64,000 nucleotides of DNA from a virus, in the IMG/VR virus record IMGVR_UViG_3300031088_000737, positions 96,001 to 160,000 of that record. One strand, 5' to 3'. Numbering within the stretch: the first letter of the stretch is position 1; the number at the start of each line of letters is the position of its first letter. The notes beneath the pieces were generated by a model. That model ran no database searches and was not told where the DNA came from. It saw nothing but the letters and a program-made list of their open reading frames with translations. Shown in pieces: positions 1 through 64,000 of the stretch. Made by a program: the position numbers and the translations under genes.

Positions 1-2259
1 GATGCTATTCGTCATATTTATGCAGGAGCTGCCACAGATATGGATGGTCGCCTTATATTATCTAACAATCGAGAGGATTTAGTTTTTGGTAAATTTATGG
101 AAGCCTTTGAACTGAGACTTCAAATGGGTGGTGTTCTCTTTATTGATAACCTTAATCAAGACCAAAAAGCAATTGACTCTTACATGGATCTTTTGAAAAA
201 ATTTGATTATGATTACCGTGTGGTTCAATTCCCATTGCAGCCTATTGAGTTTTATTATGCTCGTAACGATCAACGTGAACCTTATAAAAGATTGCCAAAA
301 GATGCGATTGATAGAAATTATGTGTTATTTCAGAATGCGTCATTTGATGATATGACAAAAATTATTACACCTGATGATGCGATTAAATTTGTTAAAGCTT
401 CACCAGAAGACTTAATGATTGATTTAAGTGGATATAATAAGATTCATTACATTGGTGATCTTCAAGGTTCCTTTTATCCATTAAAAAAGTATTTTGAACA
501 AGAAGGTGGTTTCAAAAAGAATGAATTCTATATCTTTGTAGGTGATTATATTGATCGTGGAATTGAAAATGATAAGTGTCTACACTTTTTAAGAAAGTAT
601 ATGGGTTATGATAACATTGTATTTCTTATGGGTAACCATGAGAAGCATTTGTATAACTACAGTAATGATATCTATACACCACCTGATGAATTCATGAAGA
701 AGACCTTGCCACAGCTTGAAAAAGCAGGTTTTACAAAAGAAGACATGAAAGAATTGTATCGTAAAATGCAATTGTTTAGCTTTATTCAATACAATGGACA
801 AAAAATCATGACCACACATGCTGGTTTGACGGCTATCCCTGAGTTTCCACGTCTCTTGTCTGATGATGAATACATGCGTGGTTATGGTCCATACAGCTAT
901 GATGTTGATGGTAAGTTTAATGAACAAAACAAAGACAATGAATGGTATCAAGTTCATGGTCATAGAAACCAACATAAACTAGATTTCAACAGTTATCCTA
1001 AAAGTTTTGCATTAGAAGCTGATGTTGAATATGGTGGTAGTTTGCCTGTATTGAGAGTCAGCCGTGAAGGTTTCAATGGTGTCTACATTACCAATAAAGT
1101 GTTTAATAAAGAAGAAGTCCTTAAAATGGAAAAAGCATCTGGCATGTTTGGTGTTGGTGAACCAGAAGGTGCTCTTGCTCATTTCTTAAACCGTAAAGTA
1201 GATGGTCACAAAAGTGGTGTTGAATTACTTCAAGAGTTGAGAAACAATAAGTTGTTGGTAGAAACTGTTTCTATTTCAAAGCCACATTTATCTACATTTA
1301 ATTTTAGCCATGATGTTGCTGACGCTAATATCCAAAAATCATCTGTTAAAATTCGTGGGCTTGTAGTGAATAACAAGACAGGTGATATCGTCACTCGTGG
1401 GTTTGATAAGTTTTATGCATTGAATGAAAAAGATGTTGCTGCTAATACATTAGAAGCTATTAAGGCAAAAGAAACGGGGGCTTTAAATGTATTTGAACAG
1501 GAAGATGGTCGTTTAGCCATGATTGGATATGACGTTGAAAATACTTCATTAGTGTTTACATCTAAACACGGAATTGATACTGCAGAAGCGGAGTCCTTTA
1601 AACAATTGATTTTGAGTAATCTTAAATCAAGTGAGCTTGAATTTATGAAAGTGTTTGCAAACAAACACAATGTTAACTATATTTTTGAAGTCATTGATCC
1701 AAAGAATGATTCAAACATCATTAAACCAGAGAATAGTTCTATTGTATTATTAGCAGTCGTAAAACGTGATGTTGTGCTATCACAATTAACATACGAAAAC
1801 TTAGAAGCCTTTGCTGGTCATTTTGAATCGCTTGAAGCTAAGAAAAAATTTGTAAGCTTTAACAACTTTGAAGGTTTTGAAAAATTCTGTAATGCCCTCA
1901 GTAATGAATCAGCATTCAAAACAAAAAGGCAAATGGAAGGATTTGTAGTAGAAGGAGCTGGTATGTTTATGGTTAAATTGCCTTACTATCAATTCTGGAA
2001 GTCAATGAGTGATTGCGTAAACCAAATCAATGTGGATGCTGTTAAAGGTGTTAAAACTGATCTCCCTGCTTTAGTAGAAGCATTAAATATCAAGTCAGAT
2101 GACAAGCCTAATGCGATTGAATTTTTGGAAAGTGTTAGAAGAATGTCGAAAGAAGAACGTGAATTAGATCTTGTGTCATTGAGAGAAAAGTTTTTGAGTT
2201 CAAGACCTGATCTTTCAGTTGTAGTAAAACCAAGAAAAAATAGGAACTCACCAAGTTAA
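1..2259 (+). CDS. Pnkp-like RNA end-healing/sealing protein (kinase remnant + metallophosphoesterase + RNA-ligase-like domain), 5'-truncated by the window
   Basis: The frame is open from base 1 (DAIRHIYAGAATD-MDG...). Phosphoesterase motifs GDLQG, GDYIDRG, GNHE, THAG and HGH are present. The C-terminal ligase-like motifs are RGFDKFY, EQEDG, SKHG and EGFVV. Confidence 0.75.
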   Translation, partial: DAIRHIYAGAATDMDGRLILSNNREDLVFGKFMEAFELRLQMGGVLFIDNLNQDQKAIDSYMDLLKKFDYDYRVVQFPLQPIEFYYARNDQREPYKRLPKDAIDRNYVLFQNASFDDMTKIITPDDAIKFVKASPEDLMIDLSGYNKIHYIGDLQGSFYPLKKYFEQEGGFKKNEFYIFVGDYIDRGIENDKCLHFLRKYMGYDNIVFLMGNHEKHLYNYSNDIYTPPDEFMKKTLPQLEKAGFTKEDMKELYRKMQLFSFIQYNGQKIMTTHAGLTAIPEFPRLLSDDEYMRGYGPYSYDVDGKFNEQNKDNEWYQVHGHRNQHKLDFNSYPKSFALEADVEYGGSLPVLRVSREGFNGVYITNKVFNKEEVLKMEKASGMFGVGEPEGALAHFLNRKVDGHKSGVELLQELRNNKLLVETVSISKPHLSTFNFSHDVADANIQKSSVKIRGLVVNNKTGDIVTRGFDKFYALNEKDVAANTLEAIKAKETGALNVFEQEDGRLAMIGYDVENTSLVFTSKHGIDTAEAESFKQLILSNLKSSELEFMKVFANKHNVNYIFEVIDPKNDSNIIKPENSSIVLLAVVKRDVVLSQLTYENLEAFAGHFESLEAKKKFVSFNNFEGFEKFCNALSNESAFKTKRQMEGFVVEGAGMFMVKLPYYQFWKSMSDCVNQINVDAVKGVKTDLPALVEALNIKSDDKPNAIEFLESVRRMSKEERELDLVSLREKFLSSRPDLSVVVKPRKNRNSPS

Positions 2260-2275
2260 CTAAAATCTTGAAATG

Positions 2276-2304
2276 AAAATACTCCTACGGGGGTATTTTT
2301 TTTT
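2276..2304 (+). terminator. Intrinsic terminator
   Basis: AAAATACTCC-TACG-GGGGTATTTT stem with a UNCG loop, followed by a T-run just after the stop codon. Confidence 0.85.
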
Positions 2305-2308
2305 GGAC

Positions 2309-2392
2309 AAAAAAAAGCTCATAAGTCGGATTGGGGGATAACTTATGAGCCAGTACAGTGGGTATATAACATTATTATTATTATTTGGGGGA
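2309..2392 (-). ncRNA. Candidate small RNA of about 84 nt
   Basis: Lies between a consensus promoter (2398-2426, minus) and a 10-bp hairpin plus T8 (2309-2350, minus). No start codon with an SD follows the predicted transcription start. Confidence 0.55.
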
Positions 2393-2397
2393 CGCTC

Positions 2398-2426
2398 ATT
2401 ATAGCTAAACGATACACAAAGGTCAA
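2398..2426 (-). promoter_or_regulatory. Sigma70 promoter TTGACC-N17-TATAAT
   Basis: Read directly on the minus strand. Confidence 0.75.
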
Positions 2427-2558
2427 GCATATTTAAACATATTTTTTACTTAATTTTCTTGACCATATGGTCCAGTACTAGAAAACACCTCTGGAAGCCT
2501 CTGTTTATCTAAGGTTATGATTTTATATAGTTTTTTTTTAAAAAAGAGCCTTTAAAAA

Positions 2559-2587
2559 TTGACAAAATGATAATGTAAATATATAAT
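2559..2587 (+). promoter_or_regulatory. Sigma70 promoter TTGACA-N17-TATAAT
   Basis: Perfect consensus upstream of the SD AAGGAG and the ATG at 2617. Confidence 0.85.
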
Positions 2588-2616
2588 AACAAGTATTATT
2601 CATTAAGGAGATAAAA

Positions 2617-3189
2617 ATGAAACAAGAAGTTGCTATTTGCAATAGCGTAGTAGACTTGGATGGTGTTAAGCAGAAACTAGCTAAAACCATTGCAAGACTT
2701 ATTGCTCATAAGAAACTAAAACAAAGAGAAGTTGAACAGCTTTTAAACATTAAACAGCCGCGTGTCAGTGATTTAGTAAATGGTAAAGTTGAGAAGTTTT
2801 CAATAGATTCTTTGTTGGAGTATTTAAACAAAATCGGTTATGTAATTGAGGGTTACCCGGCTGATGATGTTAACTATATCAACACAATTAAAACACGTTT
2901 GGTGACATCCATTGGTGAAATTATTGTTGCTAATAAATTCAAACAACGTCAAGTTCAAGAAATTCTTGATATTAAACAACCACGAGTGAGTGACTTGGTT
3001 AATAAAAAGATTGATAAATTTTCAGTCGATTCATTGATTGAATATTTTACCAAGATTGGTTATGTTTTTGAAGTGAACGTCATGGATTCAAGTAAAACGC
3101 CAGTGTCTATTCAATTTAAGACAGTGTGTAAAGAAATTAAGAAACCAAGAATGCCTAAAAAGCTTATCAAAGAGCATAAGGTTGCTTAA
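2617..3189 (+). CDS. Tandem two-domain XRE-family HTH regulator (HigA2/HTH_37-like)
   Basis: Two near-identical repeats KQR(E/Q)V..LL.IKQPRVSDLVN.K..KFS.DSL.EY..KIGY. Confidence 0.8.
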   Translation: MKQEVAICNSVVDLDGVKQKLAKTIARLIAHKKLKQREVEQLLNIKQPRVSDLVNGKVEKFSIDSLLEYLNKIGYVIEGYPADDVNYINTIKTRLVTSIGEIIVANKFKQRQVQEILDIKQPRVSDLVNKKIDKFSVDSLIEYFTKIGYVFEVNVMDSSKTPVSIQFKTVCKEIKKPRMPKKLIKEHKVA

Positions 3190-3234
3190 TCGTAATTGAT
3201 AGATGTAGAAAAAGGTCACTTCGGTGACCTTTTC

Positions 3235-3522
3235 TTATTCTATATCTATCTGGTTTAATCGGGCTGTTGTCACTTTTGCTCCTAATGTAAAGATACCAAT
3301 ATAATTAAGTGCTGCTCCCAATAAGAATACTGAGTCTAAATGCTCTTTTAGAATAATAATACAAACACAAGCATTTAAAAAACTAAGCAACACAATGGCG
3401 GCCATTTCAATATCGTAGACAGAACTCGTTACTATCAAATACTTGTATCTAAAATATTTGTAACATACGACACCAAAGATAAATAATGAAATACTGATTA
3501 AACCTATATGTATGTCTATCAT
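3235..3522 (-). CDS. Small membrane protein (3 predicted TM segments)
   Basis: Hydrophobic stretches; SD GGAG before the ATG at 3522. Confidence 0.55.
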   Translation of the reverse strand: MIDIHIGLISISLFIFGVVCYKYFRYKYLIVTSSVYDIEMAAIVLLSFLNACVCIIILKEHLDSVFLLGAALNYIGIFTLGAKVTTARLNQIDIE

Positions 3523-3566
3523 GATAAGCTCCAAAAAAAGACAATACCGTAATATTGTCTTATGGT

Positions 3567-4211
3567 TTATTTACATTTTTCACAACCGCATTTTGATTCT
3601 CTGAGTTCTTTCCTTAAATCTTCTATTTCTTTGAGTAGGATATTATAAACATATTCACTTTCAACAGTAAGGCTGGGTGCATAATATCCATGTATTCTTT
3701 CTATTTCATAGGTGTCAGCCGCTAGTTTGATGACTTGCACTTTTGAACGGAGATCAGTTAACAATTCTAATCCATCTGTTAATCTGTAGTCGTTCACATA
3801 AAATACTCGTTTAATGCCACTTTGTATAATTCTTTTTGAACATTCTATACATGGAATATGCGTTACAAATAAAGAAGCGTTTTTAACACTCAGTGTGCTT
3901 TGTTCTGCTTTTGACATACAGTTAGCTTCACCATGTAATGTAATCGGGTTTGTTACATCTTGTCCCGGTAACTCACATATGTTATCAAAACCAGAAGGTG
4001 TTCCATTGTATCCCATTAACATTTCATTATTAGGCGTTACAATTAAAGCCCCAACTTTTAGTCGAGCACAATAAGATAAACGACTGGCTTGAAAAGCCAT
4101 CGCCATATAGGTTTGAATGAACTTCAAATCGTGATGCTTACCTAATTTTTCTATTTCTGTTTCTATTTCATTATTATCCAACAACTGGTTAAAATCGCCA
4201 TATCTTGACAT
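3567..4211 (-). CDS. dCMP deaminase
   Basis: KVGALIV, GYNGTPSG, HGEAN (HxE) and PCIEC (PCxxC) zinc-deaminase motifs. Confidence 0.9.
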   Translation of the reverse strand: MSRYGDFNQLLDNNEIETEIEKLGKHHDLKFIQTYMAMAFQASRLSYCARLKVGALIVTPNNEMLMGYNGTPSGFDNICELPGQDVTNPITLHGEANCMSKAEQSTLSVKNASLFVTHIPCIECSKRIIQSGIKRVFYVNDYRLTDGLELLTDLRSKVQVIKLAADTYEIERIHGYYAPSLTVESEYVYNILLKEIEDLRKELRESKCGCEKCK

Positions 4212-4362
4212 TAAAAAATCCTCTTTTTATAAACTTTACACACAAAAGAGTATCATTAATTATTGATAAATCAATGCTTGTCGTCTTTTTTTTAATAATC
4301 TTTTTTTTGACTTTTCGTTTTTTGATGTTAACTTATTTCCTATTATTCAAGAGGAAATATAA

Positions 4363-5109
4363 ATGAACAAACCGTATAAAAATATATCTGATACCAACAC
4401 TGCTTTTGGCAACCTATTTGGATCAAGCGTTACTGGGACTACTGTTACTAACTATGAAAAACTTTATAACCAAGCCAAGAACCTTTATGATGAACTTGAT
4501 GAATTACGTGATGATGGGTTCGCTCTTTTAATTAAAGATCCTACTGATAAAAAGGGGCGTAAAGAAGTGGTTGACGCTGTTGCTGATTTACTTGTATTCC
4601 TTTATGGTTTACCACACTTCTTAAACGTTCAGTATGTTGAAGCAGTAGCAAATCCACATATCGTAGAGTTTTTAGGTGAAATACCAACACCAGAATTGTA
4701 CACCACTGTCTATGATGATATTAAAAACCTCATTGACGCCGTTATTGAAAGTATTCAAGAGAAAGCAACAGCTTCAGAAATCATGGCTGAAATTGTTAGT
4801 TTAGATACTTATCTTATGTCATTGTCCGCTTTCTATAAAGTTGATGTACCTAAATTAGTTCAAAAAGTGACTGATAGTAACATGAGCAAATTGTGTTTGA
4901 ACGATGAGGATACTGCAGCAACATTGAAATACTATCGTGACAAAGGTGTTGATGTGTATTCAAAAGATTCTCCATTGATTCAATCTAATGGTAAACCATT
5001 CCAAGTTGTTTACTCATCATCGGAGCAAACAGTGGATGGTAAAGTATACAGAGCACACAAATTCTTGAAATGTGTTAACTGGTTTGAACCTGACCTCTCA
5101 GATATTTAA
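4363..5109 (+). CDS. MazG-like / PRA-PH-like NTP pyrophosphohydrolase
   Basis: ELDEL...DAVADLL acidic helices and a V..SNMSK motif typical of phage all-alpha NTP-PPases. Confidence 0.7.
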   Translation: MNKPYKNISDTNTAFGNLFGSSVTGTTVTNYEKLYNQAKNLYDELDELRDDGFALLIKDPTDKKGRKEVVDAVADLLVFLYGLPHFLNVQYVEAVANPHIVEFLGEIPTPELYTTVYDDIKNLIDAVIESIQEKATASEIMAEIVSLDTYLMSLSAFYKVDVPKLVQKVTDSNMSKLCLNDEDTAATLKYYRDKGVDVYSKDSPLIQSNGKPFQVVYSSSEQTVDGKVYRAHKFLKCVNWFEPDLSDI

Positions 5110-5259
5110 TCATAGAATGTTTCAATAAATAAAGACGATAATTATCGTCTTTTTTATTTCTTATTTTATTGTTTATTTAGTAAAAATAAATATTTGTTTG
5201 TATATTGTATTCTATTTTAAACGATCTAAAATATAGGTAAGGACTAAAAGAGAATTATT

Positions 5260-5595
5260 ATGTTTAATAAAGCGATTATATCACTCTCACTATTTATGTC
5301 ATCTTCATCTGTTATGGCCGCAGTAAGCACTGCAGTTAACAGAACAATCGAACAAGGTGACTACATCAACCCTGATGTGTTAAAAGCCACCCTCATCACA
5401 TCATTATTATTCTTATGCGTATTTGCGGCTCTTATTTTACTAGCAATGAAAAGTAAAACAGTCATGGCGGCTAATGTGTTTAGAGTTTCAGCTATCATTG
5501 TATTAGTTATTTTGCTTTCAATGAAGTATGCAACGAATTATCATAAGATGAATTATTACAGCCCAACACCTATAGTTCAAATGCCCAATAAATAA
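5260..5595 (+). CDS. Membrane protein with signal peptide
   Basis: N-terminal signal-like segment ending VMA, plus two hydrophobic helices. Confidence 0.6.
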   Translation: MFNKAIISLSLFMSSSSVMAAVSTAVNRTIEQGDYINPDVLKATLITSLLFLCVFAALILLAMKSKTVMAANVFRVSAIIVLVILLSMKYATNYHKMNYYSPTPIVQMPNK

Positions 5596-5643
5596 TGACA
5601 AATCATTAATCGTATGTTATAGTTATTTTATTTGGAGTTTTAC

Positions 5644-6456
5644 ATGTCTTTTTATAATATAGCTCTTTCACTTTGTATTGGTGATGTTGAATTAGTCAGC
5701 ATACCTAGTCAATATTTAGAACCAATCAATTTTCCACACTCTCTTGAAGATATTAAAAATGTTGTGATAAATTTTGGTGACTCCTATGTAAAATGTGATA
5801 TAAAAATTGAATTTTCTTTTTTTAGTAATAATTTAAAAACCATTACTATTAATGGTAATGACATTTGTTATAAACGTTTATTTGAATTTTTGGATGAAAC
5901 GAATCCAACAGAACAAATATCAGTAGCTGGATTCGAAAGATTTCAACTTTCATTTTCATTAATGGCACAAATTGGTGGCGGATTTACTCGACGTATTCCT
6001 AACAAACCTGTTGTCCAGTCATATAAAAATGGAATTCTTGATGTTTTAGAATTTATGATGATTGATTATCATTATAATGTTACTGATTACTCGCAATTTA
6101 AACAGTGGCAAAAACCAACAACTTTATATTTCAATGAAGATGGGACAATTAAAGGACAATATTCCTATATTCGTTTCGAGAATCAAAGACGTAACAAGAA
6201 AATGGAAAAGATTCAAATTGATGAGTACATAAAAACAATGAATGCATTGATAGGTCAAAATCTTAAATTAAATTATCAAACATATGAATTTGAATTTGAA
6301 AACTACACATTAAATTTAGTCGATGAATTAATTATTGATATGTATTTTTATTTTGATGATTATAAAATAAATAAAGAAATAACATTTAACAATAGAGATT
6401 ATTTATTTCATTTAACACCTGATGAACGAATAGTATTGCAGATGCAAGTAATTTAA
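5644..6456 (+). CDS. Hypothetical protein, paralog of 6508-7317, M-x-x-I tail
   Basis: Shares FP...EDI..VVI with the next gene; ends LTPDERIVLQMQVI. Confidence 0.7.
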   Translation: MSFYNIALSLCIGDVELVSIPSQYLEPINFPHSLEDIKNVVINFGDSYVKCDIKIEFSFFSNNLKTITINGNDICYKRLFEFLDETNPTEQISVAGFERFQLSFSLMAQIGGGFTRRIPNKPVVQSYKNGILDVLEFMMIDYHYNVTDYSQFKQWQKPTTLYFNEDGTIKGQYSYIRFENQRRNKKMEKIQIDEYIKTMNALIGQNLKLNYQTYEFEFENYTLNLVDELIIDMYFYFDDYKINKEITFNNRDYLFHLTPDERIVLQMQVI

Positions 6457-6507
6457 TGATTGACATTATAATAATATAAACCTAACATAATAATAGGAGG
6501 TTTTATC

Positions 6508-7317
6508 ATGTCAAAGCATGTCGATATGTCATTTACTGCAGCTAATAAGGAAATATTAAGTGTATCTGGGGTTACTTTTGATAACACTTCCTTCCCATTT
6601 GTCTACGAAGACATTGAAAAAGTTGTTATTTTAGTTGATGATGACTTTGAAGAAACAAAAGTAGTTGGATTAAATATTTACTTATTGGTTGATCATGAAA
6701 CCAAACTCTTTAGATTTAATATCTTCGATAGCGATTTAACAACACTCTTTAAAACGATTGATAGTTCAGTAAAACCTCTGGTGATTGGCTTTGACCCTTA
6801 TTTTCAATTAATGAGCGTTAAATTTATACCAAAAGGTATCTATGGCTTATACAAGGATAATGTTAACAAACCTGTTAGAACTGTTTATGATGAATTAGGC
6901 ATAGTAAAAAACTTAACCTATCTGGATGTTGATCCTAATCAGTCGGATTTGAATTATTACAATGCATCTTGTCATACAACCCCTAAGTTTATTGCCTACA
7001 ATGAATTTGGTGAATTGGATGAAGACAATTCGTATTTCTCAATACATAGAAAGAACACCACTTTCATTGTGGCCACTTATAAAGACCACTTAGCTTTAAT
7101 AGAAAATATCACTAAGAAAAAGGCTTTTTTTAATTTGGAAGAACACAAAGTGATGATTGAAAATGAATTGCTTTCTGTTAATGACCTCATCTTATTAAGG
7201 CTCTATTATTCCTTTAATTATTACAAACTTAAATTTAATCTCGAATATCAATCGAAAGAAGATATTTTTAATTTTTCCGATAACGATAAAGCCTTAATTT
7301 CTATGTTATTGTTCTAA
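6508..7317 (+). CDS. Hypothetical protein, paralog of 5644-6456, M-x-x-F tail
   Basis: Own TTGACA promoter and AGGAGG SD; ends FSDNDKALISMLLF. Confidence 0.7.
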   Translation: MSKHVDMSFTAANKEILSVSGVTFDNTSFPFVYEDIEKVVILVDDDFEETKVVGLNIYLLVDHETKLFRFNIFDSDLTTLFKTIDSSVKPLVIGFDPYFQLMSVKFIPKGIYGLYKDNVNKPVRTVYDELGIVKNLTYLDVDPNQSDLNYYNASCHTTPKFIAYNEFGELDEDNSYFSIHRKNTTFIVATYKDHLALIENITKKKAFFNLEEHKVMIENELLSVNDLILLRLYYSFNYYKLKFNLEYQSKEDIFNFSDNDKALISMLLF

Positions 7318-7380
7318 CATATAGATTGACATTTAAATTAAATAAGATACTATTTATACACCAATTTAGGAGTATATATT

Positions 7381-7569
7381 ATGGCAATATCAGCAAGTTT
7401 AAAAGAAGCAATATTAGCAATACCAGATGATGGTTTTTGGAAATCAAGTGCAGAAGACAGTTTTCTTGATGCGGGTGCATTGTTGGCTGAAAAAGGTTTA
7501 GCCGAAGATGAAATTGTTGATTTGTTGAATGATTTGTATTATGCAGCAGCATCTTGCTATGGTGGTTAA
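7381..7569 (+). CDS. Small acidic hypothetical protein
   Basis: TTGACA promoter, SD AGGAG, followed by a bidirectional terminator. Confidence 0.7.
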   Translation: MAISASLKEAILAIPDDGFWKSSAEDSFLDAGALLAEKGLAEDEIVDLLNDLYYAAASCYGG

Positions 7570-7612
7570 CACTAACTAAATTGAATACTAAAAAACCGCT
7601 TTCTAGCGGTTT

Positions 7613-8407
7613 TTAAATAGTTCCCATTTCAATAATTTTCATGTAATCTATTTTTTCTTCAGTTGTTAGTTGTTTTAAATCAGCCATTGTCATTTTAAAA
7701 TTATTTTTTAGTAAGACATCCATATGTTCTTTTACTTTTGATTCATAATCATTTTTAAAGCCTAACAATTCTACTTCCTGATTACATTTGTTATCTTCAT
7801 GAATGTTTAAATATAGGTAATACCGTTTTTTAGCAGATACAGGGTAGGAAACTGTCAAAACAGGCTGTAGTTTGTTATTCTTAACTATGAATCTTAGTTC
7901 TATATTAATTGTACAAGCATAAACCATTTTTTTGTAATCTGGATCAAATTCAACTAAGGCATTTGAAAGCGTTACGACACCAGCCGTTTTGAATGAGCTG
8001 TTTTTTTCAATCAATTTACTTTTAAATTGTCCTTCTATCGAGCAGTCTTTTATTTCAATTTTTTTCACGAATCCATATCGTTCACCAATGATATTGAAAT
8101 CATTAAACATATTATTTAGATAAGTGTAGTCATAGTTTTTATTTCCAAATAACTGATCAATAGTTTCGTTTTCTACATATCTAAATTTCATCGAACAGTG
8201 ATAGTCATACGACATATTGGGAATCAATCGTTGAGGTTTAGCAAACACACAGGCTACGGTACTGGTATTGTATTTAACTGTTTCATCAATGCCTACAACT
8301 TCATAAATGGAATACTTGTCTTTTGGACACAAATACTTTTCAAAGGATGTATTATCAAACATCTCATGATAGGCTGCTAATACTACCTCTGCATTGATCA
8401 TAGACAC
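7613..8407 (-). CDS. Tandem paralog family A, member 6
   Basis: NYDY motif and QPVLTVSYP..HED motif; ends LTTEEKIDYMKIIEMGTI. Confidence 0.75.
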   Translation of the reverse strand: MSMINAEVVLAAYHEMFDNTSFEKYLCPKDKYSIYEVVGIDETVKYNTSTVACVFAKPQRLIPNMSYDYHCSMKFRYVENETIDQLFGNKNYDYTYLNNMFNDFNIIGERYGFVKKIEIKDCSIEGQFKSKLIEKNSSFKTAGVVTLSNALVEFDPDYKKMVYACTINIELRFIVKNNKLQPVLTVSYPVSAKKRYYLYLNIHEDNKCNQEVELLGFKNDYESKVKEHMDVLLKNNFKMTMADLKQLTTEEKIDYMKIIEMGTI

Positions 8408-8412
8408 TCCGA

Positions 8413-9258
8413 TTAAATCATGGACATTTCAGCAACTTTCAAATAATTCAATTTATCTTCAAAGGTTAATGTTGCTAAATATTTATTTTTTAGTTTTAAT
8501 TCTTTTCTTAAAATCATATCCACTCTTTCTTTTAATACGATATCTAACTTAGACATCGCTTTTTCGAGTTGTCGTTCATTAAACGCTTGTCCATCTGGAT
8601 GAATATCAACAGTAATGAACATTTTGTCACTGATAGAAATGGGGAATGTAATCTCTGCTAATGGATGAATAACACCGTTAGTGACAGCAAACTTATAGAC
8701 TATTGTAATTCTTCGGCTTCTTAATTTACCATTTCTGGTGTTGTTTTTAGTTTTGAAGAAGTCTGCAAAATTAACTTCTGATATCTTAGTCTCAGTGGGA
8801 ATAAGTTTTGTAGAAATTCCTTTAAATTGATAAGCTTTTTTAAAGTAATGATGAAGAGCGGGATCTTTAATGGTTTCCAATGATTCAAATAAAGCATGTT
8901 GTTGCCCCATTGCAAAGCAATCATTGATAACTTTATTGACAATTTCATAATTATAGTTCACTTGACTAAATAGAGAACTTACAAATTTTTTGTTGAGATT
9001 AGAAAACTGTAAATAAGTATAAAACTGATAATCTTCTTTTTCTTGTGGATACCCAGTGTTATAACTAAAAGCCATATATATTTCTTCATTTTCTTCATCA
9101 ATTTCTTTTTGCTTAACAGCTTTATTTCTTGATTTAATAACCCCAACGACACCCGTACTTGTACTAGAGTTTGCGTCGTAAAACGAAGGCTTATCAAAAG
9201 CGGTTCCCTCAAAAAGTTTTAAATAGGCGTCTAAGCAGGTTATTTGACTTTCATTCAT
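8413..9258 (-). CDS. Tandem paralog family A, member 5
   Basis: NYNYE and HPL..ITFP..HPD motifs; ends LTFEDKLNYLKVAEMSMI. Confidence 0.75.
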   Translation of the reverse strand: MNESQITCLDAYLKLFEGTAFDKPSFYDANSSTSTGVVGVIKSRNKAVKQKEIDEENEEIYMAFSYNTGYPQEKEDYQFYTYLQFSNLNKKFVSSLFSQVNYNYEIVNKVINDCFAMGQQHALFESLETIKDPALHHYFKKAYQFKGISTKLIPTETKISEVNFADFFKTKNNTRNGKLRSRRITIVYKFAVTNGVIHPLAEITFPISISDKMFITVDIHPDGQAFNERQLEKAMSKLDIVLKERVDMILRKELKLKNKYLATLTFEDKLNYLKVAEMSMI

Positions 9259-9288
9259 GTAAGGCTCCATAATTTAACAGTAACGGTA

Positions 9289-10107
9289 TCATATTTCCGA
9301 CATTTCTGCAATCGTTAAATAGTTGATTTTATCTTCTGTTGTTAACGTTGCTAATGTTTTATTAGTAAATTGTAATTCTTTTTTTAACACCTGATTGACT
9401 CTTTTAATCAATCTTTCTTCTAGTTCAGATGAGTATTTGATCAATCGTTCTTCAGCTTCTTGTTTCTGATCCGGGTGGATATCAAATGCGAGTTCTATAC
9501 TGGCATTGGGTGCTACAGGGTAATCAATCATTGCTATTGGATGAATTTCATTGTTTCTTAAAACAAAATGATAACATAAGGTCATATTTTTACCTTTTAA
9601 TTTTTTTGCACCTCTTTCTAGTTTATGCAGTTCAGTCTTATAGAAATTTGAAAACTGTATATTTGAAATATTTTTTGTGCTGGCAAATTGTGTGTTTTCG
9701 TAATGCGTCCACAAATATCTTGAAACTAACGTTTCTTCAATTTTAATATATTTAACTGGCTTTAAAGTTTTAAACAACTTATAGGTTTCACCTAGTGTGT
9801 ATAAATGTTTTATTGCTTTTTCAATGAATGCATAATTATATTGATGTGGCTTTAACAGTTCCCTCACTGTTTTTATGTTTATATTTTCGAAGCCAATGAC
9901 ACATTCTTTTTCATAATCCACACATTTATTTGGAAATCCAACCTTATCCTTAAATCTAAATATTACCTTAGATGAAGATTCTTTCATATCTACGATGAAT
10001 GCATGGTTGAAATAATGATTACTTTCACCTGTATTGATTTGATCGATGTCTTGATCTTTAAAAAAGTCTTTACAGACTTGAATAAGATTGTTTTGTTCTT
10101 CGCTCAT
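9289..10107 (-). CDS. Tandem paralog family A, member 4
   Basis: QYNYA and HPI..IDYP..HPD motifs; ends LTTEDKINYLTIAEMSEI. Confidence 0.75.
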   Translation of the reverse strand: MSEEQNNLIQVCKDFFKDQDIDQINTGESNHYFNHAFIVDMKESSSKVIFRFKDKVGFPNKCVDYEKECVIGFENINIKTVRELLKPHQYNYAFIEKAIKHLYTLGETYKLFKTLKPVKYIKIEETLVSRYLWTHYENTQFASTKNISNIQFSNFYKTELHKLERGAKKLKGKNMTLCYHFVLRNNEIHPIAMIDYPVAPNASIELAFDIHPDQKQEAEERLIKYSSELEERLIKRVNQVLKKELQFTNKTLATLTTEDKINYLTIAEMSEI

Positions 10108-10143
10108 TAATATCTCCAGTGGTATTTTATTCTTTGATTACAT

Positions 10144-10947
10144 TCAAATCGTGTTCATGTCTATGACAATGAGGTAATTTAATTTTTCTTCTAACGTCAT
10201 GGCCGCAATCTCTTCTTTTTTCATTTTAAGTTTTCTTTTCAAAACACTTTCAAAATGTTCTTCTAAGATCTTTGCAAAACGAATCTTTTCTTTTTCCAAA
10301 TGTTCTTTTTGAGCCACTTCTTGTGATGGGTGTAAATTTAGTTTTACCAAAAAATCATAAGATGAACTATAAGGCAACGATATACTGACAATCGGTTGAA
10401 TATCAAGACTCTCAGAAAGATAAAAGTTGTTATGAATTTTTGCCACTTTCTTTTTCAAGTTATCAGCAGACGATCTTTTGTCCGTCATCATGGGAGAAAA
10501 CGATATTTTTGTTAAATGTTTTTGTTCACTCTTGGCAACTTTTCTTACGGTTGTGTATAATTCTTCAAGTTTTGTGTGCTTTAATTCGGTAATTTCTTTG
10601 TAGAAACCAAACTTGTGACCAATTTTATAAAGAGATTGAACGGTATCATGAATAGCTTGATAATTATAGTTTTGGGCATTAAAAAAGTCTGTTAATATGT
10701 CTTCTTTTATGTCATTACCAATTATTTCACACATATATGGATATGATTGTCCATAAAACTTGGCTCTATTTGAACGGTAAAAGTTAAATTGTAAGCTAGT
10801 GCTGGTAGGTTCTCCTTTGCGTTTGTAGATACTTTTAATATTTGTCATTATAAAATCACCTTCTGTTTGAACAATTTCATTTTCAGAAGGCAATAAATTT
10901 TGGGTCATTTTATTAAAAGCATTTAAGTAAATTGTTAATTCATTCAT
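10144..10947 (-). CDS. Tandem paralog family A, member 3
   Basis: AQNYNYQ and QPIVSISLPY..HPS motifs; ends MTLEEKLNYLIVIDMNTI. Start chosen by the SD GAGG. Confidence 0.75.
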   Translation of the reverse strand: MNELTIYLNAFNKMTQNLLPSENEIVQTEGDFIMTNIKSIYKRKGEPTSTSLQFNFYRSNRAKFYGQSYPYMCEIIGNDIKEDILTDFFNAQNYNYQAIHDTVQSLYKIGHKFGFYKEITELKHTKLEELYTTVRKVAKSEQKHLTKISFSPMMTDKRSSADNLKKKVAKIHNNFYLSESLDIQPIVSISLPYSSSYDFLVKLNLHPSQEVAQKEHLEKEKIRFAKILEEHFESVLKRKLKMKKEEIAAMTLEEKLNYLIVIDMNTI

Positions 10948-11001
10948 TTTACAAACCTCTTTCGTGAGGTCTATTATATCAAAAAAAAGAACTTTAATCA
11001 A

Positions 11002-11790
11002 CTAAATTGAATTCATTTCAAGTATCGGAATGTAATTTAATTTTTCTTCTAATGTTAATCGAAAAATTTCATCTCTGGTTAACTTCATTCGTTTGTTTAA
11101 TAAGAAATCTAAATGATCTTCTAACAATTTTTTAAAATCATTAATTTGCAATTCTAAATTTTCTAATTGACTTTCTTTTTGAGATGGATGTAAATAAATT
11201 TTCACCATGAAACTAGATGATGAGCAATAAGGAATTGTTAAATAAAGAATAGGATGTATCTCGTTATCATCACTTACAAAAAATTCAACACGATGACTGG
11301 CAACCTTATTGAGTGGTTTGCCATCATTTCTAGGCTTTAAAAAACTAGCTAAATTTAATTTGCTTACATTTTTTACAGTAATTCGTGGTTCATCAAAGCC
11401 ATAGTCAAAGCTATCATGTAGTTTAATATTTTTTATTTCTTGCATATTGTTAAAGAAACTAAATGATTGACCTACTTTAAAGCAATCGACCATTGCTTTT
11501 TCAACTAATTCGTAATTGTAGTTTTGAGCTTCAAAAATGTCTTTTAATAGTTCATAAGGCACATCTCTTGTTCGTATCTGACAATGAGTGTCGTAACTTT
11601 CTTGACTAGTCTTCTTGTCAGGATAAAAGCTAACATTTATATAGTAGTTAAATTTTGATTTGTCTTCTGGTTCATTGACACTGACAAATTCATGTTGAAC
11701 CCCATGTTGTCGATAAATGACACGATTTTCTGGTGTTTGTTTGACTATTAATTTATTAAAAGCTTCTTTGTACCTATCTTCTTTGTTCAT
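11002..11790 (-). CDS. Tandem paralog family A, member 2
   Basis: AQNYNYE and HPILYLTIPY..HPS motifs; ends LTLEEKLNYIPILEMNSI. Confidence 0.75.
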   Translation of the reverse strand: MNKEDRYKEAFNKLIVKQTPENRVIYRQHGVQHEFVSVNEPEDKSKFNYYINVSFYPDKKTSQESYDTHCQIRTRDVPYELLKDIFEAQNYNYELVEKAMVDCFKVGQSFSFFNNMQEIKNIKLHDSFDYGFDEPRITVKNVSKLNLASFLKPRNDGKPLNKVASHRVEFFVSDDNEIHPILYLTIPYCSSSSFMVKIYLHPSQKESQLENLELQINDFKKLLEDHLDFLLNKRMKLTRDEIFRLTLEEKLNYIPILEMNSI

Positions 11791-11813
11791 TTTGACTCCA
11801 TATTCTCATTTAT

Positions 11814-12623
11814 TTAAAATTTTACCATTTCTACTAACGGTAGATAACTCATTTTTTCTTCTAAGGTTAATTTCAGTATATCTGCTTTTTTGAGTTTGAG
11901 CGATTTATTTAAAAGGATGTCGATATGTTCAGTGAGTAATACTTTGAAATCATTTAGTATTGAAGGTATCGTATTAATCATTTCTTCTTTTTTTGATGGA
12001 TGTAAATTGATTGAAACCATCATATATTTGTTCATTGTATAAGGTATAGATAAACTCAATACCGGGTGAAGTCTATTATCTTCTGACAATTTAAATTCAA
12101 GACGATAAACAAGTGTTTTTTTCTTTTCATTACCATTGGGTGTTTTTGTAGCAATAACAGTTGAAAGCGATATCTTTGTTGCCGTTTTTATTGATTCTGA
12201 TATGTAATAGAACCCGTGGCTATAACTGTCACTTATTTTAAAATCATGAACAGGTGTGAATGTCGTAAAAAATTTAAATTCTTGGCCTATTTTTATCAAG
12301 TTCATTAACACTTGTTGAACTAATTCATAATTGTAAGTATTGTTACTGAATATTTTAGTTATGTCCTCACTTGGCATATTTTGAAGCTGAAATTTACAAG
12401 AAGTATCATAATACGTTTCACCGACTTTCTCTAATTTAGCATGCTGAGTAAATACGCATGAAATCGCTTTACGATCAGGTAAGTTGTCATTTTTGACAAG
12501 ATGTATCAAACTATCAGAGTTATCCATAGAATTCTCAATCCTTGTATAAACAGGATTTATCATTTTTCCTAAGAAATGATGAAAAGCTTTTTTGTATCTT
12601 TTTTCTTTATCAAAATGTATCAT
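11814..12623 (-). CDS. Tandem paralog family A, member 1
   Basis: TYNYE and HPVLSLSIPY..HPS motifs; ends LTLEEKMSYLPLVEMVKF. Confidence 0.75.
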   Translation of the reverse strand: MIHFDKEKRYKKAFHHFLGKMINPVYTRIENSMDNSDSLIHLVKNDNLPDRKAISCVFTQHAKLEKVGETYYDTSCKFQLQNMPSEDITKIFSNNTYNYELVQQVLMNLIKIGQEFKFFTTFTPVHDFKISDSYSHGFYYISESIKTATKISLSTVIATKTPNGNEKKKTLVYRLEFKLSEDNRLHPVLSLSIPYTMNKYMMVSINLHPSKKEEMINTIPSILNDFKVLLTEHIDILLNKSLKLKKADILKLTLEEKMSYLPLVEMVKF

Positions 12624-12634
12624 TTAATAGTACC

Positions 12635-13198
12635 TTAAATTTTAACCATGTGAAAAAGTGCTAATTCTTCTTTTGTATATTTATTCAGTGGTTTTTCCAA
12701 AAAACCTTGCAACCTTTGAGAATAAAACTGTTCATGTACGGCATCTATTGTTTTATCTATTTTAGAAAGCATGCTGGGAGCAAACTGAAATTGAAAGGAT
12801 GCAGCAACTGTAGACACTTTTATTGTTGGGATAGCATATAATTTTTTAGAACGTTTATTGTAATAGAAATAAGTTTCCTTCAAATAAAAAACAACTTTTC
12901 TTTTATTTTCTATAATATTTTCATATTTGTCGATAAGATCTCTATTTTCATCGTAAGCTGCTAAAATAGCATCGTAAATCGATTTGTCAGCCGCTTCAAA
13001 AATCTTACGGTATTCATCACTCTCATGATCTCGACTAACGTACATGGTATTTCCATCATTAACCTTGGCAAAAAGTTTATGAGTACCAATATCAGTAGAT
13101 GGAAGACTTATTTCAAAATCTGTTTTGTTATTATAACTCACTTTTATTTTCGATTCATCTAACTCTAAAATATCAGTAATTTTTTCTACCAACGTCAT
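12635..13198 (-). CDS. Hypothetical protein with M-x-x-I tail
   Basis: SD AGGAG before the ATG at 13198; ends YTKEELALFHMVKI. Confidence 0.7.
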   Translation of the reverse strand: MTLVEKITDILELDESKIKVSYNNKTDFEISLPSTDIGTHKLFAKVNDGNTMYVSRDHESDEYRKIFEAADKSIYDAILAAYDENRDLIDKYENIIENKRKVVFYLKETYFYYNKRSKKLYAIPTIKVSTVAASFQFQFAPSMLSKIDKTIDAVHEQFYSQRLQGFLEKPLNKYTKEELALFHMVKI

Positions 13199-13451
13199 AA
13201 TTTTTCTCCTACATAATTTCAGGATTATACATGAACATAACATTTTTTGCAATGTTTTATTGACTTCACCGTGTTTTTTGCTTATAATTGAGATGTGCTT
13301 TATTGAGAGCGTGCTAAATAGGCGAGATGGCGAAACCGAACTGGTATCAATGATTATGTTTTCATTAATCAAACAACCCAACTTAATTGATCCTTAAAAT
13401 AAGTTGATTCCTATTTGTCGAATTATAACACTATTTTAATGGAGAATAATT

Positions 13452-14300
13452 ATGTCAAACATCAGTATCAATTCGAAAAATTTTAATCGCTATACCAAAA
13501 GACTTCAAAAAAATGCAGAAAAATATGGTCTAAAAATTACACTATCACAGGCTCAGGAATTGTTTTCTGAAACATTGGGAGCTGCTAACTATTTTGAAAT
13601 GCAAGCCATCCTTGAAAAAGAGTCGATTTCCAGAGAAGCTGAGTTTATTCAAAAATACAAAGAAATTATCAATAACGAAACAGCCATTGCAAAGTCTCGT
13701 ATCTATGTAGACTTTGGGAATATGATTATTGATATTGTCGGCTGGAATGAAGAGGAAGTTTATTCCATTTATTTTGGTAGCGAACGTATTGATAAATTAG
13801 ATGACTTTAAGCAAATAGGAATCCCGCTTGAAACATCAGAAAAATTAGTAAAATTATTCAATGAATATAATCCAGTAGGAAAATATGAAGGATTGTTGTT
13901 TGGTTCAAATGTTAGAAAAATTATGCAAGATGAAACAGGCAGTAATGACACGGTTTATTTTAAAAACAAGTTATTCGCTTATGAAAAAATGATTGATGGA
14001 TCTGTTTATTCAAAACGCTATATGGTTGTTACAGATCAGGGATTTAAGTCGATTGTAAAGAAACTCCATCCTTCAGGTGATTATTGCATCATGAAAAGTG
14101 ATAGATATCCGGGGTTTTCTGATGGTGATAAAGAGATTGCCTTACATCAGATAAAGAAAAATGATTCTATTGCTATTGAGTATTACCATGAGGTTGGTCA
14201 GGAGTATCCAAAGTGTTTACTTACACGTTTTTGGACATCTATTGATGGTGTAACACAAGAATATCAACCGGCTGATTATAAGCTTAATTTGCAGAGTTAA
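13452..14300 (+). CDS. Hypothetical protein with N-terminal helical (Glyoxalase_8-like) domain
   Basis: KRL......G.KITLSQAQEL....LG..NY pattern; strong SD GGAG. Confidence 0.5.
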   Translation: MSNISINSKNFNRYTKRLQKNAEKYGLKITLSQAQELFSETLGAANYFEMQAILEKESISREAEFIQKYKEIINNETAIAKSRIYVDFGNMIIDIVGWNEEEVYSIYFGSERIDKLDDFKQIGIPLETSEKLVKLFNEYNPVGKYEGLLFGSNVRKIMQDETGSNDTVYFKNKLFAYEKMIDGSVYSKRYMVVTDQGFKSIVKKLHPSGDYCIMKSDRYPGFSDGDKEIALHQIKKNDSIAIEYYHEVGQEYPKCLLTRFWTSIDGVTQEYQPADYKLNLQS

Positions 14301-14416
14301 TATCATAATTGTATAGTTATTGTTAGAAGATGACCACAAATCAACATAGAACAACCTTCGGGTTGTTTTTTTTTCGATTGGTGTTATTATGTCATCAGCC
14401 AACTATCGAGAAAATT

Positions 14417-14923
14417 ATGAAAACACTCACTTATTTTTTGGAAGACAGTTTAAACTTAGATAATATATTGATAGCCATCAACTCAGCTAATCAAGTGGTA
14501 TTTGTCAGTCTTGATAATACAAAAGAAGATAACATCTATAATTTGAAAAAAGAGTATCCTAATTTCAAAATAGAAGAAGGTATTCTTAATGATAATATGA
14601 GAGAAATATTTAACCACGTCAAAAACCCAGTTAGACCCCATTCAGTAGAAATACATATGGATGGTTCAGACTTTCAGATGGCTGTATGGAATGCGATTAT
14701 GAAAATACCCACTGGTAAAACTGCTAGTTATACTGAAATAGCTGAATCATTAGGTAAACCACAATCTGTTCGTGCTGTAGCAACTGCTTGTAGTAAAAAT
14801 AAGATAGCCGTATTAGTGCCTTGTCATAGAGTGGTCAGTAAGAGTGATAAGAATACAGGATATAGATGGGATGTGTTTAGAAAGAAAAGATTGTTGGATA
14901 TTGAAAAGGAAAAACAATTCTGA
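14417..14923 (+). CDS. ogt: Methylated-DNA--protein-cysteine methyltransferase (Ogt/AdaB-like)
   Basis: GSDFQ.AVW..I..IP.G.T.SY..IA, RAVATAC..N and the PCHRVV active site. Confidence 0.92.
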   Translation: MKTLTYFLEDSLNLDNILIAINSANQVVFVSLDNTKEDNIYNLKKEYPNFKIEEGILNDNMREIFNHVKNPVRPHSVEIHMDGSDFQMAVWNAIMKIPTGKTASYTEIAESLGKPQSVRAVATACSKNKIAVLVPCHRVVSKSDKNTGYRWDVFRKKRLLDIEKEKQF

Positions 14924-14931
14924 GGTGGGAT

Positions 14932-15132
14932 TTATACAAGTGATGAGCGTGCTGAGGCTTCCGATGAGTCTTTTCTCAAAGAAGCCTTATTAAAGGAGTT
15001 TTTACCTTCTCCACGTTTGGATTTAGCTTTTTTATCTTCTACAATACGAAGACCACAGTTACCCATTTCATGCATATATTTAGCAACGAAATTTCTTGAC
15101 TCTTGTGGCTGTTGATTCTTTTTCATTTTCAT
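14932..15132 (-). CDS. Small basic protein (RNFVAK motif; weak ArfA resemblance)
   Basis: SD AGGAG; K/R-rich segment RIVEDKKAKSKRGEGKNSF. Confidence 0.55.
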   Translation of the reverse strand: MKMKKNQQPQESRNFVAKYMHEMGNCGLRIVEDKKAKSKRGEGKNSFNKASLRKDSSEASARSSLV

Positions 15133-15270
15133 TTCACTACTCTCCTAGTTATTTCCCTATAATATCATAGTATTTAAAGAAAATAAAGCCTTTTAAGATC
15201 AAAATTATAAAAAAATAAGTTGCCTAAATTTTGTTCATGATTTATACTTCAGTTGATATGATTGGAGAGT

Positions 15271-16008
15271 ATGAAAAAAATGAATGTTAAATCATTAGTG
15301 CCTGCTTTTTACTTTAAGAATTACCATTCTTTTGTATTGCTCAATTCTATTATTTTTTTAATTTTATCAATTCCTTTCCCAACAGTTGATGATTGGTCAT
15401 TAAATGGAATGAGATATCTTTTAGACTATCCTATCATGTTCTTTCTAACACTGTTGGTTGTATCAAATATTGCACTGTATTCTAAAAGTTTTATATCTAA
15501 ATCTTATCCATCCATACAAGACAGCATGTCCGATTTTTTTAATGTTTATTGTGTCTATGTTGCCATTATTTTAAAAGTTATGTTTCAACTTGGATGTATT
15601 TCTTATTACCTTTATGAAAAAAACATGACAACATTTCCATCAGCAAAATGGATGTTGGGAACGATGGCTTTATTTTATTTCTTATCACTCCTGAGTATTG
15701 GGCATTTTGTCTTTCATTCAGTTAAAGGCACTTATAAAAGGTACAAAACACCAGCCCACAAGAACCACTGGATTATGGAATATCTCAATCCTAAGCAACT
15801 TCGAAAATTAAAAAACATTTCTAGCAATGGAAAAATCGTTTCTATTTATTTTAATGGATTTCTTCTAAATGAAGCTGATAACAGTGTTGTGATTAGACAA
15901 TATAAGCTCAAACTGAATGCATTTCGAGACTATATTACACTTAACAATTTAAAATTAGATGATTTGAATGATGACGAACTTAAAGTCATTGAAATGCTAG
16001 GTATATAA
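15271..16008 (+). CDS. Four-TM membrane protein, family B, EMLGI tail
   Basis: Hydrophobic helices followed by a soluble domain; ends LNDDELKVIEMLGI. Confidence 0.75.
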   Translation: MKKMNVKSLVPAFYFKNYHSFVLLNSIIFLILSIPFPTVDDWSLNGMRYLLDYPIMFFLTLLVVSNIALYSKSFISKSYPSIQDSMSDFFNVYCVYVAIILKVMFQLGCISYYLYEKNMTTFPSAKWMLGTMALFYFLSLLSIGHFVFHSVKGTYKRYKTPAHKNHWIMEYLNPKQLRKLKNISSNGKIVSIYFNGFLLNEADNSVVIRQYKLKLNAFRDYITLNNLKLDDLNDDELKVIEMLGI

Positions 16009-16024
16009 TTATGGAGTTTAAGTC

Positions 16025-16735
16025 ATGAGAGTTCAACTGGTTTTACCCACTATTTATATTTACAATTATCATGCTCTCAATATTGTAGCCTGTCTTTTGT
16101 TTCTTGGTCTGCAAGCGATTGTTGGCGATGATTATTTTGAAACGGTTTCATTTATTCAGCCGATTATTAAATATTCTCTAGTATTGTTACTGATTTTAAA
16201 CATTGTATTATTGATCAAGTCAATCCTTGTTAAAACGTATACCAGCCTTAATGAAAGTCAAAAGGATATCTATCAAATCATGAGTTTCATCATCATGATT
16301 TCATTTAAAGTGTGTATTATGGTATTAGTATTCTTTATGTGGCTTGGTGTCTTTGAAAAAGATTACATGAATATCACTGTTCATATTATTATAGGGTGTT
16401 TCTTTTTTATTTATTGTCTTTCATTTTTACTATTTTTATATTTTAGTATGATAGGTATTAAAAATAGAATAAATCATGTTAAAGTAAAAAATCATTGGAC
16501 TTTTGAGTTCATGAGTGAAAAACAAATAAGAAACGTTAAAACCTATCAAGAAGAAGGTAAGGTTATAGGTATTTATTTTAAAGGATTTCTGGTTAATGAA
16601 AAAGATAATGAGCTGACGCTCAATGGTAAGCCGCTTAATCTCAACTCATTCAAATTTTACATGAACAATAAAAAGTGCAAAATTGACGATTTAACCGATG
16701 AAGATATAGCCATTATCGAGATGTTAGGAATCTAA
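16025..16735 (+). CDS. Four-TM membrane protein, family B, EMLGI tail
   Basis: Paralog of the previous gene (NHW..E.....Q.R, IYF.GFL.NE.DN); ends LTDEDIAIIEMLGI. Confidence 0.75.
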   Translation: MRVQLVLPTIYIYNYHALNIVACLLFLGLQAIVGDDYFETVSFIQPIIKYSLVLLLILNIVLLIKSILVKTYTSLNESQKDIYQIMSFIIMISFKVCIMVLVFFMWLGVFEKDYMNITVHIIIGCFFFIYCLSFLLFLYFSMIGIKNRINHVKVKNHWTFEFMSEKQIRNVKTYQEEGKVIGIYFKGFLVNEKDNELTLNGKPLNLNSFKFYMNNKKCKIDDLTDEDIAIIEMLGI

Positions 16736-16747
16736 TGTAAGACTATC

Positions 16748-17659
16748 TTATTTTGGCTTTATATGTTTTTTTGGTAGAAAATGATCAATAGGATTTCCAT
16801 ACCCCATATGCTCTAATATATCAGGACATAAAAATGGAATGACTAAACCATCTACACTATTGGCAAGAGCTGTTCTTATAACTTTAAAATCCTTTCTCAA
16901 TCGTTCACTGGCTAAATGGAAATATTGTCCATCTTTTTGCAATATGGATAAAATGATTTGTTTATTATCTCTTGCTTCATCAGCTATGTAATAAACTGCT
17001 GATATATTATTGTTTATAGCTGCCTTAACTATTTTTTTATCGCTTCGTAATCGTGATGAAGCAAATTCTAATGCTTTTCCATGATTTTTGACTGCAGTTA
17101 AAACTACTTCATAGTCATCTTGCATTTCTTTACTAGCATATTGAAGATTTAATCCATTTGCTTTGACCGTCATCAACACAACATCTTTATCATTCTTTAA
17201 CTGATCAGAATAACCTTCTAATTGCCACACTTTTAATTTCAATAATAATTCTTTGTTGTTTGAATACTTTTCAGTCAAATGCACTAAGCATTCTGGTGAG
17301 TGTTTTAATGTCATGTGAACAATTTCATCATCATTTTTTAAGATGGTTGATAATTTTTCAAAAATATTATTGCTTAAATATCCTGTCTTTTTCATCGCTG
17401 CAAGCACAATATCTCTGTCAGCTAGAAACTTTTTGTTTGCAAATAAAAGATTGTCTCCATTTTGTGAAATAGCTTTCAATACTACATCTCTGTCAGCTTT
17501 CAATCGTTCGCTTACATCATTCAAGGATATATAGTTTTTATCAATAAGTTTTAAAACATCATCTTTAATGTCTAAATGCAATGCTATTTTTTTTCTGAAA
17601 AGATTGAAATCAATGGATTTATCTTTCCATTCTCTTATCACAATTTCGACACTATCCAT
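16748..17659 (-). CDS. DUF4116-type repeat protein
   Basis: Repeated D..(V/I)V..A(V/I)...G..L.(Y/F)AS..L..D units of about 25 aa. Confidence 0.8.
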   Translation of the reverse strand: MDSVEIVIREWKDKSIDFNLFRKKIALHLDIKDDVLKLIDKNYISLNDVSERLKADRDVVLKAISQNGDNLLFANKKFLADRDIVLAAMKKTGYLSNNIFEKLSTILKNDDEIVHMTLKHSPECLVHLTEKYSNNKELLLKLKVWQLEGYSDQLKNDKDVVLMTVKANGLNLQYASKEMQDDYEVVLTAVKNHGKALEFASSRLRSDKKIVKAAINNNISAVYYIADEARDNKQIILSILQKDGQYFHLASERLRKDFKVIRTALANSVDGLVIPFLCPDILEHMGYGNPIDHFLPKKHIKPK

Positions 17660-17757
17660 TTCACAACACCTTTATAATTTTTTCCAGTATATCAATTGTG
17701 TAATATTTAATCAATATTCAAGGTTGAAAAAAAGCCACTTTATAGTGGCTGTTCGTC

Positions 17758-20283
17758 TTATTGTTTCTCTACATCATTACAGCTTTTACATAACTCATTG
17801 TCGCATAGATGTTCAAAGTAATTCCAACAACGATCACATTTCTTAAAATCATGCTTGAATAACTCAGTTTTATGATATTTAACAACATTCACATTCCCCA
17901 GTAATACAGACAAGACGGTTTGTTGTTCCTTGTTCAAATCCTTGTCTAAGTAAAGTACCGTCTCATTGTTTTTAGACATTACTTTATTGGTTCTACCTTC
18001 TTCAAACAATTTATTCGCTACATCTCTTAGTTCTAAGACTTGATTAAAGCTGTTTTGATCAAAATCAACTACAACGTCATCCAATAACTCTTCCATAAAT
18101 ACACTTAACCCAGAGTAGCTGTTGAGACTTCTGTAGTATTCTTCTGTTGAATAAGGAAGGTAAGTAGACAATAAGACCATTAAATTATGTTGAACATAGT
18201 TTAAAACAGATTGCGTTAATCTTCTTCTTGGTGCGTCAGGAGCTAGACAATATAATCTGTCTTTGTTCGCTTCAAAGTAAAGCACGCTCAATCTATCACA
18301 AAAAGCATACAGAACGCTTAATGCTTCATTAAACTTGTATTCATCACCTAGTTTTAAAACGGTCTTTTTAAGCTCGTTTGTTTCATTGAGCACGTATTTA
18401 TCCAACAAGTCCATGTCTTGTGTGTTTAATACACTTTCGGGTGTGTAATCATATAAGTTTTGCAACATGAACCTGTAAGTGTTTCTAAACTTCTTATACA
18501 TTTCAGTTGCTGCTTGTAATGTGCTTTCTGAATAGGTCAATTCTTTATGATAGTCTTGGTTAAGACACCATAATCTTAATACATCAGGACTATGCTGTTT
18601 CAATAAGTCTTTCAAAGCGACATAATTACCTAATGACTTAGAAAACTTCATACCTTTCGCATCCACTACAAAGCCATGTGTGAATACTTGTTTGTAAGGT
18701 GCTTTATTATTTAAAGCAGTTGATGTCAACAAGGATGATTGAAACCATCCACGGTGTTGGTCAGAACCTTCCAAGTATAAATCAGATTGTGTGGTACCGT
18801 AGTTTCTTTTCATCACAGTCGTATGTGTCATTCCACTGTCAAACCAGACATCAAGTGTTTGAGCAGAGAAGTCATCAGTATAAAGTGATGATAATCCGTT
18901 ATGTTTAACAAAGGTGACCCACGTTCTATATTCAGCAAGAGCTTCTGGGGTTTTATCTTTGGGTAATGGCACGCCCCAAAGTCTGTTCCGTGAAACACAC
19001 CAACTGTTACGAGTAGACAACATGGATGACAATCTATTTTTACCATTGCTCGGGAAGAAAGTTACATGTTCTACTTCATCAAGAGCTTTTTCTTTCACAT
19101 TAGAAAGATCCATGAACCATTCTTTTGAAGCTTTAGAGAACAATGGAGACTTATGACGCCAGCAGTGTGGGTATTCATGTTCTAATTTGGTTAAATTGAA
19201 AACCAGTTGATCGCCTTGTAATTTCTGTAATACGAATGCGGCTGAATCTTTCAAATTCATACCTTGTAGCTCTGGAAAATCAACTGAATCATATTTACCA
19301 TAGTTATCCACATAACTATTAACGTCAAGATGATGAGTTTCGCCCAAATAAAAGTCATCTAGCCCAAAGGACGGAGCCACATGAACAAAACCAGTACCTG
19401 AGTTTTCAACAAAATCTGCTTGAAGTAAAGGTACCATTTTTTTACTGTATGGACTTTGAACATCGAGATTGTCTAATTCAACATCTGTAACGTATTCCAT
19501 TTCTGAACCAAGATCGTCATTTTTCAATCTGACATAATACTTATTATGGGCTTTATTGTAATACTTTGCATAAGTAAAACGTTTATTATACGCAACAGCT
19601 TGGTTGGCTGGTAAGGTATAAGGCGTTGTTGTCCATACAAGTAGATAAGTGTTATCATCCAGTTTGAATTCAACCGTTACGCTGTCGGATGTTTTGACTT
19701 TGTATTCGACCTCAGCTTCCGCTAAGGAAGACTGACAATCTTTACACCAATGAACAGGTCTAAATTTTTGATAGAGATATTCTTTTTCTAACAAACTAAG
19801 AACAGCTTCCATTTCCTCAGCTTCACGGAAGAATTCATTTGTTTTGTAAGACTTATCAAAATCAGCTAACATACCAAACTCTTTTAACTGGGATAATTGA
19901 TTAGCGACTTGTTCATTAGAATACTGGTAACACTGATTGAGGAATTCTTGTTTGTTAGTTTTACCACTATGCAATTTTTCAACGGCTAATTCAACAGGCA
20001 ATCCATGACAGTCAAATCCATTGTTAAAAGGAGCGTAGTAGCCATTGAGGCGTTTAAATTTTAAGACAGTATCTTTCAATACCTTGTTGGTAAAATGACC
20101 CAAATGCAGGTCACCGTTCGCATAGGGAGGCCCATCATGAAGCAAGAATAAAGGCTTATGACGTTGACTTTCTAAAAAGTCTTTCATTTCTTGGCTATTC
20201 CAGCAATCCATATAGCTGGATTTATCCAAAAACTTTTCGTTAAGGTTGAAACTGACTTTTTGCATGTTGAGTGTATATTTCAT
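17758..20283 (-). CDS. ileS: Isoleucyl-tRNA synthetase (bacterial IleRS1-type)
   Basis: DGPPYANGDLHLGH (HIGH) and KFSKSLGN (KMSKS). Editing-domain motifs WTTTPYTL and GTGFVHVAP, plus EGSDQHRGWF and a C-terminal CxxC...CxxC zinc finger. Confidence 0.96.
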   Translation of the reverse strand: MKYTLNMQKVSFNLNEKFLDKSSYMDCWNSQEMKDFLESQRHKPLFLLHDGPPYANGDLHLGHFTNKVLKDTVLKFKRLNGYYAPFNNGFDCHGLPVELAVEKLHSGKTNKQEFLNQCYQYSNEQVANQLSQLKEFGMLADFDKSYKTNEFFREAEEMEAVLSLLEKEYLYQKFRPVHWCKDCQSSLAEAEVEYKVKTSDSVTVEFKLDDNTYLLVWTTTPYTLPANQAVAYNKRFTYAKYYNKAHNKYYVRLKNDDLGSEMEYVTDVELDNLDVQSPYSKKMVPLLQADFVENSGTGFVHVAPSFGLDDFYLGETHHLDVNSYVDNYGKYDSVDFPELQGMNLKDSAAFVLQKLQGDQLVFNLTKLEHEYPHCWRHKSPLFSKASKEWFMDLSNVKEKALDEVEHVTFFPSNGKNRLSSMLSTRNSWCVSRNRLWGVPLPKDKTPEALAEYRTWVTFVKHNGLSSLYTDDFSAQTLDVWFDSGMTHTTVMKRNYGTTQSDLYLEGSDQHRGWFQSSLLTSTALNNKAPYKQVFTHGFVVDAKGMKFSKSLGNYVALKDLLKQHSPDVLRLWCLNQDYHKELTYSESTLQAATEMYKKFRNTYRFMLQNLYDYTPESVLNTQDMDLLDKYVLNETNELKKTVLKLGDEYKFNEALSVLYAFCDRLSVLYFEANKDRLYCLAPDAPRRRLTQSVLNYVQHNLMVLLSTYLPYSTEEYYRSLNSYSGLSVFMEELLDDVVVDFDQNSFNQVLELRDVANKLFEEGRTNKVMSKNNETVLYLDKDLNKEQQTVLSVLLGNVNVVKYHKTELFKHDFKKCDRCWNYFEHLCDNELCKSCNDVEKQ

Positions 20284-20326
20284 TTTGAATCTCCTAGATT
20301 GAGTAATTTAATTTATTTTCGGCAAT

Positions 20327-20360
20327 AAAAAAAGGCACTTGGTTTTGACCGAGTGCCTTT
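20327..20360 (-). terminator. Attenuator terminator upstream of ileS
   Basis: Minus strand AAAGGCACT-CGGTCAAAACCA-AGTGCCTTT followed by a T-run, about 45 nt before the ileS start. Confidence 0.85.
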
Positions 20361-20382
20361 GAATTAACAACAACTTATCCTG

Positions 20383-20445
20383 TTAGCTCATTGGCAACTT
20401 AGGGATAATAATAATGCTGTTTACGAATGTGTTTAAGGTTTTCAT
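20383..20445 (-). CDS. ileS leader peptide MKTLNTFVNSIIIIPKLPMS
   Basis: ATG at 20445 with an upstream GAGA; four consecutive Ile codons ATT ATT ATT ATC; stop codon immediately before the hairpin region. Confidence 0.8.
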   Translation of the reverse strand: MKTLNTFVNSIIIIPKLPMS

Positions 20446-20512
20446 GTTTTATTTAATCTCTTTTAATTAATTTCAATCATATAACAATTGACCGATTAAG
20501 TCAATCTCTATT

Positions 20513-21478
20513 TTAAATAGCTTTAAACAAATCAAGGTTATTTTTCAAATCGACCCTGAATTGATCTTTAACAATGTTGAACAATTGACGAATCCTTTCT
20601 TTGGAAAGACCACACATACCTGCAATGGCTGTTTGATTTTTTGAATCCAAAATATGAATCATCATGTGGTAATGCTCATTGTTTGTTTTATCAAAAAGTG
20701 TATTCAATGAGGTTTGGAAAACTTTTCTTACCACTTGTTCTACATCTTTCATGATAAAGTTTTGTTGCAGTTCATCTTTTACAATTTCTTTAATGATCTT
20801 TTGAGAAGCTGTCATCTTTAAATCAAATTTATCGAAAAGTGCCAACACTTCAACTTTCTTGCTGCTCAATTCGTTGTTATCGCGTTTAATCAGCTCTCTT
20901 TTCAAGAATGAGAGGATATCAAACGTATCTTCTGCGAGTTCTGTTTCATTTTCATCTTGTTCTTTATTGAATTTATACAACTCAATGTCATCACATGTTT
21001 GAACAAATTCTTTTAACAGTTCGTAGGTCAACATGTCTTCGACAATCAAATATTCATAATTAGCCGCAACTAACAATTCACGTCTATTTTTTTCAATGTT
21101 ATCATCGTGCCAACGTCTTTTGAGATCCCTTGACCATTCTTGAAATTTTTTGTCAGTGGCATAACGCAATGGAATACGACTCAAAAAATGTTCTTGCAAC
21201 ATAGGAAAGTAAGCATTCCAATGATCTTTGGTCGAAAGAATACCAGCATTTTCCACAAACGTTTTAATTCTATTTCGCTTAGCTTCATTTTTCTGGTTGG
21301 TTGATGAGTGTGAACGAATCCAGTTCAACAAGGTAACACCGTAGATAAGGTAGTCTTTGGAAGGTAGTTTTCCTTCCTTGGTGATGAAATCGACAGCCGC
21401 ATCATACATTTTCTCCCAACGTTGATCGGGACTTAATGTATTATACTGTTCAGTGCTGAAGGTGGGGTTTAAGTCCAT
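20513..21478 (-). CDS. Helicase-associated (HA)-like repeats plus C-terminal sigma70 region-4-like HTH
   Basis: W..MY....DF..KEGKLP...L.NWI and W..YF..L..H motifs; C-terminal QTAIAGMCGLSKERIRQL. Confidence 0.5.
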   Translation of the reverse strand: MDLNPTFSTEQYNTLSPDQRWEKMYDAAVDFITKEGKLPSKDYLIYGVTLLNWIRSHSSTNQKNEAKRNRIKTFVENAGILSTKDHWNAYFPMLQEHFLSRIPLRYATDKKFQEWSRDLKRRWHDDNIEKNRRELLVAANYEYLIVEDMLTYELLKEFVQTCDDIELYKFNKEQDENETELAEDTFDILSFLKRELIKRDNNELSSKKVEVLALFDKFDLKMTASQKIIKEIVKDELQQNFIMKDVEQVVRKVFQTSLNTLFDKTNNEHYHMMIHILDSKNQTAIAGMCGLSKERIRQLFNIVKDQFRVDLKNNLDLFKAI

Positions 21479-21678
21479 TCAATTATCCTCTATGGTGTAC
21501 AAGTCAGTCCGATTATACCACAAAGTTGAATAAATGGCAATCTATTATTTAATTACTATAATATTTATTCAAGACTTATCACCTTTTTGTAAATACAAAT
21601 GTTATTATATTTCAAAATGTTTGAAAGAGCGTTAAAGCAATGGTAAATTGTAGAGATAAGACAATAGGAGATTGTTGA

Positions 21679-23547
21679 ATGGAAGGTCATACCGCGTCAC
21701 TTTTAAAAAATAAGAAATTTTTACCCTTATTTTTAACTCAATTTTTTGGGGCTTTTAATGATAACGTTTTTAAAAATGCGTTAATCATGATGATAGTATT
21801 CAAATTGGCAACAGATACCAATTTATACGTTAACTTAGCTGCAGCTTTATTTATTTTACCCTTTTTCTTGTTTTCAGCGGTGGCAGGTCAAATTGCTGAT
21901 AAGTATGAAAAGTCTTTTGTGATTAAAGTTAACAAATTTATAGAAATTCTTATTATGTTGATGGCAACCATGTTCTTTTACATGAATAGTATCAATGGAT
22001 TGATAGCTGTTTTATTCTTGATGGGAACACAATCAGCATTTTTTGGGCCTTTGAAATACAGTATTTTACCACAACACTTACATGAAAAAGAAATCATGGC
22101 AGCCAATGGATTTATTGAAATGGGTACATTCTTGGCTATCTTGCTGGGTACCATGTTAGGCGTTGGTTTAATTGCTCAACAAAATGGTGAAGGCTTGGTG
22201 TCAGTTGTTATTTTAGCGATTTCTGTTATAGGCTTTGTAACGAGCTTGTTTATTCCAAAAGCTCAATCATTAAATACAGCCACTAAAATCAATTACAATA
22301 TATTTACAGCAACTTCTGGTGTATTTAAAATTATGAAACAACAACAGAAATCAGTAGTGATGTCTATTTTTGCTGTTTCATGGTTTTGGTTCTTGGGAGC
22401 TGTTTATCTGACACAATTACCACAGTTTGTAAAAAGTGAACTTGGGTATTCTGAGTCTGTTGTCACCTTGTTTCTTGTGGTGTTCTCTGTTGGTATAGGT
22501 TTAGGCTCCATGTTGTGTGAACGTATCTCAAAAGATTACATTGAAGTCGGTTTAGTAGCTTTTGGTTCATTTGGTATTACTTTGTTTGGTATCCTAATGT
22601 TTTTTGAAGTTCAAAGCTTTGATTCATTATCGTTGGTGGTCAACAATACATTATTAACATTAGAACAATTTAAGCAAGACCCAAGAAGTGTTTATCTTTG
22701 CACTTATCTATTCTGTATTGGATTATTTGGGGGGTTCTATACAGTTCCTTTGTATGCAATGATTCAAACCAGAACCATTAAAGAACATATGTCACGTATT
22801 ATTGCTGCCAACAACATCTTGAACTCAATCTTTATGGTAGCATCTGCAATTGTGGCTATCATCTTATTAAAGTTCTTAAAGATTAGTCAGTTGTTTTTAG
22901 CCCTATCGTTGTTTAACTGGGTAGTTGCTTATTACATTTATAAGAAGATACCAGAATTCTATCTACGTTTTATGACATGGTTTGTGTTAACGTTCATGTA
23001 TAGAATAAAAACACACAATCTTTCTCATGTGCCAAGTGAAGGAGCGGCAGTAATTGCAGTGAACCATGTAAGTTTTGTAGACGCTTTAATTATCACCAGT
23101 GAAATTAAAAGACCAATGAGATTTATCATGTATTACAAAATATTTAACATTCCAGTGTTGAATTGGTTGTTTAGACAAATGGGTGGTATCCCTATTGCGG
23201 GTATTAAAGAAGATCCTAAGATTTTGGAAGAATGTTATGTAAAGATAAAAGAAGCCTTGGAAAACGGTGAATTAGTATGCATATTTCCAGAAGGAGCCAT
23301 TACTTATGATGGTGAACTCAAAATTTTTAAGAGTGGTATTGAGAAGATTATCGAAGCAACGCCAGTTCCAGTTATTCCAGTCGCTATCAAAGGGGTATAT
23401 GGTAGCATGTTTAGCAGAAAACATAAAGTGAGATTGCCTCGTAAATTCTTTAGACGAATTACAATTGAAATAGGTAAACCGATACCAGCAGCAGATGCGA
23501 AAAAGCAAGTATTGTATGAAAAAGTTAAAGAGTTGATTGAAAAGTAA
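21679..23547 (+). CDS. MFS transporter fused to PlsC-type acyltransferase (LplT/Aas-like)
   Basis: About 12 TM segments with FLTQFFGAFNDNVFK and GQIADKYEK; acyltransferase motifs NHVSFVD (HxxxxD) and FPEG. Confidence 0.9.
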   Translation: MEGHTASLLKNKKFLPLFLTQFFGAFNDNVFKNALIMMIVFKLATDTNLYVNLAAALFILPFFLFSAVAGQIADKYEKSFVIKVNKFIEILIMLMATMFFYMNSINGLIAVLFLMGTQSAFFGPLKYSILPQHLHEKEIMAANGFIEMGTFLAILLGTMLGVGLIAQQNGEGLVSVVILAISVIGFVTSLFIPKAQSLNTATKINYNIFTATSGVFKIMKQQQKSVVMSIFAVSWFWFLGAVYLTQLPQFVKSELGYSESVVTLFLVVFSVGIGLGSMLCERISKDYIEVGLVAFGSFGITLFGILMFFEVQSFDSLSLVVNNTLLTLEQFKQDPRSVYLCTYLFCIGLFGGFYTVPLYAMIQTRTIKEHMSRIIAANNILNSIFMVASAIVAIILLKFLKISQLFLALSLFNWVVAYYIYKKIPEFYLRFMTWFVLTFMYRIKTHNLSHVPSEGAAVIAVNHVSFVDALIITSEIKRPMRFIMYYKIFNIPVLNWLFRQMGGIPIAGIKEDPKILEECYVKIKEALENGELVCIFPEGAITYDGELKIFKSGIEKIIEATPVPVIPVAIKGVYGSMFSRKHKVRLPRKFFRRITIEIGKPIPAADAKKQVLYEKVKELIEK

Positions 23548-23592
23548 GATAAAAAAAAGAACCTTCGGGTTCTTTTTTTGTTGACTTAATTC

Positions 23593-24027
23593 TTAATAAT
23601 AGACACCATTAAAACCTAAGACGCATTTTACTGCGGGATTTTTATCAAGATAGTTCTGATTGTGTTCTTCGGCTGGATGAAATCTTTCCATTCTTAGAAT
23701 CTTTGTTTTCGATTCACCAACACGCCCAGCGAGTTTTATCTTTTGGTTAAATCTATTCAATGCCATCACCATACTGGATTGATGATCAATGTTGGTGTAG
23801 AAAATATAACTTTGATATTTTTCAGGAATTTCTTTTAAGATGAATGAGTGATTTTCAAAAAATGTTCCCAAGTAATGATCGAGATCTTTTAATGATGAGT
23901 AAGTAATTTCAAGTAGTTCTATTCCATCTGGATTGTAACCAACTCGTGTCTCTAATGTGGGATAATTGTTTTTAAATATGTATTGCGAACTCCAAAAGCA
24001 TCCCATTCCTAAATATAATTTATCCAT
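23593..24027 (-). CDS. msrA: Minimal peptide-methionine sulfoxide reductase A-like protein
   Basis: GMGCFWS, TRVGY and FHPAEEHNQNYLDKNP..C motifs; shortened relative to cellular MsrA. Confidence 0.75.
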   Translation of the reverse strand: MDKLYLGMGCFWSSQYIFKNNYPTLETRVGYNPDGIELLEITYSSLKDLDHYLGTFFENHSFILKEIPEKYQSYIFYTNIDHQSSMVMALNRFNQKIKLAGRVGESKTKILRMERFHPAEEHNQNYLDKNPAVKCVLGFNGVYY

Positions 24028-24131
24028 TGTGAGCCTCCTTATGGTTTTAATACTATTATACTCGATATAAAAACCTTTACAAACAAACGCATATAGTGTA
24101 TTGTAAGCAATTAATACAAAAGGAGGATATC

Positions 24132-24572
24132 ATGTCATTAAAAGATGAAATAACACAAGCACGAGTTAAAGCGTTGAGAGAAAAAGACAACCTCACAAAA
24201 ACAGCGGTTGGCTATATCCTTGCAGCGATTAAACAAAAAGAAGTAGACACTAAGAAAGAAGTCACTGATGCTGATGTCATTAGTATTTTGAAAACACTCA
24301 TACGTCAACGTAAAGACGCTATTGAAGAATACAAAGACATTAAGGAATTGGTTGAAAAAGACTCAGCAGAAATTGAACTGTTGTCTAAATACATGCCAAC
24401 ACAATTAAGTGATGAAGATGTATTAGCTATCATTCGGGCTGGTATTGTACAAGCTAAATCTGAAAATCCTGTTATTGCTTTTGGTGATGTAATGAAATTA
24501 ATCAAAAGTCAATTGAATGGTAAAACAGACATGAGTAAAGTTAAAGGGATGGTTGAAAAAGAACTTGGTTAA
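24132..24572 (+). CDS. yqeY: GatB/YqeY-domain protein
   Basis: IKQKEVD...QRKDAIEEY...EIELLSKYMPTQLSDEDV...FGDVMK..K..L.GK.DM. Confidence 0.9.
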   Translation: MSLKDEITQARVKALREKDNLTKTAVGYILAAIKQKEVDTKKEVTDADVISILKTLIRQRKDAIEEYKDIKELVEKDSAEIELLSKYMPTQLSDEDVLAIIRAGIVQAKSENPVIAFGDVMKLIKSQLNGKTDMSKVKGMVEKELG

Positions 24573-24594
24573 CAAGTTCTTTTTTTTTACTAGA

Positions 24595-25437
24595 TTATTT
24601 TTTAAATGTTATATCCACAAAGTCATCCGATTTGCAGGCTTTTGCTAGGTCTATGTTTTTAATTTCTTTGTAGTTGTTTAATGTCTTGTCTCCTACAGTC
24701 ACAGAACTCCATCCAACATTTTTTTCTTTTTTAATAAAATCAATACAATTAAAATCAGCTTCAACGTGTGTGTATTTAACTTCAAATGCATTACTGGATG
24801 TTCCTGATATTAACACTTCTCCGTCCCAATTGTTCATTATCGTTTTATCAGCTATCGTCATTGTGTTTGGAATTAGTCCTTCTTTAATGGCCGTGGCATT
24901 GTCTAATTTAAAGTTTCCTTTTTGTTTATAGATGTCATTTATATTTTTGTATAAAGCTGAGACATGTTCAGATTCGTGTTGGACATTGAGTTTATCTTTA
25001 ACAGTTCCATATACTGTTATGGTTATTGCAATCAATCCAACAATTAAAAAAATCAACATCATCATCGGCACCATACTAGCTTGTGGGCTAACGAGATATT
25101 TACCAGCTTCTTCTGGTGTGTCACACCATTTAATTTGTTCAATGGCGGCTTGATTAGGAGTTAATCCTTTAACAAAGGCTTCCTCTAGCGTATTAATATC
25201 TTCTGGTGATAAGTCAGGTGAAATTGTTTTGTTTGATGACATGTCTTGGTATGTTTCAAGAACCTTAGCTAACATTTCAGAGTCTTCTTTATACATCATC
25301 TTTAATATTAAGGTAGGTTTTAATAAGAATGCATTCAATGTTTTAGCATCAGGAATCAAAAGATGTTCTTCAAATTCTATTAACAATGTTAATTTGTGTT
25401 TGGCGTCGTTTAGCCAGATATCTTTTTCAGTGGTCAT
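24595..25437 (-). CDS. Single-pass membrane protein with C-terminal type IVb pilin (PilS-like) domain
   Basis: TM helix followed by AI..GLIP..M, NNWDGEV.I, F.V.Y..V...C, W..V.VG and A.AC motifs. Confidence 0.55.
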   Translation of the reverse strand: MTTEKDIWLNDAKHKLTLLIEFEEHLLIPDAKTLNAFLLKPTLILKMMYKEDSEMLAKVLETYQDMSSNKTISPDLSPEDINTLEEAFVKGLTPNQAAIEQIKWCDTPEEAGKYLVSPQASMVPMMMLIFLIVGLIAITITVYGTVKDKLNVQHESEHVSALYKNINDIYKQKGNFKLDNATAIKEGLIPNTMTIADKTIMNNWDGEVLISGTSSNAFEVKYTHVEADFNCIDFIKKEKNVGWSSVTVGDKTLNNYKEIKNIDLAKACKSDDFVDITFKK

Positions 25438-25544
25438 AGATTAGTTACCTTTTTTTAGTATTTAATCATTCGCCAAAAAACTGTCAACTTTATTAAAAAA
25501 AAAGAGCCATCGCTGGCTCTCTTTTATGTTACTTGACTACCTGA

Positions 25545-27821
25545 TTACTCAGTTGTTGCTGCTTTGGTTCTTGAACGGCGTGTGGTGGTTTTCTTAGCCA
25601 CTTCACAGCCGATGACAAATTCAACTTTGCCATCTTTCATCACTGCTTGAATAACTGAATTTTCAGGCAATTGAGTGAATGTTACAAGCTTGGCAAGTGG
25701 CAGAGCAATAAGCTCTTTCACAATACGAGCCACTGGACGGGCACCCATTGCTGGTTCATAACCCTTCACTGACAATTCATCCAATACTGCAGTTTCAATT
25801 TCAAGTGTAAAGCCTTTCTTTGCCGCTTCCGCATAGATTGGAGCAAGGTTTTTGTTAACGATGTTCAAGATCATGTCTTTATCAATCGCTTTAAACTCGA
25901 CCATACCATCAAGACGGTTACGGAACTCAGGAGCAAAGATTTTATTCACTTGTTCCCAGTTTACCAAGCTGCTAACCGCTTCTTTGTTTTGTACAAAACC
26001 GATACCGTTTTTCTCTTGTGAAGACAACTTGATACCTGCGTTTGAAGTCATGATAATCAGCGTATTACGGAAGTCAATCTTACGACCTTCTGAGTCCGTC
26101 ATGAAGCCATAATCAAGCACTTGCAAGAAAGCGTTGAACACATCAGGGTTAGCCTTTTCAAATTCATCCAAAAGGATAACAGAGTAAGGGTTTTTGTTAA
26201 CTTGCTCAGTAAGCAAACCACCTTTACCATGACCGATATAACCAGCCGGGGCACCAATCAACTTAGAAACAGTGTGAGCTTCCATGTATTCTGACATGTC
26301 AAAACGTAGCAAGCTCATGTTCATTTCTTTCGCCAGTTGTTTAGCCAACTCAGTTTTACCAACACCAGTAGGGCCGATGAACAAGTAAGAACCGATAGGT
26401 TTATCAACAGAGCCAAAACCACTTTTGTTCAATACGATAGCATCAACAATCTTTTCAACAGCACCATCTTGACCGAAAATTTGTTTCTTAATGTTGGTAT
26501 CAAGATTTTTCAATTGTTCGCTCAATACACCTTCAACTTCTTTCACCGGCTGTTTAGCCATTTTAGAGATAACTTCTTCTACAAGAGCAACAGTTACCAC
26601 TTTTTCAGTCATACGAAGTTTTGCATATGCACCTGTTTCATCAAGCACGTCAATCGCTTTGTCAGGGAATTTCTTGTTGTGCAAGAAACGAGCTGATAGG
26701 TTCACAATACTCGCAATGGCTGCATCATCATACGTCACACCATGACCTTTTTCGTATTGACCTTTAACTTGCTTCAACACATGCAAGGTAGCTTCTGGTG
26801 AAAGTTCATCCAAATCAACCTTGTTGAAACGGCGAGAAAGAGCTGAGTTTTTCTCAAAAACCTGACGATATTCCTCAGTGGTTGTAGCACCGATGCAGCG
26901 AATTTTACCAGAAGACAAGTAAGGCTTCAATGTGTTACCAATGTCCATACCACCTTCTGACTTACCAGAGCTGATAATGCTATGGATTTCGTCAATGAAA
27001 AGAATAGTGTTGTTGTTAGAAACAGCATCAATAATCTTTTTAACACGATCTTCCAAATCACCACGGAATTTTGTACCCGCAACCATACCGTTCACATCAA
27101 GAGAAAGCACTTTAAAACCTTTCAACGAGTCGTGAATGTTACCAGCCGCAATTTTTTGAGCCAAACCTTCAACCACAGCAGTTTTACCAACACCTGCATC
27201 ACCAACGATGATTGGGTTGTTTTTCTTACGGCGTGAAAGAATTTCTTCAATACGATCAACTTCTTCGACACGACCGATCATTGGTTCAAGTTTACCTTGT
27301 GCCGCTTGTTCAGTAAGGTCAGTCACAAAAGAACGAATCAATTGACTAACGTTGGTGTTGGTACCATGACGATCTTCTTCCATAACCGCTTTGCTACGTT
27401 GGTTATCGTATTCTACCAGTTGTTCAATGTTAACGTTGCTCTTAGTCAAAGCTTCTTGGGCTGGCAAGTGTGATGTTTCAAGAATAGTAATCAACAAGTC
27501 GATTTCATCAAGTTCATTACGACCACTACTCAAAATTTTCATAATGGTACGTTGCATTGCTTTTTCCATTGTCGCAGAATGCTTAAGTTCTTTACTTAGT
27601 GTGCGAGGTTTGTTAGTATCAACAGTTGCCTTCAAGTTGCTTTTGAGTTCATGTACGTTGATTTTGTTGTTATTAAGGATATTTCGGAATTCTGTACTTA
27701 AGTCAACCATTTTAAGTATGAGATATTCAGGAGACAGGAGGCCGTTATTCTCTTCGAATACTTGACCACGGATTGCTTCAAAAATTTTAATTAGGCTTTC
27801 GGACATATTAGCATTGCTCAT
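25545..27821 (-). CDS. clpA: ClpA-type AAA+ unfoldase
   Basis: Clp-N domain, two Walker A motifs ([16 protein letters not shown]), RFDMSEYME, an IGF ClpP-docking loop and MGARP. There is no ClpB middle coiled coil. Confidence 0.93.
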
Positions 27822-28069
27822 AGAATCTCCTTTTGTTTTCAATTCTTTCCGCTATTATATGATAGAAAAATCACATATGTCAATCTTTTTTTTCAATTCA
27901 TTTTATATCATTCCATGCTATATATAGAAGAAGAAAAATATGAACTAGACAGATCCTCTTCTTTTTCCCTTTTATAAAATATTTTTAAAAATTAAGTATT
28001 AAAGTATTGTCTTAGTTTAACTGTTGTGTTAGAATAGCCTCACTAAATTAGAAATCAGGAGTAATTAGT

Positions 28070-28456
28070 ATGAACACAGAAAATAACAACATCGACATCG
28101 AAGAACTTGAAGACACCATTGCTGAATTTGAAGCTGGCATTAAAGATGAACGTGGTCCAACCCGTAGACAACTGGCTAAAATTGAATCTGATTACTCAGA
28201 TGTGTTAAAAGGTGATGTTGATAACATTGATGATGAAAGTGAAATGAGTGCAGAAGATAAAGCTCTCATGAAACGAATTTCAAAATACATTGAAAACGTA
28301 AGACTGGGTAATCGTATCACATCATCTGAATACGTGCATGTTCGTAAATCACGCGAGGATGATGAAGACGATGGTGAAGTAAAAGAGCTTGACTGCAACT
28401 TTGATCGTAATGCAGGTCGCCATTTGTCAAGAATGGATCGTATGTTCGATGAGTAA
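28070..28456 (+). CDS. Acidic hypothetical protein
   Basis: SD AGGAG; terminator follows. Confidence 0.7.
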   Translation: MNTENNNIDIEELEDTIAEFEAGIKDERGPTRRQLAKIESDYSDVLKGDVDNIDDESEMSAEDKALMKRISKYIENVRLGNRITSSEYVHVRKSREDDEDDGEVKELDCNFDRNAGRHLSRMDRMFDE

Positions 28457-28495
28457 ATATTCCTGAAATTTTAAAGAGGCTTCGGCCTCTTTTTT

Positions 28496-29233
28496 TTATC
28501 TTTCAATTTTGTAAACGTCAAGTTCAGCATTTGTTAACGTTTCAAATTTTTTGTTATGCTTGTCAATGTAATCCGTTAAACCTTTGATATCATACAAATG
28601 ATTATTATAGTTGAGCACATCCATCTGTATTGGTGTTTTATGATATCCTAAATTGATTTGATTGGGTTTATTTATTTTGAAAATTTCTACCAAATTATCA
28701 ATGATTTTTTGAGGATCTTCAATCGAATCTGATATTCTTTTTGTAATCACTCTGTTAGTGGTTATATAATGTTTGTATTCTTCTGGTATGGTTAATGGCT
28801 TGTTGTGGTAGTGCCATTCTTGACAAATTTCGTCAACAGTAAAAAATACAGTGAGTATGATTCTAGCAATAGCAAACATTAATATAGCAAAATTGAGAAC
28901 AAACATTATTCCAGTTACATGATACATAGAGAAAGCCACTGTAAAATATACACCAAATTCAACAACCTTTAAAATGTTAAATCCTAAAATTTCAGTCATC
29001 GCTGCTTTTAATTTTTCAGGATAAACTGAAATCACTCGGTGTCTTAATGAAATATGAAGATCATGCAGTCTAAATAAGACATCAATTCCGTAAAAACCAC
29101 ACAAAACCCATACAAATAAATTAATCTTTTCTCCATCTATACAAGAAATTGCAGCCAAAAATAAAGCTCCACTGATGATGGTATTGTATATATATTTGTT
29201 GTTAAAGTATAACATGCTTGTTTCTTTCGTCAT
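28496..29233 (-). CDS. Four-TM membrane protein, family B-like
   Basis: Same layout as 15271/16025; ends FETLTNAELDVYKIER and so lacks the M-x-x-I end. Confidence 0.65.
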   Translation of the reverse strand: MTKETSMLYFNNKYIYNTIISGALFLAAISCIDGEKINLFVWVLCGFYGIDVLFRLHDLHISLRHRVISVYPEKLKAAMTEILGFNILKVVEFGVYFTVAFSMYHVTGIMFVLNFAILMFAIARIILTVFFTVDEICQEWHYHNKPLTIPEEYKHYITTNRVITKRISDSIEDPQKIIDNLVEIFKINKPNQINLGYHKTPIQMDVLNYNNHLYDIKGLTDYIDKHNKKFETLTNAELDVYKIER

Positions 29234-29327
29234 TAGGAAGACTCCTTTAATAATCATTTATTGTAGCCTTCCTAATTTAAAAGTCAAAAAAAGCCTACGA
29301 ATAGGCTTTTGTTTTATTTTACATGTA

Positions 29328-29621
29328 TTAATCAACTTCTTTTTTGATAACTTCACCTGTTGCAGCGTTGATTTTAACATTGAAGTCTGCTTTGTTAGCG
29401 TCTACTAAATCGACATCATAAACATAAATACCGTTATCAAGATCGAGTTCAGTTGATTCTACAGTTGTACCGGGATATTGTTTGATGGCAATATCATTGA
29501 GTTCTTTAACATCTTTGATGGTTCCACTTTCTCGTAGTTTTATCGCTTCTGAATCGCTGACATCTGCAAATGCTACACCTGAAACCATGATTGCTGCTAA
29601 CGCTAGTATGATCTTTTTCAT
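29328..29621 (-). CDS. Secreted PepSY-domain protein
   Basis: Signal peptide ending AFA; TELDLDNGIYVYDVDL....F.VKINAATGEVIK. Confidence 0.85.
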   Translation of the reverse strand: MKKIILALAAIMVSGVAFADVSDSEAIKLRESGTIKDVKELNDIAIKQYPGTTVESTELDLDNGIYVYDVDLVDANKADFNVKINAATGEVIKKEVD

Positions 29622-29823
29622 AGGATATCCTCCGGTTAATTGTTATATATCATACATGAAAAAACACAAAAATCAAGTTTTTGGATGGAATTTAACAATA
29701 TGGTTAAGGTTTGATATTATGTTTTTAGATAGTTTACAGGATAACATCATTAAAAAATAATTCGCTTTCTTTTTATCTTCTGTATGCTATGATGAAAATA
29801 AAGTCAACTATATTTTAAAACTC

Positions 29824-30033
29824 ATGCATACGATACATATAGAAAAAAGTTTACAGCAGCAACACATTTGCGAAAAATTCCTCAATTCGGTTAGCCACAA
29901 TCATCCAGAACTTCAACTTGCTTACTCTTATGAACAATCCACAGACCTTTCAGTGGTCTTTGAAATCAACTTCTCTTTGGAACATCCAGCTTTGGCAGAA
30001 GAGTTAGTTAAAAAACTATACGGCATAAATTGA
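29824..30033 (+). CDS. Small hypothetical protein
   Basis: ORF filling the gap; weak SD. Confidence 0.45.
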   Translation: MHTIHIEKSLQQQHICEKFLNSVSHNHPELQLAYSYEQSTDLSVVFEINFSLEHPALAEELVKKLYGIN

Positions 30034-30083
30034 CTTTTATTCTTTATAAATTAAACTAATAAAATATATTTCAGGAGAATTTT

Positions 30084-31151
30084 ATGAGAAAAACAATTTT
30101 GGCACTCGCTATATTGAGTGGCATCTCTTTACAAGCGAATGCTCAATTGTCTGGTGATGATTTAATGGATATTACAGATATTCTTAATGATACACCTACC
30201 GCAACTGCAAAAACACCAGAAAAAACAAAACCTGTTGAACAGAAAAAAGCGGAGCCTGTCAAAGCAGAAAAGAAAACCACTACACCTGTAGTCGAAACAA
30301 AAACTTCAAAACCAGAAACAACTGCAGTGACAGATAAAGATGTAAAACCTGCTGATGTCCCTGTTGTTGAAAAGTCCAAAACTAAACCAACACTTGTCGT
30401 TCCTGTTTCTGCTACTAATTTTGTCTTGAATGTTAAACGATTAAACAAAAGTATCATCACTAAAACATTGAGTAAAGATGAAATTGGATTAGGTTTAATG
30501 ACTGATGTCGCTAATGACCATAAAACAGATAAAGAGGTTGTCGAGTTTATTGATGAAGCAAACAAAAATAAACTGGTTAGTTTTTCAAACTTTGTTGAAG
30601 AACCTAGTGTTTATGTAGGTAGTAAGACGACTGTTGATAAAGAAACAGGAAAAGCAACAGTTAAAGAAGAATTGGGTACGTTAGTCTATGGTTATGGATA
30701 TATTGTTCAAATCAAAGAATATGATAAGAAAAATAATAGAGTTTCTATTCGTTTAGATTACACTAACAAAGCAATTTCTTCTTATGAAGAACATGAGGTT
30801 GTTACTACCGAAGGTGTTTTAACTAAAGTGAAGATCCCTGTTATAAAAACATCTGTTACATCTAACGTATTCTGGATTAAACTCGAAACAGATTCCAAAC
30901 AATCTATAAAAGTAGATGACAAACATTATTTAGATATTACAATGGGTCGTGTGTTACCTTATGTTAAACCTGTTATTGCTGTTGACTTCAAAAAGATGGC
31001 GGCAGATGAAAAAGCAGCTAAGGAAGCAGAAATTAAAGCAAAACAAGATAAGATAAAAGCGGATGCGGCTGCAAAAGAAGCTGCAAAGTTAGAAGCCATT
31101 AAAGCAGAAAACAGTTTATATGATGATTTAGAAAAAGATTTGAAAAAATAA
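30084..31151 (+). CDS. Secreted protein with low-complexity linker and beta-rich core
   Basis: Signal peptide ending ANA; K/T/P/E-rich linker and an A/K-rich tail. Confidence 0.65.
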   Translation: MRKTILALAILSGISLQANAQLSGDDLMDITDILNDTPTATAKTPEKTKPVEQKKAEPVKAEKKTTTPVVETKTSKPETTAVTDKDVKPADVPVVEKSKTKPTLVVPVSATNFVLNVKRLNKSIITKTLSKDEIGLGLMTDVANDHKTDKEVVEFIDEANKNKLVSFSNFVEEPSVYVGSKTTVDKETGKATVKEELGTLVYGYGYIVQIKEYDKKNNRVSIRLDYTNKAISSYEEHEVVTTEGVLTKVKIPVIKTSVTSNVFWIKLETDSKQSIKVDDKHYLDITMGRVLPYVKPVIAVDFKKMAADEKAAKEAEIKAKQDKIKADAAAKEAAKLEAIKAENSLYDDLEKDLKK

Positions 31152-31220
31152 AATAATCGATAATAGAAAAATAAGCCTGATGGCTTATTTTTTTTGTCTT
31201 AAAATTAATATTTTCTATTT

Positions 31221-31931
31221 TTAGTAAGTGAATTTTAGTTGAAAATTAAGGCCACTGGTTTTCAATCCAGCATCTTTATTAGCTGAGTAATCATCAGCAA
31301 AAGATAAGTTTGATAATGCATAAGTAGCAATAAAACTTAAGTTATCAACCTTTGTAATATTGTTTTTATAATAAAGTCCCGACTCTTGTATTTTCTCAGT
31401 TGCCAATTGTGACTCTTTGGTATACAAACCAACATATTCATTTTTATCCAAGCTATAAAACATATCTAAATAGGTTAATGGGATAGTAGAATTAAGTGAT
31501 TCAGATCCTAATTGAGCTGTTTCAATTTCTCCAACATACTGTCTAAGACCACCACCTAAATTGACACCAAAATTGTAATTATCTGCAAATAAAGTGTAAT
31601 AACTGACTGCATCACCATATTGAAGGTTAACATCAACAAAGTTAGCTTGGTTATTGATGTAGTTTGCGTTAACTTCACCGTAATTAGTTGAATAGGCATT
31701 ACTGGTGTATTCTAATTTCAAATTAGGCATACCAACTTTTGTTTTGAGATCAAGGTAGAATGATTGAGCAATGGTGTTGTAACTTAATTTTGAATTACTG
31801 GTACCTTGTGCAGTGACATTACTTAAATTGGTTGCAGCCCCACCTTCCACTTGAATGGAATCATCAGCCATTGCGACCGTTGACAATAATCCAGCTATCG
31901 CTGCTGGTAATATTAATTTTAGGCTAAACAT
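31221..31931 (-). CDS. Outer-membrane beta-barrel protein (TIGR04219-like)
   Basis: Signal peptide, PNLKLEYT and alternating beta strands; ends FQLKFTY with a C-terminal aromatic (BAM-type signal). Confidence 0.65.
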   Translation of the reverse strand: MFSLKLILPAAIAGLLSTVAMADDSIQVEGGAATNLSNVTAQGTSNSKLSYNTIAQSFYLDLKTKVGMPNLKLEYTSNAYSTNYGEVNANYINNQANFVDVNLQYGDAVSYYTLFADNYNFGVNLGGGLRQYVGEIETAQLGSESLNSTIPLTYLDMFYSLDKNEYVGLYTKESQLATEKIQESGLYYKNNITKVDNLSFIATYALSNLSFADDYSANKDAGLKTSGLNFQLKFTY

Positions 31932-32006
31932 GGTTTACTCTTTTTATTTGTTTTTACATAGTAGACCAAAAAAAGTTATAAATCAACGTTATATGTCGTT
32001 TTTTTA

Positions 32007-32669
32007 TTAAATTTTTAATCTAGATGTTCTTTTCGTTGGAGTGTCAGAACTAATATCTGTAATTATTTTATGATCTTTTTTTAAATCCTTTTCCTTCATT
32101 TCTTCAATCCAGTTCAAAATTCTTAATTTATGTTCTGGACGTTTAAGGTTGAAGATTGGCACTTGAAAATGACAGGCTAATCGCATAGCCGTTCGAGTTC
32201 CACCTGTCCCTCTTGTCATCTCAGATAAATCGATGGCTCCATCATTGGTATAGCAAACTAAAAATTTAGAAGGATTTCTTAAGTTATCACCTAAAACTTG
32301 AAAAACATTTCTGGTGTGTAGCTTGACGGTCATTAACCCACCATCGCCACGACTGTTTAATAAATTATCCCAATCCTCATGTAAATCAAATTTTGAAACA
32401 ATATACATCGCTTCTCTGACTAATTCAGTGTCATCAATGAAGCGACCTACAATACCATCTTCTTTTCGCCAGTTTAAGCGAGGTAAAAAGATATTTGAAT
32501 AGTTAGACACACCTTTTTGAAAAGCTTCGTCAGCTCCCCATGATCCACCACTTCGTAATGTCCAGCCAGTTTTGTTGAGATAGGTGGCTAGTTCAGTCAT
32601 GATAGCTAAGTATTCAGCAGGTGTTTCTCGTGAACCTACCCCTGTATAAAATTTCTCTGGACTTGTCAT
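32007..32669 (-). CDS. SLOG/DprA-like nucleotide-binding protein
   Basis: YTGVGSRETP, LRSGG..GADEAF and GGTRTA..LA....VPIFNL. Confidence 0.75.
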   Translation of the reverse strand: MTSPEKFYTGVGSRETPAEYLAIMTELATYLNKTGWTLRSGGSWGADEAFQKGVSNYSNIFLPRLNWRKEDGIVGRFIDDTELVREAMYIVSKFDLHEDWDNLLNSRGDGGLMTVKLHTRNVFQVLGDNLRNPSKFLVCYTNDGAIDLSEMTRGTGGTRTAMRLACHFQVPIFNLKRPEHKLRILNWIEEMKEKDLKKDHKIITDISSDTPTKRTSRLKI

Positions 32670-32795
32670 AGTTTCTCAATTTGTCTATTATTACATTATA
32701 CCACAATAAAGCATGATGACCAAAATAATAAAGAGATTAAAAAGAAAAATGGCCTACTGTTTAAAGTAAGCCATTGTTTTTATTTTAAAAGCAAT

Positions 32796-33308
32796 TTAAA
32801 CGTAAGCTGCTTTTTCTTTGATGTAGTAGTCTTTAACCAACACGTACAAATTTTTACCATTTGTTTCAAGTGTTGTATCCACTTTATCTTTGTTGCTATT
32901 GATGATAACCACTGCACTGTCTTTCATAACATTAATGGTTCTGCCTAATCTTAGTTCTTGACCATCAGTAAATAAGACTTTATCACCATCAAGAACACCT
33001 TCACCATAAATAGACTTAGCTACAGACAATTGACGAAAAAAATCACGTTCAGTTGGTTTCTTTTCTCTTTTTTCAAATTTCATGTCAAAGACTTCTTCCA
33101 AATCAATTGGGTCTGGTATGACATAAATACTTTTGGATGGTGTTTTCACTACACTTAACTTTGTAGTGAGTGAATCTTCGACTTGTACATGGCCTATTTT
33201 ATTGAAGGCTTTAATAACACCTTTGTAAACAACACCATTTTCGCTTACAAAGACAGCTTCTTTTTCTTTTTCAATAACTTTACCAACAATATCGACTATT
33301 TCGTTCAT
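32796..33308 (-). CDS. Hypothetical protein, SH3/KOW-like modules
   Basis: The C-terminal half resembles the neighbouring 33414-33650 gene (D..L......L..GR....). Start chosen by the SD GGAG. Confidence 0.6.
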   Translation of the reverse strand: MNEIVDIVGKVIEKEKEAVFVSENGVVYKGVIKAFNKIGHVQVEDSLTTKLSVVKTPSKSIYVIPDPIDLEEVFDMKFEKREKKPTERDFFRQLSVAKSIYGEGVLDGDKVLFTDGQELRLGRTINVMKDSAVVIINSNKDKVDTTLETNGKNLYVLVKDYYIKEKAAYV

Positions 33309-33413
33309 AAATATCTCCATTTCATTTTGTAAAATTTTAACTTGACAAGCGGTAAATGTCAAATTATTAACACATAGCAAAAAACCCGCATCGGCGGGTC
33401 TTTGCATTAAACG

Positions 33414-33650
33414 TTAAGCAGCACGTTTTTTAACTCTGGCATAGTAGCCTTTCGAAACAAGATAAACCTGTTTATCTGACTCTTTGATGGTAAGTTCTCT
33501 TTTATTTCCCTTACCGATTACCTTCAATGATCCATCTTCTGTTATCTCCAACACTCGACCTATTTGTAAGGTTCCGTGAGTAGTAGCATACAAGATTTGA
33601 TCGTCTTTTAATAATTCCTTGCCTTTTATATCTTTAATTTCTGTATTCAT
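33414..33650 (-). CDS. Small SH3/KOW-like protein
   Basis: SD AGAGG; paralog of the C-terminal half of 32796-33308. Confidence 0.6.
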   Translation of the reverse strand: MNTEIKDIKGKELLKDDQILYATTHGTLQIGRVLEITEDGSLKVIGKGNKRELTIKESDKQVYLVSKGYYARVKKRAA

Positions 33651-33747
33651 AACATATACCTCTATCTGTTAATTGTCTAAATATTAGCATAGAATAATGA
33701 TATTGTCAAATTATGTACAATACCGTTCATCGTACAGTAATCTCGAT

Positions 33748-34629
33748 TTATTTATTTTTACCAACGAACATTCCGCAAGAAGCTTGTACATCAAAGCCTA
33801 CTTTGGGTACTACCCTATATTGAGCTGGTTTTAAAAGATCGACCAAGATAGATACGTTTCTATGTATAACAGACTCATCAGACTCTTTACCATACTTATC
33901 AGAATATGGATTGTATCTAACAATATTCAAGTTGACTTTAAGGTCAATTTTATTAATGGCTTCAGCCATATTGATCATGTCTTGTTCAGAATCATTTTCA
34001 CCTTCAATGAACGCAAAGTGTATTTTTGGCACCTTACCATTGTAATCTTGCCATTCTTTTAAAAGTTCTAAACTTCTTTCGTAAGGTAGTGCTCTAGCTA
34101 ACCATTTTTTTCTAAATTTTTCATCTGTACTGTAAAGAGAATAATAGATCTCTGGCAATGTATTTGGAAAGATATCAACTAAGGTACGATCACCCATACT
34201 TTCAGGCATGATAGTAGAAATAAGGTATTTTGCTTCCAATCCACGACTTTGAGCCATAGCCGCATAAGTCCCTAACAAACGTTCGTTATCATTAAGAACC
34301 ACTGGGTTGTTTAATGCTTCACCTCTTGCCATGAAGTTATAATGAACTAATTTTGCTTTGATTGGTTGAATATCATAATGTTCGTAAACAAGAGCAGCTT
34401 GTTTTACTAATTCTTCATAGGAAGCATTTTCAAGTTTGTTTTGACCAGTTGCGGTTAAGTGGCACATTCTACAAGCTTGATCACATCCTGATTGAGAAGA
34501 AACATAAATAATGAAATAATCATTTTCACGACGCACAAACCGAGCTTCGTATTGTCCGATTTGAGATGCGGGATAGATAATGTTTAATGATTGGTCAATT
34601 TGACTTTGTTTTTTAATAATATCGCTCAT
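33748..34629 (-). CDS. RlmN/Cfr-like radical SAM enzyme
   Basis: VSSQSGCDQACRMCH (CxxxCxxC), FMARGEA (MGMGEP-like) and a C-terminal ASCG catalytic Cys. The N-terminal RlmN domain is missing. Confidence 0.8.
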   Translation of the reverse strand: MSDIIKKQSQIDQSLNIIYPASQIGQYEARFVRRENDYFIIYVSSQSGCDQACRMCHLTATGQNKLENASYEELVKQAALVYEHYDIQPIKAKLVHYNFMARGEALNNPVVLNDNERLLGTYAAMAQSRGLEAKYLISTIMPESMGDRTLVDIFPNTLPEIYYSLYSTDEKFRKKWLARALPYERSLELLKEWQDYNGKVPKIHFAFIEGENDSEQDMINMAEAINKIDLKVNLNIVRYNPYSDKYGKESDESVIHRNVSILVDLLKPAQYRVVPKVGFDVQASCGMFVGKNK

Positions 34630-34706
34630 TCTAGAACTCCTAGTTATCTATAAATTATAACACTTTGTTTATATTTTATCAAACTAGTTTTTCAATAATT
34701 GATTGA

Positions 34707-35300
34707 TTATTTATTTTCTATTTTGTCATCAAAATAAGAGAATGGTAACAATCTAGCAATATTTTTAGCATCATCAATGCCACGGTGTTGAGTACCGATG
34801 AATTGTAATCCAGCTCGACCTAATGCACGACCTAGGCCGATTTCGCGTCCTATTTTTTGTTTTTTCGCAAACAAGTTTTTTAAATTGACACCAGAAGCAA
34901 AATGAAACCTTTGGTTATTTCGTTCACAAAACTTCTTCAATTCGTAAAAATCGTATCGGCCCCATGAACAGAATTCAGGATTAGGATATTGTATAAACCA
35001 ATCTTCGAAAGACTGATAGGCTTCTTTGTATAAGGGAGCATTATCGACATCTGATTGCTTTATTTTGGTCAACTGTTTACAAAACGCAGTCAGTTCTGAT
35101 TGGTAGTTGAGTGGTTTGATAAAAGTTTGGAATTCACCAACGATTTCAAATCGTTCGTTTACCGCAACCGCACCAATTTCAATAGGTTCTGAAAATTCAC
35201 GGTTAAAGGTTGATTGAGTGTTGGCTTGGTCATCACAAGTGGCTTCGATGTCAGTAATGATGAATGTTTTTTGAGGTGTTTCTATTATAGTATTTTTCAT
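34707..35300 (-). CDS. DEDDh 3'-5' exonuclease (ERI1/KapD-like)
   Basis: DIEATC, IEIGAV, SWGRYD and HRGIDDAKNIA motifs. Confidence 0.9.
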   Translation of the reverse strand: MKNTIIETPQKTFIITDIEATCDDQANTQSTFNREFSEPIEIGAVAVNERFEIVGEFQTFIKPLNYQSELTAFCKQLTKIKQSDVDNAPLYKEAYQSFEDWFIQYPNPEFCSWGRYDFYELKKFCERNNQRFHFASGVNLKNLFAKKQKIGREIGLGRALGRAGLQFIGTQHRGIDDAKNIARLLPFSYFDDKIENK

Positions 35301-35307
35301 GGCGATG

Positions 35308-35336
35308 ATTATAACATTGTTTGTTTAAAAAAGCAA
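35308..35336 (-). promoter_or_regulatory. Promoter TTGCTT-N17-TATAAT (extended -10), 7 nt before the ATG
   Basis: Read directly; no SD lies between the promoter and the ATG at 35300. Confidence 0.6.
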
Positions 35337-35430
35337 CATTTTAAATTCATTTTTTTTTAACATTTTTTTTGACAAATTATGAATTTCGATTATCATATAA
35401 AGGATTTTTATTGACATTAAGGAGATTAAT

Positions 35431-36177
35431 ATGAATACAACAACTATACAAGAAAAACCTAATTTAATGGCTTGGTTTTTTACTTTATTTCTCAGTCTTT
35501 CAGGAACGTTAGGAATTATTTACGCTCTATCTATGTTCCTTGATGGAATTAATACCTACAGACTTAAAAGCGAAGGTTTTGATTTGACAATAAGTTTAAT
35601 CAAAGCAGATCCTATGTATTTCTTTTCGCTCGGCTTTCTTGTTCTAGCTTTAGTAATTACGTTTATTTTCTTTGCTCTTGCTATTTTTAAAGAAAATATT
35701 AAATCATATTCTAATAAATTTTTAATATCTATTTCAATAGTAATGGCAATCTTTGCTGTTTTTGTAGTTAAATTTGAAACTAAAAATGAATTGTTGGTTA
35801 ATTTTAGTGAAGAAGTTTATAATAATATTGCAAAACAATATGAAGATCCAGCTATATTTACTAATTCGACCCCTGCAAAAGAATTCAAGTTAGCTTTAGA
35901 TAATAACAATTTTGAAGCACTTAAACCTTATATCAACAATCCAAAAAACATTAGAGGTCTAAGCGAAGCTGACATGTTTAATAAGCTGTTAACGGTTCAA
36001 AACATCTCTAACCAATCAGTAAGAAATGAATTTGATTCTATCTATGCTGATCGTTATATCACCATTGAAGAATATAACAAATTTAAAAATAATGCAACTA
36101 ACAGTATTCTGCATTCATTAACAGCCGAGATTAAATCAAACACTGATAATGATAAAATTTTGGCAGCCAATCTTTAA
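35431..36177 (+). CDS. Membrane protein (3 TM segments plus soluble domain)
   Basis: SD AAGGAG; hydrophobic N-terminal half. Confidence 0.7.
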   Translation: MNTTTIQEKPNLMAWFFTLFLSLSGTLGIIYALSMFLDGINTYRLKSEGFDLTISLIKADPMYFFSLGFLVLALVITFIFFALAIFKENIKSYSNKFLISISIVMAIFAVFVVKFETKNELLVNFSEEVYNNIAKQYEDPAIFTNSTPAKEFKLALDNNNFEALKPYINNPKNIRGLSEADMFNKLLTVQNISNQSVRNEFDSIYADRYITIEEYNKFKNNATNSILHSLTAEIKSNTDNDKILAANL

Positions 36178-36238
36178 TTATAAATAAGCAGACAATAAAA
36201 AACCACTTTCCAGTGGTTTTTTTACTTTCGTAGATTAC

Positions 36239-37369
36239 TTATTTTTCATTGTATTCAGCTTTCAGTTGTTCATACAATTTTTCAATATCAGACAATTCAC
36301 TGGCAGTGTTGTTAAATTTGACAATTTTACCAAAGTGTACACTGGCAATGGCTGACTTGATTTGTGCTTTTTTAGCTCCATTACTTTTCATGTGTTTGAT
36401 ACGGTTCTCAGCGACAACTGGATCGATGTTTCTGAATTCGACCAAACGAGCATGGCGAACAGACTCTTCTGCATCAACCAGAATGACATGGTTATTGCAA
36501 AGGTTTAGCATATCACTTTCCACCAGCAACGCAGAGTTAATCAGTACAATACCTTTTTTACCACGAAGTTCTTTACGAAGTAGAACCATTACAGGTTCTT
36601 TGAAGATTTCATTCAAGAAGTCAACGTGTTCTTTACTGTCTTCTGTACCAAAAGCAATTTGACCAATTTTAGCACGGTCAAGTGTGCCGAAACGTTTACG
36701 AATGCGTTCACGAATTTCTTTGTAACGTGGTTTATCTGAACTGTATACTTGATGTGCAAGCTTATCTAGCTCGATGTTAAATACCAGTGGATTATCTTCG
36801 GATTCGGCATGTTGTTTTTCAGAGAACAATGCGAGTTGGTCAGCCACATACGACTTACCAGAACCCATTACACCCGTAATACCATAGACCAGTTGACTTG
36901 AAATTTTACGTTCAAGCAGTTTTTTAACTGGGAGTGGAACATACTCATGAATCAGACCATTCTCAGCTTGAATTGCTTTGACATTGCTAGAACTCACATG
37001 AGCGAGTTTAGAGCGTGAAAACATAAAGAAAGTATCAATATCCATTTGAGAACCGTTGATCTGATCAAGGGCTTGTTCATCCACAGCATCAGAAGCATTT
37101 CGAATGCCACGAACAATAATGCTTGCACCTTGTTCAAAAGCAAAGTCAACCAACAGACCTTCAAAGAACATAACGGTGACGTTATCCAGATGGGACAGCG
37201 ATTGCTTGGCAACGGTCAAACGCTCATCAGGGGTTAGCATATACTTTTTGTTAGGGTTTACACCTAGACCCACAATAAGCTTGTCAAAGCCTGCCGCAGC
37301 ACGGTTAATGATGTCAATATGACCGAAGGTGATAGGGTCGCCAGATAGTGCGTAAACAGCAGTAGTCAT
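36239..37369 (-). CDS. coaD-coaE: Phosphopantetheine adenylyltransferase (CoaD) fused to dephospho-CoA kinase (CoaE)
   Basis: N-terminal half has SGDPITFGHIDII, IVRGIR and VSSSNVK. C-terminal half has GITGVMGSGKS (P-loop), LDRAKIGQIAF and LLVES..L.LC..VILVDA. Confidence 0.88.
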   Translation of the reverse strand: MTTAVYALSGDPITFGHIDIINRAAAGFDKLIVGLGVNPNKKYMLTPDERLTVAKQSLSHLDNVTVMFFEGLLVDFAFEQGASIIVRGIRNASDAVDEQALDQINGSQMDIDTFFMFSRSKLAHVSSSNVKAIQAENGLIHEYVPLPVKKLLERKISSQLVYGITGVMGSGKSYVADQLALFSEKQHAESEDNPLVFNIELDKLAHQVYSSDKPRYKEIRERIRKRFGTLDRAKIGQIAFGTEDSKEHVDFLNEIFKEPVMVLLRKELRGKKGIVLINSALLVESDMLNLCNNHVILVDAEESVRHARLVEFRNIDPVVAENRIKHMKSNGAKKAQIKSAIASVHFGKIVKFNNTASELSDIEKLYEQLKAEYNEK

Positions 37370-37441
37370 GATATGTCTCTCCAATTTGTTTATTAAAAAA
37401 TGCTCTCTTTCGAGTGCATTGTTTTTTCTGTTAAATCGTGG

Positions 37442-37612
37442 TTATTGAGTTTTAATTTTTCTTTGACTTTGTTTTTTGTGTTTTCCATTGTCTTTTAACT
37501 CTTCAATTGCTCTTTGACTTTTCACAACTCTTTCTTTGGAGTGGAAGTAATCATCAGCAGCAAGTTCATCAAGTCTGTCAAGGTCAATGTCCTTCACATC
37601 AATTTTACTCAT
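37442..37612 (-). CDS. 56-aa charged protein (not in the ORF track)
   Basis: SD GAGGA; MSKIDVKDIDLDRLDELAADDYFHSKERVV..., followed by a terminator. Confidence 0.6.
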   Translation of the reverse strand: MSKIDVKDIDLDRLDELAADDYFHSKERVVKSQRAIEELKDNGKHKKQSQRKIKTQ

Positions 37613-37708
37613 AGATTTTCCTCATTTATAGCCTTTTAAAAGGCTTCGAAATGATTCGCTTCCTTTTATATTATATTACACTACTTAGATATTTAATTCA
37701 ATACCTTT

Positions 37709-38086
37709 CTAATGGAATATCTTACTAATAATGCTTGAAAAACCTAATCTTCTATTTTGACTCAACGCTAATTTAATCTCACTCAAAATATCTTCATATT
37801 CTTTATATTTTGGCTCTTTATCTGTCTTTATTATAGCACACATTATACCTAGAATGCCACTAATAATTTCAGAATCTGAAAAACCTTGTAATAAAGTACC
37901 TTCGTCAGTCTTGGTGACGGTGATGTGAACAATGCTCATACAACCAGATATCTTGTTGTTGTGGGTTCGCTCAGCTTCTGGTAAGATATTGAGATCTCTT
38001 TTTCTGGATAATATGTAGTCATACAACAATTCGTCATCATTGCTGTAGGTTTGCAGTTCGCTTAATATTTTCTCTTTTGGTGTCAT
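37709..38086 (-). CDS. sufE: SufE/CsdE-like sulfur-acceptor protein
   Basis: NKISGCMS.V.I (acceptor Cys), GFSDSEIISGILGI and LSQNRRLGF. Confidence 0.8.
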   Translation of the reverse strand: MTPKEKILSELQTYSNDDELLYDYILSRKRDLNILPEAERTHNNKISGCMSIVHITVTKTDEGTLLQGFSDSEIISGILGIMCAIIKTDKEPKYKEYEDILSEIKLALSQNRRLGFSSIISKIFH

Positions 38087-38169
38087 TAATGAGTTCCTTA
38101 TAGAATGCTATAAGTTTACCGCTTTAAAAAAATTAATCAATTGTAAAAAAAATAAAGCACCTGAGTGCT

Positions 38170-38319
38170 TTATCTTTGTTCCATCTTATAATAACTTTCT
38201 TTTTTACGTTTGTTCTCTATTGATTCCATCTTATTGTACGGTGTAGCTGGAAAGAAAGATTCAAAAATTTTACTTATAAAGTCACAAACATAGTTTGTTT
38301 CTTTTTCTTGGCGTTTCAT
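38170..38319 (-). CDS. Small hypothetical protein
   Basis: SD AGGAG before MKRQ. Confidence 0.5.
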   Translation of the reverse strand: MKRQEKETNYVCDFISKIFESFFPATPYNKMESIENKRKKESYYKMEQR

Positions 38320-38487
38320 TTTAAAGCTCCTAATTGTATATCTATTTATCAACGATATTACCATTTAGGCAAAAAACTGTCAAGTATATTGCACATATAT
38401 ATTTAATTGAACGATACTGTCTTGTCTAGTTTTTTGTTTTTGCCCATGTTAAACTCCTGTAAAATAAGAATATTACTATTTATATCT

Positions 38488-39117
38488 TTAATTCAGCTTT
38501 AAATTGTTGTTGGTATTTTCAATAATGTACCGTTTGTATTCTTCATCAATTAATGCCTCTATTTTACTGTCTTCATAAGTGATTGTTACTCTCTCATTTG
38601 AATCAGAGAAATTAGTTCCGCAGTTAATGTAGACTGTACGATTTTCTTTAATTATTTTTTTGATATGAAAAGCAGCGTCGAAAAAGTTATATTGACCTAA
38701 ACCATATTTATGTCTTAATGAATCCATTGTAATGTCTGCTACATCACAAGCATCTGTAACATAATTTTTATACACTATTTTGTAAATAGTTCCACTTTCT
38801 TTTGTTGCGTAAACAGTTATTTTATTAGTTTTCAATATATTACTATCAGCGTTATCACTGGCAACGCTTGCAGTGAGAAGGTTATATTTAATATCTCTAA
38901 AATTGTAAGTGTCAAGTCCTTTCAATTCTGTATTTTTTGATAATGTATCAATATTATCACCTAGATTAACACCATATATACCACCGATAGGTTCATTTTT
39001 TGTGACTTCTGATTGGAGTCTATTAAGTCGATTGATACCATATCCTATTGTGATGATAGCTAAAAATACTACAAACAAACTCATCCCAGTGATAATAACT
39101 TTTTCTCTTGATATCAT
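38488..39117 (-). CDS. Membrane-anchored hypothetical protein
   Basis: TTGACA-N17-TATTAT promoter, SD CAGGAG and an N-terminal TM helix. Confidence 0.7.
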   Translation of the reverse strand: MISREKVIITGMSLFVVFLAIITIGYGINRLNRLQSEVTKNEPIGGIYGVNLGDNIDTLSKNTELKGLDTYNFRDIKYNLLTASVASDNADSNILKTNKITVYATKESGTIYKIVYKNYVTDACDVADITMDSLRHKYGLGQYNFFDAAFHIKKIIKENRTVYINCGTNFSDSNERVTITYEDSKIEALIDEEYKRYIIENTNNNLKLN

Positions 39118-39196
39118 GTTAAACTCCTGTAAAAAAGTCAATAATACTACTTATATAATTTTTTGTCAATGAAACAAAAAAAGAACCATCAGGTTC

Positions 39197-39799
39197 TTAT
39201 TGTATTTGGTAGGATGTATAGAAACTGCTGTAAGTGTCAAGGGCTTTAACATCACATGGACTGATATAGATTTCTTTATCAACTTTAATGGGTGTAGCAA
39301 TTTCATACACTAAGTATCCATTATTAATATTGAAGACTTGTTCATATTCGTAACCTTCTCTATGCGTGATATTGAATACATAATCAGCGTTGCTGTCTTT
39401 AATAGAATCTCGATGTATCCATTTATCTACATAGTTAGTATTTTTATCGTTTGTTTTTTTACCTGTCATGCTGAAAATTCGGTTTTCAGCTTCATTGTAA
39501 TATTTAATTTCTGTAAACTGAGGGTCTTTACACATGAATAGCTTACAAGTCGTACATGGATAAGTTTTACATTCTTCTACACCATCAATTTTACCTGTTA
39601 ACAGAACAGATTTATTTTTTTGGCTTTTAAATTTTAAGATTTCTACTTCATCATATTTGAAATGTTTAACAAAACCAACACCGCAAGATAACTTTGTAAA
39701 GTCAAATGATGTTGTTTTACTTGGGGTGGAACACCCTGTTACTGTTAAAAATGCAAAAGTGATTAGCAAGGGATTTAAAAATCCTTTAACTATTTTCAT
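39197..39799 (-). CDS. Putative lipoprotein
   Basis: Lipobox LTVTG-C; Cys-rich mature part. Confidence 0.65.
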   Translation of the reverse strand: MKIVKGFLNPLLITFAFLTVTGCSTPSKTTSFDFTKLSCGVGFVKHFKYDEVEILKFKSQKNKSVLLTGKIDGVEECKTYPCTTCKLFMCKDPQFTEIKYYNEAENRIFSMTGKKTNDKNTNYVDKWIHRDSIKDSNADYVFNITHREGYEYEQVFNINNGYLVYEIATPIKVDKEIYISPCDVKALDTYSSFYTSYQIQ

Positions 39800-39883
39800 T
39801 TTGATACTCGTTTATTGTTTTGAGTTATTATACAACAAACTGAAATTATATCAATTAGACTTGCCTATTATTTTAAAAATATT

Positions 39884-40174
39884 TTAAGAGAAATTAAAAT
39901 AGTCATCATACCTTATCCAGACGACTCCTTTTTTATAAATTTTATTTTGAATGACTGTATGCATTCTGGGTACGTTCGCTAAGATAAATTTCAAATCATT
40001 TTCAGTCAGGTCATCGACATGAATAAATTCAGCACACTGCATAAAGTAGCTATCAATTCCATCTTCTATACATTTATCATAGAGATCTTCTTTGCTACTG
40101 GCATTCGCTAATACATAATAGTTTCTGGCCCCTTCCCCTGTTGCTGCATATTGTATTTTCATAAAGTAAGTCAT
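39884..40174 (-). CDS. Hypothetical protein
   Basis: SD GAGGT; intact ORF. Confidence 0.65.
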   Translation of the reverse strand: MTYFMKIQYAATGEGARNYYVLANASSKEDLYDKCIEDGIDSYFMQCAEFIHVDDLTENDLKFILANVPRMHTVIQNKIYKKGVVWIRYDDYFNFS

Positions 40175-40237
40175 ATGATTACCTCAAATAGTTAAAGAAG
40201 TATACAACGATTTATATGTAGTGTCAATTTAGAGTAA

Positions 40238-40266
40238 TTGACTTAATTGACGTAAAGCGATATAAT
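40238..40266 (+). promoter_or_regulatory. Sigma70 promoter TTGACT-N17-TATAAT
   Basis: Read directly upstream of the Sir2 gene. Confidence 0.75.
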
Positions 40267-40289
40267 ACAAAAATATAAAAAAAGGGCAC

Positions 40290-41102
40290 ATGATGATCAC
40301 AAAAATATTAAGTATCAAGAAAAAATATGAGAAACATTTAGCCGAAAATGCAAGCATTGCAGACTATAAACCAAAAATCACCATCTTTACAGGTGCTGGT
40401 ATTTCTCGTGACAGTGGACTTGAAACATTCAGGGACAGTGATGGTTTGTGGAATAATCATTCTATTGAAGAAATTGCTACTGCGAGTGCTATTCGAAAAG
40501 ATTTTCCAAAAGTTAACAATTTCTATAACATGAGAAGACGTGAAGTGCTGGCGGCTGAACCTAATCAAGCTCATCTTATTCTAAAACAACTGGAAGAACA
40601 TTTTGAAGTTGTTATTGTTACTCAAAATGTAGACAACTTGCATGAGAAAGCAGGCAGTTCAAAGGTTTTGCACCTTCATGGTGAAATTATGAAATCTCGC
40701 CCTGTTGCTAATACTAAGATATTTTATGAGCAGACTGATGATATCAATGTAGGTGATAGATGTCCAGCCACCAATTCACAATTAAGACCTCATGTTGTTT
40801 TGTTTAATGAAAAATTAGATGAAGACATCTTTTATGAAGCAAGAAGACACATACGAGAATCTGATTTGTTTATTGTTGTAGGTAGTAGTTTGCAAGTCAA
40901 TCCAGCGGCTTCTTTGGTTGCTGAAGGCAATGGCATGAGAGAGTTCTATTTGGTTGACCCGAGTGATGTAGAAACTATGTATCGCCATAAATTTAAGCAT
41001 GTCAAAGACACTGCAGTTAATGGATTGGCTGAATTGTTACCTACGTTAATTGAACAAGCCAATGAACTGGTTAATAAATTTAGAGACAAAAAAGGAGCTT
41101 GA
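40290..41102 (+). CDS. cobB: Sir2/CobB-family NAD-dependent deacylase
   Basis: TGAGISRDSGLETFR, TQNVDNLHEKAG, HLHGE, RPHVVLFNE and VGSSLQV.PAA. Confidence 0.93.
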   Translation: MMITKILSIKKKYEKHLAENASIADYKPKITIFTGAGISRDSGLETFRDSDGLWNNHSIEEIATASAIRKDFPKVNNFYNMRRREVLAAEPNQAHLILKQLEEHFEVVIVTQNVDNLHEKAGSSKVLHLHGEIMKSRPVANTKIFYEQTDDINVGDRCPATNSQLRPHVVLFNEKLDEDIFYEARRHIRESDLFIVVGSSLQVNPAASLVAEGNGMREFYLVDPSDVETMYRHKFKHVKDTAVNGLAELLPTLIEQANELVNKFRDKKGA

Positions 41103-41109
41103 TAGCTCC

Positions 41110-41979
41110 TTATAGTTTTATTCCGCTGTCTTTTAATTTCTTCTTAGCCAATAGTTCTATATCCATTGCGTAGTTGCTTAACTCAGCTTCTTTTTCTTTA
41201 TACCGTTTGGTATGTTTATCATTTAAGTTTTTAACCAGCTTATAACTGCCGTGAATAACTGATAGTGTATTATTGATTGTAGGTATATTTTTGTTAGATG
41301 CCGTCATGTTATCTTGGAGCACAATTTCTTCTGATTTATCATCGCTAATAATATTCATTAGAGGTTCGTAATAAGCAACATCGGCTGTTGAATCATAGGT
41401 TAAAATTTGTTCTTTACTATACTTAATTGACTTTTTAAACCTTGAAACCGCCGCAATGGCTTCACCAAAATTCTTGTTGATGTCAACCATCAATATTTGA
41501 TAGTTTTGTTCATTAATACCATTATGGTATCTAATATTTAACTCATTGAGTAATTTAACACCGTGTTCAAGTGCATTGATAGAAATTATACAAATATCTT
41601 CAATTTCTTTGGTGACACGATTGATTTCAAAATACATTTCTTTTTCAGATAGTAATCGTTTATTTTTCAATGAGCTTTCATCACTTCCAGAAATAATGCT
41701 ATTTTTAGCATATTCGATAATATGAGTTTTGCGTTCTTCTATTTCTTTTTTAATTTCATTTATGGTATGAGTCGATAATTGGATAGACTCAACAATCTCA
41801 TTGACACTAGAATGCTCATTTTTATCAAAAAATTTTTTCATGAAAGATCGCTTAACGTGTTCAGACTTTTTTACTAATAATAATTGTTCGTATTCGACTA
41901 TTTTGTATTGTTCATTACTAATGATTTCCTGTTTTTGTTCCAGAAATTCTTTGTAATTTTCTATATGCAGTTCTAACAT
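41110..41979 (-). CDS. Coiled-coil hypothetical protein
   Basis: Long helical E/K-rich ORF. Confidence 0.65.
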   Translation of the reverse strand: MLELHIENYKEFLEQKQEIISNEQYKIVEYEQLLLVKKSEHVKRSFMKKFFDKNEHSSVNEIVESIQLSTHTINEIKKEIEERKTHIIEYAKNSIISGSDESSLKNKRLLSEKEMYFEINRVTKEIEDICIISINALEHGVKLLNELNIRYHNGINEQNYQILMVDINKNFGEAIAAVSRFKKSIKYSKEQILTYDSTADVAYYEPLMNIISDDKSEEIVLQDNMTASNKNIPTINNTLSVIHGSYKLVKNLNDKHTKRYKEKEAELSNYAMDIELLAKKKLKDSGIKL

Positions 41980-42090
41980 TCTTATAGCCCCTAAAAAAGT
42001 CTCTTTAGTTTAACACAAGGCAAAAAATAATTCAATAAAAAAGGTGATGTCTTTTTTATTTTTCTGTAATACTTGAACTACACTTTAAAA

Positions 42091-42600
42091 TCATTCTTCG
42101 TTAAAGTACTCTTCCATGATATACCAAAGGTAATCACGAGCACTATTTAACACGTTATGGTAGATATCTTTCTGGACTTCTTTTCGGACGTGCTCATCTT
42201 TTGACTTCTCGTATATTTTAGCGAGGGCTAAATGACAAGTGTATTCTTGAATTTTTACAAAGTTCTCTTTTGGATGTAAAGAATGTTTACCATCTGGTAC
42301 CGATGAATGTTCTGATTGTTCTTGATAAACTGCGATGTTTCTATATACTGGCAGGATATCACTCTCATGATACCCATAAATTTCAGAGTTCAGTTCTTTA
42401 AATTTATCTCTCACTCCCACTACAAAAAAGACATTTCTTACTTTAACCAAAAGCTCTACATCAATAGGTTCTTCTGAATGTGTATAAGCAACAGTCTCCA
42501 TTCTTTTTATTTCTTCGGTAATATTATCATAGACTGATAACACCAATAATTTAACTTCGAGGTTTGCATTGATAGTGAAGACACCATTATTGTTTATCAT
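42091..42600 (-). CDS. Hypothetical protein
   Basis: SD GGAG; intact ORF. Confidence 0.65.
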   Translation of the reverse strand: MINNNGVFTINANLEVKLLVLSVYDNITEEIKRMETVAYTHSEEPIDVELLVKVRNVFFVVGVRDKFKELNSEIYGYHESDILPVYRNIAVYQEQSEHSSVPDGKHSLHPKENFVKIQEYTCHLALAKIYEKSKDEHVRKEVQKDIYHNVLNSARDYLWYIMEEYFNEE

Positions 42601-42694
42601 TTTAGAACTCCAAGTTTATTACTATTATACTAGAAGATTTACAAAAAATGTCAATTTTACACTATTTAAGCACACATCAAATCATTAAATTATA

Positions 42695-43354
42695 TTATAT
42701 ATTGATCATTTCTATAAGTTTATTATAGCTTTTTATATTTCTTACAAATGATTCATTAGTTTCATTTTTTAAATCAATTGATAATAAATCAGATACAAGT
42801 ATCTTGAGTGAGTTTATATTTTCCTGCGATAATTGTGCTTTGGATCTATCAAGGTGGTCTAATATAATATGTGTAATGAGATGCCATTCAGTGGTCTTAG
42901 TGTATCGGTTGAAGCGTAGTTCGATATCACCACCATGTGGTTCAGCCCTACAAGCATAAGATTTGTATTCTAATTCACCAAAATAAGGAATGGTTAATTT
43001 TTTGTTGTTATTGTAATTGTTGTAGGTTTCAAATCCATTTTGAGTGAGCAGTATATCACTAATGGTTTTAATTTCTCCCGGTTCAAAAAGGAGTTCATCT
43101 GCTATGATGACTGATTGACCATTAGCCATGTATTCAAGTAAGGCGACTTCGTTCAGTTTTCCATTAATACGAGTTCGTATAGGAATTGTCTTCTTATTTC
43201 TAAATTCGAGCGTTAAATTAAATGGATAATATTTTGAAAACATGTAAAATAAAAACTTTTCTGGAAATTTGTTTGATGGATTCATTGTCATGTTTTGAGC
43301 AATGTCTAACAGGTTTGAATGTTCTTCACACTCAGCTAAGGTTTTAAAAATCAT
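42695..43354 (-). CDS. Hypothetical protein with M-x-x-I tail
   Basis: SD AAGGTGG; ends SYNKLIEMINI. Confidence 0.7.
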   Translation of the reverse strand: MIFKTLAECEEHSNLLDIAQNMTMNPSNKFPEKFLFYMFSKYYPFNLTLEFRNKKTIPIRTRINGKLNEVALLEYMANGQSVIIADELLFEPGEIKTISDILLTQNGFETYNNYNNNKKLTIPYFGELEYKSYACRAEPHGGDIELRFNRYTKTTEWHLITHIILDHLDRSKAQLSQENINSLKILVSDLLSIDLKNETNESFVRNIKSYNKLIEMINI

Positions 43355-43505
43355 AAATTACCACCTTTTATCAATGTCATCATTTGGCGATCCTTCTGTT
43401 TACAATTTCATAATATCATAAAAAAATAATAATCAAATAGTTGTTTACTTTTTGACTTTTAAGTATTTTAGTATACAATTTTATATAAACTCATATAGAA
43501 AAATA

Positions 43506-44237
43506 ATGTTAAAACGCATATTAATTACAAGTTTATTTTTACTTTCAACCACTTCATTTGCTCAAGACAATAGACATCAAAGAATTACATCTCAGGAAGA
43601 ATTAGATCGAGAGATAGTGTATTTAATGAAAAAATTTGACTATGAAAAGCCTGATACTTTAATTCGATTAGTTGATTATGTTAACCGCAACTCAGAGGTG
43701 AGAGGTTATGTGATCAATAAATTTTCAATGAGTGCTACTAAAAATGATAAGAAAGGTAAAAACATTAAGTTTATTGTTGATTATATCAGTCAAAATATTG
43801 TTGAATTAGACACCTCTAATATCCCTAAAAATGGTGAATGGCAAGGACAATCAGGACACTCGCTGTTCTTTATTAATGGGAATACCCATTCTTATTCCAC
43901 AGAAGAGATGAGACAAGCAGCTCCCTATGGTATTCCATTTGAATATGGATATCCTAACTTTACCAGTTTTAGAGTGGGAGACTTAATTCCAATTCAAAAT
44001 CCAACCGCCTCCTATCCACATGATTATGAGAAAGTTGTCAATCAAATCATTATGGAAAAGAAACCTATCAATGGCATTGTTTTCAATAATGCTGCTGAGT
44101 TTAAAGAATATCTGCAAACGAACCTTATTAACTTGCATTATGCTCATGATGAAAATGCGTTTGAATTTTTACCCAATACTGTTGTGTCAGTCATCAACTA
44201 TGAATTACCACACATATCAAAAAGAAAGCCTCATTAA
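43506..44237 (+). CDS. Secreted hypothetical protein
   Basis: Signal peptide MLKRIL...SFA. Confidence 0.65.
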   Translation: MLKRILITSLFLLSTTSFAQDNRHQRITSQEELDREIVYLMKKFDYEKPDTLIRLVDYVNRNSEVRGYVINKFSMSATKNDKKGKNIKFIVDYISQNIVELDTSNIPKNGEWQGQSGHSLFFINGNTHSYSTEEMRQAAPYGIPFEYGYPNFTSFRVGDLIPIQNPTASYPHDYEKVVNQIIMEKKPINGIVFNNAAEFKEYLQTNLINLHYAHDENAFEFLPNTVVSVINYELPHISKRKPH

Positions 44238-44668
44238 GAGGCTTTTCTTTCATCTACATACTGGTTAAGCAAGAACTCAAATTCGGCTGGTGATAAGCCA
44301 AAGAAGTATTTTACTTTTTCATTGACCGAATTTACTACATAATTACTCTTTGAGATGATTCTTACAGCCCCTTGACCATATTCAATTAAAATACCTGCAT
44401 TGATATTAGCAACCTTTTCAATGTTGTATTTAAATACTGGATGGTAATCAAAAGGATTAACCCCATCTTTGTAGCGGTTATCTCTAATGGTGACATCGAC
44501 ATGTTTACCTTTAATAATCGCATAGAACATAAAGATTTCTAAACTGCAGTTGTGTTTGTTTTCTTGGTACCCTTCTCGAAAGGTGACCACTGCTTTTTTT
44601 ATTAAATCTCTTTTATTCATTTCAGTTTCAGTGACTTCGTTAGTTTTGTTTTGTTCAATAGCGTTCAT
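44234..44668 (-). CDS. Hypothetical protein, last gene of the PTH2/HD operon
   Basis: SD AGGAG, tightly coupled to the HD gene. Confidence 0.7.
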   Translation of the reverse strand: MNAIEQNKTNEVTETEMNKRDLIKKAVVTFREGYQENKHNCSLEIFMFYAIIKGKHVDVTIRDNRYKDGVNPFDYHPVFKYNIEKVANINAGILIEYGQGAVRIISKSNYVVNSVNEKVKYFFGLSPAEFEFLLNQYVDERKAS

Positions 44669-44670
44669 GA

Positions 44671-45270
44671 TTATTCTCCTAATAGTTTATCATTAAATTT
44701 TTTGCCGATTTTGTTAATTTTTTTCCATTTGATTTTAAAGCTCGTTGATTCAATACCGCCAAACATGGAAGCATTACTATGAATCTCACAGAAGCCAGTA
44801 ATCAAAAGGGTTGCAGCGAATGGTAGTGCATAGAACTTTTCAAAATCATCCATTTTAAGCAAATGAATGTCCATATCATGCTCCATCAATTGAGCTTGAA
44901 GTTCAGTGCCACCGATTTTACGCCAGATTAGACCAGATGCTTGTGCATGGTCAGGGAAGTGACGGTTACCATTTTCATCAATAGTCAAACAGAAGGGTTT
45001 ACCACAGTCGTGATAAATCTGATAAGTGTTGATGTCTTTTTCGTCTACTAAGTTATTCCAAATAGATTTGTTATAAATCCAATCAGGAAGTCTCCATTCG
45101 AGTGTTAATGGTTTTCCATCAATAATGTGATCTTTCAAATCTTGAAAGTATTTATTGACTGATAATCCATGTTGAAGAACATTCATGCCTTGTGTTTGTT
45201 CACAGGCTTTCATCTCTTTAACAAGATCTTTGAAGCTAAGGTTTTTAATGTTATCAATCTACATAGTCAT
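44671..45270 (-). CDS. HD-domain phosphohydrolase-like protein with in-frame TAG at codon 4
   Basis: QHG, YHDCGKP, DHA and HDMDIH motifs. SD AGGAGA sits 6 nt before the ATG at 45270; the gene then reads ATG ACT ATG TAG ATT GAT AAC and is open into the annotated ATG at 45213. Confidence 0.75.
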
Positions 45271-45298
45271 GGTCGTTCTCCTAATAAGTAATGTTGTG

Positions 45299-45661
45299 TT
45301 ATTTTGAAGCTTTAAATGTTTCTATTTGGTTCTTTATTGCGTGCTCTAATTGTACCAAATCATCTACTGTAAAGTCAACACCTATTTTATATTTTAATGC
45401 TTTTAAATCCCAAGATTCTAAGTTATTAAGTTCTAGTTGTTTTCTGGATTTTTCAACAGCACTTAACCAGTCGAGAGCAATAGAAACAGCTTCCGATTTA
45501 TCTGTTGCACATTTAGTAAAGTCTTTTGTTTCTCTTAATAAGGCATATAATACATAATCCTTCAAGAATAATACTTTGACTTTGTGTCCATTATCATCAC
45601 GATAAGGGCGTTCTGTTTTTAAAAAAGTTTTCATGGTGTTTATCATTGCTAATCTACTCAT
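45299..45661 (-). CDS. Hypothetical protein in the PTH2/HD operon
   Basis: ATGA overlap with the upstream gene. Confidence 0.7.
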   Translation of the reverse strand: MSRLAMINTMKTFLKTERPYRDDNGHKVKVLFLKDYVLYALLRETKDFTKCATDKSEAVSIALDWLSAVEKSRKQLELNNLESWDLKALKYKIGVDFTVDDLVQLEHAIKNQIETFKASK

Positions 45662-46425
45662 TTTATTTCTCCTTTGAAAAAATGATTTATATCTTTATAT
45701 TGGTTAAAGTTCTCTTTACTGACTTCTGTTATGTCATATTCAGGGGCTAAAAAAAACATTAATCCTTCTGGTGTAAATTCAATTTCGTGATGTGGTTGAT
45801 GATCCATTAAAATAACCTCCAAAAAACCTTCATGTGTTAAAAATACGAGAATTCTTTCTGGCAGCACATCCAATGTGTCTATAAAATGAACAAAGGAATG
45901 TAAAGCTTCTGTATTCATCTCTAATTCATCGTTATGTTCTCCCCAACCGTAATCATAGGCAATCAATTCAACTAAATTTTTAGCAGTATCCTGTTCTAAT
46001 TTATACAATAATCCAGAAACCATCTCTAATTTTGTTTTGTAGTTAGCAAAACAGTTTTCTGGATCGGTATATTTAAAATGTTTAAACACTGATCGAGGGA
46101 GTGCAATACCATCGTCATAACCTGTCATGTAGAGATAAGTTGCTTCTGGTTCAAAACAAACGTCTACTAACTGATTGTTTAATATCCAGTTGATACTCAT
46201 CATCCCTTCATGGTTGAAGAAGAACCCGATATCATTGGGGATATTGTCATTGATCTTATTAAGAAAATACAACATCTCTCTGCATGATGCTTCATTCATA
46301 GGTTCAGCATCACGACCATCCCAGTTGGCTTTAACTTCAGCCAACTCGATTAATCGTTGAATAGATGAATCACTTAGTTTGATTGTGTGTTCATTGATTA
46401 GGGTTAATATTAATTCTTTATCCAT
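45658..46425 (-). CDS. Hypothetical protein with two internally repeated domains
   Basis: L.EL....(AN/YG)W(D/G)......M repeated twice; SD AAGGGGG. Confidence 0.7.
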   Translation of the reverse strand: MDKELILTLINEHTIKLSDSSIQRLIELAEVKANWDGRDAEPMNEASCREMLYFLNKINDNIPNDIGFFFNHEGMMSINWILNNQLVDVCFEPEATYLYMTGYDDGIALPRSVFKHFKYTDPENCFANYKTKLEMVSGLLYKLEQDTAKNLVELIAYDYGWGEHNDELEMNTEALHSFVHFIDTLDVLPERILVFLTHEGFLEVILMDHQPHHEIEFTPEGLMFFLAPEYDITEVSKENFNQYKDINHFFKGEIK

Positions 46426-46434
46426 AAGTCCCCC

Positions 46435-46896
46435 TTATACACACTGAAATTTCTTGGTGATTTGTTTCACTTCTTCTTTGGTGCAAGGCCCAATACCGAG
46501 AGCGGTAATGATAGGAGAACCATCAAAGTGTGGTGGCAAAATATGACCTTGATCGACAATAATTGAACATGGCAATCCCGCAGCAATAGCTTGGTTGTAT
46601 GCTTTAATTAAGTGATCTTCATTTTTGGCTTTTAACGTAACCTTAGATCCGCCTGATTGACGATTTCTATAGAGCTTAACGTTTTCTGGGTGCGATTCTT
46701 GTGCGTTTGTTAATGCATCCGTATAAGCGTGACCAGCTTGAGCTGCAAGCTTACCCGTTGGCATGTTTAAATCGCCGCGAATAATTGAATAGATGTAGTA
46801 ATGTGAGTCTTTGTCCGAAGGAACAAATTGAGTGTATTGGCTAAGAATAGCCTCTTTGGTGATGAAGTCGAATTCGTTATTATCAATCTACAACAT
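46435..46896 (-). CDS. pth2: Peptidyl-tRNA hydrolase PTH2-type with in-frame TAG at codon 3
   Basis: IYSIIRGDLNMPTGKLAAQAGHA, KVTLKA, IVDQGH and TALGIGP motifs. SD AAGGAGA sits 7 nt before the ATG at 46896; the gene then reads ATG TTG TAG ATT GAT AAT and is open to the end. Confidence 0.85.
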
Positions 46897-47120
46897 GATG
46901 TAATCTCCTTTGTTTGATTTACAGTTATAATTCTACGCTCTATTTTTTTAGAAGTCAACATTTTTTTTTAACATTACTAAAATACTTTAAAATATTATCT
47001 GTTAAAAAATCTATAACATTTTAAAAATAATAGATAAAAGCATTGAAAAGAAAGTTTCAATCTGCTATCATTTCACTCATCTGTTTTTGGTTAAACAGAC
47101 ATTGATAGGGAGTTTGTTTA

Positions 47121-47699
47121 ATGTTGCAAATAATTATAGCAATTTTGATCACAACAATTGTATCGATTGCTGGTTTTGGTCAGATAGAGAGATTAGCACG
47201 AGAGAATGCTGCAAAAGCGAGACATTGTGAGAATGTATCTTGTGTTGATGATAAATCAAAGACTATTGATCCTAAAATACTTGCAGTAAAACCTATCGAT
47301 TTTGTTAAAACTGCACCTGTTACAAATGTAGTTGTTGAAAATCATTATGATTTGAAGGAGTTAAACGATGGCTTGATGGCATTGTCTGGTTTGGGTGGTT
47401 TTGCTTTATTTGTTTTTATTATTTATAAATGTTTTGGTGTGGGACGTAGAACTTTAATGCTGTCAATCGCTAGAAAAAGAAGTCTTATGCTTATCAAAGC
47501 GTTTGATTCGATTGTTGATGATGTGAAACATTGTCTTGAACACAATAACAAAATTACAGAGCAAATAGACTTTAACAATTTACTTATTCAGGTTAACAAA
47601 GAAAACCCTTCTATGAATTCTTTGATTTTAAGCAATCGAATCATGAAGGATCAATATAATTTTATTGAAAGGAAAATTTTAAATGATTTCAAAAAATAA
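47121..47699 (+). CDS. Tandem membrane family C, member 1
   Basis: Two TM segments; ENHY....LN.GL..L.G motif. Confidence 0.7.
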   Translation: MLQIIIAILITTIVSIAGFGQIERLARENAAKARHCENVSCVDDKSKTIDPKILAVKPIDFVKTAPVTNVVVENHYDLKELNDGLMALSGLGGFALFVFIIYKCFGVGRRTLMLSIARKRSLMLIKAFDSIVDDVKHCLEHNNKITEQIDFNNLLIQVNKENPSMNSLILSNRIMKDQYNFIERKILNDFKK

Positions 47700-48408
47700 A
47701 CAAAGAGGCAGCTCGTTATTCGAAATAATGATAATATTTGTTTTATTCTTCATTGTAACGTTTACTGTTGCAAGTTTTATTGGTAATGATAAAACAACGA
47801 CTACTCCTAGCCAGTCACAAGCTATTGCGATTAAACCAGAAGTGAAAAAAGACGTTAAATATGAGCGTATACAGCCCATAGTGACTGAGATCATTGATTA
47901 TAGAAGACAGCCTAAGCAAAATAAAGATTTCAAGTTAATGCCAGTTGTCAATCCTGAAATGAGAACAGAGCCTATTCAGCCTGTTGCTCCTGAGCCTGTT
48001 GTGGTCACACCACCACCAGCACCTATTATTGAGCAGACTGAAAATCATTATCATTTTGAAGATTTGAATACAGGTCTTATGTATTTGGGAAGTATTGTTC
48101 TTACAATGTTTAGTCTGTTTTATGCATTTAAAGGTGCTGGTAAATTGATGGTGACGCTTACCATCAAGAAAGCTATAAAAAATAGTAAATTCATTCAAGA
48201 AGCATTCTCTAACGATGTAAATGATCATACAACTTATCTTGATTATAGTAGAAAGTATAATGACCAGTTAAGCTTAAATAGACTCATTATAGATCGATAT
48301 AATGATAACTATTATGCTGGCGAGCTGAAAATTCATACTGAGCATTTGGCAAGCAGTCTTAGTTTTATTGAACGTATGTTTGTCGCTGATATGAATAACC
48401 CATCATGA
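47683..48408 (+). CDS. Tandem membrane family C, member 2 (prepilin-like N-terminus)
   Basis: KQRG-SSLFEIMII; Pro-rich linker; ENHYHFEDLNTGL. Confidence 0.7.
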   Translation: MISKNKQRGSSLFEIMIIFVLFFIVTFTVASFIGNDKTTTTPSQSQAIAIKPEVKKDVKYERIQPIVTEIIDYRRQPKQNKDFKLMPVVNPEMRTEPIQPVAPEPVVVTPPPAPIIEQTENHYHFEDLNTGLMYLGSIVLTMFSLFYAFKGAGKLMVTLTIKKAIKNSKFIQEAFSNDVNDHTTYLDYSRKYNDQLSLNRLIIDRYNDNYYAGELKIHTEHLASSLSFIERMFVADMNNPS

Positions 48409-48431
48409 TGAGTAATGAACAAGGGCAGATT

Positions 48432-49472
48432 ATGAAAAAATACACTAAATACCACTATGCAAAAAAAGACTTTCATTCAAAGAAATCTTTTTATGAGAAT
48501 AGATGCGATATCGGCCATAAAGGTGTCATAGGTGAAAAAGTGAACTTAGATGTTAATAATTACGATTATGATTTTGGTGATGATACAGGTTATAATGACT
48601 ACAAAGTATCTGATGATAGTATGATGGAAATTGATACTGATATGGATGATCTTGTAGATGATTATTCTTATAATGAACATTACGAAAATTTATTTGACAC
48701 TTATCCTAAAAAGAAAAAATCAAATAAAGATTCTAAAAAATCAAAGTCGTTAATGCTTGATGAAGAAGCTGGTTTTGATCGTGTTAAACGCTATTATGTT
48801 GCTAACATGGAGGCTAATCAAAAGAAAAAAGAAAAAATGATTGGCCTTGCTATTACGACTGGATTACTAATGGTGGGTATTGCTGTTGTCAGCATTTATG
48901 CCACGTTTTTCAACATGTCTGAAAAATCAACTGTTTATATTGCTCATGAAACTGGTAAGTTTATTACTAGCGATTTAAGTGTTAGTGAAATTCATAATTT
49001 AAGACAGCAAATAAGTAAAGATACAGCACTTATTGTCAATAAACCTTTGTTAGAATCTAATAAGGCTGCAGCAAAAGAAGAACCAAAAGTTGTGGCTCCA
49101 TCCATTGTTAATAATTACAATTTTGAACAATTGAATACAGGATTGACAACATTAGGCTATTCATTACTGGGTTGTTTGTCGGCTTTTGTGTCGTTTAAAG
49201 GACTTTCACTTTGGGGGCGTTCACGTAGACTAAAAAAAGAAATCAAAAAGAGCAATGCATTGCTGACTCAATTTAAATCATTAATTAATACTAACAACAA
49301 CCAGTTGGAAACCAGTCAATTTATATCGGAACAAATTATATTGAACAATATTTTTATTGAACGTTTGTCAAGCAATAATAATGTAGTAGAATTAATAGCG
49401 GTTAATGAGAAATTAAAAGACACCAACAGTTTTATTAATGATCATTTAATCAAAAATTTAAAAGGTGAATAA
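48432..49472 (+). CDS. Tandem membrane family C, member 3 (acidic D/Y-rich N-terminal region)
   Basis: NNYNFEQLNTGL motif; two TM segments. Confidence 0.7.
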   Translation: MKKYTKYHYAKKDFHSKKSFYENRCDIGHKGVIGEKVNLDVNNYDYDFGDDTGYNDYKVSDDSMMEIDTDMDDLVDDYSYNEHYENLFDTYPKKKKSNKDSKKSKSLMLDEEAGFDRVKRYYVANMEANQKKKEKMIGLAITTGLLMVGIAVVSIYATFFNMSEKSTVYIAHETGKFITSDLSVSEIHNLRQQISKDTALIVNKPLLESNKAAAKEEPKVVAPSIVNNYNFEQLNTGLTTLGYSLLGCLSAFVSFKGLSLWGRSRRLKKEIKKSNALLTQFKSLINTNNNQLETSQFISEQIILNNIFIERLSSNNNVVELIAVNEKLKDTNSFINDHLIKNLKGE

Positions 49473-49474
49473 AT

Positions 49475-50065
49475 ATGCTTGGTATAGTTGTCGCAATAAC
49501 ATTAGTGGCGTTGATTGCTTTACTCAGTATGTCTGCTGTATATAATGCACCATTACATCAAGATCAAAAAGAAATTGAATCTAATCGTATTAGTTCACAA
49601 TCAGTGTCAAAACAAGCTGACATGAAAGAACTGAATGTTCAAAAACAGGAAGTTTTTCAACAACAACAACCGATTCCAGAACCTGCTGAAGCTGTTGCAC
49701 CTCAAATTAACAATTATGATTTTGATAAATTAAGTAAAGCTTTGATCTTTATTGTAGGTGGTGTGTTTTCAATTATTTCGTTAAAGCTTTTGATTAGATT
49801 TTTTAACTATTACAAAACGACTCGTAAGTTTAAGAAAAATACTAAAAAGACACAACTGCTGGTTGAGCAATTAAAGACTGTTTTTGATAATGAAAAAGAT
49901 TTTCTGTTAATCACTGATTCCATAGAATATCAACTTAAAATTAATGATTTGCTATTAAATTTAGACGAATCAAAACACTATGGTTTAGAACTGGAAGTGG
50001 CTGATGATTACCTGTATGCATCTTATAAATTCATTAACGAAAAATTGATTGGCAATTTAAAATAA
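49475..50065 (+). CDS. Tandem membrane family C, member 4
   Basis: NNYDFDKLSKAL motif; two TM segments. Confidence 0.7.
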   Translation: MLGIVVAITLVALIALLSMSAVYNAPLHQDQKEIESNRISSQSVSKQADMKELNVQKQEVFQQQQPIPEPAEAVAPQINNYDFDKLSKALIFIVGGVFSIISLKLLIRFFNYYKTTRKFKKNTKKTQLLVEQLKTVFDNEKDFLLITDSIEYQLKINDLLLNLDESKHYGLELEVADDYLYASYKFINEKLIGNLK

Positions 50066-50082
50066 AACAAGCCCAGTTGGGC

Positions 50083-50700
50083 TTATTTTTTTCCTTTTGC
50101 GACATAGATGTATTTACATAAGTTTGGTCTATCTGTACAAAACTCTAAAGATCTTAATTTACCTTTTCTATCAATTAAATTCCATTTATACTTGAGTAAT
50201 GAAGGTTCACCATCACGAAAATCAATAAAAAATCTGTATTCTGATATTGGCGTTGGTTCACTTGAATATTGATCATTATTGTTTTTTTGTGGTATGAATA
50301 TAGTGACATGTTTCCCTAGTGGATCTTCACTGATTCTTTTTATTTCATTACATTCTATAAAATTTATTTTCTTGTCTTCTGGTTTTAAAGTTAACTGACT
50401 TTTTTGATTGCAAAATTGACTATCATGTACTAGATAATTCCATGCGTATTCTGTTAACGCAATATCAACTTTTTGTTCTGGATGGTTATAGCCATAGGCT
50501 GTTTTCAATTCTAATGATTGTAAATAGCTTTTCAATATTGTTTGGTTAATACTTTGCTTGTAATTAATAACGTCTCTTGTAATTAATATAGATGCTAAAA
50601 TGACTAATAATAAAACTAACACAGACACTTTTATCATTGTTGCTTTTGTCATATCTTCATAAAAGCGTTTCTTTCTTACCTTGTAATGCTCGTAAATCAT
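50083..50700 (-). CDS. Membrane-anchored hypothetical protein
   Basis: Single N-terminal TM helix. Confidence 0.6.
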   Translation of the reverse strand: MIYEHYKVRKKRFYEDMTKATMIKVSVLVLLLVILASILITRDVINYKQSINQTILKSYLQSLELKTAYGYNHPEQKVDIALTEYAWNYLVHDSQFCNQKSQLTLKPEDKKINFIECNEIKRISEDPLGKHVTIFIPQKNNNDQYSSEPTPISEYRFFIDFRDGEPSLLKYKWNLIDRKGKLRSLEFCTDRPNLCKYIYVAKGKK

Positions 50701-50886
50701 ACTAACTATTTTTTTATTGTTTTATAGTATTATTATACTACAAAAAAACTAAAACAAAATATTAAAATACTATTTAAATAATGATATTTATTAATTTACG
50801 TTGCACTTCTACTAAAAATAAATATAAGTATTTATTTAAAAAACAAAAGGCTAATAAAGAAATAATCCCTCTATTGAGGGATTATA

Positions 50887-51639
50887 TTAAACCATATACA
50901 TTTTTAATACATTAAATACACTTAGATCTTTTATAACTTCTTTTATATCAAAAATTTCTTTTAATTTTTTATATTTCGGATCATCCAAATACATATACAT
51001 GATGGTATCTTCCATTGTCTCACACCATTCAGGAATTTCTCGCCTTTGCATATTTCTATAAAAGAATGAAATAGTAGAGAACATAATGTTTGTATGTTTT
51101 TCATAATAAACATTAAAATTATACATCGAATTACGACCCATACCCCCTAAATCATGACCATCTACATCTGTAAATGGATTCATCACAGATATATTTACAC
51201 TGCTTATTTTCGTTAAATCAAAATCTTTATAACTTATTGTTGCATATAATTCAAGATTATATTTATTCCCTTCATCAAAAAATTGTGCAAAGAACTCTGA
51301 ATTATACCCATCTATTAAGTCTTTTTCTTTAATTTTAACATACACACACAATGCATCCACTTCTGCAGATTGATCTCTTTTAACACCATCCAAGAACTCT
51401 CTGGTGAAGATGGTTTTCAAATTATAAATATTTTCATAAAACAGATGACTTCTTTTTTCCATATACTCATATTGCCATTCGTACTGGTCATCATTGTAAT
51501 CATCGTCGTCATCATAACAACAACAACAAGGATAACAATCCATATCGTCATACCAGATTTCGTGTGCTATATTATTGGTGAATTTTTTATTGAACTCTTT
51601 GAATTTAGAGTTGCCGAGGTGTCTTACTGCATTATACAT
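50887..51639 (-). CDS. Hypothetical protein with CCC/acidic patch and M-x-x-V tail
   Basis: SD AGGAG before MYNAVRH; DCYPCCCCYDDDDD; ends NVLKMYMV. Confidence 0.65.
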   Translation of the reverse strand: MYNAVRHLGNSKFKEFNKKFTNNIAHEIWYDDMDCYPCCCCYDDDDDYNDDQYEWQYEYMEKRSHLFYENIYNLKTIFTREFLDGVKRDQSAEVDALCVYVKIKEKDLIDGYNSEFFAQFFDEGNKYNLELYATISYKDFDLTKISSVNISVMNPFTDVDGHDLGGMGRNSMYNFNVYYEKHTNIMFSTISFFYRNMQRREIPEWCETMEDTIMYMYLDDPKYKKLKEIFDIKEVIKDLSVFNVLKMYMV

Positions 51640-51845
51640 GTGAAATCTCCTAATTATTAAGCAATAAATGGCGTTTATGTGTAATAGATAATCTTCCAAA
51701 TAATGGATGTAAAGTGATTACTATTGTAGTTATGCTTTCGTCATTTATTAGCGTGATATAATTAGTTACATGAGATTTCTCCATTAAATTTGTGAATATT
51801 CTACTATCTTAAAGCATTTTTTAATAAATATCAAGTTAAATTTTA

Positions 51846-52874
51846 CTAAAAATTCAACATAGCTACCAAATCAAAAAACGCTTGTGGGTTATCTTCTAAT
51901 TCATCCAGTTCCATTTCTATTTCATATTTTTCAAAATACTTTTTAAACTGATAATGGAAAATAATTTTTTTGAAGAATTCTTTTGAGTAAGTTTTCTTTA
52001 AACGAAGATAGCCATGTGGTGTCATTGAAATTGCATAATAAGCCGGATTGTTTAAAAAATCAAACTTACGAATCTCAACGGTAAAGTGTTTATAGCCACT
52101 GGATGTAATGTAACGTTGATTAAATCGTTTTGACGTAATATTACCCGCCTTATCCTTAACGTCTTTGTCATAGGATTCGGATTGTTGTAACCTTACTTCA
52201 AGTTTTAAATTAGGTATAAGTTCGCCATTTTTTCCTATTTTAAACTCTTCTTTTTGAGAAATTTCTAAAATAAAGTTGATCGAGTTCTTAATAAAGTAAT
52301 TAAGCACTTTACTATTTTTGCGTGGTGGTGACAACTCGACTTCACCGTATTGAGCAAAAACTTCCAAGATTTCTTTAATACAATGCTCAGCAATAGGTTT
52401 AATTTGTTCAGCAAATATTTTTCTATGCTCTTCCGTCTTATTGTGTTTATATTTGGTCATGTAATCCAATGTGATATTGTAATTATATTCTGGTATTAAG
52501 TCCGATTTATAGGTAGTCTTGAAGACATCTTTGGCTAATAGAATATTAGGACTTGATTCTAATTGTTCTCTAAACCCATAAATTTTAGAAGTCGGAAACT
52601 TACTATGATTTTTGTTGATAGCAAATGTATAGCTCATGTATTCTATTTTACTTTCGGCTGGCGTCGGATTGAATGTCAACGCATTTTTATTTGCTGATGT
52701 GATATACACCATGTTTTCCAAAATTTGAATGGAGGCTTTGGGAATAAGAAAGTCACGGTTCTTATCATTCTCATAAAGACTTTGGAAGATGTTTTGAACA
52801 TTTACACCTACAGATGAATTCTTCCAGTCCATTGGCATTTGTTTACTTAATTTTTCAAATTCAATAAAATACAT
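51846..52874 (-). CDS. Hypothetical protein with M-x-x-F tail
   Basis: Ends AFFDLVAMLNF. Confidence 0.7.
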   Translation of the reverse strand: MYFIEFEKLSKQMPMDWKNSSVGVNVQNIFQSLYENDKNRDFLIPKASIQILENMVYITSANKNALTFNPTPAESKIEYMSYTFAINKNHSKFPTSKIYGFREQLESSPNILLAKDVFKTTYKSDLIPEYNYNITLDYMTKYKHNKTEEHRKIFAEQIKPIAEHCIKEILEVFAQYGEVELSPPRKNSKVLNYFIKNSINFILEISQKEEFKIGKNGELIPNLKLEVRLQQSESYDKDVKDKAGNITSKRFNQRYITSSGYKHFTVEIRKFDFLNNPAYYAISMTPHGYLRLKKTYSKEFFKKIIFHYQFKKYFEKYEIEMELDELEDNPQAFFDLVAMLNF

Positions 52875-52876
52875 AA

Positions 52877-53599
52877 TTAAAATCTCCACATATCATATAT
52901 CGTTTTGTAACTGTCGAAGTTAGTTTCAAAATCTTTAAAACTTACGGTGTTTCCAATGTTTTTTGTCATTCTTTTATGCAATCTTTGTAGTATACATTTT
53001 GTCAATAGGTCATCTTGTTGCCTTGGACTTTCAATAAACTTTAAATCAGTCAAGAACTGAGCAAATTCTAGTCCTTTCACATCACTCAAAATAAAAGTCA
53101 TTTTGGCATTGTAGACAAAAAGTTCAACCCACAAAAACTCAATCACCACATCCAGTTTTACATGATAAAACATTTGAGAACGAGTAAAATTTTTATACAT
53201 TTTTGTTTTACCATCAAAATCAAAAGGCATATGCATCACACTGACCGTAAAACAACTGTTCTCGGATAAACCCCTTCGTTTAAATTCTCGTTCAAATTTT
53301 TCTGGTTGAATACAACCGAATTCTACCAGTTTATTGAAATACGTTGTTCGAATAGCTCTATTCATTTCAGTTTTATCTTTCAATCTGATGAAGTGTTTAT
53401 TGTCGAGCTTTTTCAAGGCTACCATTTGAGCAGGAGTGATTTCTAATCGAATCAAGTCATTTTCATTAGGCAGTTTACCATTAAACGAAGGAGTTGCTAT
53501 TTTGATTCCGTTAGTTTGATCATTATTGTTGTTCACATATAATCCACCTTCACTTCTACGGAAGGGAAATTGTTCAGACAACAAAATAAATCTTTTCAC
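52877..53599 (-). CDS. Hypothetical protein with M-x-x-F tail
   Basis: GTG start with SD AGGAG; ends SYKTIYDMWRF. Confidence 0.7.
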   Translation of the reverse strand: MKRFILLSEQFPFRRSEGGLYVNNNNDQTNGIKIATPSFNGKLPNENDLIRLEITPAQMVALKKLDNKHFIRLKDKTEMNRAIRTTYFNKLVEFGCIQPEKFEREFKRRGLSENSCFTVSVMHMPFDFDGKTKMYKNFTRSQMFYHVKLDVVIEFLWVELFVYNAKMTFILSDVKGLEFAQFLTDLKFIESPRQQDDLLTKCILQRLHKRMTKNIGNTVSFKDFETNFDSYKTIYDMWRF

Positions 53600-53726
53600 T
53601 CAGCAAACTCCTTAAATGTCCATTATTATACATTAATGTAGAAGGTAAGTCAAACTAATAGGTTTTCTTATTTGACTTTTTTTATATTCGTAGTAAATTA
53701 TTTTCATCAATAATGGTATATATTAC

Positions 53727-54320
53727 ATGAAAAAAATACAAGACTATTTGAAACAATCCTATGAGAACTCAGTGAATAAAGGTTGGTATGAAAGACCGAC
53801 AACTTCTATTGAACGATTTGCTCTCATGTTGTCGGAAATATCCGAAGCCACCGAAGAAGTTCGATCATCAAAAGAAGACTTCTACCTCGTGGAAGGAAAA
53901 CCAGAAGGTCAGTCTGTTGAATTAGTCGATGTCTTAATTCGTATATTTGATTATTCAGGTTATGGCAATGTCAACTTTTCTAAGTTTTTGGAAACTCAAT
54001 TTTTTGTATCCTTTAATCCGATTGTTACGATTGATGATTTAATGAATGAAGTATCACAATTAAACAATATTCGTTGCTATGAAGAGTTACAAAATTTGAA
54101 AAGTGATATAGAGTTCCACATATCGGTGGCAATCTCTATTTGTGATGCGGCTAAATCACACATGAAAAAAACTGAGAAAGAGTTCTTGTTTTTAGCTGAA
54201 ACGGTGGTTAAAATAGCATACTTCTTCCGTAAGAAAGGTTGGGATATGACAAAGGTTCTTGATATTAAACATGAATACAATGTGAACCGCCCACATAAAC
54301 ATGGTGGAAAAGTCTGTTAG
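53727..54320 (+). CDS. MazG-like nucleotide pyrophosphohydrolase
   Basis: ALMLSEISEATEEVR...ELVDVLIRIFD and K..YN..RP.KHGGK. Confidence 0.75.
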   Translation: MKKIQDYLKQSYENSVNKGWYERPTTSIERFALMLSEISEATEEVRSSKEDFYLVEGKPEGQSVELVDVLIRIFDYSGYGNVNFSKFLETQFFVSFNPIVTIDDLMNEVSQLNNIRCYEELQNLKSDIEFHISVAISICDAAKSHMKKTEKEFLFLAETVVKIAYFFRKKGWDMTKVLDIKHEYNVNRPHKHGGKVC

Positions 54321-54331
54321 GAGTATAAACA

Positions 54332-54871
54332 ATGAATAAAATGATAATGGGTGCAGTATTGTGTGGTTCTCTATTAATGACAGCATGTGCTAGTCATACA
54401 TCAACAATACCCCCAGCTTTTTTACTTGAAGACAATGTGACAATGAGCGTTGTCACCGACTATCAAGAAAAAATGCTAACAAAACAATTAAGTAGTAAAT
54501 TCGATATTTCTAAAAATGCAACAAGTTTGGTATTAACCGTCAGTGATTTTGATGTATTTGAAAATGACAATGAAACCATTAAGTCATCCATTAAGAAAGA
54601 CTTGGATGTGATTGCAAACATGGTAGTCATTTCACCACACAGCCAGTTAAAAATTGTATCCCACACTGACAATGAACTAGAATATTACTCAGGATTAGTG
54701 ATTACAACACGTAAAGCATTAGAGTTAAAAGAATATATGCAAGCGAAAGATATTAGAGAAAAAAGAATTAGTTTTTACGGCGTAGGTAATGAATTCCCAA
54801 TCATTAAAAACCCTACGAGTGAAGAAAAGATTAAAAATAGACGAATTGAAATACAAATTAACAACATATAA
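54332..54871 (+). CDS. OmpA-C-terminal-domain lipoprotein (divergent)
   Basis: Lipobox LMTA-C; SHTDN, G.G.EFPI and KNRRIEI. Confidence 0.75.
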   Translation: MNKMIMGAVLCGSLLMTACASHTSTIPPAFLLEDNVTMSVVTDYQEKMLTKQLSSKFDISKNATSLVLTVSDFDVFENDNETIKSSIKKDLDVIANMVVISPHSQLKIVSHTDNELEYYSGLVITTRKALELKEYMQAKDIREKRISFYGVGNEFPIIKNPTSEEKIKNRRIEIQINNI

Positions 54872-54897
54872 CCAACAAAATAATTAGGAGAATCAAT

Positions 54898-55551
54898 ATG
54901 CGTAAAATTACAATATCAGTATTAACAGCAGCCATTTTAATGGGTGGTTTGGCTGGATGTACAAACAATCCTTACACGGGTGAAAGTCAGGCAGCAAAAA
55001 GTGCTAAATATGGTGGTTTCGGTGCTCTCGGTGGTGCGGCAGTTGGTGCTTTGGTTGGTGGTAAAAAAGGTGCATTGATCGGAGCCGCTGTAGGTGGTGC
55101 TGGTGGTGCTGGTTATGGTTACTACACTGATGTTCAAGAAAAGAAATTAGCTGACCAACTTAGAGGTACTGGTGTTCAAGTTCAACGTGAAGGCGACAAT
55201 CTTAGTTTGATTATGCCGGGAAATATTACATTTAAAACAGCACAATCAGATATTTCAGCATCATTCTATCCAGTATTAAATTCTATTGCTACTACATTGA
55301 AAGAATATAATACCAGTAACATTGTGGTGATTGGTCACACTGATAACACTGGATCTTTTGAAAAGAACCAAGTATTGTCTGAACAACGTGCCTATTCAGT
55401 GGCTAACTACTTTGTAGCACAAGGTGTTGCACAAGACCGCGTTCAAGCTTTTGGTTATGGCCCACGTCAACCCATTGCTGATAACAACACAGAAGCTGGT
55501 AAACAAACGAATCGTCGTGTTGAGATTCAAATCATCAACAAACAGCAGTAA
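54898..55551 (+). CDS. yiaD: YiaD-like OmpA-family lipoprotein
   Basis: Lipobox LAG-C, NPYTGE and a glycine zipper; GHTDNTGS..N..LSE.RA and NRRVEI. Confidence 0.88.
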   Translation: MRKITISVLTAAILMGGLAGCTNNPYTGESQAAKSAKYGGFGALGGAAVGALVGGKKGALIGAAVGGAGGAGYGYYTDVQEKKLADQLRGTGVQVQREGDNLSLIMPGNITFKTAQSDISASFYPVLNSIATTLKEYNTSNIVVIGHTDNTGSFEKNQVLSEQRAYSVANYFVAQGVAQDRVQAFGYGPRQPIADNNTEAGKQTNRRVEIQIINKQQ

Positions 55552-55557
55552 TTTAGC

Positions 55558-56163
55558 ATGAATAAGTTGACCTTATTTATCTGTTCATCACTGGCACTTG
55601 CTGTCAGTGGATGTTCAGTGACGACCAGCTATTATACAGAACAAAGTGGTTACTCTGAAATTATCAGTAATGAGCAAGTGGTTACACCACCCGTAGTAGC
55701 ACCTGCACCTATTCCAGAAGAAATGAGCATTGAGAAAAGAGCTTATCTTGAAACTCAACAAGCTGAATTCACAAAAGATTTGGATAAAACTGGGGTTATC
55801 ATTAATAAACAGGGCAATGACTTATTGCTATACATTCCTGTTGCAGAAGCTTACAGTTACAATGGTTTTCAATTAACAAGTTATGGTTATACTGTATTAA
55901 ATAAAATTGCTATCAATTTGTTAGATCAAGAATTTAGTGAATTTACACTAGGCGTTTATGATGGTTTAAGTACTTATCATAATCCTAATTTTAATATCAT
56001 TGAAGCAAGAGCACGTATTGCGACTGACTATTTACTATCAAGACGAGTTAATCCTGATAAGATAGTGTATAAACAAGAATCTATCCCAGTTCCACAATTG
56101 ATTGATCCTACAATAAGCTACATTGAAATACGGATTAAAAACGATGTAAATAATTATAAATAA
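55558..56163 (+). CDS. Degenerate OmpA-like lipoprotein
   Basis: Lipobox VSG-C; GV.I.KQGN.L.L..P and IIEARA..ATDYL...V.PD.I. The peptidoglycan-binding GHTD/NRR residues are lost. Confidence 0.6.
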   Translation: MNKLTLFICSSLALAVSGCSVTTSYYTEQSGYSEIISNEQVVTPPVVAPAPIPEEMSIEKRAYLETQQAEFTKDLDKTGVIINKQGNDLLLYIPVAEAYSYNGFQLTSYGYTVLNKIAINLLDQEFSEFTLGVYDGLSTYHNPNFNIIEARARIATDYLLSRRVNPDKIVYKQESIPVPQLIDPTISYIEIRIKNDVNNYK

Positions 56164-56298
56164 AAACTAAGACCACACTCAGTGGTCTTTTTTATTGATT
56201 GCAGTAAAATAATATCATTTAAAATCTATATCAAAACAGCCATAAGACTTGACTTTAAATCGTTAACAGTTAATATTTTATTATTATTGGAGATAAAA

Positions 56299-56832
56299 AT
56301 GAAACAAACCATAAAAATTTTTTCAGCACTTGCTATTGCACTATTAGGAGCAGGTTGTTCAAGCATTGATAATCACTTAGCTCAACACGTTGAGAAGGAA
56401 CCTACCTTGGGTAGTTTGAAATGGTCAACGAATGATTACAAAATTTATTTAAGAACTATGTATGTTCAAGCCGACTTTAATGAAAATGGCGACAAACGCC
56501 TATTCGCAGACTATGATTACACAATGGAATCCTCTCCATGTACTACAATCAGTAAATACAGCCCAAGAACAAACATCTACTCATTCCAAAATAAAGGAGA
56601 GACATTGACATTTGAATGTAGACCTTATTTTAATTATGATCAACCTGACGCCAGAAGACTTTATTTGTTGGGATCTCAAAAAGATTGCGAAGATAGACAA
56701 TTTGATTATAAGATAGCCGTTGTTGACAGTGGACAAGACAACTTAGCAGTCTGCGATAAACTACACCCAGAAGCATCTGAGAAAGTACAACAGCGTTATA
56801 AAGATTGGTTAAAAGCAGGTGTCTTTAAGTAA
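56299..56832 (+). CDS. Putative lipoprotein
   Basis: SD GGAG; lipobox LGAG-C; several Cys residues. Confidence 0.65.
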   Translation: MKQTIKIFSALAIALLGAGCSSIDNHLAQHVEKEPTLGSLKWSTNDYKIYLRTMYVQADFNENGDKRLFADYDYTMESSPCTTISKYSPRTNIYSFQNKGETLTFECRPYFNYDQPDARRLYLLGSQKDCEDRQFDYKIAVVDSGQDNLAVCDKLHPEASEKVQQRYKDWLKAGVFK

Positions 56833-56878
56833 TAAAGAGTGTTAATTTAGACAATAAAAAACCGCTTAGGCGGTTTTA

Positions 56879-57667
56879 TTATTTTAAGATATTATTAAGA
56901 ATTTTGTATCTTTCATCCAAATCTTTTATAGACTCTTTCTTATCAACTACGGTGACAGGTTTAGGTTCCGTAATTTTACTGTAATTCTCTTCAATATCTT
57001 TTGTAGTTACTTTAAGGATTATCGTAGCAATCACATTGGTCGCGTTAATGTTTTGTTCTATGAGAACATATTTTCGGCTATCAAGATTAACATATCCTTT
57101 ATTAAAAAATTCTTTATTGTAATGTTTATCACCTAAAAAATTATTATATCGTGATTCCAAATAATCCAGTTCTTGTTTGACTTGACCATACGTGTCATCA
57201 AATTTGTATTGACTGAGTATTAGTCGGCTGCTTAGCACATAACCATCTATCAAATCATATTCCGTGATGAATTTATTATCAGTCATATCTTCGGCAATTC
57301 TTAACGTTTGATGTTCAAGTCCTTTTAAATTAATGGTTACTAATTTGCCGTTATCCATCTCCACCACTTTATTTATATGATCTTTTAAATCGTAGTTAGC
57401 TCTGGATGAACCCACTCTCTTTGTATTGATAGGAGGAAAATTTTCTTTACCTGCTGTTGTAGGAACGGTATCAAATAAGGTTAAGTTTAAGTAGGATGTT
57501 TTTGGGATAAAAACATCAACACTGTCTTTGGCACCAACAGCCTTTTCCATCTCGCTAAATATGGTTGGGAAACTTTCTATTGTTTTTTTTGTTTCTGTCT
57601 TAGTGTCATCGGCATAAGCCGTTAATGAACACACAGCAAACAACGTTAATAATGTAGTTTTTAACAT
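56879..57667 (-). CDS. Secreted protein, paralog of 57678-58343
   Basis: Signal peptide ending AYA; VTINL....QTL.I motif; ends YKILNNILK. Confidence 0.65.
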   Translation of the reverse strand: MLKTTLLTLFAVCSLTAYADDTKTETKKTIESFPTIFSEMEKAVGAKDSVDVFIPKTSYLNLTLFDTVPTTAGKENFPPINTKRVGSSRANYDLKDHINKVVEMDNGKLVTINLKGLEHQTLRIAEDMTDNKFITEYDLIDGYVLSSRLILSQYKFDDTYGQVKQELDYLESRYNNFLGDKHYNKEFFNKGYVNLDSRKYVLIEQNINATNVIATIILKVTTKDIEENYSKITEPKPVTVVDKKESIKDLDERYKILNNILK

Positions 57668-57677
57668 GGTCTTTCTC

Positions 57678-58343
57678 CTATTTTAAAATGGTATCGAGTA
57701 TTTTGTATTGTTTATCAATGTTTTTTTCTTTCATGCTATTTATTATCTTGTCATAGTTTTTATATGTATCTTTTTCAAGTATTGATAAATTTAAAAAGCA
57801 ACATTTACCTTTAAGTATAACCGATATCTGTGCAATGTTTTTATCATTTTTGCATTTAGTCGAATAGAAATGATATTTATAGCCAAGATCAATTAAAGCA
57901 TTTTTACATTTCTTAGCTATATGTTTATTTTCTTCATATAACTCCATAATGCTTTTTTCGTTTTTATAGCTAAGTGTTAACATTTGTATATTGATTACAT
58001 AACCATAGCCAACCGTGTATTCAAATACAAATGGATTCTTTGGATTATAGTCGTCACCGACTTGGATTGTTTGATATTTTATGTTTTCAAGATTAATTGT
58101 TACTGTAATAGATGTTTCATTTTTACTTATGTTTACAATATGTTCCTTAACATTTTTATAATCTATTGATGAGCCAAGATTGTTTACAAACTGATTCTCA
58201 GTAATTCGGTAAAGATCGCCCTCTTCTTTTTGGAAAATATAATAGAGTTTACTTGTTTGGGGAATTACTATTGTTAGTTCCTTTTGCTTACCAACTTGCG
58301 TTCCTAATTGACTTAGAATTGGTGGAAAATCGTTGACTGACAT
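57678..58343 (-). CDS. Paralog of 56879-57667 without a signal peptide
   Basis: VTINL....QTI.V motif; ends YKILDTILK. Confidence 0.65.
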   Translation of the reverse strand: MSVNDFPPILSQLGTQVGKQKELTIVIPQTSKLYYIFQKEEGDLYRITENQFVNNLGSSIDYKNVKEHIVNISKNETSITVTINLENIKYQTIQVGDDYNPKNPFVFEYTVGYGYVINIQMLTLSYKNEKSIMELYEENKHIAKKCKNALIDLGYKYHFYSTKCKNDKNIAQISVILKGKCCFLNLSILEKDTYKNYDKIINSMKEKNIDKQYKILDTILK

Positions 58344-58457
58344 GTTATATCTCCTGAATTCCTGTAATAGTAACATTAAATAAATAATAATCAAACAAAA
58401 AATATAGATAATCTAATAGCATTATGATATAATAAGTCAAATTTAAGGACTTGTATT

Positions 58458-59723
58458 ATGATTAGAAATACTGAATTGTCGCCCAATAAAAGCAAATCGT
58501 TGAAAACGAAAGCGGATCATTATCTTGAGATCGTTGCTATTGCCACAGAGAATGGTGGTGAATGTTTGGATAATGAGTATGTGGCAAGCAATATTAAGAT
58601 GAATTTTAGATGTGTTGATAGTCATGAATGGTCAGCACGACCTAACGATATTAAACGTGGCACATGGTGTCCATCGTGTCGATCTAACAAAACAGAAAAC
58701 CTTGTTCGACAATTCTTTGAAACAGTTTTTAACCAGCCATTTAAAGTTTCTAGCCCAGAATGGCTTCAAATTGAAGGCGAACGAAAATGTATTCTAGATG
58801 GTTTGAACACTGATTTGAAGATTGCCTTTGAGTATCATGGCGAACAACACTATCATTATATCCCGCATTTTCATGACCGGGCCAATAAATCATTTGAATA
58901 CCAGCAGGAACGCGATAAGAAAGTCAGATCGCTTTGTGAATCAAATGGCATCAAACTTATTGAGATTAAGTATTTGGAAGATGGTTACTCTCGTGAAACC
59001 TTTATTTCATACCTTACTGATATCTTTAAAGCCGAATTGGATATTACAGTCACTGCTCAACAAATAACTAAATTTAAAAAATTGCCATTTGCAAGTTCAA
59101 AAATTAATGAATTAAAAGAATTGGCTAAAAAAATGAAAGGTGAATGTCTATCTGTTAAATATTTAGGAACCCATTCAAAAGCTAAATGGAAGTGTGAAAA
59201 AGGACATGAATGGGAAGCGGTACCTAAATCTATCAAAAAAGGTCATTGGTGCCCTTATTGTAATGGACGACTAAGAGAAGGCAACACTTTAGAAGAAATT
59301 TCAGCGATTGCACGTTCAAAAGGTGGTCAATGTTTATCAATCAGTGTTCAAAATTTAAAAGAGAAACTGAGTTTTATCTGTTCAAATGGACATTCTTTCG
59401 AAACATCCAGTGATGGCATCCTTTATACCAATAAATGGTGTCCATACTGTGCCAAGAATAAATTGGTTGATCCTATGGCTGATATGCACGAGCATGCCAA
59501 GCTTAAAGGTGGTAAATTTCTTTCGACTGTTTATGTTAATTCAACAGCTCCTTTAATGTTTGAATGTGGTGATGGACATACATGGAATACAACTTATTCA
59601 TCCATTCGACACAGAAAGTCTTGGTGCCCTAAATGCCATAATAAGAAAAAAGGTCAAAACTTGGCTGGCTATCTCAACAAACCTAAGATTATTGAGACGA
59701 CTATCGAAATTCAAATAAAATGA
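58458..59723 (+). CDS. Zinc-ribbon repeat PD-(D/E)xK-like endonuclease (putative homing endonuclease)
   Basis: Four C..(G/S)H.(W/F)...WCP.C units and a nuclease core LDG...KIAFEYHGEQHY...D..(K/V)...C...GI.LIEI. Confidence 0.7.
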   Translation: MIRNTELSPNKSKSLKTKADHYLEIVAIATENGGECLDNEYVASNIKMNFRCVDSHEWSARPNDIKRGTWCPSCRSNKTENLVRQFFETVFNQPFKVSSPEWLQIEGERKCILDGLNTDLKIAFEYHGEQHYHYIPHFHDRANKSFEYQQERDKKVRSLCESNGIKLIEIKYLEDGYSRETFISYLTDIFKAELDITVTAQQITKFKKLPFASSKINELKELAKKMKGECLSVKYLGTHSKAKWKCEKGHEWEAVPKSIKKGHWCPYCNGRLREGNTLEEISAIARSKGGQCLSISVQNLKEKLSFICSNGHSFETSSDGILYTNKWCPYCAKNKLVDPMADMHEHAKLKGGKFLSTVYVNSTAPLMFECGDGHTWNTTYSSIRHRKSWCPKCHNKKKGQNLAGYLNKPKIIETTIEIQIK

Positions 59724-59733
59724 TCTTATTTCA

Positions 59734-59762
59734 TTGACTTTTTTTGAAAATAGGTTTATAAT
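59734..59762 (+). promoter_or_regulatory. Sigma70 promoter TTGACT-N17-TATAAT
   Basis: Read directly; drives the short leader ORF at 59791. Confidence 0.8.
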
Positions 59763-59790
59763 TGAAAAATATTAAATAGGAATTTATTTT

Positions 59791-59832
59791 ATGAACATTC
59801 AATTAACTATAAGAGCCAGAGCGATATCTTAG
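59791..59832 (+). CDS. Candidate leader peptide MNIQLTIRARAIS
   Basis: SD AGGA; codons ATA AGA GCC AGA GCG ATA; followed by overlapping hairpins and a terminator. Confidence 0.5.
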   Translation: MNIQLTIRARAIS

Positions 59833-59891
59833 TGAGCTAATCTCATTGAGAGGGGTTAGCACACGCTAAACCCTCTGGCAAACGAATGTGG

Positions 59892-59925
59892 AGCCTTTGA
59901 GGGTAATAACTCAAAGGCTTTTTTT
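59892..59925 (+). terminator. Intrinsic terminator after the leader
   Basis: AGCCTTTGAG-GGTAATAA-CTCAAAGGCT followed by a T-run. Confidence 0.85.
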
Positions 59926-60016
59926 ATGCCTGTTTGAGAAGGGTAGACTATTACCCTAATGAATGTATATCATTGATTTTAAAGGAAAAATATTTTAAAA
60001 TAAATTAAAATAGTTG

Positions 60017-60045
60017 TTGACAAAGGTGAAAAGAGTTGGTAAGAT
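60017..60045 (+). promoter_or_regulatory. tRNA-operon promoter TTGACA-N17-TAAGAT
   Basis: Located about 57 nt upstream of the first tRNA. Confidence 0.7.
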
Positions 60046-60101
60046 GTTAAACATGAAGAGTTGAGAAGCAAAAAGAAAAACGCTTCATAAAGAATAAATA
60101 T

Positions 60102-60179
60102 GGGGGCACATGTTCCAAGGGATGGCGAGTTTGCCTTGCACGCAGACTGCGAAGAGTTCGATTCTCTTTGTCTCCACCA
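60102..60179 (+). tRNA. tRNA-Ala(TGC)
   Basis: G3:U70, loop CT-TGC-AC, TTCGA T-loop and encoded CCA. Confidence 0.85.
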
Positions 60180-60220
60180 AATTTGTTGACTTGATGTGTT
60201 ATAGAACAAACTTAAAATAT

Positions 60221-60295
60221 GGGCTGTTAGTTTAACTGGGAAAATACCTGCCTTGCACGCAGATGTTCAGAGTTCGATTCTCTGACGGTCCACCA
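60221..60295 (+). tRNA. tRNA-Ala(TGC)
   Basis: GGGCTGT/ACGGTCC acceptor with G3:U70; CCA. Confidence 0.88.
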
Positions 60296-60319
60296 GATTA
60301 GTTGTAGAAAGAGAATTAT

Positions 60320-60396
60320 GTCTGCGTAGCTCAGTTGGATAGAGCATCCGCCTTCTAAGCGGATGGTCGTTGGTTCGAATCCAACCGTAGACACCA
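60320..60396 (+). tRNA. tRNA-Arg(TCT)
   Basis: TCCGC-CTTCTAA-GCGGA anticodon arm; CCA. Confidence 0.92.
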
Positions 60397-60416
60397 AATT
60401 AGATGTAACCAGATAT

Positions 60417-60491
60417 GGGCTGATAGTTTAACTGGGAAAACACTTGCCTTGCACGCAGGAGTTCAGAGTTCGATTCTCTGTCGGTCCACCA
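60417..60491 (+). tRNA. tRNA-Ala(TGC)
   Basis: Near copy of 60221-60295; G3:U70; CCA. Confidence 0.88.
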
Positions 60492-60508
60492 GATTTAAGT
60501 AATACAAT

Positions 60509-60583
60509 GGGGCTTTTAGTTTAACTGGCAAAACCTTGGGATTTCTCCTAAAGAATATGGTTCGAGTCCATATAGCTCCACCA
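60509..60583 (+). ncRNA. tRNA-Ala-like RNA with aberrant 6-nt anticodon loop
   Basis: GGGGCT/AGCTCC-ACCA acceptor (G3:U70), normal D and T arms; the arm reads TTGGG-ATTTCT-CCTAA. Confidence 0.7.
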
Positions 60584-60598
60584 GTTTATAAGTTTCAT

Positions 60599-60675
60599 GG
60601 GCCATTAGTTCAGTTGGTAGAACGCCTGCTTTGCACGCAGGATGTCATGAGTTCAAATCTCATATGTGTCCACCA
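60599..60675 (+). tRNA. tRNA-Ala(TGC) with one bulged base in the acceptor stem
   Basis: CCTGC-TTTGCAC-GCAGG; the 3' acceptor strand ATGTGTCC is 8 nt long. Confidence 0.8.
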
Positions 60676-60692
60676 GTTTTAAAATTTTATAC

Positions 60693-60766
60693 GGGGTTTT
60701 AGTTTAACTATCGAAAAACAACAAGGAAACTTGTAAATGAAAGGTCGAAACTTTCAGACTCCACCA
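60693..60766 (+). ncRNA. tRNA-Ala-like RNA with GAAA tetraloop in place of the anticodon loop
   Basis: GGGGTTT/AGACTCC-ACCA (G3:U70) and ACAAG-GAAA-CTTGT. The D-loop lacks GG and the T-loop is GTCGAAA. Confidence 0.72.
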
Positions 60767-60781
60767 AATAATGTTTTTTAT

Positions 60782-60857
60782 ATTCTCATAGCTCAACTGG
60801 AAGAGCAATGACCTTCTAAGTCATCGGTTGTAGGTTCGAGTCCTACTGGGAATGCCA
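60782..60857 (+). tRNA. tRNA-Arg(TCT)
   Basis: ATGAC-CTTCTAA-GTCAT; ends GCCA. Confidence 0.9.
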
Positions 60858-60863
60858 AATTAG

Positions 60864-61040
60864 TTAGTTGATGTTTCAACTGATTTAAACGCTACATGTT
60901 GCCTGATTAGCAACTAGTATACTGGTCAAGTATGATTGAAGCAGCTTAATCACTGCAGTCTGACCTCTGATAAGTATATCCGGTAGGTATTTACCGTCAC
61001 TTCGAAGCGTGGAGATATTTATTATCGTTGAAGCGTTAGC
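60864..61040 (+). ncRNA. Unassigned multi-stem structured RNA candidate within the tRNA operon
   Basis: Several nested inverted repeats, closed by AACGCT/AGCGTT; no credible ORF. Confidence 0.45.
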
Positions 61041-61054
61041 GGAAATACTATTAT

Positions 61055-61129
61055 GGGCTGTTAGTTTAGCTGGGAAAATACCTGCCTTGCACGCAGGAGT
61101 GCTGGGTTCGAGTCCCTGACGGTCCACCA
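61055..61129 (+). tRNA. tRNA-Ala(TGC)
   Basis: G3:U70; CCTGC-CTTGCAC-GCAGG; one T-stem mismatch; CCA. Confidence 0.85.
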
Positions 61130-61141
61130 GTTTTGTTGTTT

Positions 61142-61218
61142 GTCCGTGTAGCTCAGTTGGATAGAGCGTCTGCCTCCTAAGCGGAAGGTCGTAGGTTCAA
61201 ATCCTATCACGGACGCCA
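61142..61218 (+). tRNA. tRNA-Arg(CCT)
   Basis: TCTGC-CTCCTAA-GCGGA; ends GCCA. Confidence 0.9.
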
Positions 61219-61248
61219 GTTTTGATATTTTATTTAGAGGATTAATCA

Positions 61249-61782
61249 ATGGTAATTGCTTATGTGGCACCTTTGTTAAAAGATGATTATATTAACGCAA
61301 CCGCTGATAATAAAACTATTAAAGAAAGTCATGATATTCGTGAAAAAATTGTAGCTCGCTCTCTTTATGTATTTGATAAAATTGCTGAGTTGTTGAATTT
61401 AAAATATAATTGGGTTGCTTTTGATACTATTGATTTAGAAAAATATCAAGGTGCCGATAACGGAGAATATGATTATCAGCGTTATTTTGAAACGTTTAAA
61501 TTTTATAGTGATATTGACGAATTAGAATATAAAAATAAAATTATTGATGTTTATTGTAATCAATTTCCATCAAGTTTTATTTATGAAGAATTTGAAGATG
61601 AAGTTCTTGGAACGGCTGAATCAATTAAGCTAGGTATTGATTTAAAAAAAGAAAGAGCAGATAGAAAACGAAAACATGATAAGGATAAAGAAAAAGAACG
61701 CAATAAGATTAGACCAGAAGTAATAGCTTCTATTAAATCTAAATTGAGTGAATTAGAATTATCTTTTGTTGATTTTAAATGA
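61249..61782 (+). CDS. Hypothetical protein embedded in the tRNA cluster
   Basis: SD GAGG; acidic body with a basic coiled tail. Confidence 0.7.
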   Translation: MVIAYVAPLLKDDYINATADNKTIKESHDIREKIVARSLYVFDKIAELLNLKYNWVAFDTIDLEKYQGADNGEYDYQRYFETFKFYSDIDELEYKNKIIDVYCNQFPSSFIYEEFEDEVLGTAESIKLGIDLKKERADRKRKHDKDKEKERNKIRPEVIASIKSKLSELELSFVDFK

Positions 61783-61863
61783 TTTAACAAAGAATAAGGG
61801 AGTTTTACTGTAAAGGTGAAACTGGATTGGAGCCGTGGTTTCCGGGGGGCATTCATTCACTAT

Positions 61864-61940
61864 GGGATTTTAGCTCAGTTGGTTAGAGCATCCGACTCAT
61901 AATCGGCAGGTCGTAAGTTCAAGTCTTACAAGTCCCACCA
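61864..61940 (+). tRNA. tRNA with CAT anticodon, probably Ile2 (lysidine)
   Basis: CCGA-CTCATAA-TCGG arm with C29:G41, resembling ileX-type tRNAs. Met is not excluded. Confidence 0.8.
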
Positions 61941-61956
61941 AATTAGATGTGTATAT

Positions 61957-62031
61957 GGTTCTGTAGCATAACGGTAAATGCACCCCGCTCATAACGGGAT
62001 GATTAAGGTTCGATTCCTTGCAGAACCACCA
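61957..62031 (+). tRNA. tRNA with CAT anticodon (elongator Met or Ile2)
   Basis: CCCG-CTCATAA-CGGG; G1:C72 is paired, so it is not initiator-like; CCA. Confidence 0.8.
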
Positions 62032-62034
62032 GAT

Positions 62035-62163
62035 AGTAGAAAGGTAGCTTAACGGGAGAGCAGCCGGGATGACCCGGTAACTTTAAATCTCATGTCAGAT
62101 AAATTCTCGTAATTTATAGGCCATGTGGATAGTGGTAATGGTTCGAATCCATTGCTTTCTACT
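62035..62163 (+). ncRNA. tRNA-like RNA with no anticodon loop and a 58-nt variable arm
   Basis: AGTAGAAAG/CTTTCTACT closing stem, D arm GCTT..GAGC, GCCGGG-ATGA-CCCGGT and T arm AATGG-TTCGAAT-CCATT. No encoded CCA. Confidence 0.62.
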
Positions 62164-62171
62164 TGCATTTT

Positions 62172-62247
62172 GGGGTTGTAGTTCAGTTGGTAGAACGCTT
62201 GTATGGCATACAAGAGGTCGTGGGTTCGAATCCCATCTTCTCCACCA
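62172..62247 (+). tRNA. tRNA-Ala(GGC) with two acceptor-stem mismatches
   Basis: CTTGT-ATGGCAT-ACAAG; G3:U70; U5/U68 and U6/U67 are unpaired; CCA. Confidence 0.78.
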
Positions 62248-62252
62248 AATAT

Positions 62253-62280
62253 AAAGAGAACTTTCGAGTTCTCTTTTTTA
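62253..62280 (+). terminator. Terminator ending the tRNA operon
   Basis: AAGAGAAC-TTTCGA-GTTCTCTT followed by a T-run. Confidence 0.8.
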
Positions 62281-62338
62281 TTGCTTGATTTTTGAATTTA
62301 TGTTATAATCAATCATTATTTTATTATGAGGAATTATT

Positions 62339-63169
62339 GTGATTAAAAGTTCATTAAAAGATATCAATAAATCATTAAAAACACATTACAAAAGCCCTTT
62401 TAAAGTATCTAATTATAAAGAAGAACTTGAAGGAGAAATAGTCGATTTTGTTGTTATTGAAGATATTAATAAGCGAACACTCGCTCGCTTTCAATACCTA
62501 AAAGAAGATGGTGCTATTATCTCTGGTTACAATGACTCTCCATTATATAAATCAGAACGCGAACAATATTTTCCAGCATATTATGATCAACAACACTTGG
62601 ATATCTATCAAAAAGTATTCGATTTGTTTTATGATAATCCTATTGTAAAAGAATATGTTCAAAAATATTCGCTTGGCACCGTTAATAAAAATATGTTTGA
62701 TATTAGCGATGATCATAGACGTGGCGTCTCATTAATCAAATGTTTCTATTTTTTAGGCAACAGCAGTCGTTCTGATAGTTCTATTGGGCTTCAATATTAT
62801 ATCAATGAACATGGTAAAATCACACCACGAATGAAAATTAAGTTTTCATTCATGACCTGTGGCAGTCTTACTATCTATTATGATTACTCATCTAATAGCT
62901 TTCATTTTGGCAAAGCCAGTTTTAATGAATCCAATAAACTTGTTAAACTTGATGATGAAAAGACGACTGAATTATTTAATATTAAGTCTGGTGAGGTATT
63001 CATTGATGATGAGCATTTAAATCTAATCTTCACTCGTTGGATGTTGGAAATGGGATATCGGTTAAACAAACAAGCTTTTGTCGCTTACAAGATGGATGAA
63101 TTCATTGAACTTGCTGACACAGCAAAAGTGATTGAACATCTAAGTTTGATAAAAATGGCACTTATTTAA
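62339..63169 (+). CDS. Hypothetical protein, family D, M-x-x-I tail
   Basis: GTG start with SD GAGGA; ends EHLSLIKMALI. Confidence 0.7.
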   Translation: MIKSSLKDINKSLKTHYKSPFKVSNYKEELEGEIVDFVVIEDINKRTLARFQYLKEDGAIISGYNDSPLYKSEREQYFPAYYDQQHLDIYQKVFDLFYDNPIVKEYVQKYSLGTVNKNMFDISDDHRRGVSLIKCFYFLGNSSRSDSSIGLQYYINEHGKITPRMKIKFSFMTCGSLTIYYDYSSNSFHFGKASFNESNKLVKLDDEKTTELFNIKSGEVFIDDEHLNLIFTRWMLEMGYRLNKQAFVAYKMDEFIELADTAKVIEHLSLIKMALI

Positions 63170-63195
63170 GATTATTACAATATAAGGATAACAAC

Positions 63196-64000
63196 ATGAT
63201 TCGCAATTCATTAAAAACTATTAAGAAAACAATTAGAAAAAAATATCCAAAACCTTTTGATGTATCAACGTTCATAAAAACTAAACCAGAAGTCGCTGGC
63301 ACCTATATTGTTATTAAAGATTTCAATAAAGAAGCTATTGCGGAGTTTAAATATAATCAAGAAGATGGTGCTATTCTGATAGGTTATGACAATTCTCCTA
63401 AATATCGAGAGTATTATGAAAAGAATTTTCCAGAATTACATATCAAAGAACACCTTAATTACTATCAGGAAGTGTTTGATAAACTTCATGAGAACTCCAT
63501 TTTTAAAGAACTTTTTGAAGTTGATTTGGAGCCTCTAAAAGTAACTGAAGATATGTTTTCACTCAATAAAGAATGCATTAAACGTTTGCATGTTAACAAA
63601 ACATTTAAAAACCTAGTACCGGCTGGACTACATATTTCTATTTGCTTTCAATATTACGTTAATGATAACTTTATGTTAAAACCTCGAATGAAATTTAATT
63701 TTGAGTTTGATGATTTTGGGAGCTTGATTCTTTATTATGACTATGATACGAAATGTCTTCATTTCGGTGAAATTCAATTTGTAGACAGTGAAACATTTAA
63801 AGATTTGAATACTAATAATGTTACTTTTATCAATAACTTACCTTTTTACATCACTAAAAGACACTTACAGATGTTAGGCTTAGATACAAAAAAAACAGAT
63901 ATTGAATTTTATGCTTTGAATAATGATGAAAGTTATTCTTTAATGAGTATTAACCAACAAGATCCAATTAAGACTTTTTCGAAGTTGAAAAGCATCTTTG
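63196..64000 (+). CDS. Family D paralog, 3'-truncated by the window (not in the ORF track)
   Basis: SD AAGGA; open to the window end. Shares EDGAI..GY..SP.Y and QYY.N......PRMK..F.F...GSL..YYDY with 62339-63169. Confidence 0.75.
   Translation, partial: MIRNSLKTIKKTIRKKYPKPFDVSTFIKTKPEVAGTYIVIKDFNKEAIAEFKYNQEDGAILIGYDNSPKYREYYEKNFPELHIKEHLNYYQEVFDKLHENSIFKELFEVDLEPLKVTEDMFSLNKECIKRLHVNKTFKNLVPAGLHISICFQYYVNDNFMLKPRMKFNFEFDDFGSLILYYDYDTKCLHFGEIQFVDSETFKDLNTNNVTFINNLPFYITKRHLQMLGLDTKKTDIEFYALNNDESYSLMSINQQDPIKTFSKLKSIF

Follow-up and report, generated by a model that had tools for sequence, protein, structure and literature searches.

AlaRS charges minihelices that carry the G3:U70 pair and does not need the anticodon for this. 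On alanylation by way of the tRNA-Ala acceptor stem, see also PMC11392972. The non-proteogenic tRNA-Gly species of Staphylococcus aureus are poor partners for EF-Tu and the ribosome, and their selection by FmhB depends on determinants located in the D and T stem-loops (PMC7826273). FemX of Weissella, a Fem enzyme using Ala-tRNA, accepts helices of the Ala acceptor arm, which is the only part that is read (PMC2655667). CDS-less tmRNAs of approximately 65 nt exist as well, and the form found in mycobacteriophage DS6A inhibits the endogenous tmRNA of Escherichia coli (PMC11915505). Irregular or inactive tRNAs of polycistrons—the allo-tRNA-like species and the tRNA-Other of Bacillus cereus—are possibly charged and unused in translation, some of them being tied to toxin–antitoxin loci (PMC5389517).

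The tRNA genes of phages and other large elements are now mostly viewed as a codon supply or as anti-defence, and both uses need an anticodon. As for the second, phages amplify a single tRNA gene beside a homing endonuclease against a tRNA-cleaving defence (PMC13096335), and an extra phage tRNA partly suppresses the degradation of host tRNA (PMC13096335; see also PMC11555353).

The locus described here lies in a 64-kb window, meaning the whole stretch of DNA that was analysed, which comprises bases 96001–160000 of a 181-kb record (G000), 31% G+C, classed as viral by IMG/VR. On its plus strand, positions 60693–60766 hold a tRNA-Ala look-alike of 74 nt without an anticodon, recognised by sequence and fold and named X2 herein. 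It is best explained as a gene, presumably a working one, for a non-decoding paralogue of tRNA-Ala.

Architecture of X2

The acceptor consists of a 5′ strand (60693–60699) and its partner strand (60756–60762), which form the pairs G1:C72, G2:C71, G3:U70, G4:C69, U5:A68, U6:G67, and U7:A66, with G3:U70 located at 60695/60759. The 3′ end is made up of the discriminator A73 and an encoded CCA (60763–60766), both of which are invariant across the homologues. The D-arm (60702–60719) has a stem of 4 bp and a 10-nt loop without G18G19, the two guanines that normally lock the elbow. The place of the anticodon arm is taken by a sealed hairpin (60721–60734) of the form ACAAG-GAAA-CTTGT, that is, a 5-bp stem closed by a GAAA loop. 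It is followed by a variable loop of 4 nt and by the T-arm (60739–60755), whose 5-bp stem includes G53:C61 and A51:U63 and whose 7-nt loop, GTCGAAA, has G54 instead of T54. As read from the sequence, the core-contact bases are in place, namely U8, A14, A15, the last base of the variable loop, and the A's that end the D-loop. The minimum-free-energy fold retains the acceptor, the anticodon-arm hairpin, and the T hairpin, with z = −2.1 against shuffles. No ORF of at least 50 aa overlaps X2 on either strand. What the sequence-only reading had stated about the acceptor, the hairpin, the D-loop, the T-loop, and A51:U63 is correct in every point on direct reading.

Where the anticodon loop of a decoding tRNA-Ala has 7 nt and includes U33 and an alanine anticodon, the loop of X2 has 4 nt. 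The canonical elbow, formed by G18G19 and T54-Psi55-C56, is likewise lacking, and the homologue on contig L127 is also changed at position 56. The AlaRS identity set of G3:U70, A73, G2:C71, and G4:C69 is complete in X2 and, at the level of sequence, invariant in the four distinct homologues. Sequence and structure make X2 a member of the tRNA family, though one that lacks the single feature essential for decoding.

Detection by tRNA and tmRNA models

The sequence-only reading had pointed to tRNA detectors as a check, and the outcome is divided. With default settings, ARAGORN leaves X2 uncalled; with lowered thresholds, it returns a false "Ser-gga", which is obtained by opening the stem. The Rfam tRNA model RF00005 misses X2 in scans of 64 kb and of 5 kb, even at E ≤ 10. 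Applied to a 91-nt stretch alone, where filters are laxer, it recovers X2 in full length (1–71) with 37.3 bits and E = 4e-7, a score above the gathering cut-off of 29 bits under these lax filters only. The alignment places a 3-nt deletion exactly at the anticodon loop. Standard pipelines, meaning ARAGORN and the default filters of Rfam, miss X2, and the class to which it may belong could be much larger than is apparent.

A tag-less analogue of tmRNA is conceivable, in which Ala-X2 would enter or block stalled ribosomes or compete with the tmRNA of the host, and the alanine identity, the missing anticodon, and the phage-like element would all suit such a role. We regard it as very improbable: the tmRNA families of Rfam do not match X2 at E ≤ 10, the 91-nt stretch alone included, and a tmRNA search with ARAGORN reports none. 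X2 possesses a complete D-stem as well as an anticodon-stem hairpin, and its T-loop is non-canonical. In a tmRNA, the space of these two is filled by SmpB, and neither the 181-kb record nor G001, a relative of 437 kb, contains an SmpB gene (PF01668). The YrlA model RF02553 yields only matches of 17–21 bits that span neighbouring tRNAs, compared with a cut-off of 69, and none on X2 alone. X2 falls into no non-tRNA family of Rfam.

The tRNA array and its sealed-loop members

X2 is part of a tRNA array on the plus strand (60104–62247) that comprises five Ala-UGC, one Ala-GGC, two Arg-UCU, one Arg-CCU, and two CAU tRNAs together with three look-alikes, X1, X2, and X3. The sequential order is Ala-UGC, Ala-UGC, Arg-UCU, Ala-UGC, X1, Ala-UGC, X2, Arg-UCU, a 190-nt spacer, Ala-UGC, Arg-CCU, the protein gene ORF177, two CAU tRNAs, X3, and Ala-GGC. 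The spacers from X2 to the flanking tRNAs measure 21 and 15 nt. A sigma-70-like promoter (60017–60045, plus strand; 10 of 12 matches and an extended −10 TG) precedes the array, and a terminator-like hairpin with a T run (62253–62276, plus strand) closes it. No terminator-like site is found on the plus strand between this promoter and X2, and the simplest reading would be that X2 is co-transcribed with the array. An attenuator-like leader, with a promoter at 59734 and a terminator at 59890–59921, also lies ahead of the array.

This arrangement bears on a regulatory or processing role, in which X2, charged or uncharged, would titrate AlaRS, RNase P, the CCA-adding enzyme, or another factor, or would serve as an extra cleavage point. 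X2 lies inside an operon with an attenuator-like leader, and its conserved parts are those read by RNase P and AlaRS. An extra cleavage point is unneeded, however, with real tRNAs only 15–21 nt away, and titration leaves the conserved non-canonical D- and T-loops unexplained. We consider this role unlikely.

X1 (60509–60583, plus strand) is a second alanine-type look-alike, in which a 6-bp stem with a 4-nt loop replaces the anticodon loop. Its D-loop GG and its T-loop are normal. The homologues of X1 (L112:3814–3889 and L127:5744–5818) have 6-bp stems with 5- or 4-nt loops, and the rule of a sealed loop holds for X1 in all three lineages. ARAGORN reads the homologue of L112 as Ala-UGC despite the sealed fold. 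X3 (62038–62164, plus strand) scores 31.9 bits with RF00005 and folds into the shape of a tRNA whose anticodon hairpin is sealed and which contains a long insert. Further sealed-loop look-alikes occur in L112 and G001, and anticodon-less paralogues are a regular feature of these arrays. Tentatively, X1, X2, and the other look-alikes might make up an undescribed class of phage or mobile-element RNAs, namely aminoacylatable, anticodon-less tRNAs that would serve as alanine carriers for a dedicated non-ribosomal partner or as aminoacylated acceptor-end bait.

Two of the further look-alikes can be described individually. L112:4320–4398, situated between two Ala genes, is tRNA-shaped and has a 5-bp stem with a 5-nt loop for the anticodon loop and no CCA. 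L115:1174–1250 of G001 is tRNA-like and not called by ARAGORN; its anticodon arm consists of a 5-bp G+C stem with a 6-nt loop, and tRNAs of Leu, CUA-suppressor, and Met type are found downstream of it.

Other array members show peculiarities of their own. The Ala-UGC next to X2 (60599–60674) can form its acceptor stem, as read from its sequence, only if one U bulges out of the 3′ strand; the bulge is kept in L112:4236–4308 together with a compensatory change at pair 4:69. The spacer of approximately 190 nt between Arg-UCU and Ala-UGC (60858–61054) is clearly conserved at L129:170–366 and may represent a separate structured RNA. L009:7466–7630 of G001 is 71% identical to 61050–61221 of the window, which holds Ala-UGC and Arg-CCU, and is itself read as tRNA-Thr(UGU) and a tRNA with a 4-base "agaa" anticodon. 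This suggests a switching of identity or anticodon among the array paralogues.

Relatives of X2

Relatives were sought by way of the neighbouring ORF177 (61249–61782, plus strand), which lies within the tRNA array in every related lineage found (L009, L112, L122, L126, L127, and L129). Because they were gathered through this gene and not through X2, the test of conservation is unbiased. Homologues of X2 were then scored with R1, a model built from X2, and match it with 64–96 bits and E values of 1e-16 to 1e-25. In five further samples (ERZ27247443, DRR865524, ERR11479726, ERR11456357, and SRR8869671), ORF177 is 100% identical to that of the window and the copies of X2 are identical as well. 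The contigs L112 (1.54 Mb), L126, and L122, with an ORF177 of 66–67% identity to the window, contain homologues of X2 at L112:4156–4228, L126:33–105, and L122:3246–3318, scoring 92–96 bits. L127, a 1.04-Mb contig whose ORF177 is 54% identical, contains one at L127:5490–5565 with 64.5 bits.

Two relatives are without it. G001, whose ORF177 is 51% identical, has no homologue of X2; its best match to R1 was rejected, being a CUA suppressor tRNA. On the 1.8-kb contig L129, whose ORF177 is 72% identical, no X2 is seen and the contig starts there; an ordinary tRNA-Ala lies directly before the Arg2-type gene, which is the place of X2 in the window. The gene order of the array is shuffled between lineages. 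In each of the three lineages with X2, one of its neighbours is the same type of Ala-UGC (the 60599 copy).

Beyond these lineages, two gapped patterns made from the X2-specific D-loop, T-loop, and acceptor have no match in the viral or genome contig collections. A looser 18-nt pattern of the 5′ part finds 94 loci, none of which is X2-like by R1. A blastn search against 50,697 isolated phage records gives chance-level matches only.

Selection on the X2 frame

Outside the hairpin, the frame of X2 is identical at 51 of 59 positions between the window and L112, at 47 of 59 between the window and L127, and at 43 of 59 between L112 and L127. For the same pairs, the four-fold sites of ORF177 are only 52%, 62%, and 44% identical, values close to saturation at this base composition. 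Between L112 and L122, X2 differs at two bases, both in the hairpin loop, with the ORF177 proteins being 81% and the four-fold sites 58% identical.

Standard pairs occupy 97.6% of the pair cells in the four distinct sequences of X2, compared with 29–55% after shifting the partners by one to three columns. All seven acceptor pairs form in each of the four distinct homologues. Two-sided changes occur at four pairs. The hairpin stem accounts for two of them; the others are the acceptor pair 5:68, which alternates between U:A and C:G, and the T-stem pair 50:64, which is A:U, U:A, or C:G. The covariation score of the set is reached by none of 500 shuffles. As it comes from four related sequences only, the covariation may be taken as good support, short of proof. 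G3:U70, U6:G67, A73, and CCA are invariant in the family, and G1–G4 are always kept.

These data also bear on the possibility that X2 is a non-functional remnant, meaning a tRNA-Ala duplicate from which three loop bases are gone and which persists only through linkage or gene conversion with its neighbours. The array is rich in recombining Ala paralogues, its gene order varies between lineages, X2 is absent from G001, and it changes somewhat faster than its neighbours, with a whole-length identity of 71–78% compared with 78–100% for most true tRNAs of the array. The excess is concentrated in the hairpin. Against a remnant, X2 is retained in three lineages in which synonymous sites are near saturation, and compensatory changes are found in three different helices. 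The distinctive D- and T-loops occur in no neighbouring paralogue, and the loop is short in every lineage by way of different sequences with the stem still paired. A remnant appears quite unlikely, and X2 is, as judged from these alignments, a conserved and structurally constrained gene rather than a decayed copy. The sequence-only reading, which had held X2 to be selected rather than decayed and had named a lack of conserved homologues among the findings that would speak against it, is borne out herein by the homologues of 64–96 bits in three diverged lineages, whose pairs are kept and show compensatory changes.

The sealed hairpin and the elbow

The hairpin takes a different form in each lineage: 5 bp with a 4-nt loop, approximately 3–4 bp with a 3–5-nt loop, and 5 bp with a 6-nt loop. 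No homologue has a 7-nt anticodon loop. Since both sequence and length of the hairpin differ per lineage, a GNRA tetraloop is not the selected feature; judging from the sequences, what is selected is a short closed hairpin and not GNRA or GAAA as such. The emphasis that the sequence-only reading had put on the tetraloop does not survive this comparison, the loops of the homologues having 3–5 and 6 nt and unrelated sequences. Its view of X2 as non-decoding agrees with loops of 3–6 nt in all homologues, and the alanine acceptor identity that it had recognised is retained as a full set in every one of them.

The D-loop and T-loop of the window and of the L112 lineage are the same except for one base. 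Gene conversion cannot maintain them because no neighbouring paralogue carries these loops. Such near-identical non-canonical loops in two lineages would argue for specific recognition over drift. In the homologue of L127, the D- and T-loops are different and again non-canonical, and the elbow signature is not universal. A kissing pair of D-loop and T-loop (TCGA with TCGA) was considered as a substitute elbow and dropped, as L127 has neither motif.

Genomic setting

ORF177 is found with identical sequence on contigs of up to 1.86 Mb. The replicon exceeds 1 Mb and may be a phage of very large size, a plasmid-like element, or else a small bacterial genome. Terminase_6N has no match in the 181-kb record or in the 437-kb G001. 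Genes with OmpA domains lie near the array and suggest a Gram-negative setting.

The ORF177 protein has no Pfam or PHROG match and gives no lead from Atlas; a long basic C-terminal helix is predicted. It was considered as a partner of X2 and set aside, as there is no lead, the structure model is poor (pLDDT 58), and Pfam, PHROGs, and Atlas are empty. Directly after the array follow two tandem paralogous ORFs (62339–63169 and 63196–63999) with no match in Pfam or PHROG.

Several genes of the element are concerned with tRNA. A gene for a PTH2-type peptidyl-tRNA hydrolase (46438–46887, minus strand; PF01981, E = 7e-25), which has an amber stop at codon 3, lies 14 kb upstream. A fusion of a phosphoesterase with a T4 Rnl1-type RNA ligase (1–2259, plus strand; PF00149 and PF09511), a tRNA-repair-type enzyme, is encoded at the start of the window. 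An HNH homing endonuclease is encoded directly upstream of the array of X2, and a second array in the same record contains 11–12 Leu tRNAs plus odd members.

This setting speaks for a decoy or buffer in a conflict over tRNA, in which X2, and X1 with it, would absorb, or compete for, a factor directed against the acceptor end or the body of tRNA-Ala and would spare the decoding copies. Candidate attackers are an acceptor-stem tRNase or a toxin that either modifies the CCA end or, as an acetyltransferase, targets aminoacyl-tRNA, and the anticodon would be needless if the attacker ignores it. The element is rich in tRNA upkeep (the ligase/phosphoesterase fusion and PTH2), its arrays are each dominated by a single amino-acid family, Ala here and Leu in the second one, and a homing endonuclease is at hand. 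A decoy should nevertheless resemble its target, and the elbow of X2 deviates from the canonical one, the deviation being conserved. No toxin directed at tRNA-Ala is known in the host. Classic anticodon nucleases recognise the anticodon loop, and X2 would not bind to them. Since X2 is without that loop, the wording of the sequence-only reading, a decoy that anticodon nucleases cannot cut, is weak, and a decoy role fits factors that read the acceptor end better. We consider such a role, the main rival of the carrier reading given below, possible and hold it with some doubt.

A further observation concerns mini-AlaRS proteins, which consist of the catalytic core only (277–309 aa, PF01411 positions ~12–131) without the parts for tRNA recognition and editing and without C-Ala. 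They are encoded at L131:1483–2316 in G001 and at L132:8001–8930 on the 1.54-Mb contig, and the family comprises at least 865 metagenome proteins of about 230–330 aa. One member lies on a 1.86-Mb contig, 1.86 Mb also being the length of the longest contig that bears ORF177. A 213-aa ORF (L132:8933–9574) starts 3 nt past the mini-AlaRS gene; it has no Pfam match, and its sole matches among solved structures are to EF-P, which are weak with E about 1e-3. The two could be an EpmA/EF-P-like pair built on AlaRS. A tie between mini-AlaRS and X2 is not drawn, and the EF-P-like adjacency is absent in G001.

A putative alanyl carrier outside the ribosome

The favoured reading, to which we give a probability of roughly 0.35, is that X2 may act as a ribosome-insulated alanyl carrier for a dedicated off-ribosome partner. 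Release of X2 from the transcript would fall to RNase P and the enzymes that trim 3′ ends, as for the flanking tRNAs. X2 would be alanylated by AlaRS, an enzyme that relies on the acceptor stem and disregards the anticodon; charging is expected because G3:U70 and A73 suffice even in minihelices. The product would be unable to pair with a codon, and the non-canonical elbow—lacking G18G19 and carrying G54—would keep it off the ribosome and offer the partner a feature to recognise. That partner could be, for instance, an aminoacyl-transferase or another enzyme handling aminoacyl-tRNA. An off-ribosome use of Ala-X2 is favoured because the elbow is non-canonical yet conserved. X2 would thereby follow the principle of the staphylococcal tRNA-Gly and extend it by the removal of the anticodon loop.

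Some observations stand against the carrier. FemAB (PF02388), Acetyltransf_6 (PF13480), LPG_synthase_C (PF09924), and Leu_Phe_trans (PF03588) are absent from the 181-kb record and from the 437-kb G001, meaning that no transferase of Fem, MprF, or L/F type is found in either. In addition, G001 is without X2, L129 has an ordinary Ala gene in its place, and the loops of L127 differ.

X2 suggests that a tRNA scaffold may be used off the ribosome in these elements, either to carry an activated amino acid or to bait enzymes that act on tRNA ends. If true, this would be a second, codon-independent use of the tRNA scaffold that is maintained alongside decoding copies.

Comparison with known systems

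A literature search found no account of conserved RNAs that combine a full cloverleaf with a sealed anticodon arm and alanine identity, and X2 shares features with several described RNAs. Like X2, the non-proteogenic tRNA-Gly species of S. aureus are extra paralogues of a single family that have kept their synthetase identity and are altered in the D and T regions. They retain a normal 7-nt anticodon loop, whereas X2 has none. Furthermore, they donate glycine to FmhB, FemA, and FemB, whereas the amino acid of X2 would be alanine and no Fem-type enzyme is found, and the setting of X2 is apparently Gram-negative, unlike that of the staphylococcal tRNA-Gly.

The Y RNAs of YrlA type (RF02553) are, like X2, anticodon-less tRNA mimics in bacteria and phages. 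Their ends sit in the Ro-binding stem and their acceptor-like stem is closed, whereas the acceptor of X2 is open and ends in CCA. The CDS-less tmRNAs, which occur in DS6A, in jakobid mitochondria, and in some plastids, are short alanine acceptors without anticodon and reading frame as X2 is. X2 differs from them by being a complete cloverleaf derived from tRNA-Ala, with a D-stem and an anticodon-stem hairpin, and by matching no tmRNA model. The allo-tRNA-like and tRNA-Other species carry anticodons, and many have 8/4 or 9/3 acceptor/T-stems (PMC5389517), in contrast to the 7/5 arrangement, sealed loop, and alanine identity of X2.

Minihelices and microhelices of tRNA-Ala share with X2 an acceptor with G3:U70 and A73 that works without an anticodon. 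They are laboratory constructs, whereas X2 occurs naturally as a conserved gene and retains the core of the L-shape in full. By analogy, X2 would most resemble the non-proteogenic tRNA-Gly, or else a natural, full-length counterpart of the alanine minihelix.

Follow-up and report, generated by a model that had tools for sequence, protein, structure and literature searches.

The window analyzed here, a stretch of 64,000 nucleotides from a 181-kb IMG/VR record, contains, within an array of tRNA genes, a 124-nt gene for an RNA which has the shape of a tRNA and carries no anticodon. The RNA is real; RNAs of its kind are known, although what they do is unexplained, and it represents a variant among them. 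The reading that we prefer, with a probability of roughly 70%, is that the gene is maintained and that its product, a tRNA-like RNA with no part in decoding, acts as a tRNA mimic, likely as a decoy or regulator directed against a tRNA-targeting factor. The features of the gene and of its surroundings are collected in Table 1.

Table 1. Features of the tRNA-like RNA gene and of the flanking array; positions are those of the window.
Feature	Position	Strand	Basis and remarks
Entire gene of the tRNA-like RNA (124 nt), from position 1 through discriminator A73	62038-62161	+	RF00005 match, R1 match and L059 copy
Acceptor stem, 5' strand AGAAAGG	62038-62044	+	Rfam alignment; partner is 62154-62160
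D arm: GCUU stem, loop AACGGGA (G18G19), GAGC stem	62047-62061	+	U8 and A9 precede it
Sealed "anticodon" arm GCCGGG-AUGA-CCCGGU, 6-bp stem	62063-62078	+	Fold; unchanged in 3 of 3 variants
Variable-region insert, 58 nt	62079-62136	+	Fold; 54/58 kept in L059; one-sided changes keep pairing
T arm AAUGG-UUCGAAU-CCAUU	62137-62153	+	Rfam alignment and fold; loop varies at position 60 only (U>A, L059)
Acceptor stem, 3' strand GCUUUCU (62154-62160), and discriminator A62161	62154-62161	+	Rfam alignment; followed by CUU
tRNA-Met(CAU), upstream neighbour, 6-nt spacer	61957-62031	+	ARAGORN and Rfam
tRNA-Ala(GGC), downstream neighbour, 10-nt spacer	62172-62247	+	ARAGORN and Rfam
Promoter-like site TTGACA-17-TAAGAT, TG, before the array	60017-60045	+	Consensus match only
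Terminator-like hairpin and T-run, end of the array	62253-62276	+	Brackets the array with the promoter-like site

The relationship of the RNA to known families was assessed by a sensitive Rfam scan of positions 61800 to 62300. The tRNA model RF00005, whose gathering threshold is 29 bits, matched 62038-62161 with 31.9 bits (E 7.5e-5), and matched the copy found in the related sequence L059 with 38.2 bits; neighbouring tRNAs mostly score 54-73 bits on the same model. The acceptor, D and T arms were all aligned, with 55 nt inserted in the variable region and an anticodon arm 1 nt short. The gene was not called by default ARAGORN, nor by a default-filter Rfam run, on the whole window. The RNA belongs to the tRNA family, of which it is a divergent member, and is not an unrelated new fold. 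An earlier reading of the letters alone, the sequence-only reading, had described a tRNA-shaped RNA with canonical D and T arms, a description with which both the alignment and the fold agree; it had also taken a match to a known Rfam family as counting against its inference, and formally there is such a match, as both scores exceed the RF00005 threshold.

The likeness to a canonical class I tRNA includes a 7-bp acceptor stem, U8, a 4-bp D stem, G18G19, a 5-bp T stem, the UUCGAAU loop and the discriminator A. The acceptor and T stems have a 7/5 geometry, A26 lies between the D arm and the sealed arm, and a pair A15:U48 is possible. The features read by the anticodon-independent tRNA machinery are all kept, namely the acceptor, A73, U8, the elbow formed by G18G19 and the T loop, and the 7/5 stack. 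Pair 3:70 is A-U and not G3:U70, as had been noticed earlier, and a G62044·G62154 mismatch is found at 7:66 in the window copy, the other six acceptor pairs being intact. The 3' end at A73 reads ACUU, without an encoded CCA, whereas all of the 12 tRNAs called nearby by ARAGORN encode it, a difference correctly reported by the sequence-only reading. The same reading had held that the closing stem is extendable to 9 bp. Such a stem (AGTAGAAAG/CTTTCTACT) is present in the window, where it is made of six acceptor pairs and three outer leader-trailer pairs, but the outer pairs are lost in the relatives, whose leader sequence differs there.

The anticodon position is occupied by a 16-nt sealed arm, to be compared with the 17-nt arm and 7-nt loop of a canonical tRNA; the arm may alternatively be read as a 5-bp stem with a 6-nt loop, GAUGAC, and its length is 16 nt either way. 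The insert consists of an 8-nt linker leading into a long irregular hairpin, with an apical stem AUAAAUU/AAUUUAU and a CUCGU loop. Both the MFE fold and RNAalifold reproduce the cloverleaf, the sealed arm and the insert hairpin, the latter as originally drawn. The predicted energy is -37.4 kcal/mol for the whole RNA (z -2.49) and -10.1 kcal/mol for the sealed arm hairpin alone (z -3.55). The insert alone is an AU-rich, weak hairpin (-9.1 kcal/mol), no stabler than shuffled sequence; because its z is only -0.96, its structure rests on the substitution pattern described below and not on energy. An 8-mer common to the upstream tRNA-Met and to the tRNA-like RNA, CGGGAUGA, was evaluated and discarded as not significant.

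A canonical anticodon arm, with a 5-bp stem, a 7-nt loop, U33 and a 3-nt anticodon, is absent. The case of an intron-bearing tRNA was analyzed by passing 1220 single-deletion constructs, lacking 30-69 nt each, through ARAGORN. A tRNA was called in 513 of them; 375 of these calls reported a 2-nt "anticodon" in the 6-nt loop GAUGAC, and the other calls placed the anticodon in the insert hairpin, without U33 or a purine at 37. When introns were allowed, ARAGORN proposed a Phe(AAA) tRNA with a 30-nt intron, in a poor drawing. An intron was rejected, since a 7-nt anticodon loop with U33 and R37 did not convincingly arise from any single deletion; by this test (0 of 1220 constructs giving a convincing canonical tRNA) splicing to an ordinary tRNA is not supported. 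The GC-rich hairpin without anticodon that had been pointed out at this position is borne out by its z value and by the 2-nt "anticodon" which is all that ARAGORN reports there after removal of the insert. Almost certainly, a 3-nt anticodon cannot be presented and the RNA is non-decoding.

Other identities were examined and excluded, largely in agreement with the sequence-only reading. The variable arm of class II tRNAs has about 10-24 nt and begins right after position 44/45, and the corresponding region of class I tRNAs has 4-5 nt; a region of 58 nt with an 8-nt unpaired lead-in, combined with a class I-type D arm, is not compatible with a class II tRNA (Leu, Ser, Tyr or Sec). The 7/5 geometry, as opposed to 8/5, 9/4, 8/4 or 9/3, and the lack of a UCA loop exclude tRNA-Sec and allo-tRNAs. 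For tmRNA, pair 3:70 is A3-U70, no tmRNA was called by ARAGORN and no Rfam tmRNA match was found at E<=10. The lone reading frame of the insert, a mini-ORF of 6 codons (MSDKFS) starting with AUG, has a length expected by chance in AT-rich sequence, and is not a tmRNA-type tag frame. YrlA (RF02553) scores 14 bits against a threshold of 69, with a match offset to 62110-62230; none of YrlA, tmRNA and tRNA-Sec fits. The insert matched no Rfam family, and was also rejected as a mobile mini-element or repeat, being present in a single copy in the 181-kb record.

Relatives of the locus were found through ORF177, the protein encoded just upstream, and L059/L060 represent a second lineage. Both L059 and L060 carry the tRNA-like RNA, at L059:1346-1468, identical at 118 of 124 positions (95%). 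In the same alignment, identity is 93-100% for the canonical tRNAs. The five short spacers are identical at 53 of 79 positions, or 57-76% each (Fisher p = 1.5e-7 against the element); ORF177 is identical at 411 of 534 nt (77%, and 72% for the protein; p = 5.5e-7), and the stretch past the terminator falls to 33%. The conserved block shared by the window and L059 stops at the boundaries of the tRNA-like RNA. As judged from these comparisons the RNA is under purifying selection, which argues for a functional ncRNA.

A third variant was found in public contigs, from runs X15 and X16; the four public sequence runs examined offered contigs only, whose RNA or DNA origin is uncertain, and one raw RNA run had zero reads. 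The comparison includes three closely related variants (window, L059/L060 and X15/X16), none of which encodes CCA. Out of 41 pairs, four vary across the three variants (C27U, C55U, A82G and A89G, counted from 62035), each on one side only, and all are still paired: C62061>U in the D stem of one variant keeps a G·U, and the three one-sided changes in the insert also keep pairing. Double, compensatory changes do not occur among these close variants. The other differences are two loop substitutions and the deletion of one G from a GG run beside a bulge. Both L059/L060 and X15/X16 have C at 62154, which gives a G-C pair at 7:66, the G·G of the window being the sole non-pair.

The distribution of the RNA was investigated by pattern and model searches. 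A covariance model, as suggested by the sequence-only reading, was built from the three variants (R1) and scores the window copy at 147 bits; in 210 kb of related loci and in the 437-kb record G001 it retrieved nothing but the known copies. Exact searches gave 0 matches in IMG/VR with the sealed-arm 19-mer and 20-mer, and 0 in the GTDB genomes with a 20-mer. The sealed-arm 18-mer had 41 matches in JGI metagenomes, 40 of them on GC-rich contigs (55-70% G+C); none extends past the 18-mer and they were judged to be due to chance. The D-arm 18-mer had three matches in IMG/VR, corresponding to two ordinary tRNAs (Ala and Val) and one chance match. ORF177 has one relative in IMG/VR, L002 (in G001), without the tRNA-like RNA, and its alignment gave no match when searched against GTDB; for ORF 62339-63169, IMG/VR yielded no relative. 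In L003, L004 and L007, where ORF177 is 66% identical, the RNA is absent at the syntenic place. Within the exact-pattern searches, from which near relatives of the window may be missing, and within the R1 search, the tRNA-like RNA appears to be found in this lineage only.

Two other structured RNAs are located between tRNA-Arg(CCU) and tRNA-Ala(GGC) in L003 (6623-6722, E1, and 6720-6812, E2), as well as in L004 and L007. In E1, a 7-bp acceptor-like stem is accompanied by a T arm CUAGG-UUCAAGU-CCUAG, and the core can form two interleaved 7-bp helices, in a pseudoknot-like arrangement; E2 folds into three hairpins, in a cloverleaf-like manner, with a closing stem of 9 bp. No match was found in Rfam for either.

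The tRNA-like RNA is a member of a plus-strand tRNA array, spanning 60104-62247, for which ARAGORN and the default-filter Rfam run reported the same 12 tRNAs (by ARAGORN 6 Ala, 3 Arg, 2 CAU and 1 undetermined). Spacers of 6 and 10 nt to the adjacent tRNAs, within one promoter-to-terminator unit, imply that normal tRNA processing would release the RNA. Additional peculiarities were observed in the array. A tRNA-like gene at 60509-60583 has G3:U70, an encoded CCA and a 6-nt loop AUUUCU, with no normal anticodon loop; another one, at 60684-60766, has G3:U70, an encoded CCA and a GAAA tetraloop on an ACAAG/CUUGU stem, and is missing from L059, where 15 nt separate the flanking tRNA-Ala and tRNA-Arg. 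The spacer between tRNA-Arg(UCU) and tRNA-Ala (60858-61054, 197 nt) looks structured and is 83% identical in L059, above the short spacers; it has no Rfam match at the gathering threshold. ORF177 (61249-61782), which has no Pfam family, sits within the array. It is missing in the X15/X16 relative, where tRNA-Arg(CCU) abuts position 61791, and lies upstream of tRNA-Arg(CCU) in L003 and L007; because its placement varies between relatives, it behaves as a movable cassette within the array. The acceptor of the downstream tRNA-Ala(GGC) shows U·U mismatches at 5:68 and 6:67, and a U5 to G change in L059 restores a G·U.

We infer that the RNA most likely serves to mimic tRNA, or to act as a decoy, towards factors that bind tRNAs independently of the anticodon. 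It would be co-transcribed with the Ala/Arg/Met tRNA array, cut out by the RNase P and 3' maturation activities that serve its neighbours, and trimmed at its 3' end to A73, with or without subsequent addition of CCA. It would then stay out of decoding and bind a factor recognizing the tRNA body, to which the conserved sealed arm and insert may offer a specific extra surface. By pure inference, the partner is most likely a tRNA-targeting toxin, nuclease or modifying enzyme, which the RNA would divert as a decoy, or regulate. This guess is based on gene content: amplified single-amino-acid tRNA arrays, RtcB, an Rnl1-type ligase-phosphoesterase and Pth2. Extra tRNA copies carried by phages have been shown to counteract defences that cleave tRNAs, in the variable loop among other places (PMC13096335), and the presence of RNA-repair genes and of redundant Ala and Leu arrays fits such tRNA-centred conflicts (PMC13096335).

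A different role, as an amino-acid carrier, was also considered: CCA would be added, and a synthetase indifferent to the anticodon would charge the RNA after recognizing A73, the tertiary core or the long arm in the manner of LeuRS or SerRS; the RNA would then either feed a non-ribosomal aminoacyl transfer or sequester a synthetase or EF-Tu. LeuRS and SerRS do not need the anticodon, and the intact acceptor stem, A73, elbow and T arm, the possible A15:U48 pair, the class II-like length of the arm and the presence in the same array of Ala-identity neighbours also devoid of an anticodon loop would suit such a carrier. However, the arm begins after 8 unpaired nt, unlike those of Ser and Leu tRNAs, the D arm, with its 4-bp stem and 7-nt loop, resembles that of class I, G3:U70 is missing, the synthetase identified in the window is the anticodon-dependent IleRS, and no aminoacyl-transferase gene was seen. 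Moreover, no gene for a CCA-adding enzyme was detected in G000, the 181-kb record, or in G001. Two features, the sealed arm and the absence from all variants of the CCA that is encoded by each tRNA nearby, favour a role in binding or as a decoy over carriage of an amino acid, which we regard as unlikely.

Conservation speaks against the idea that the gene is a decaying duplicate tRNA, a pseudogene that suffered a chance insertion in a fast-evolving array and has no function of its own. Such a duplicate would account for a score of only 31.9 bits on the tRNA model, where most neighbours reach 54-73, for the 7:66 mismatch of the window copy and the missing CCA, for the company of other degenerate tRNA-like genes, one of which (60684-60766) is absent from L059, and for the narrow distribution, which leaves out L003 and L007. 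It would not be expected to be 95% identical next to spacers at 57-76% and an ORF177 at 77% (p about 1e-7), with an insert itself kept, stem substitutions that never break a pair, and relatives whose acceptor stem is free of mismatches and whose copy scores higher, at 38.2 bits; this reading is already disfavoured and appears quite unlikely. Very unlikely, in our judgement, is a cis-acting module for processing or stability, whose tRNA frame would ensure the cutting of the polycistron or protect the 58-nt hairpin as the real effector, in the manner of a natural "tRNA scaffold". The insert and its 8-nt linker are as well conserved as the tRNA frame, and the syntenic slot of relatives holds other structured RNAs closed by acceptor-like stems (E1 and E2 of L003), which would fit an unchanging frame with exchangeable cargo; but the insert is a single-copy, weak hairpin with no Rfam family, no target or partner was identified, and a conserved D loop and sealed arm are needless in a mere processing spacer. 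A broader proposal sees the RNA as one of a set of non-decoding mimics which a giant replicon encodes in its amplified Ala-rich and Leu arrays. The tRNA frame of the RNA would provide maturation and stability, and its invariant sealed arm, displaying an AUG+A complementary to U33-U36 of the two CAU tRNAs directly upstream, would with the insert capture those tRNAs or a host tRNA-targeting defence protein. We consider it quite improbable; if true, the capture would make the RNA a hitherto undescribed type of device for counter-defence at the RNA level or for the titration of tRNAs.

For the RNA read as a non-decoding mimic, precedents exist. Non-decoding tRNA-like RNAs have been known in viral and mobile tRNA clusters since the stable RNAs of T4, none of them, to our knowledge, with an assigned function. 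Species 1 and 2 RNAs of T4 (rnaC and rnaD), products of stable-RNA genes of about 120-140 nt located in the T4 tRNA cluster, at its end, are the closest known kind. As the RNA described here, rnaC has a tRNA-like acceptor and T-arm module; however, it reaches 17.5 bits at most (tRNA-Sec), has a 5' extension and lacks a D arm, whereas the present RNA has a complete cloverleaf. R1 matches neither rnaC nor rnaD, and in T4 only finds a tRNA-Arg, at 18.7 bits, so that the similarity is of kind and not of sequence. The sequence-only reading had spoken of a new tRNA-mimic ncRNA: a conserved, non-decoding, tRNA-shaped RNA is what was found, but its kind has been known since T4 species 1 RNA. Both tmRNA and YrlA gain entry to tRNA pathways by mimicry of the acceptor and T arm; in the RNA described here, it is the molecule's own 5' and 3' ends that make up the acceptor stem. 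The tRNA array units known from bacteria and from mobile elements are dense arrays of redundant tRNA genes and pseudogenes located on mobile or accessory DNA (Tran et al. 2015, PMC4758250). Conserved members lacking an anticodon are not described in that survey, and the arrays reported here differ from those in being dominated each by one amino acid, Ala (mixed with Arg and Met) or Leu.

With its complete cloverleaf, sealed anticodon arm and large insert, and under clear purifying selection between well-diverged flanks, the RNA is an unusually clean example of its kind. Because its replicon is rich in genes for tRNA repair and translation and carries highly redundant Ala and Leu tRNA arrays, it lends itself to examining whether RNAs of this kind serve as decoys where mobile elements and host defences contend over tRNAs. 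Should they be only structural passengers, the case would still warn annotators that tRNA finders silently skip conserved members of the family.

The 181-kb record that includes the window has a G+C content of 31% and is labelled as a provirus. Its gene products include a fusion of an Rnl1-type RNA ligase with a phosphoesterase (RNA_lig_T4_1 and Metallophos), RtcB, two class II synthetases, GAPDH, ClpA, CoaD-CoaE, Pth2 and IleRS, the last being about 33% identical at best to the phage collection. About three quarters of the ORFs of G000 and G001 have no Pfam family. Terminase, HK97 capsid, NCLDV capsid and RNAP beta were not detected in either record, and a PHROGs search on 75 ORFs revealed no structural or virion genes. 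Sequence identical to ORF177 was observed on contigs of 1.3-1.9 Mb (up to 1.86 Mb), ENA ERZ27247443 k141_1011963 being one of the large contigs. The replicon may be a phage, a provirus or a cellular chromosome.

A second array is present on the minus strand of the same record, at G000:C1:77614-79500 (L015:17614-19500). It includes 12 tRNA-Leu genes (UAG, UAA, CAA, CAG and AAG), an unusual composition for its restriction to one amino acid, as well as one tRNA-Gln and one Leu-like gene for which a 4-nt anticodon (cgct) was called. A 4-nt anticodon (agaa), in an 8-nt loop, was also called by ARAGORN for a tRNA of the 437-kb relative (L002:5555-5630), which scores 31.4 bits on RF00005.
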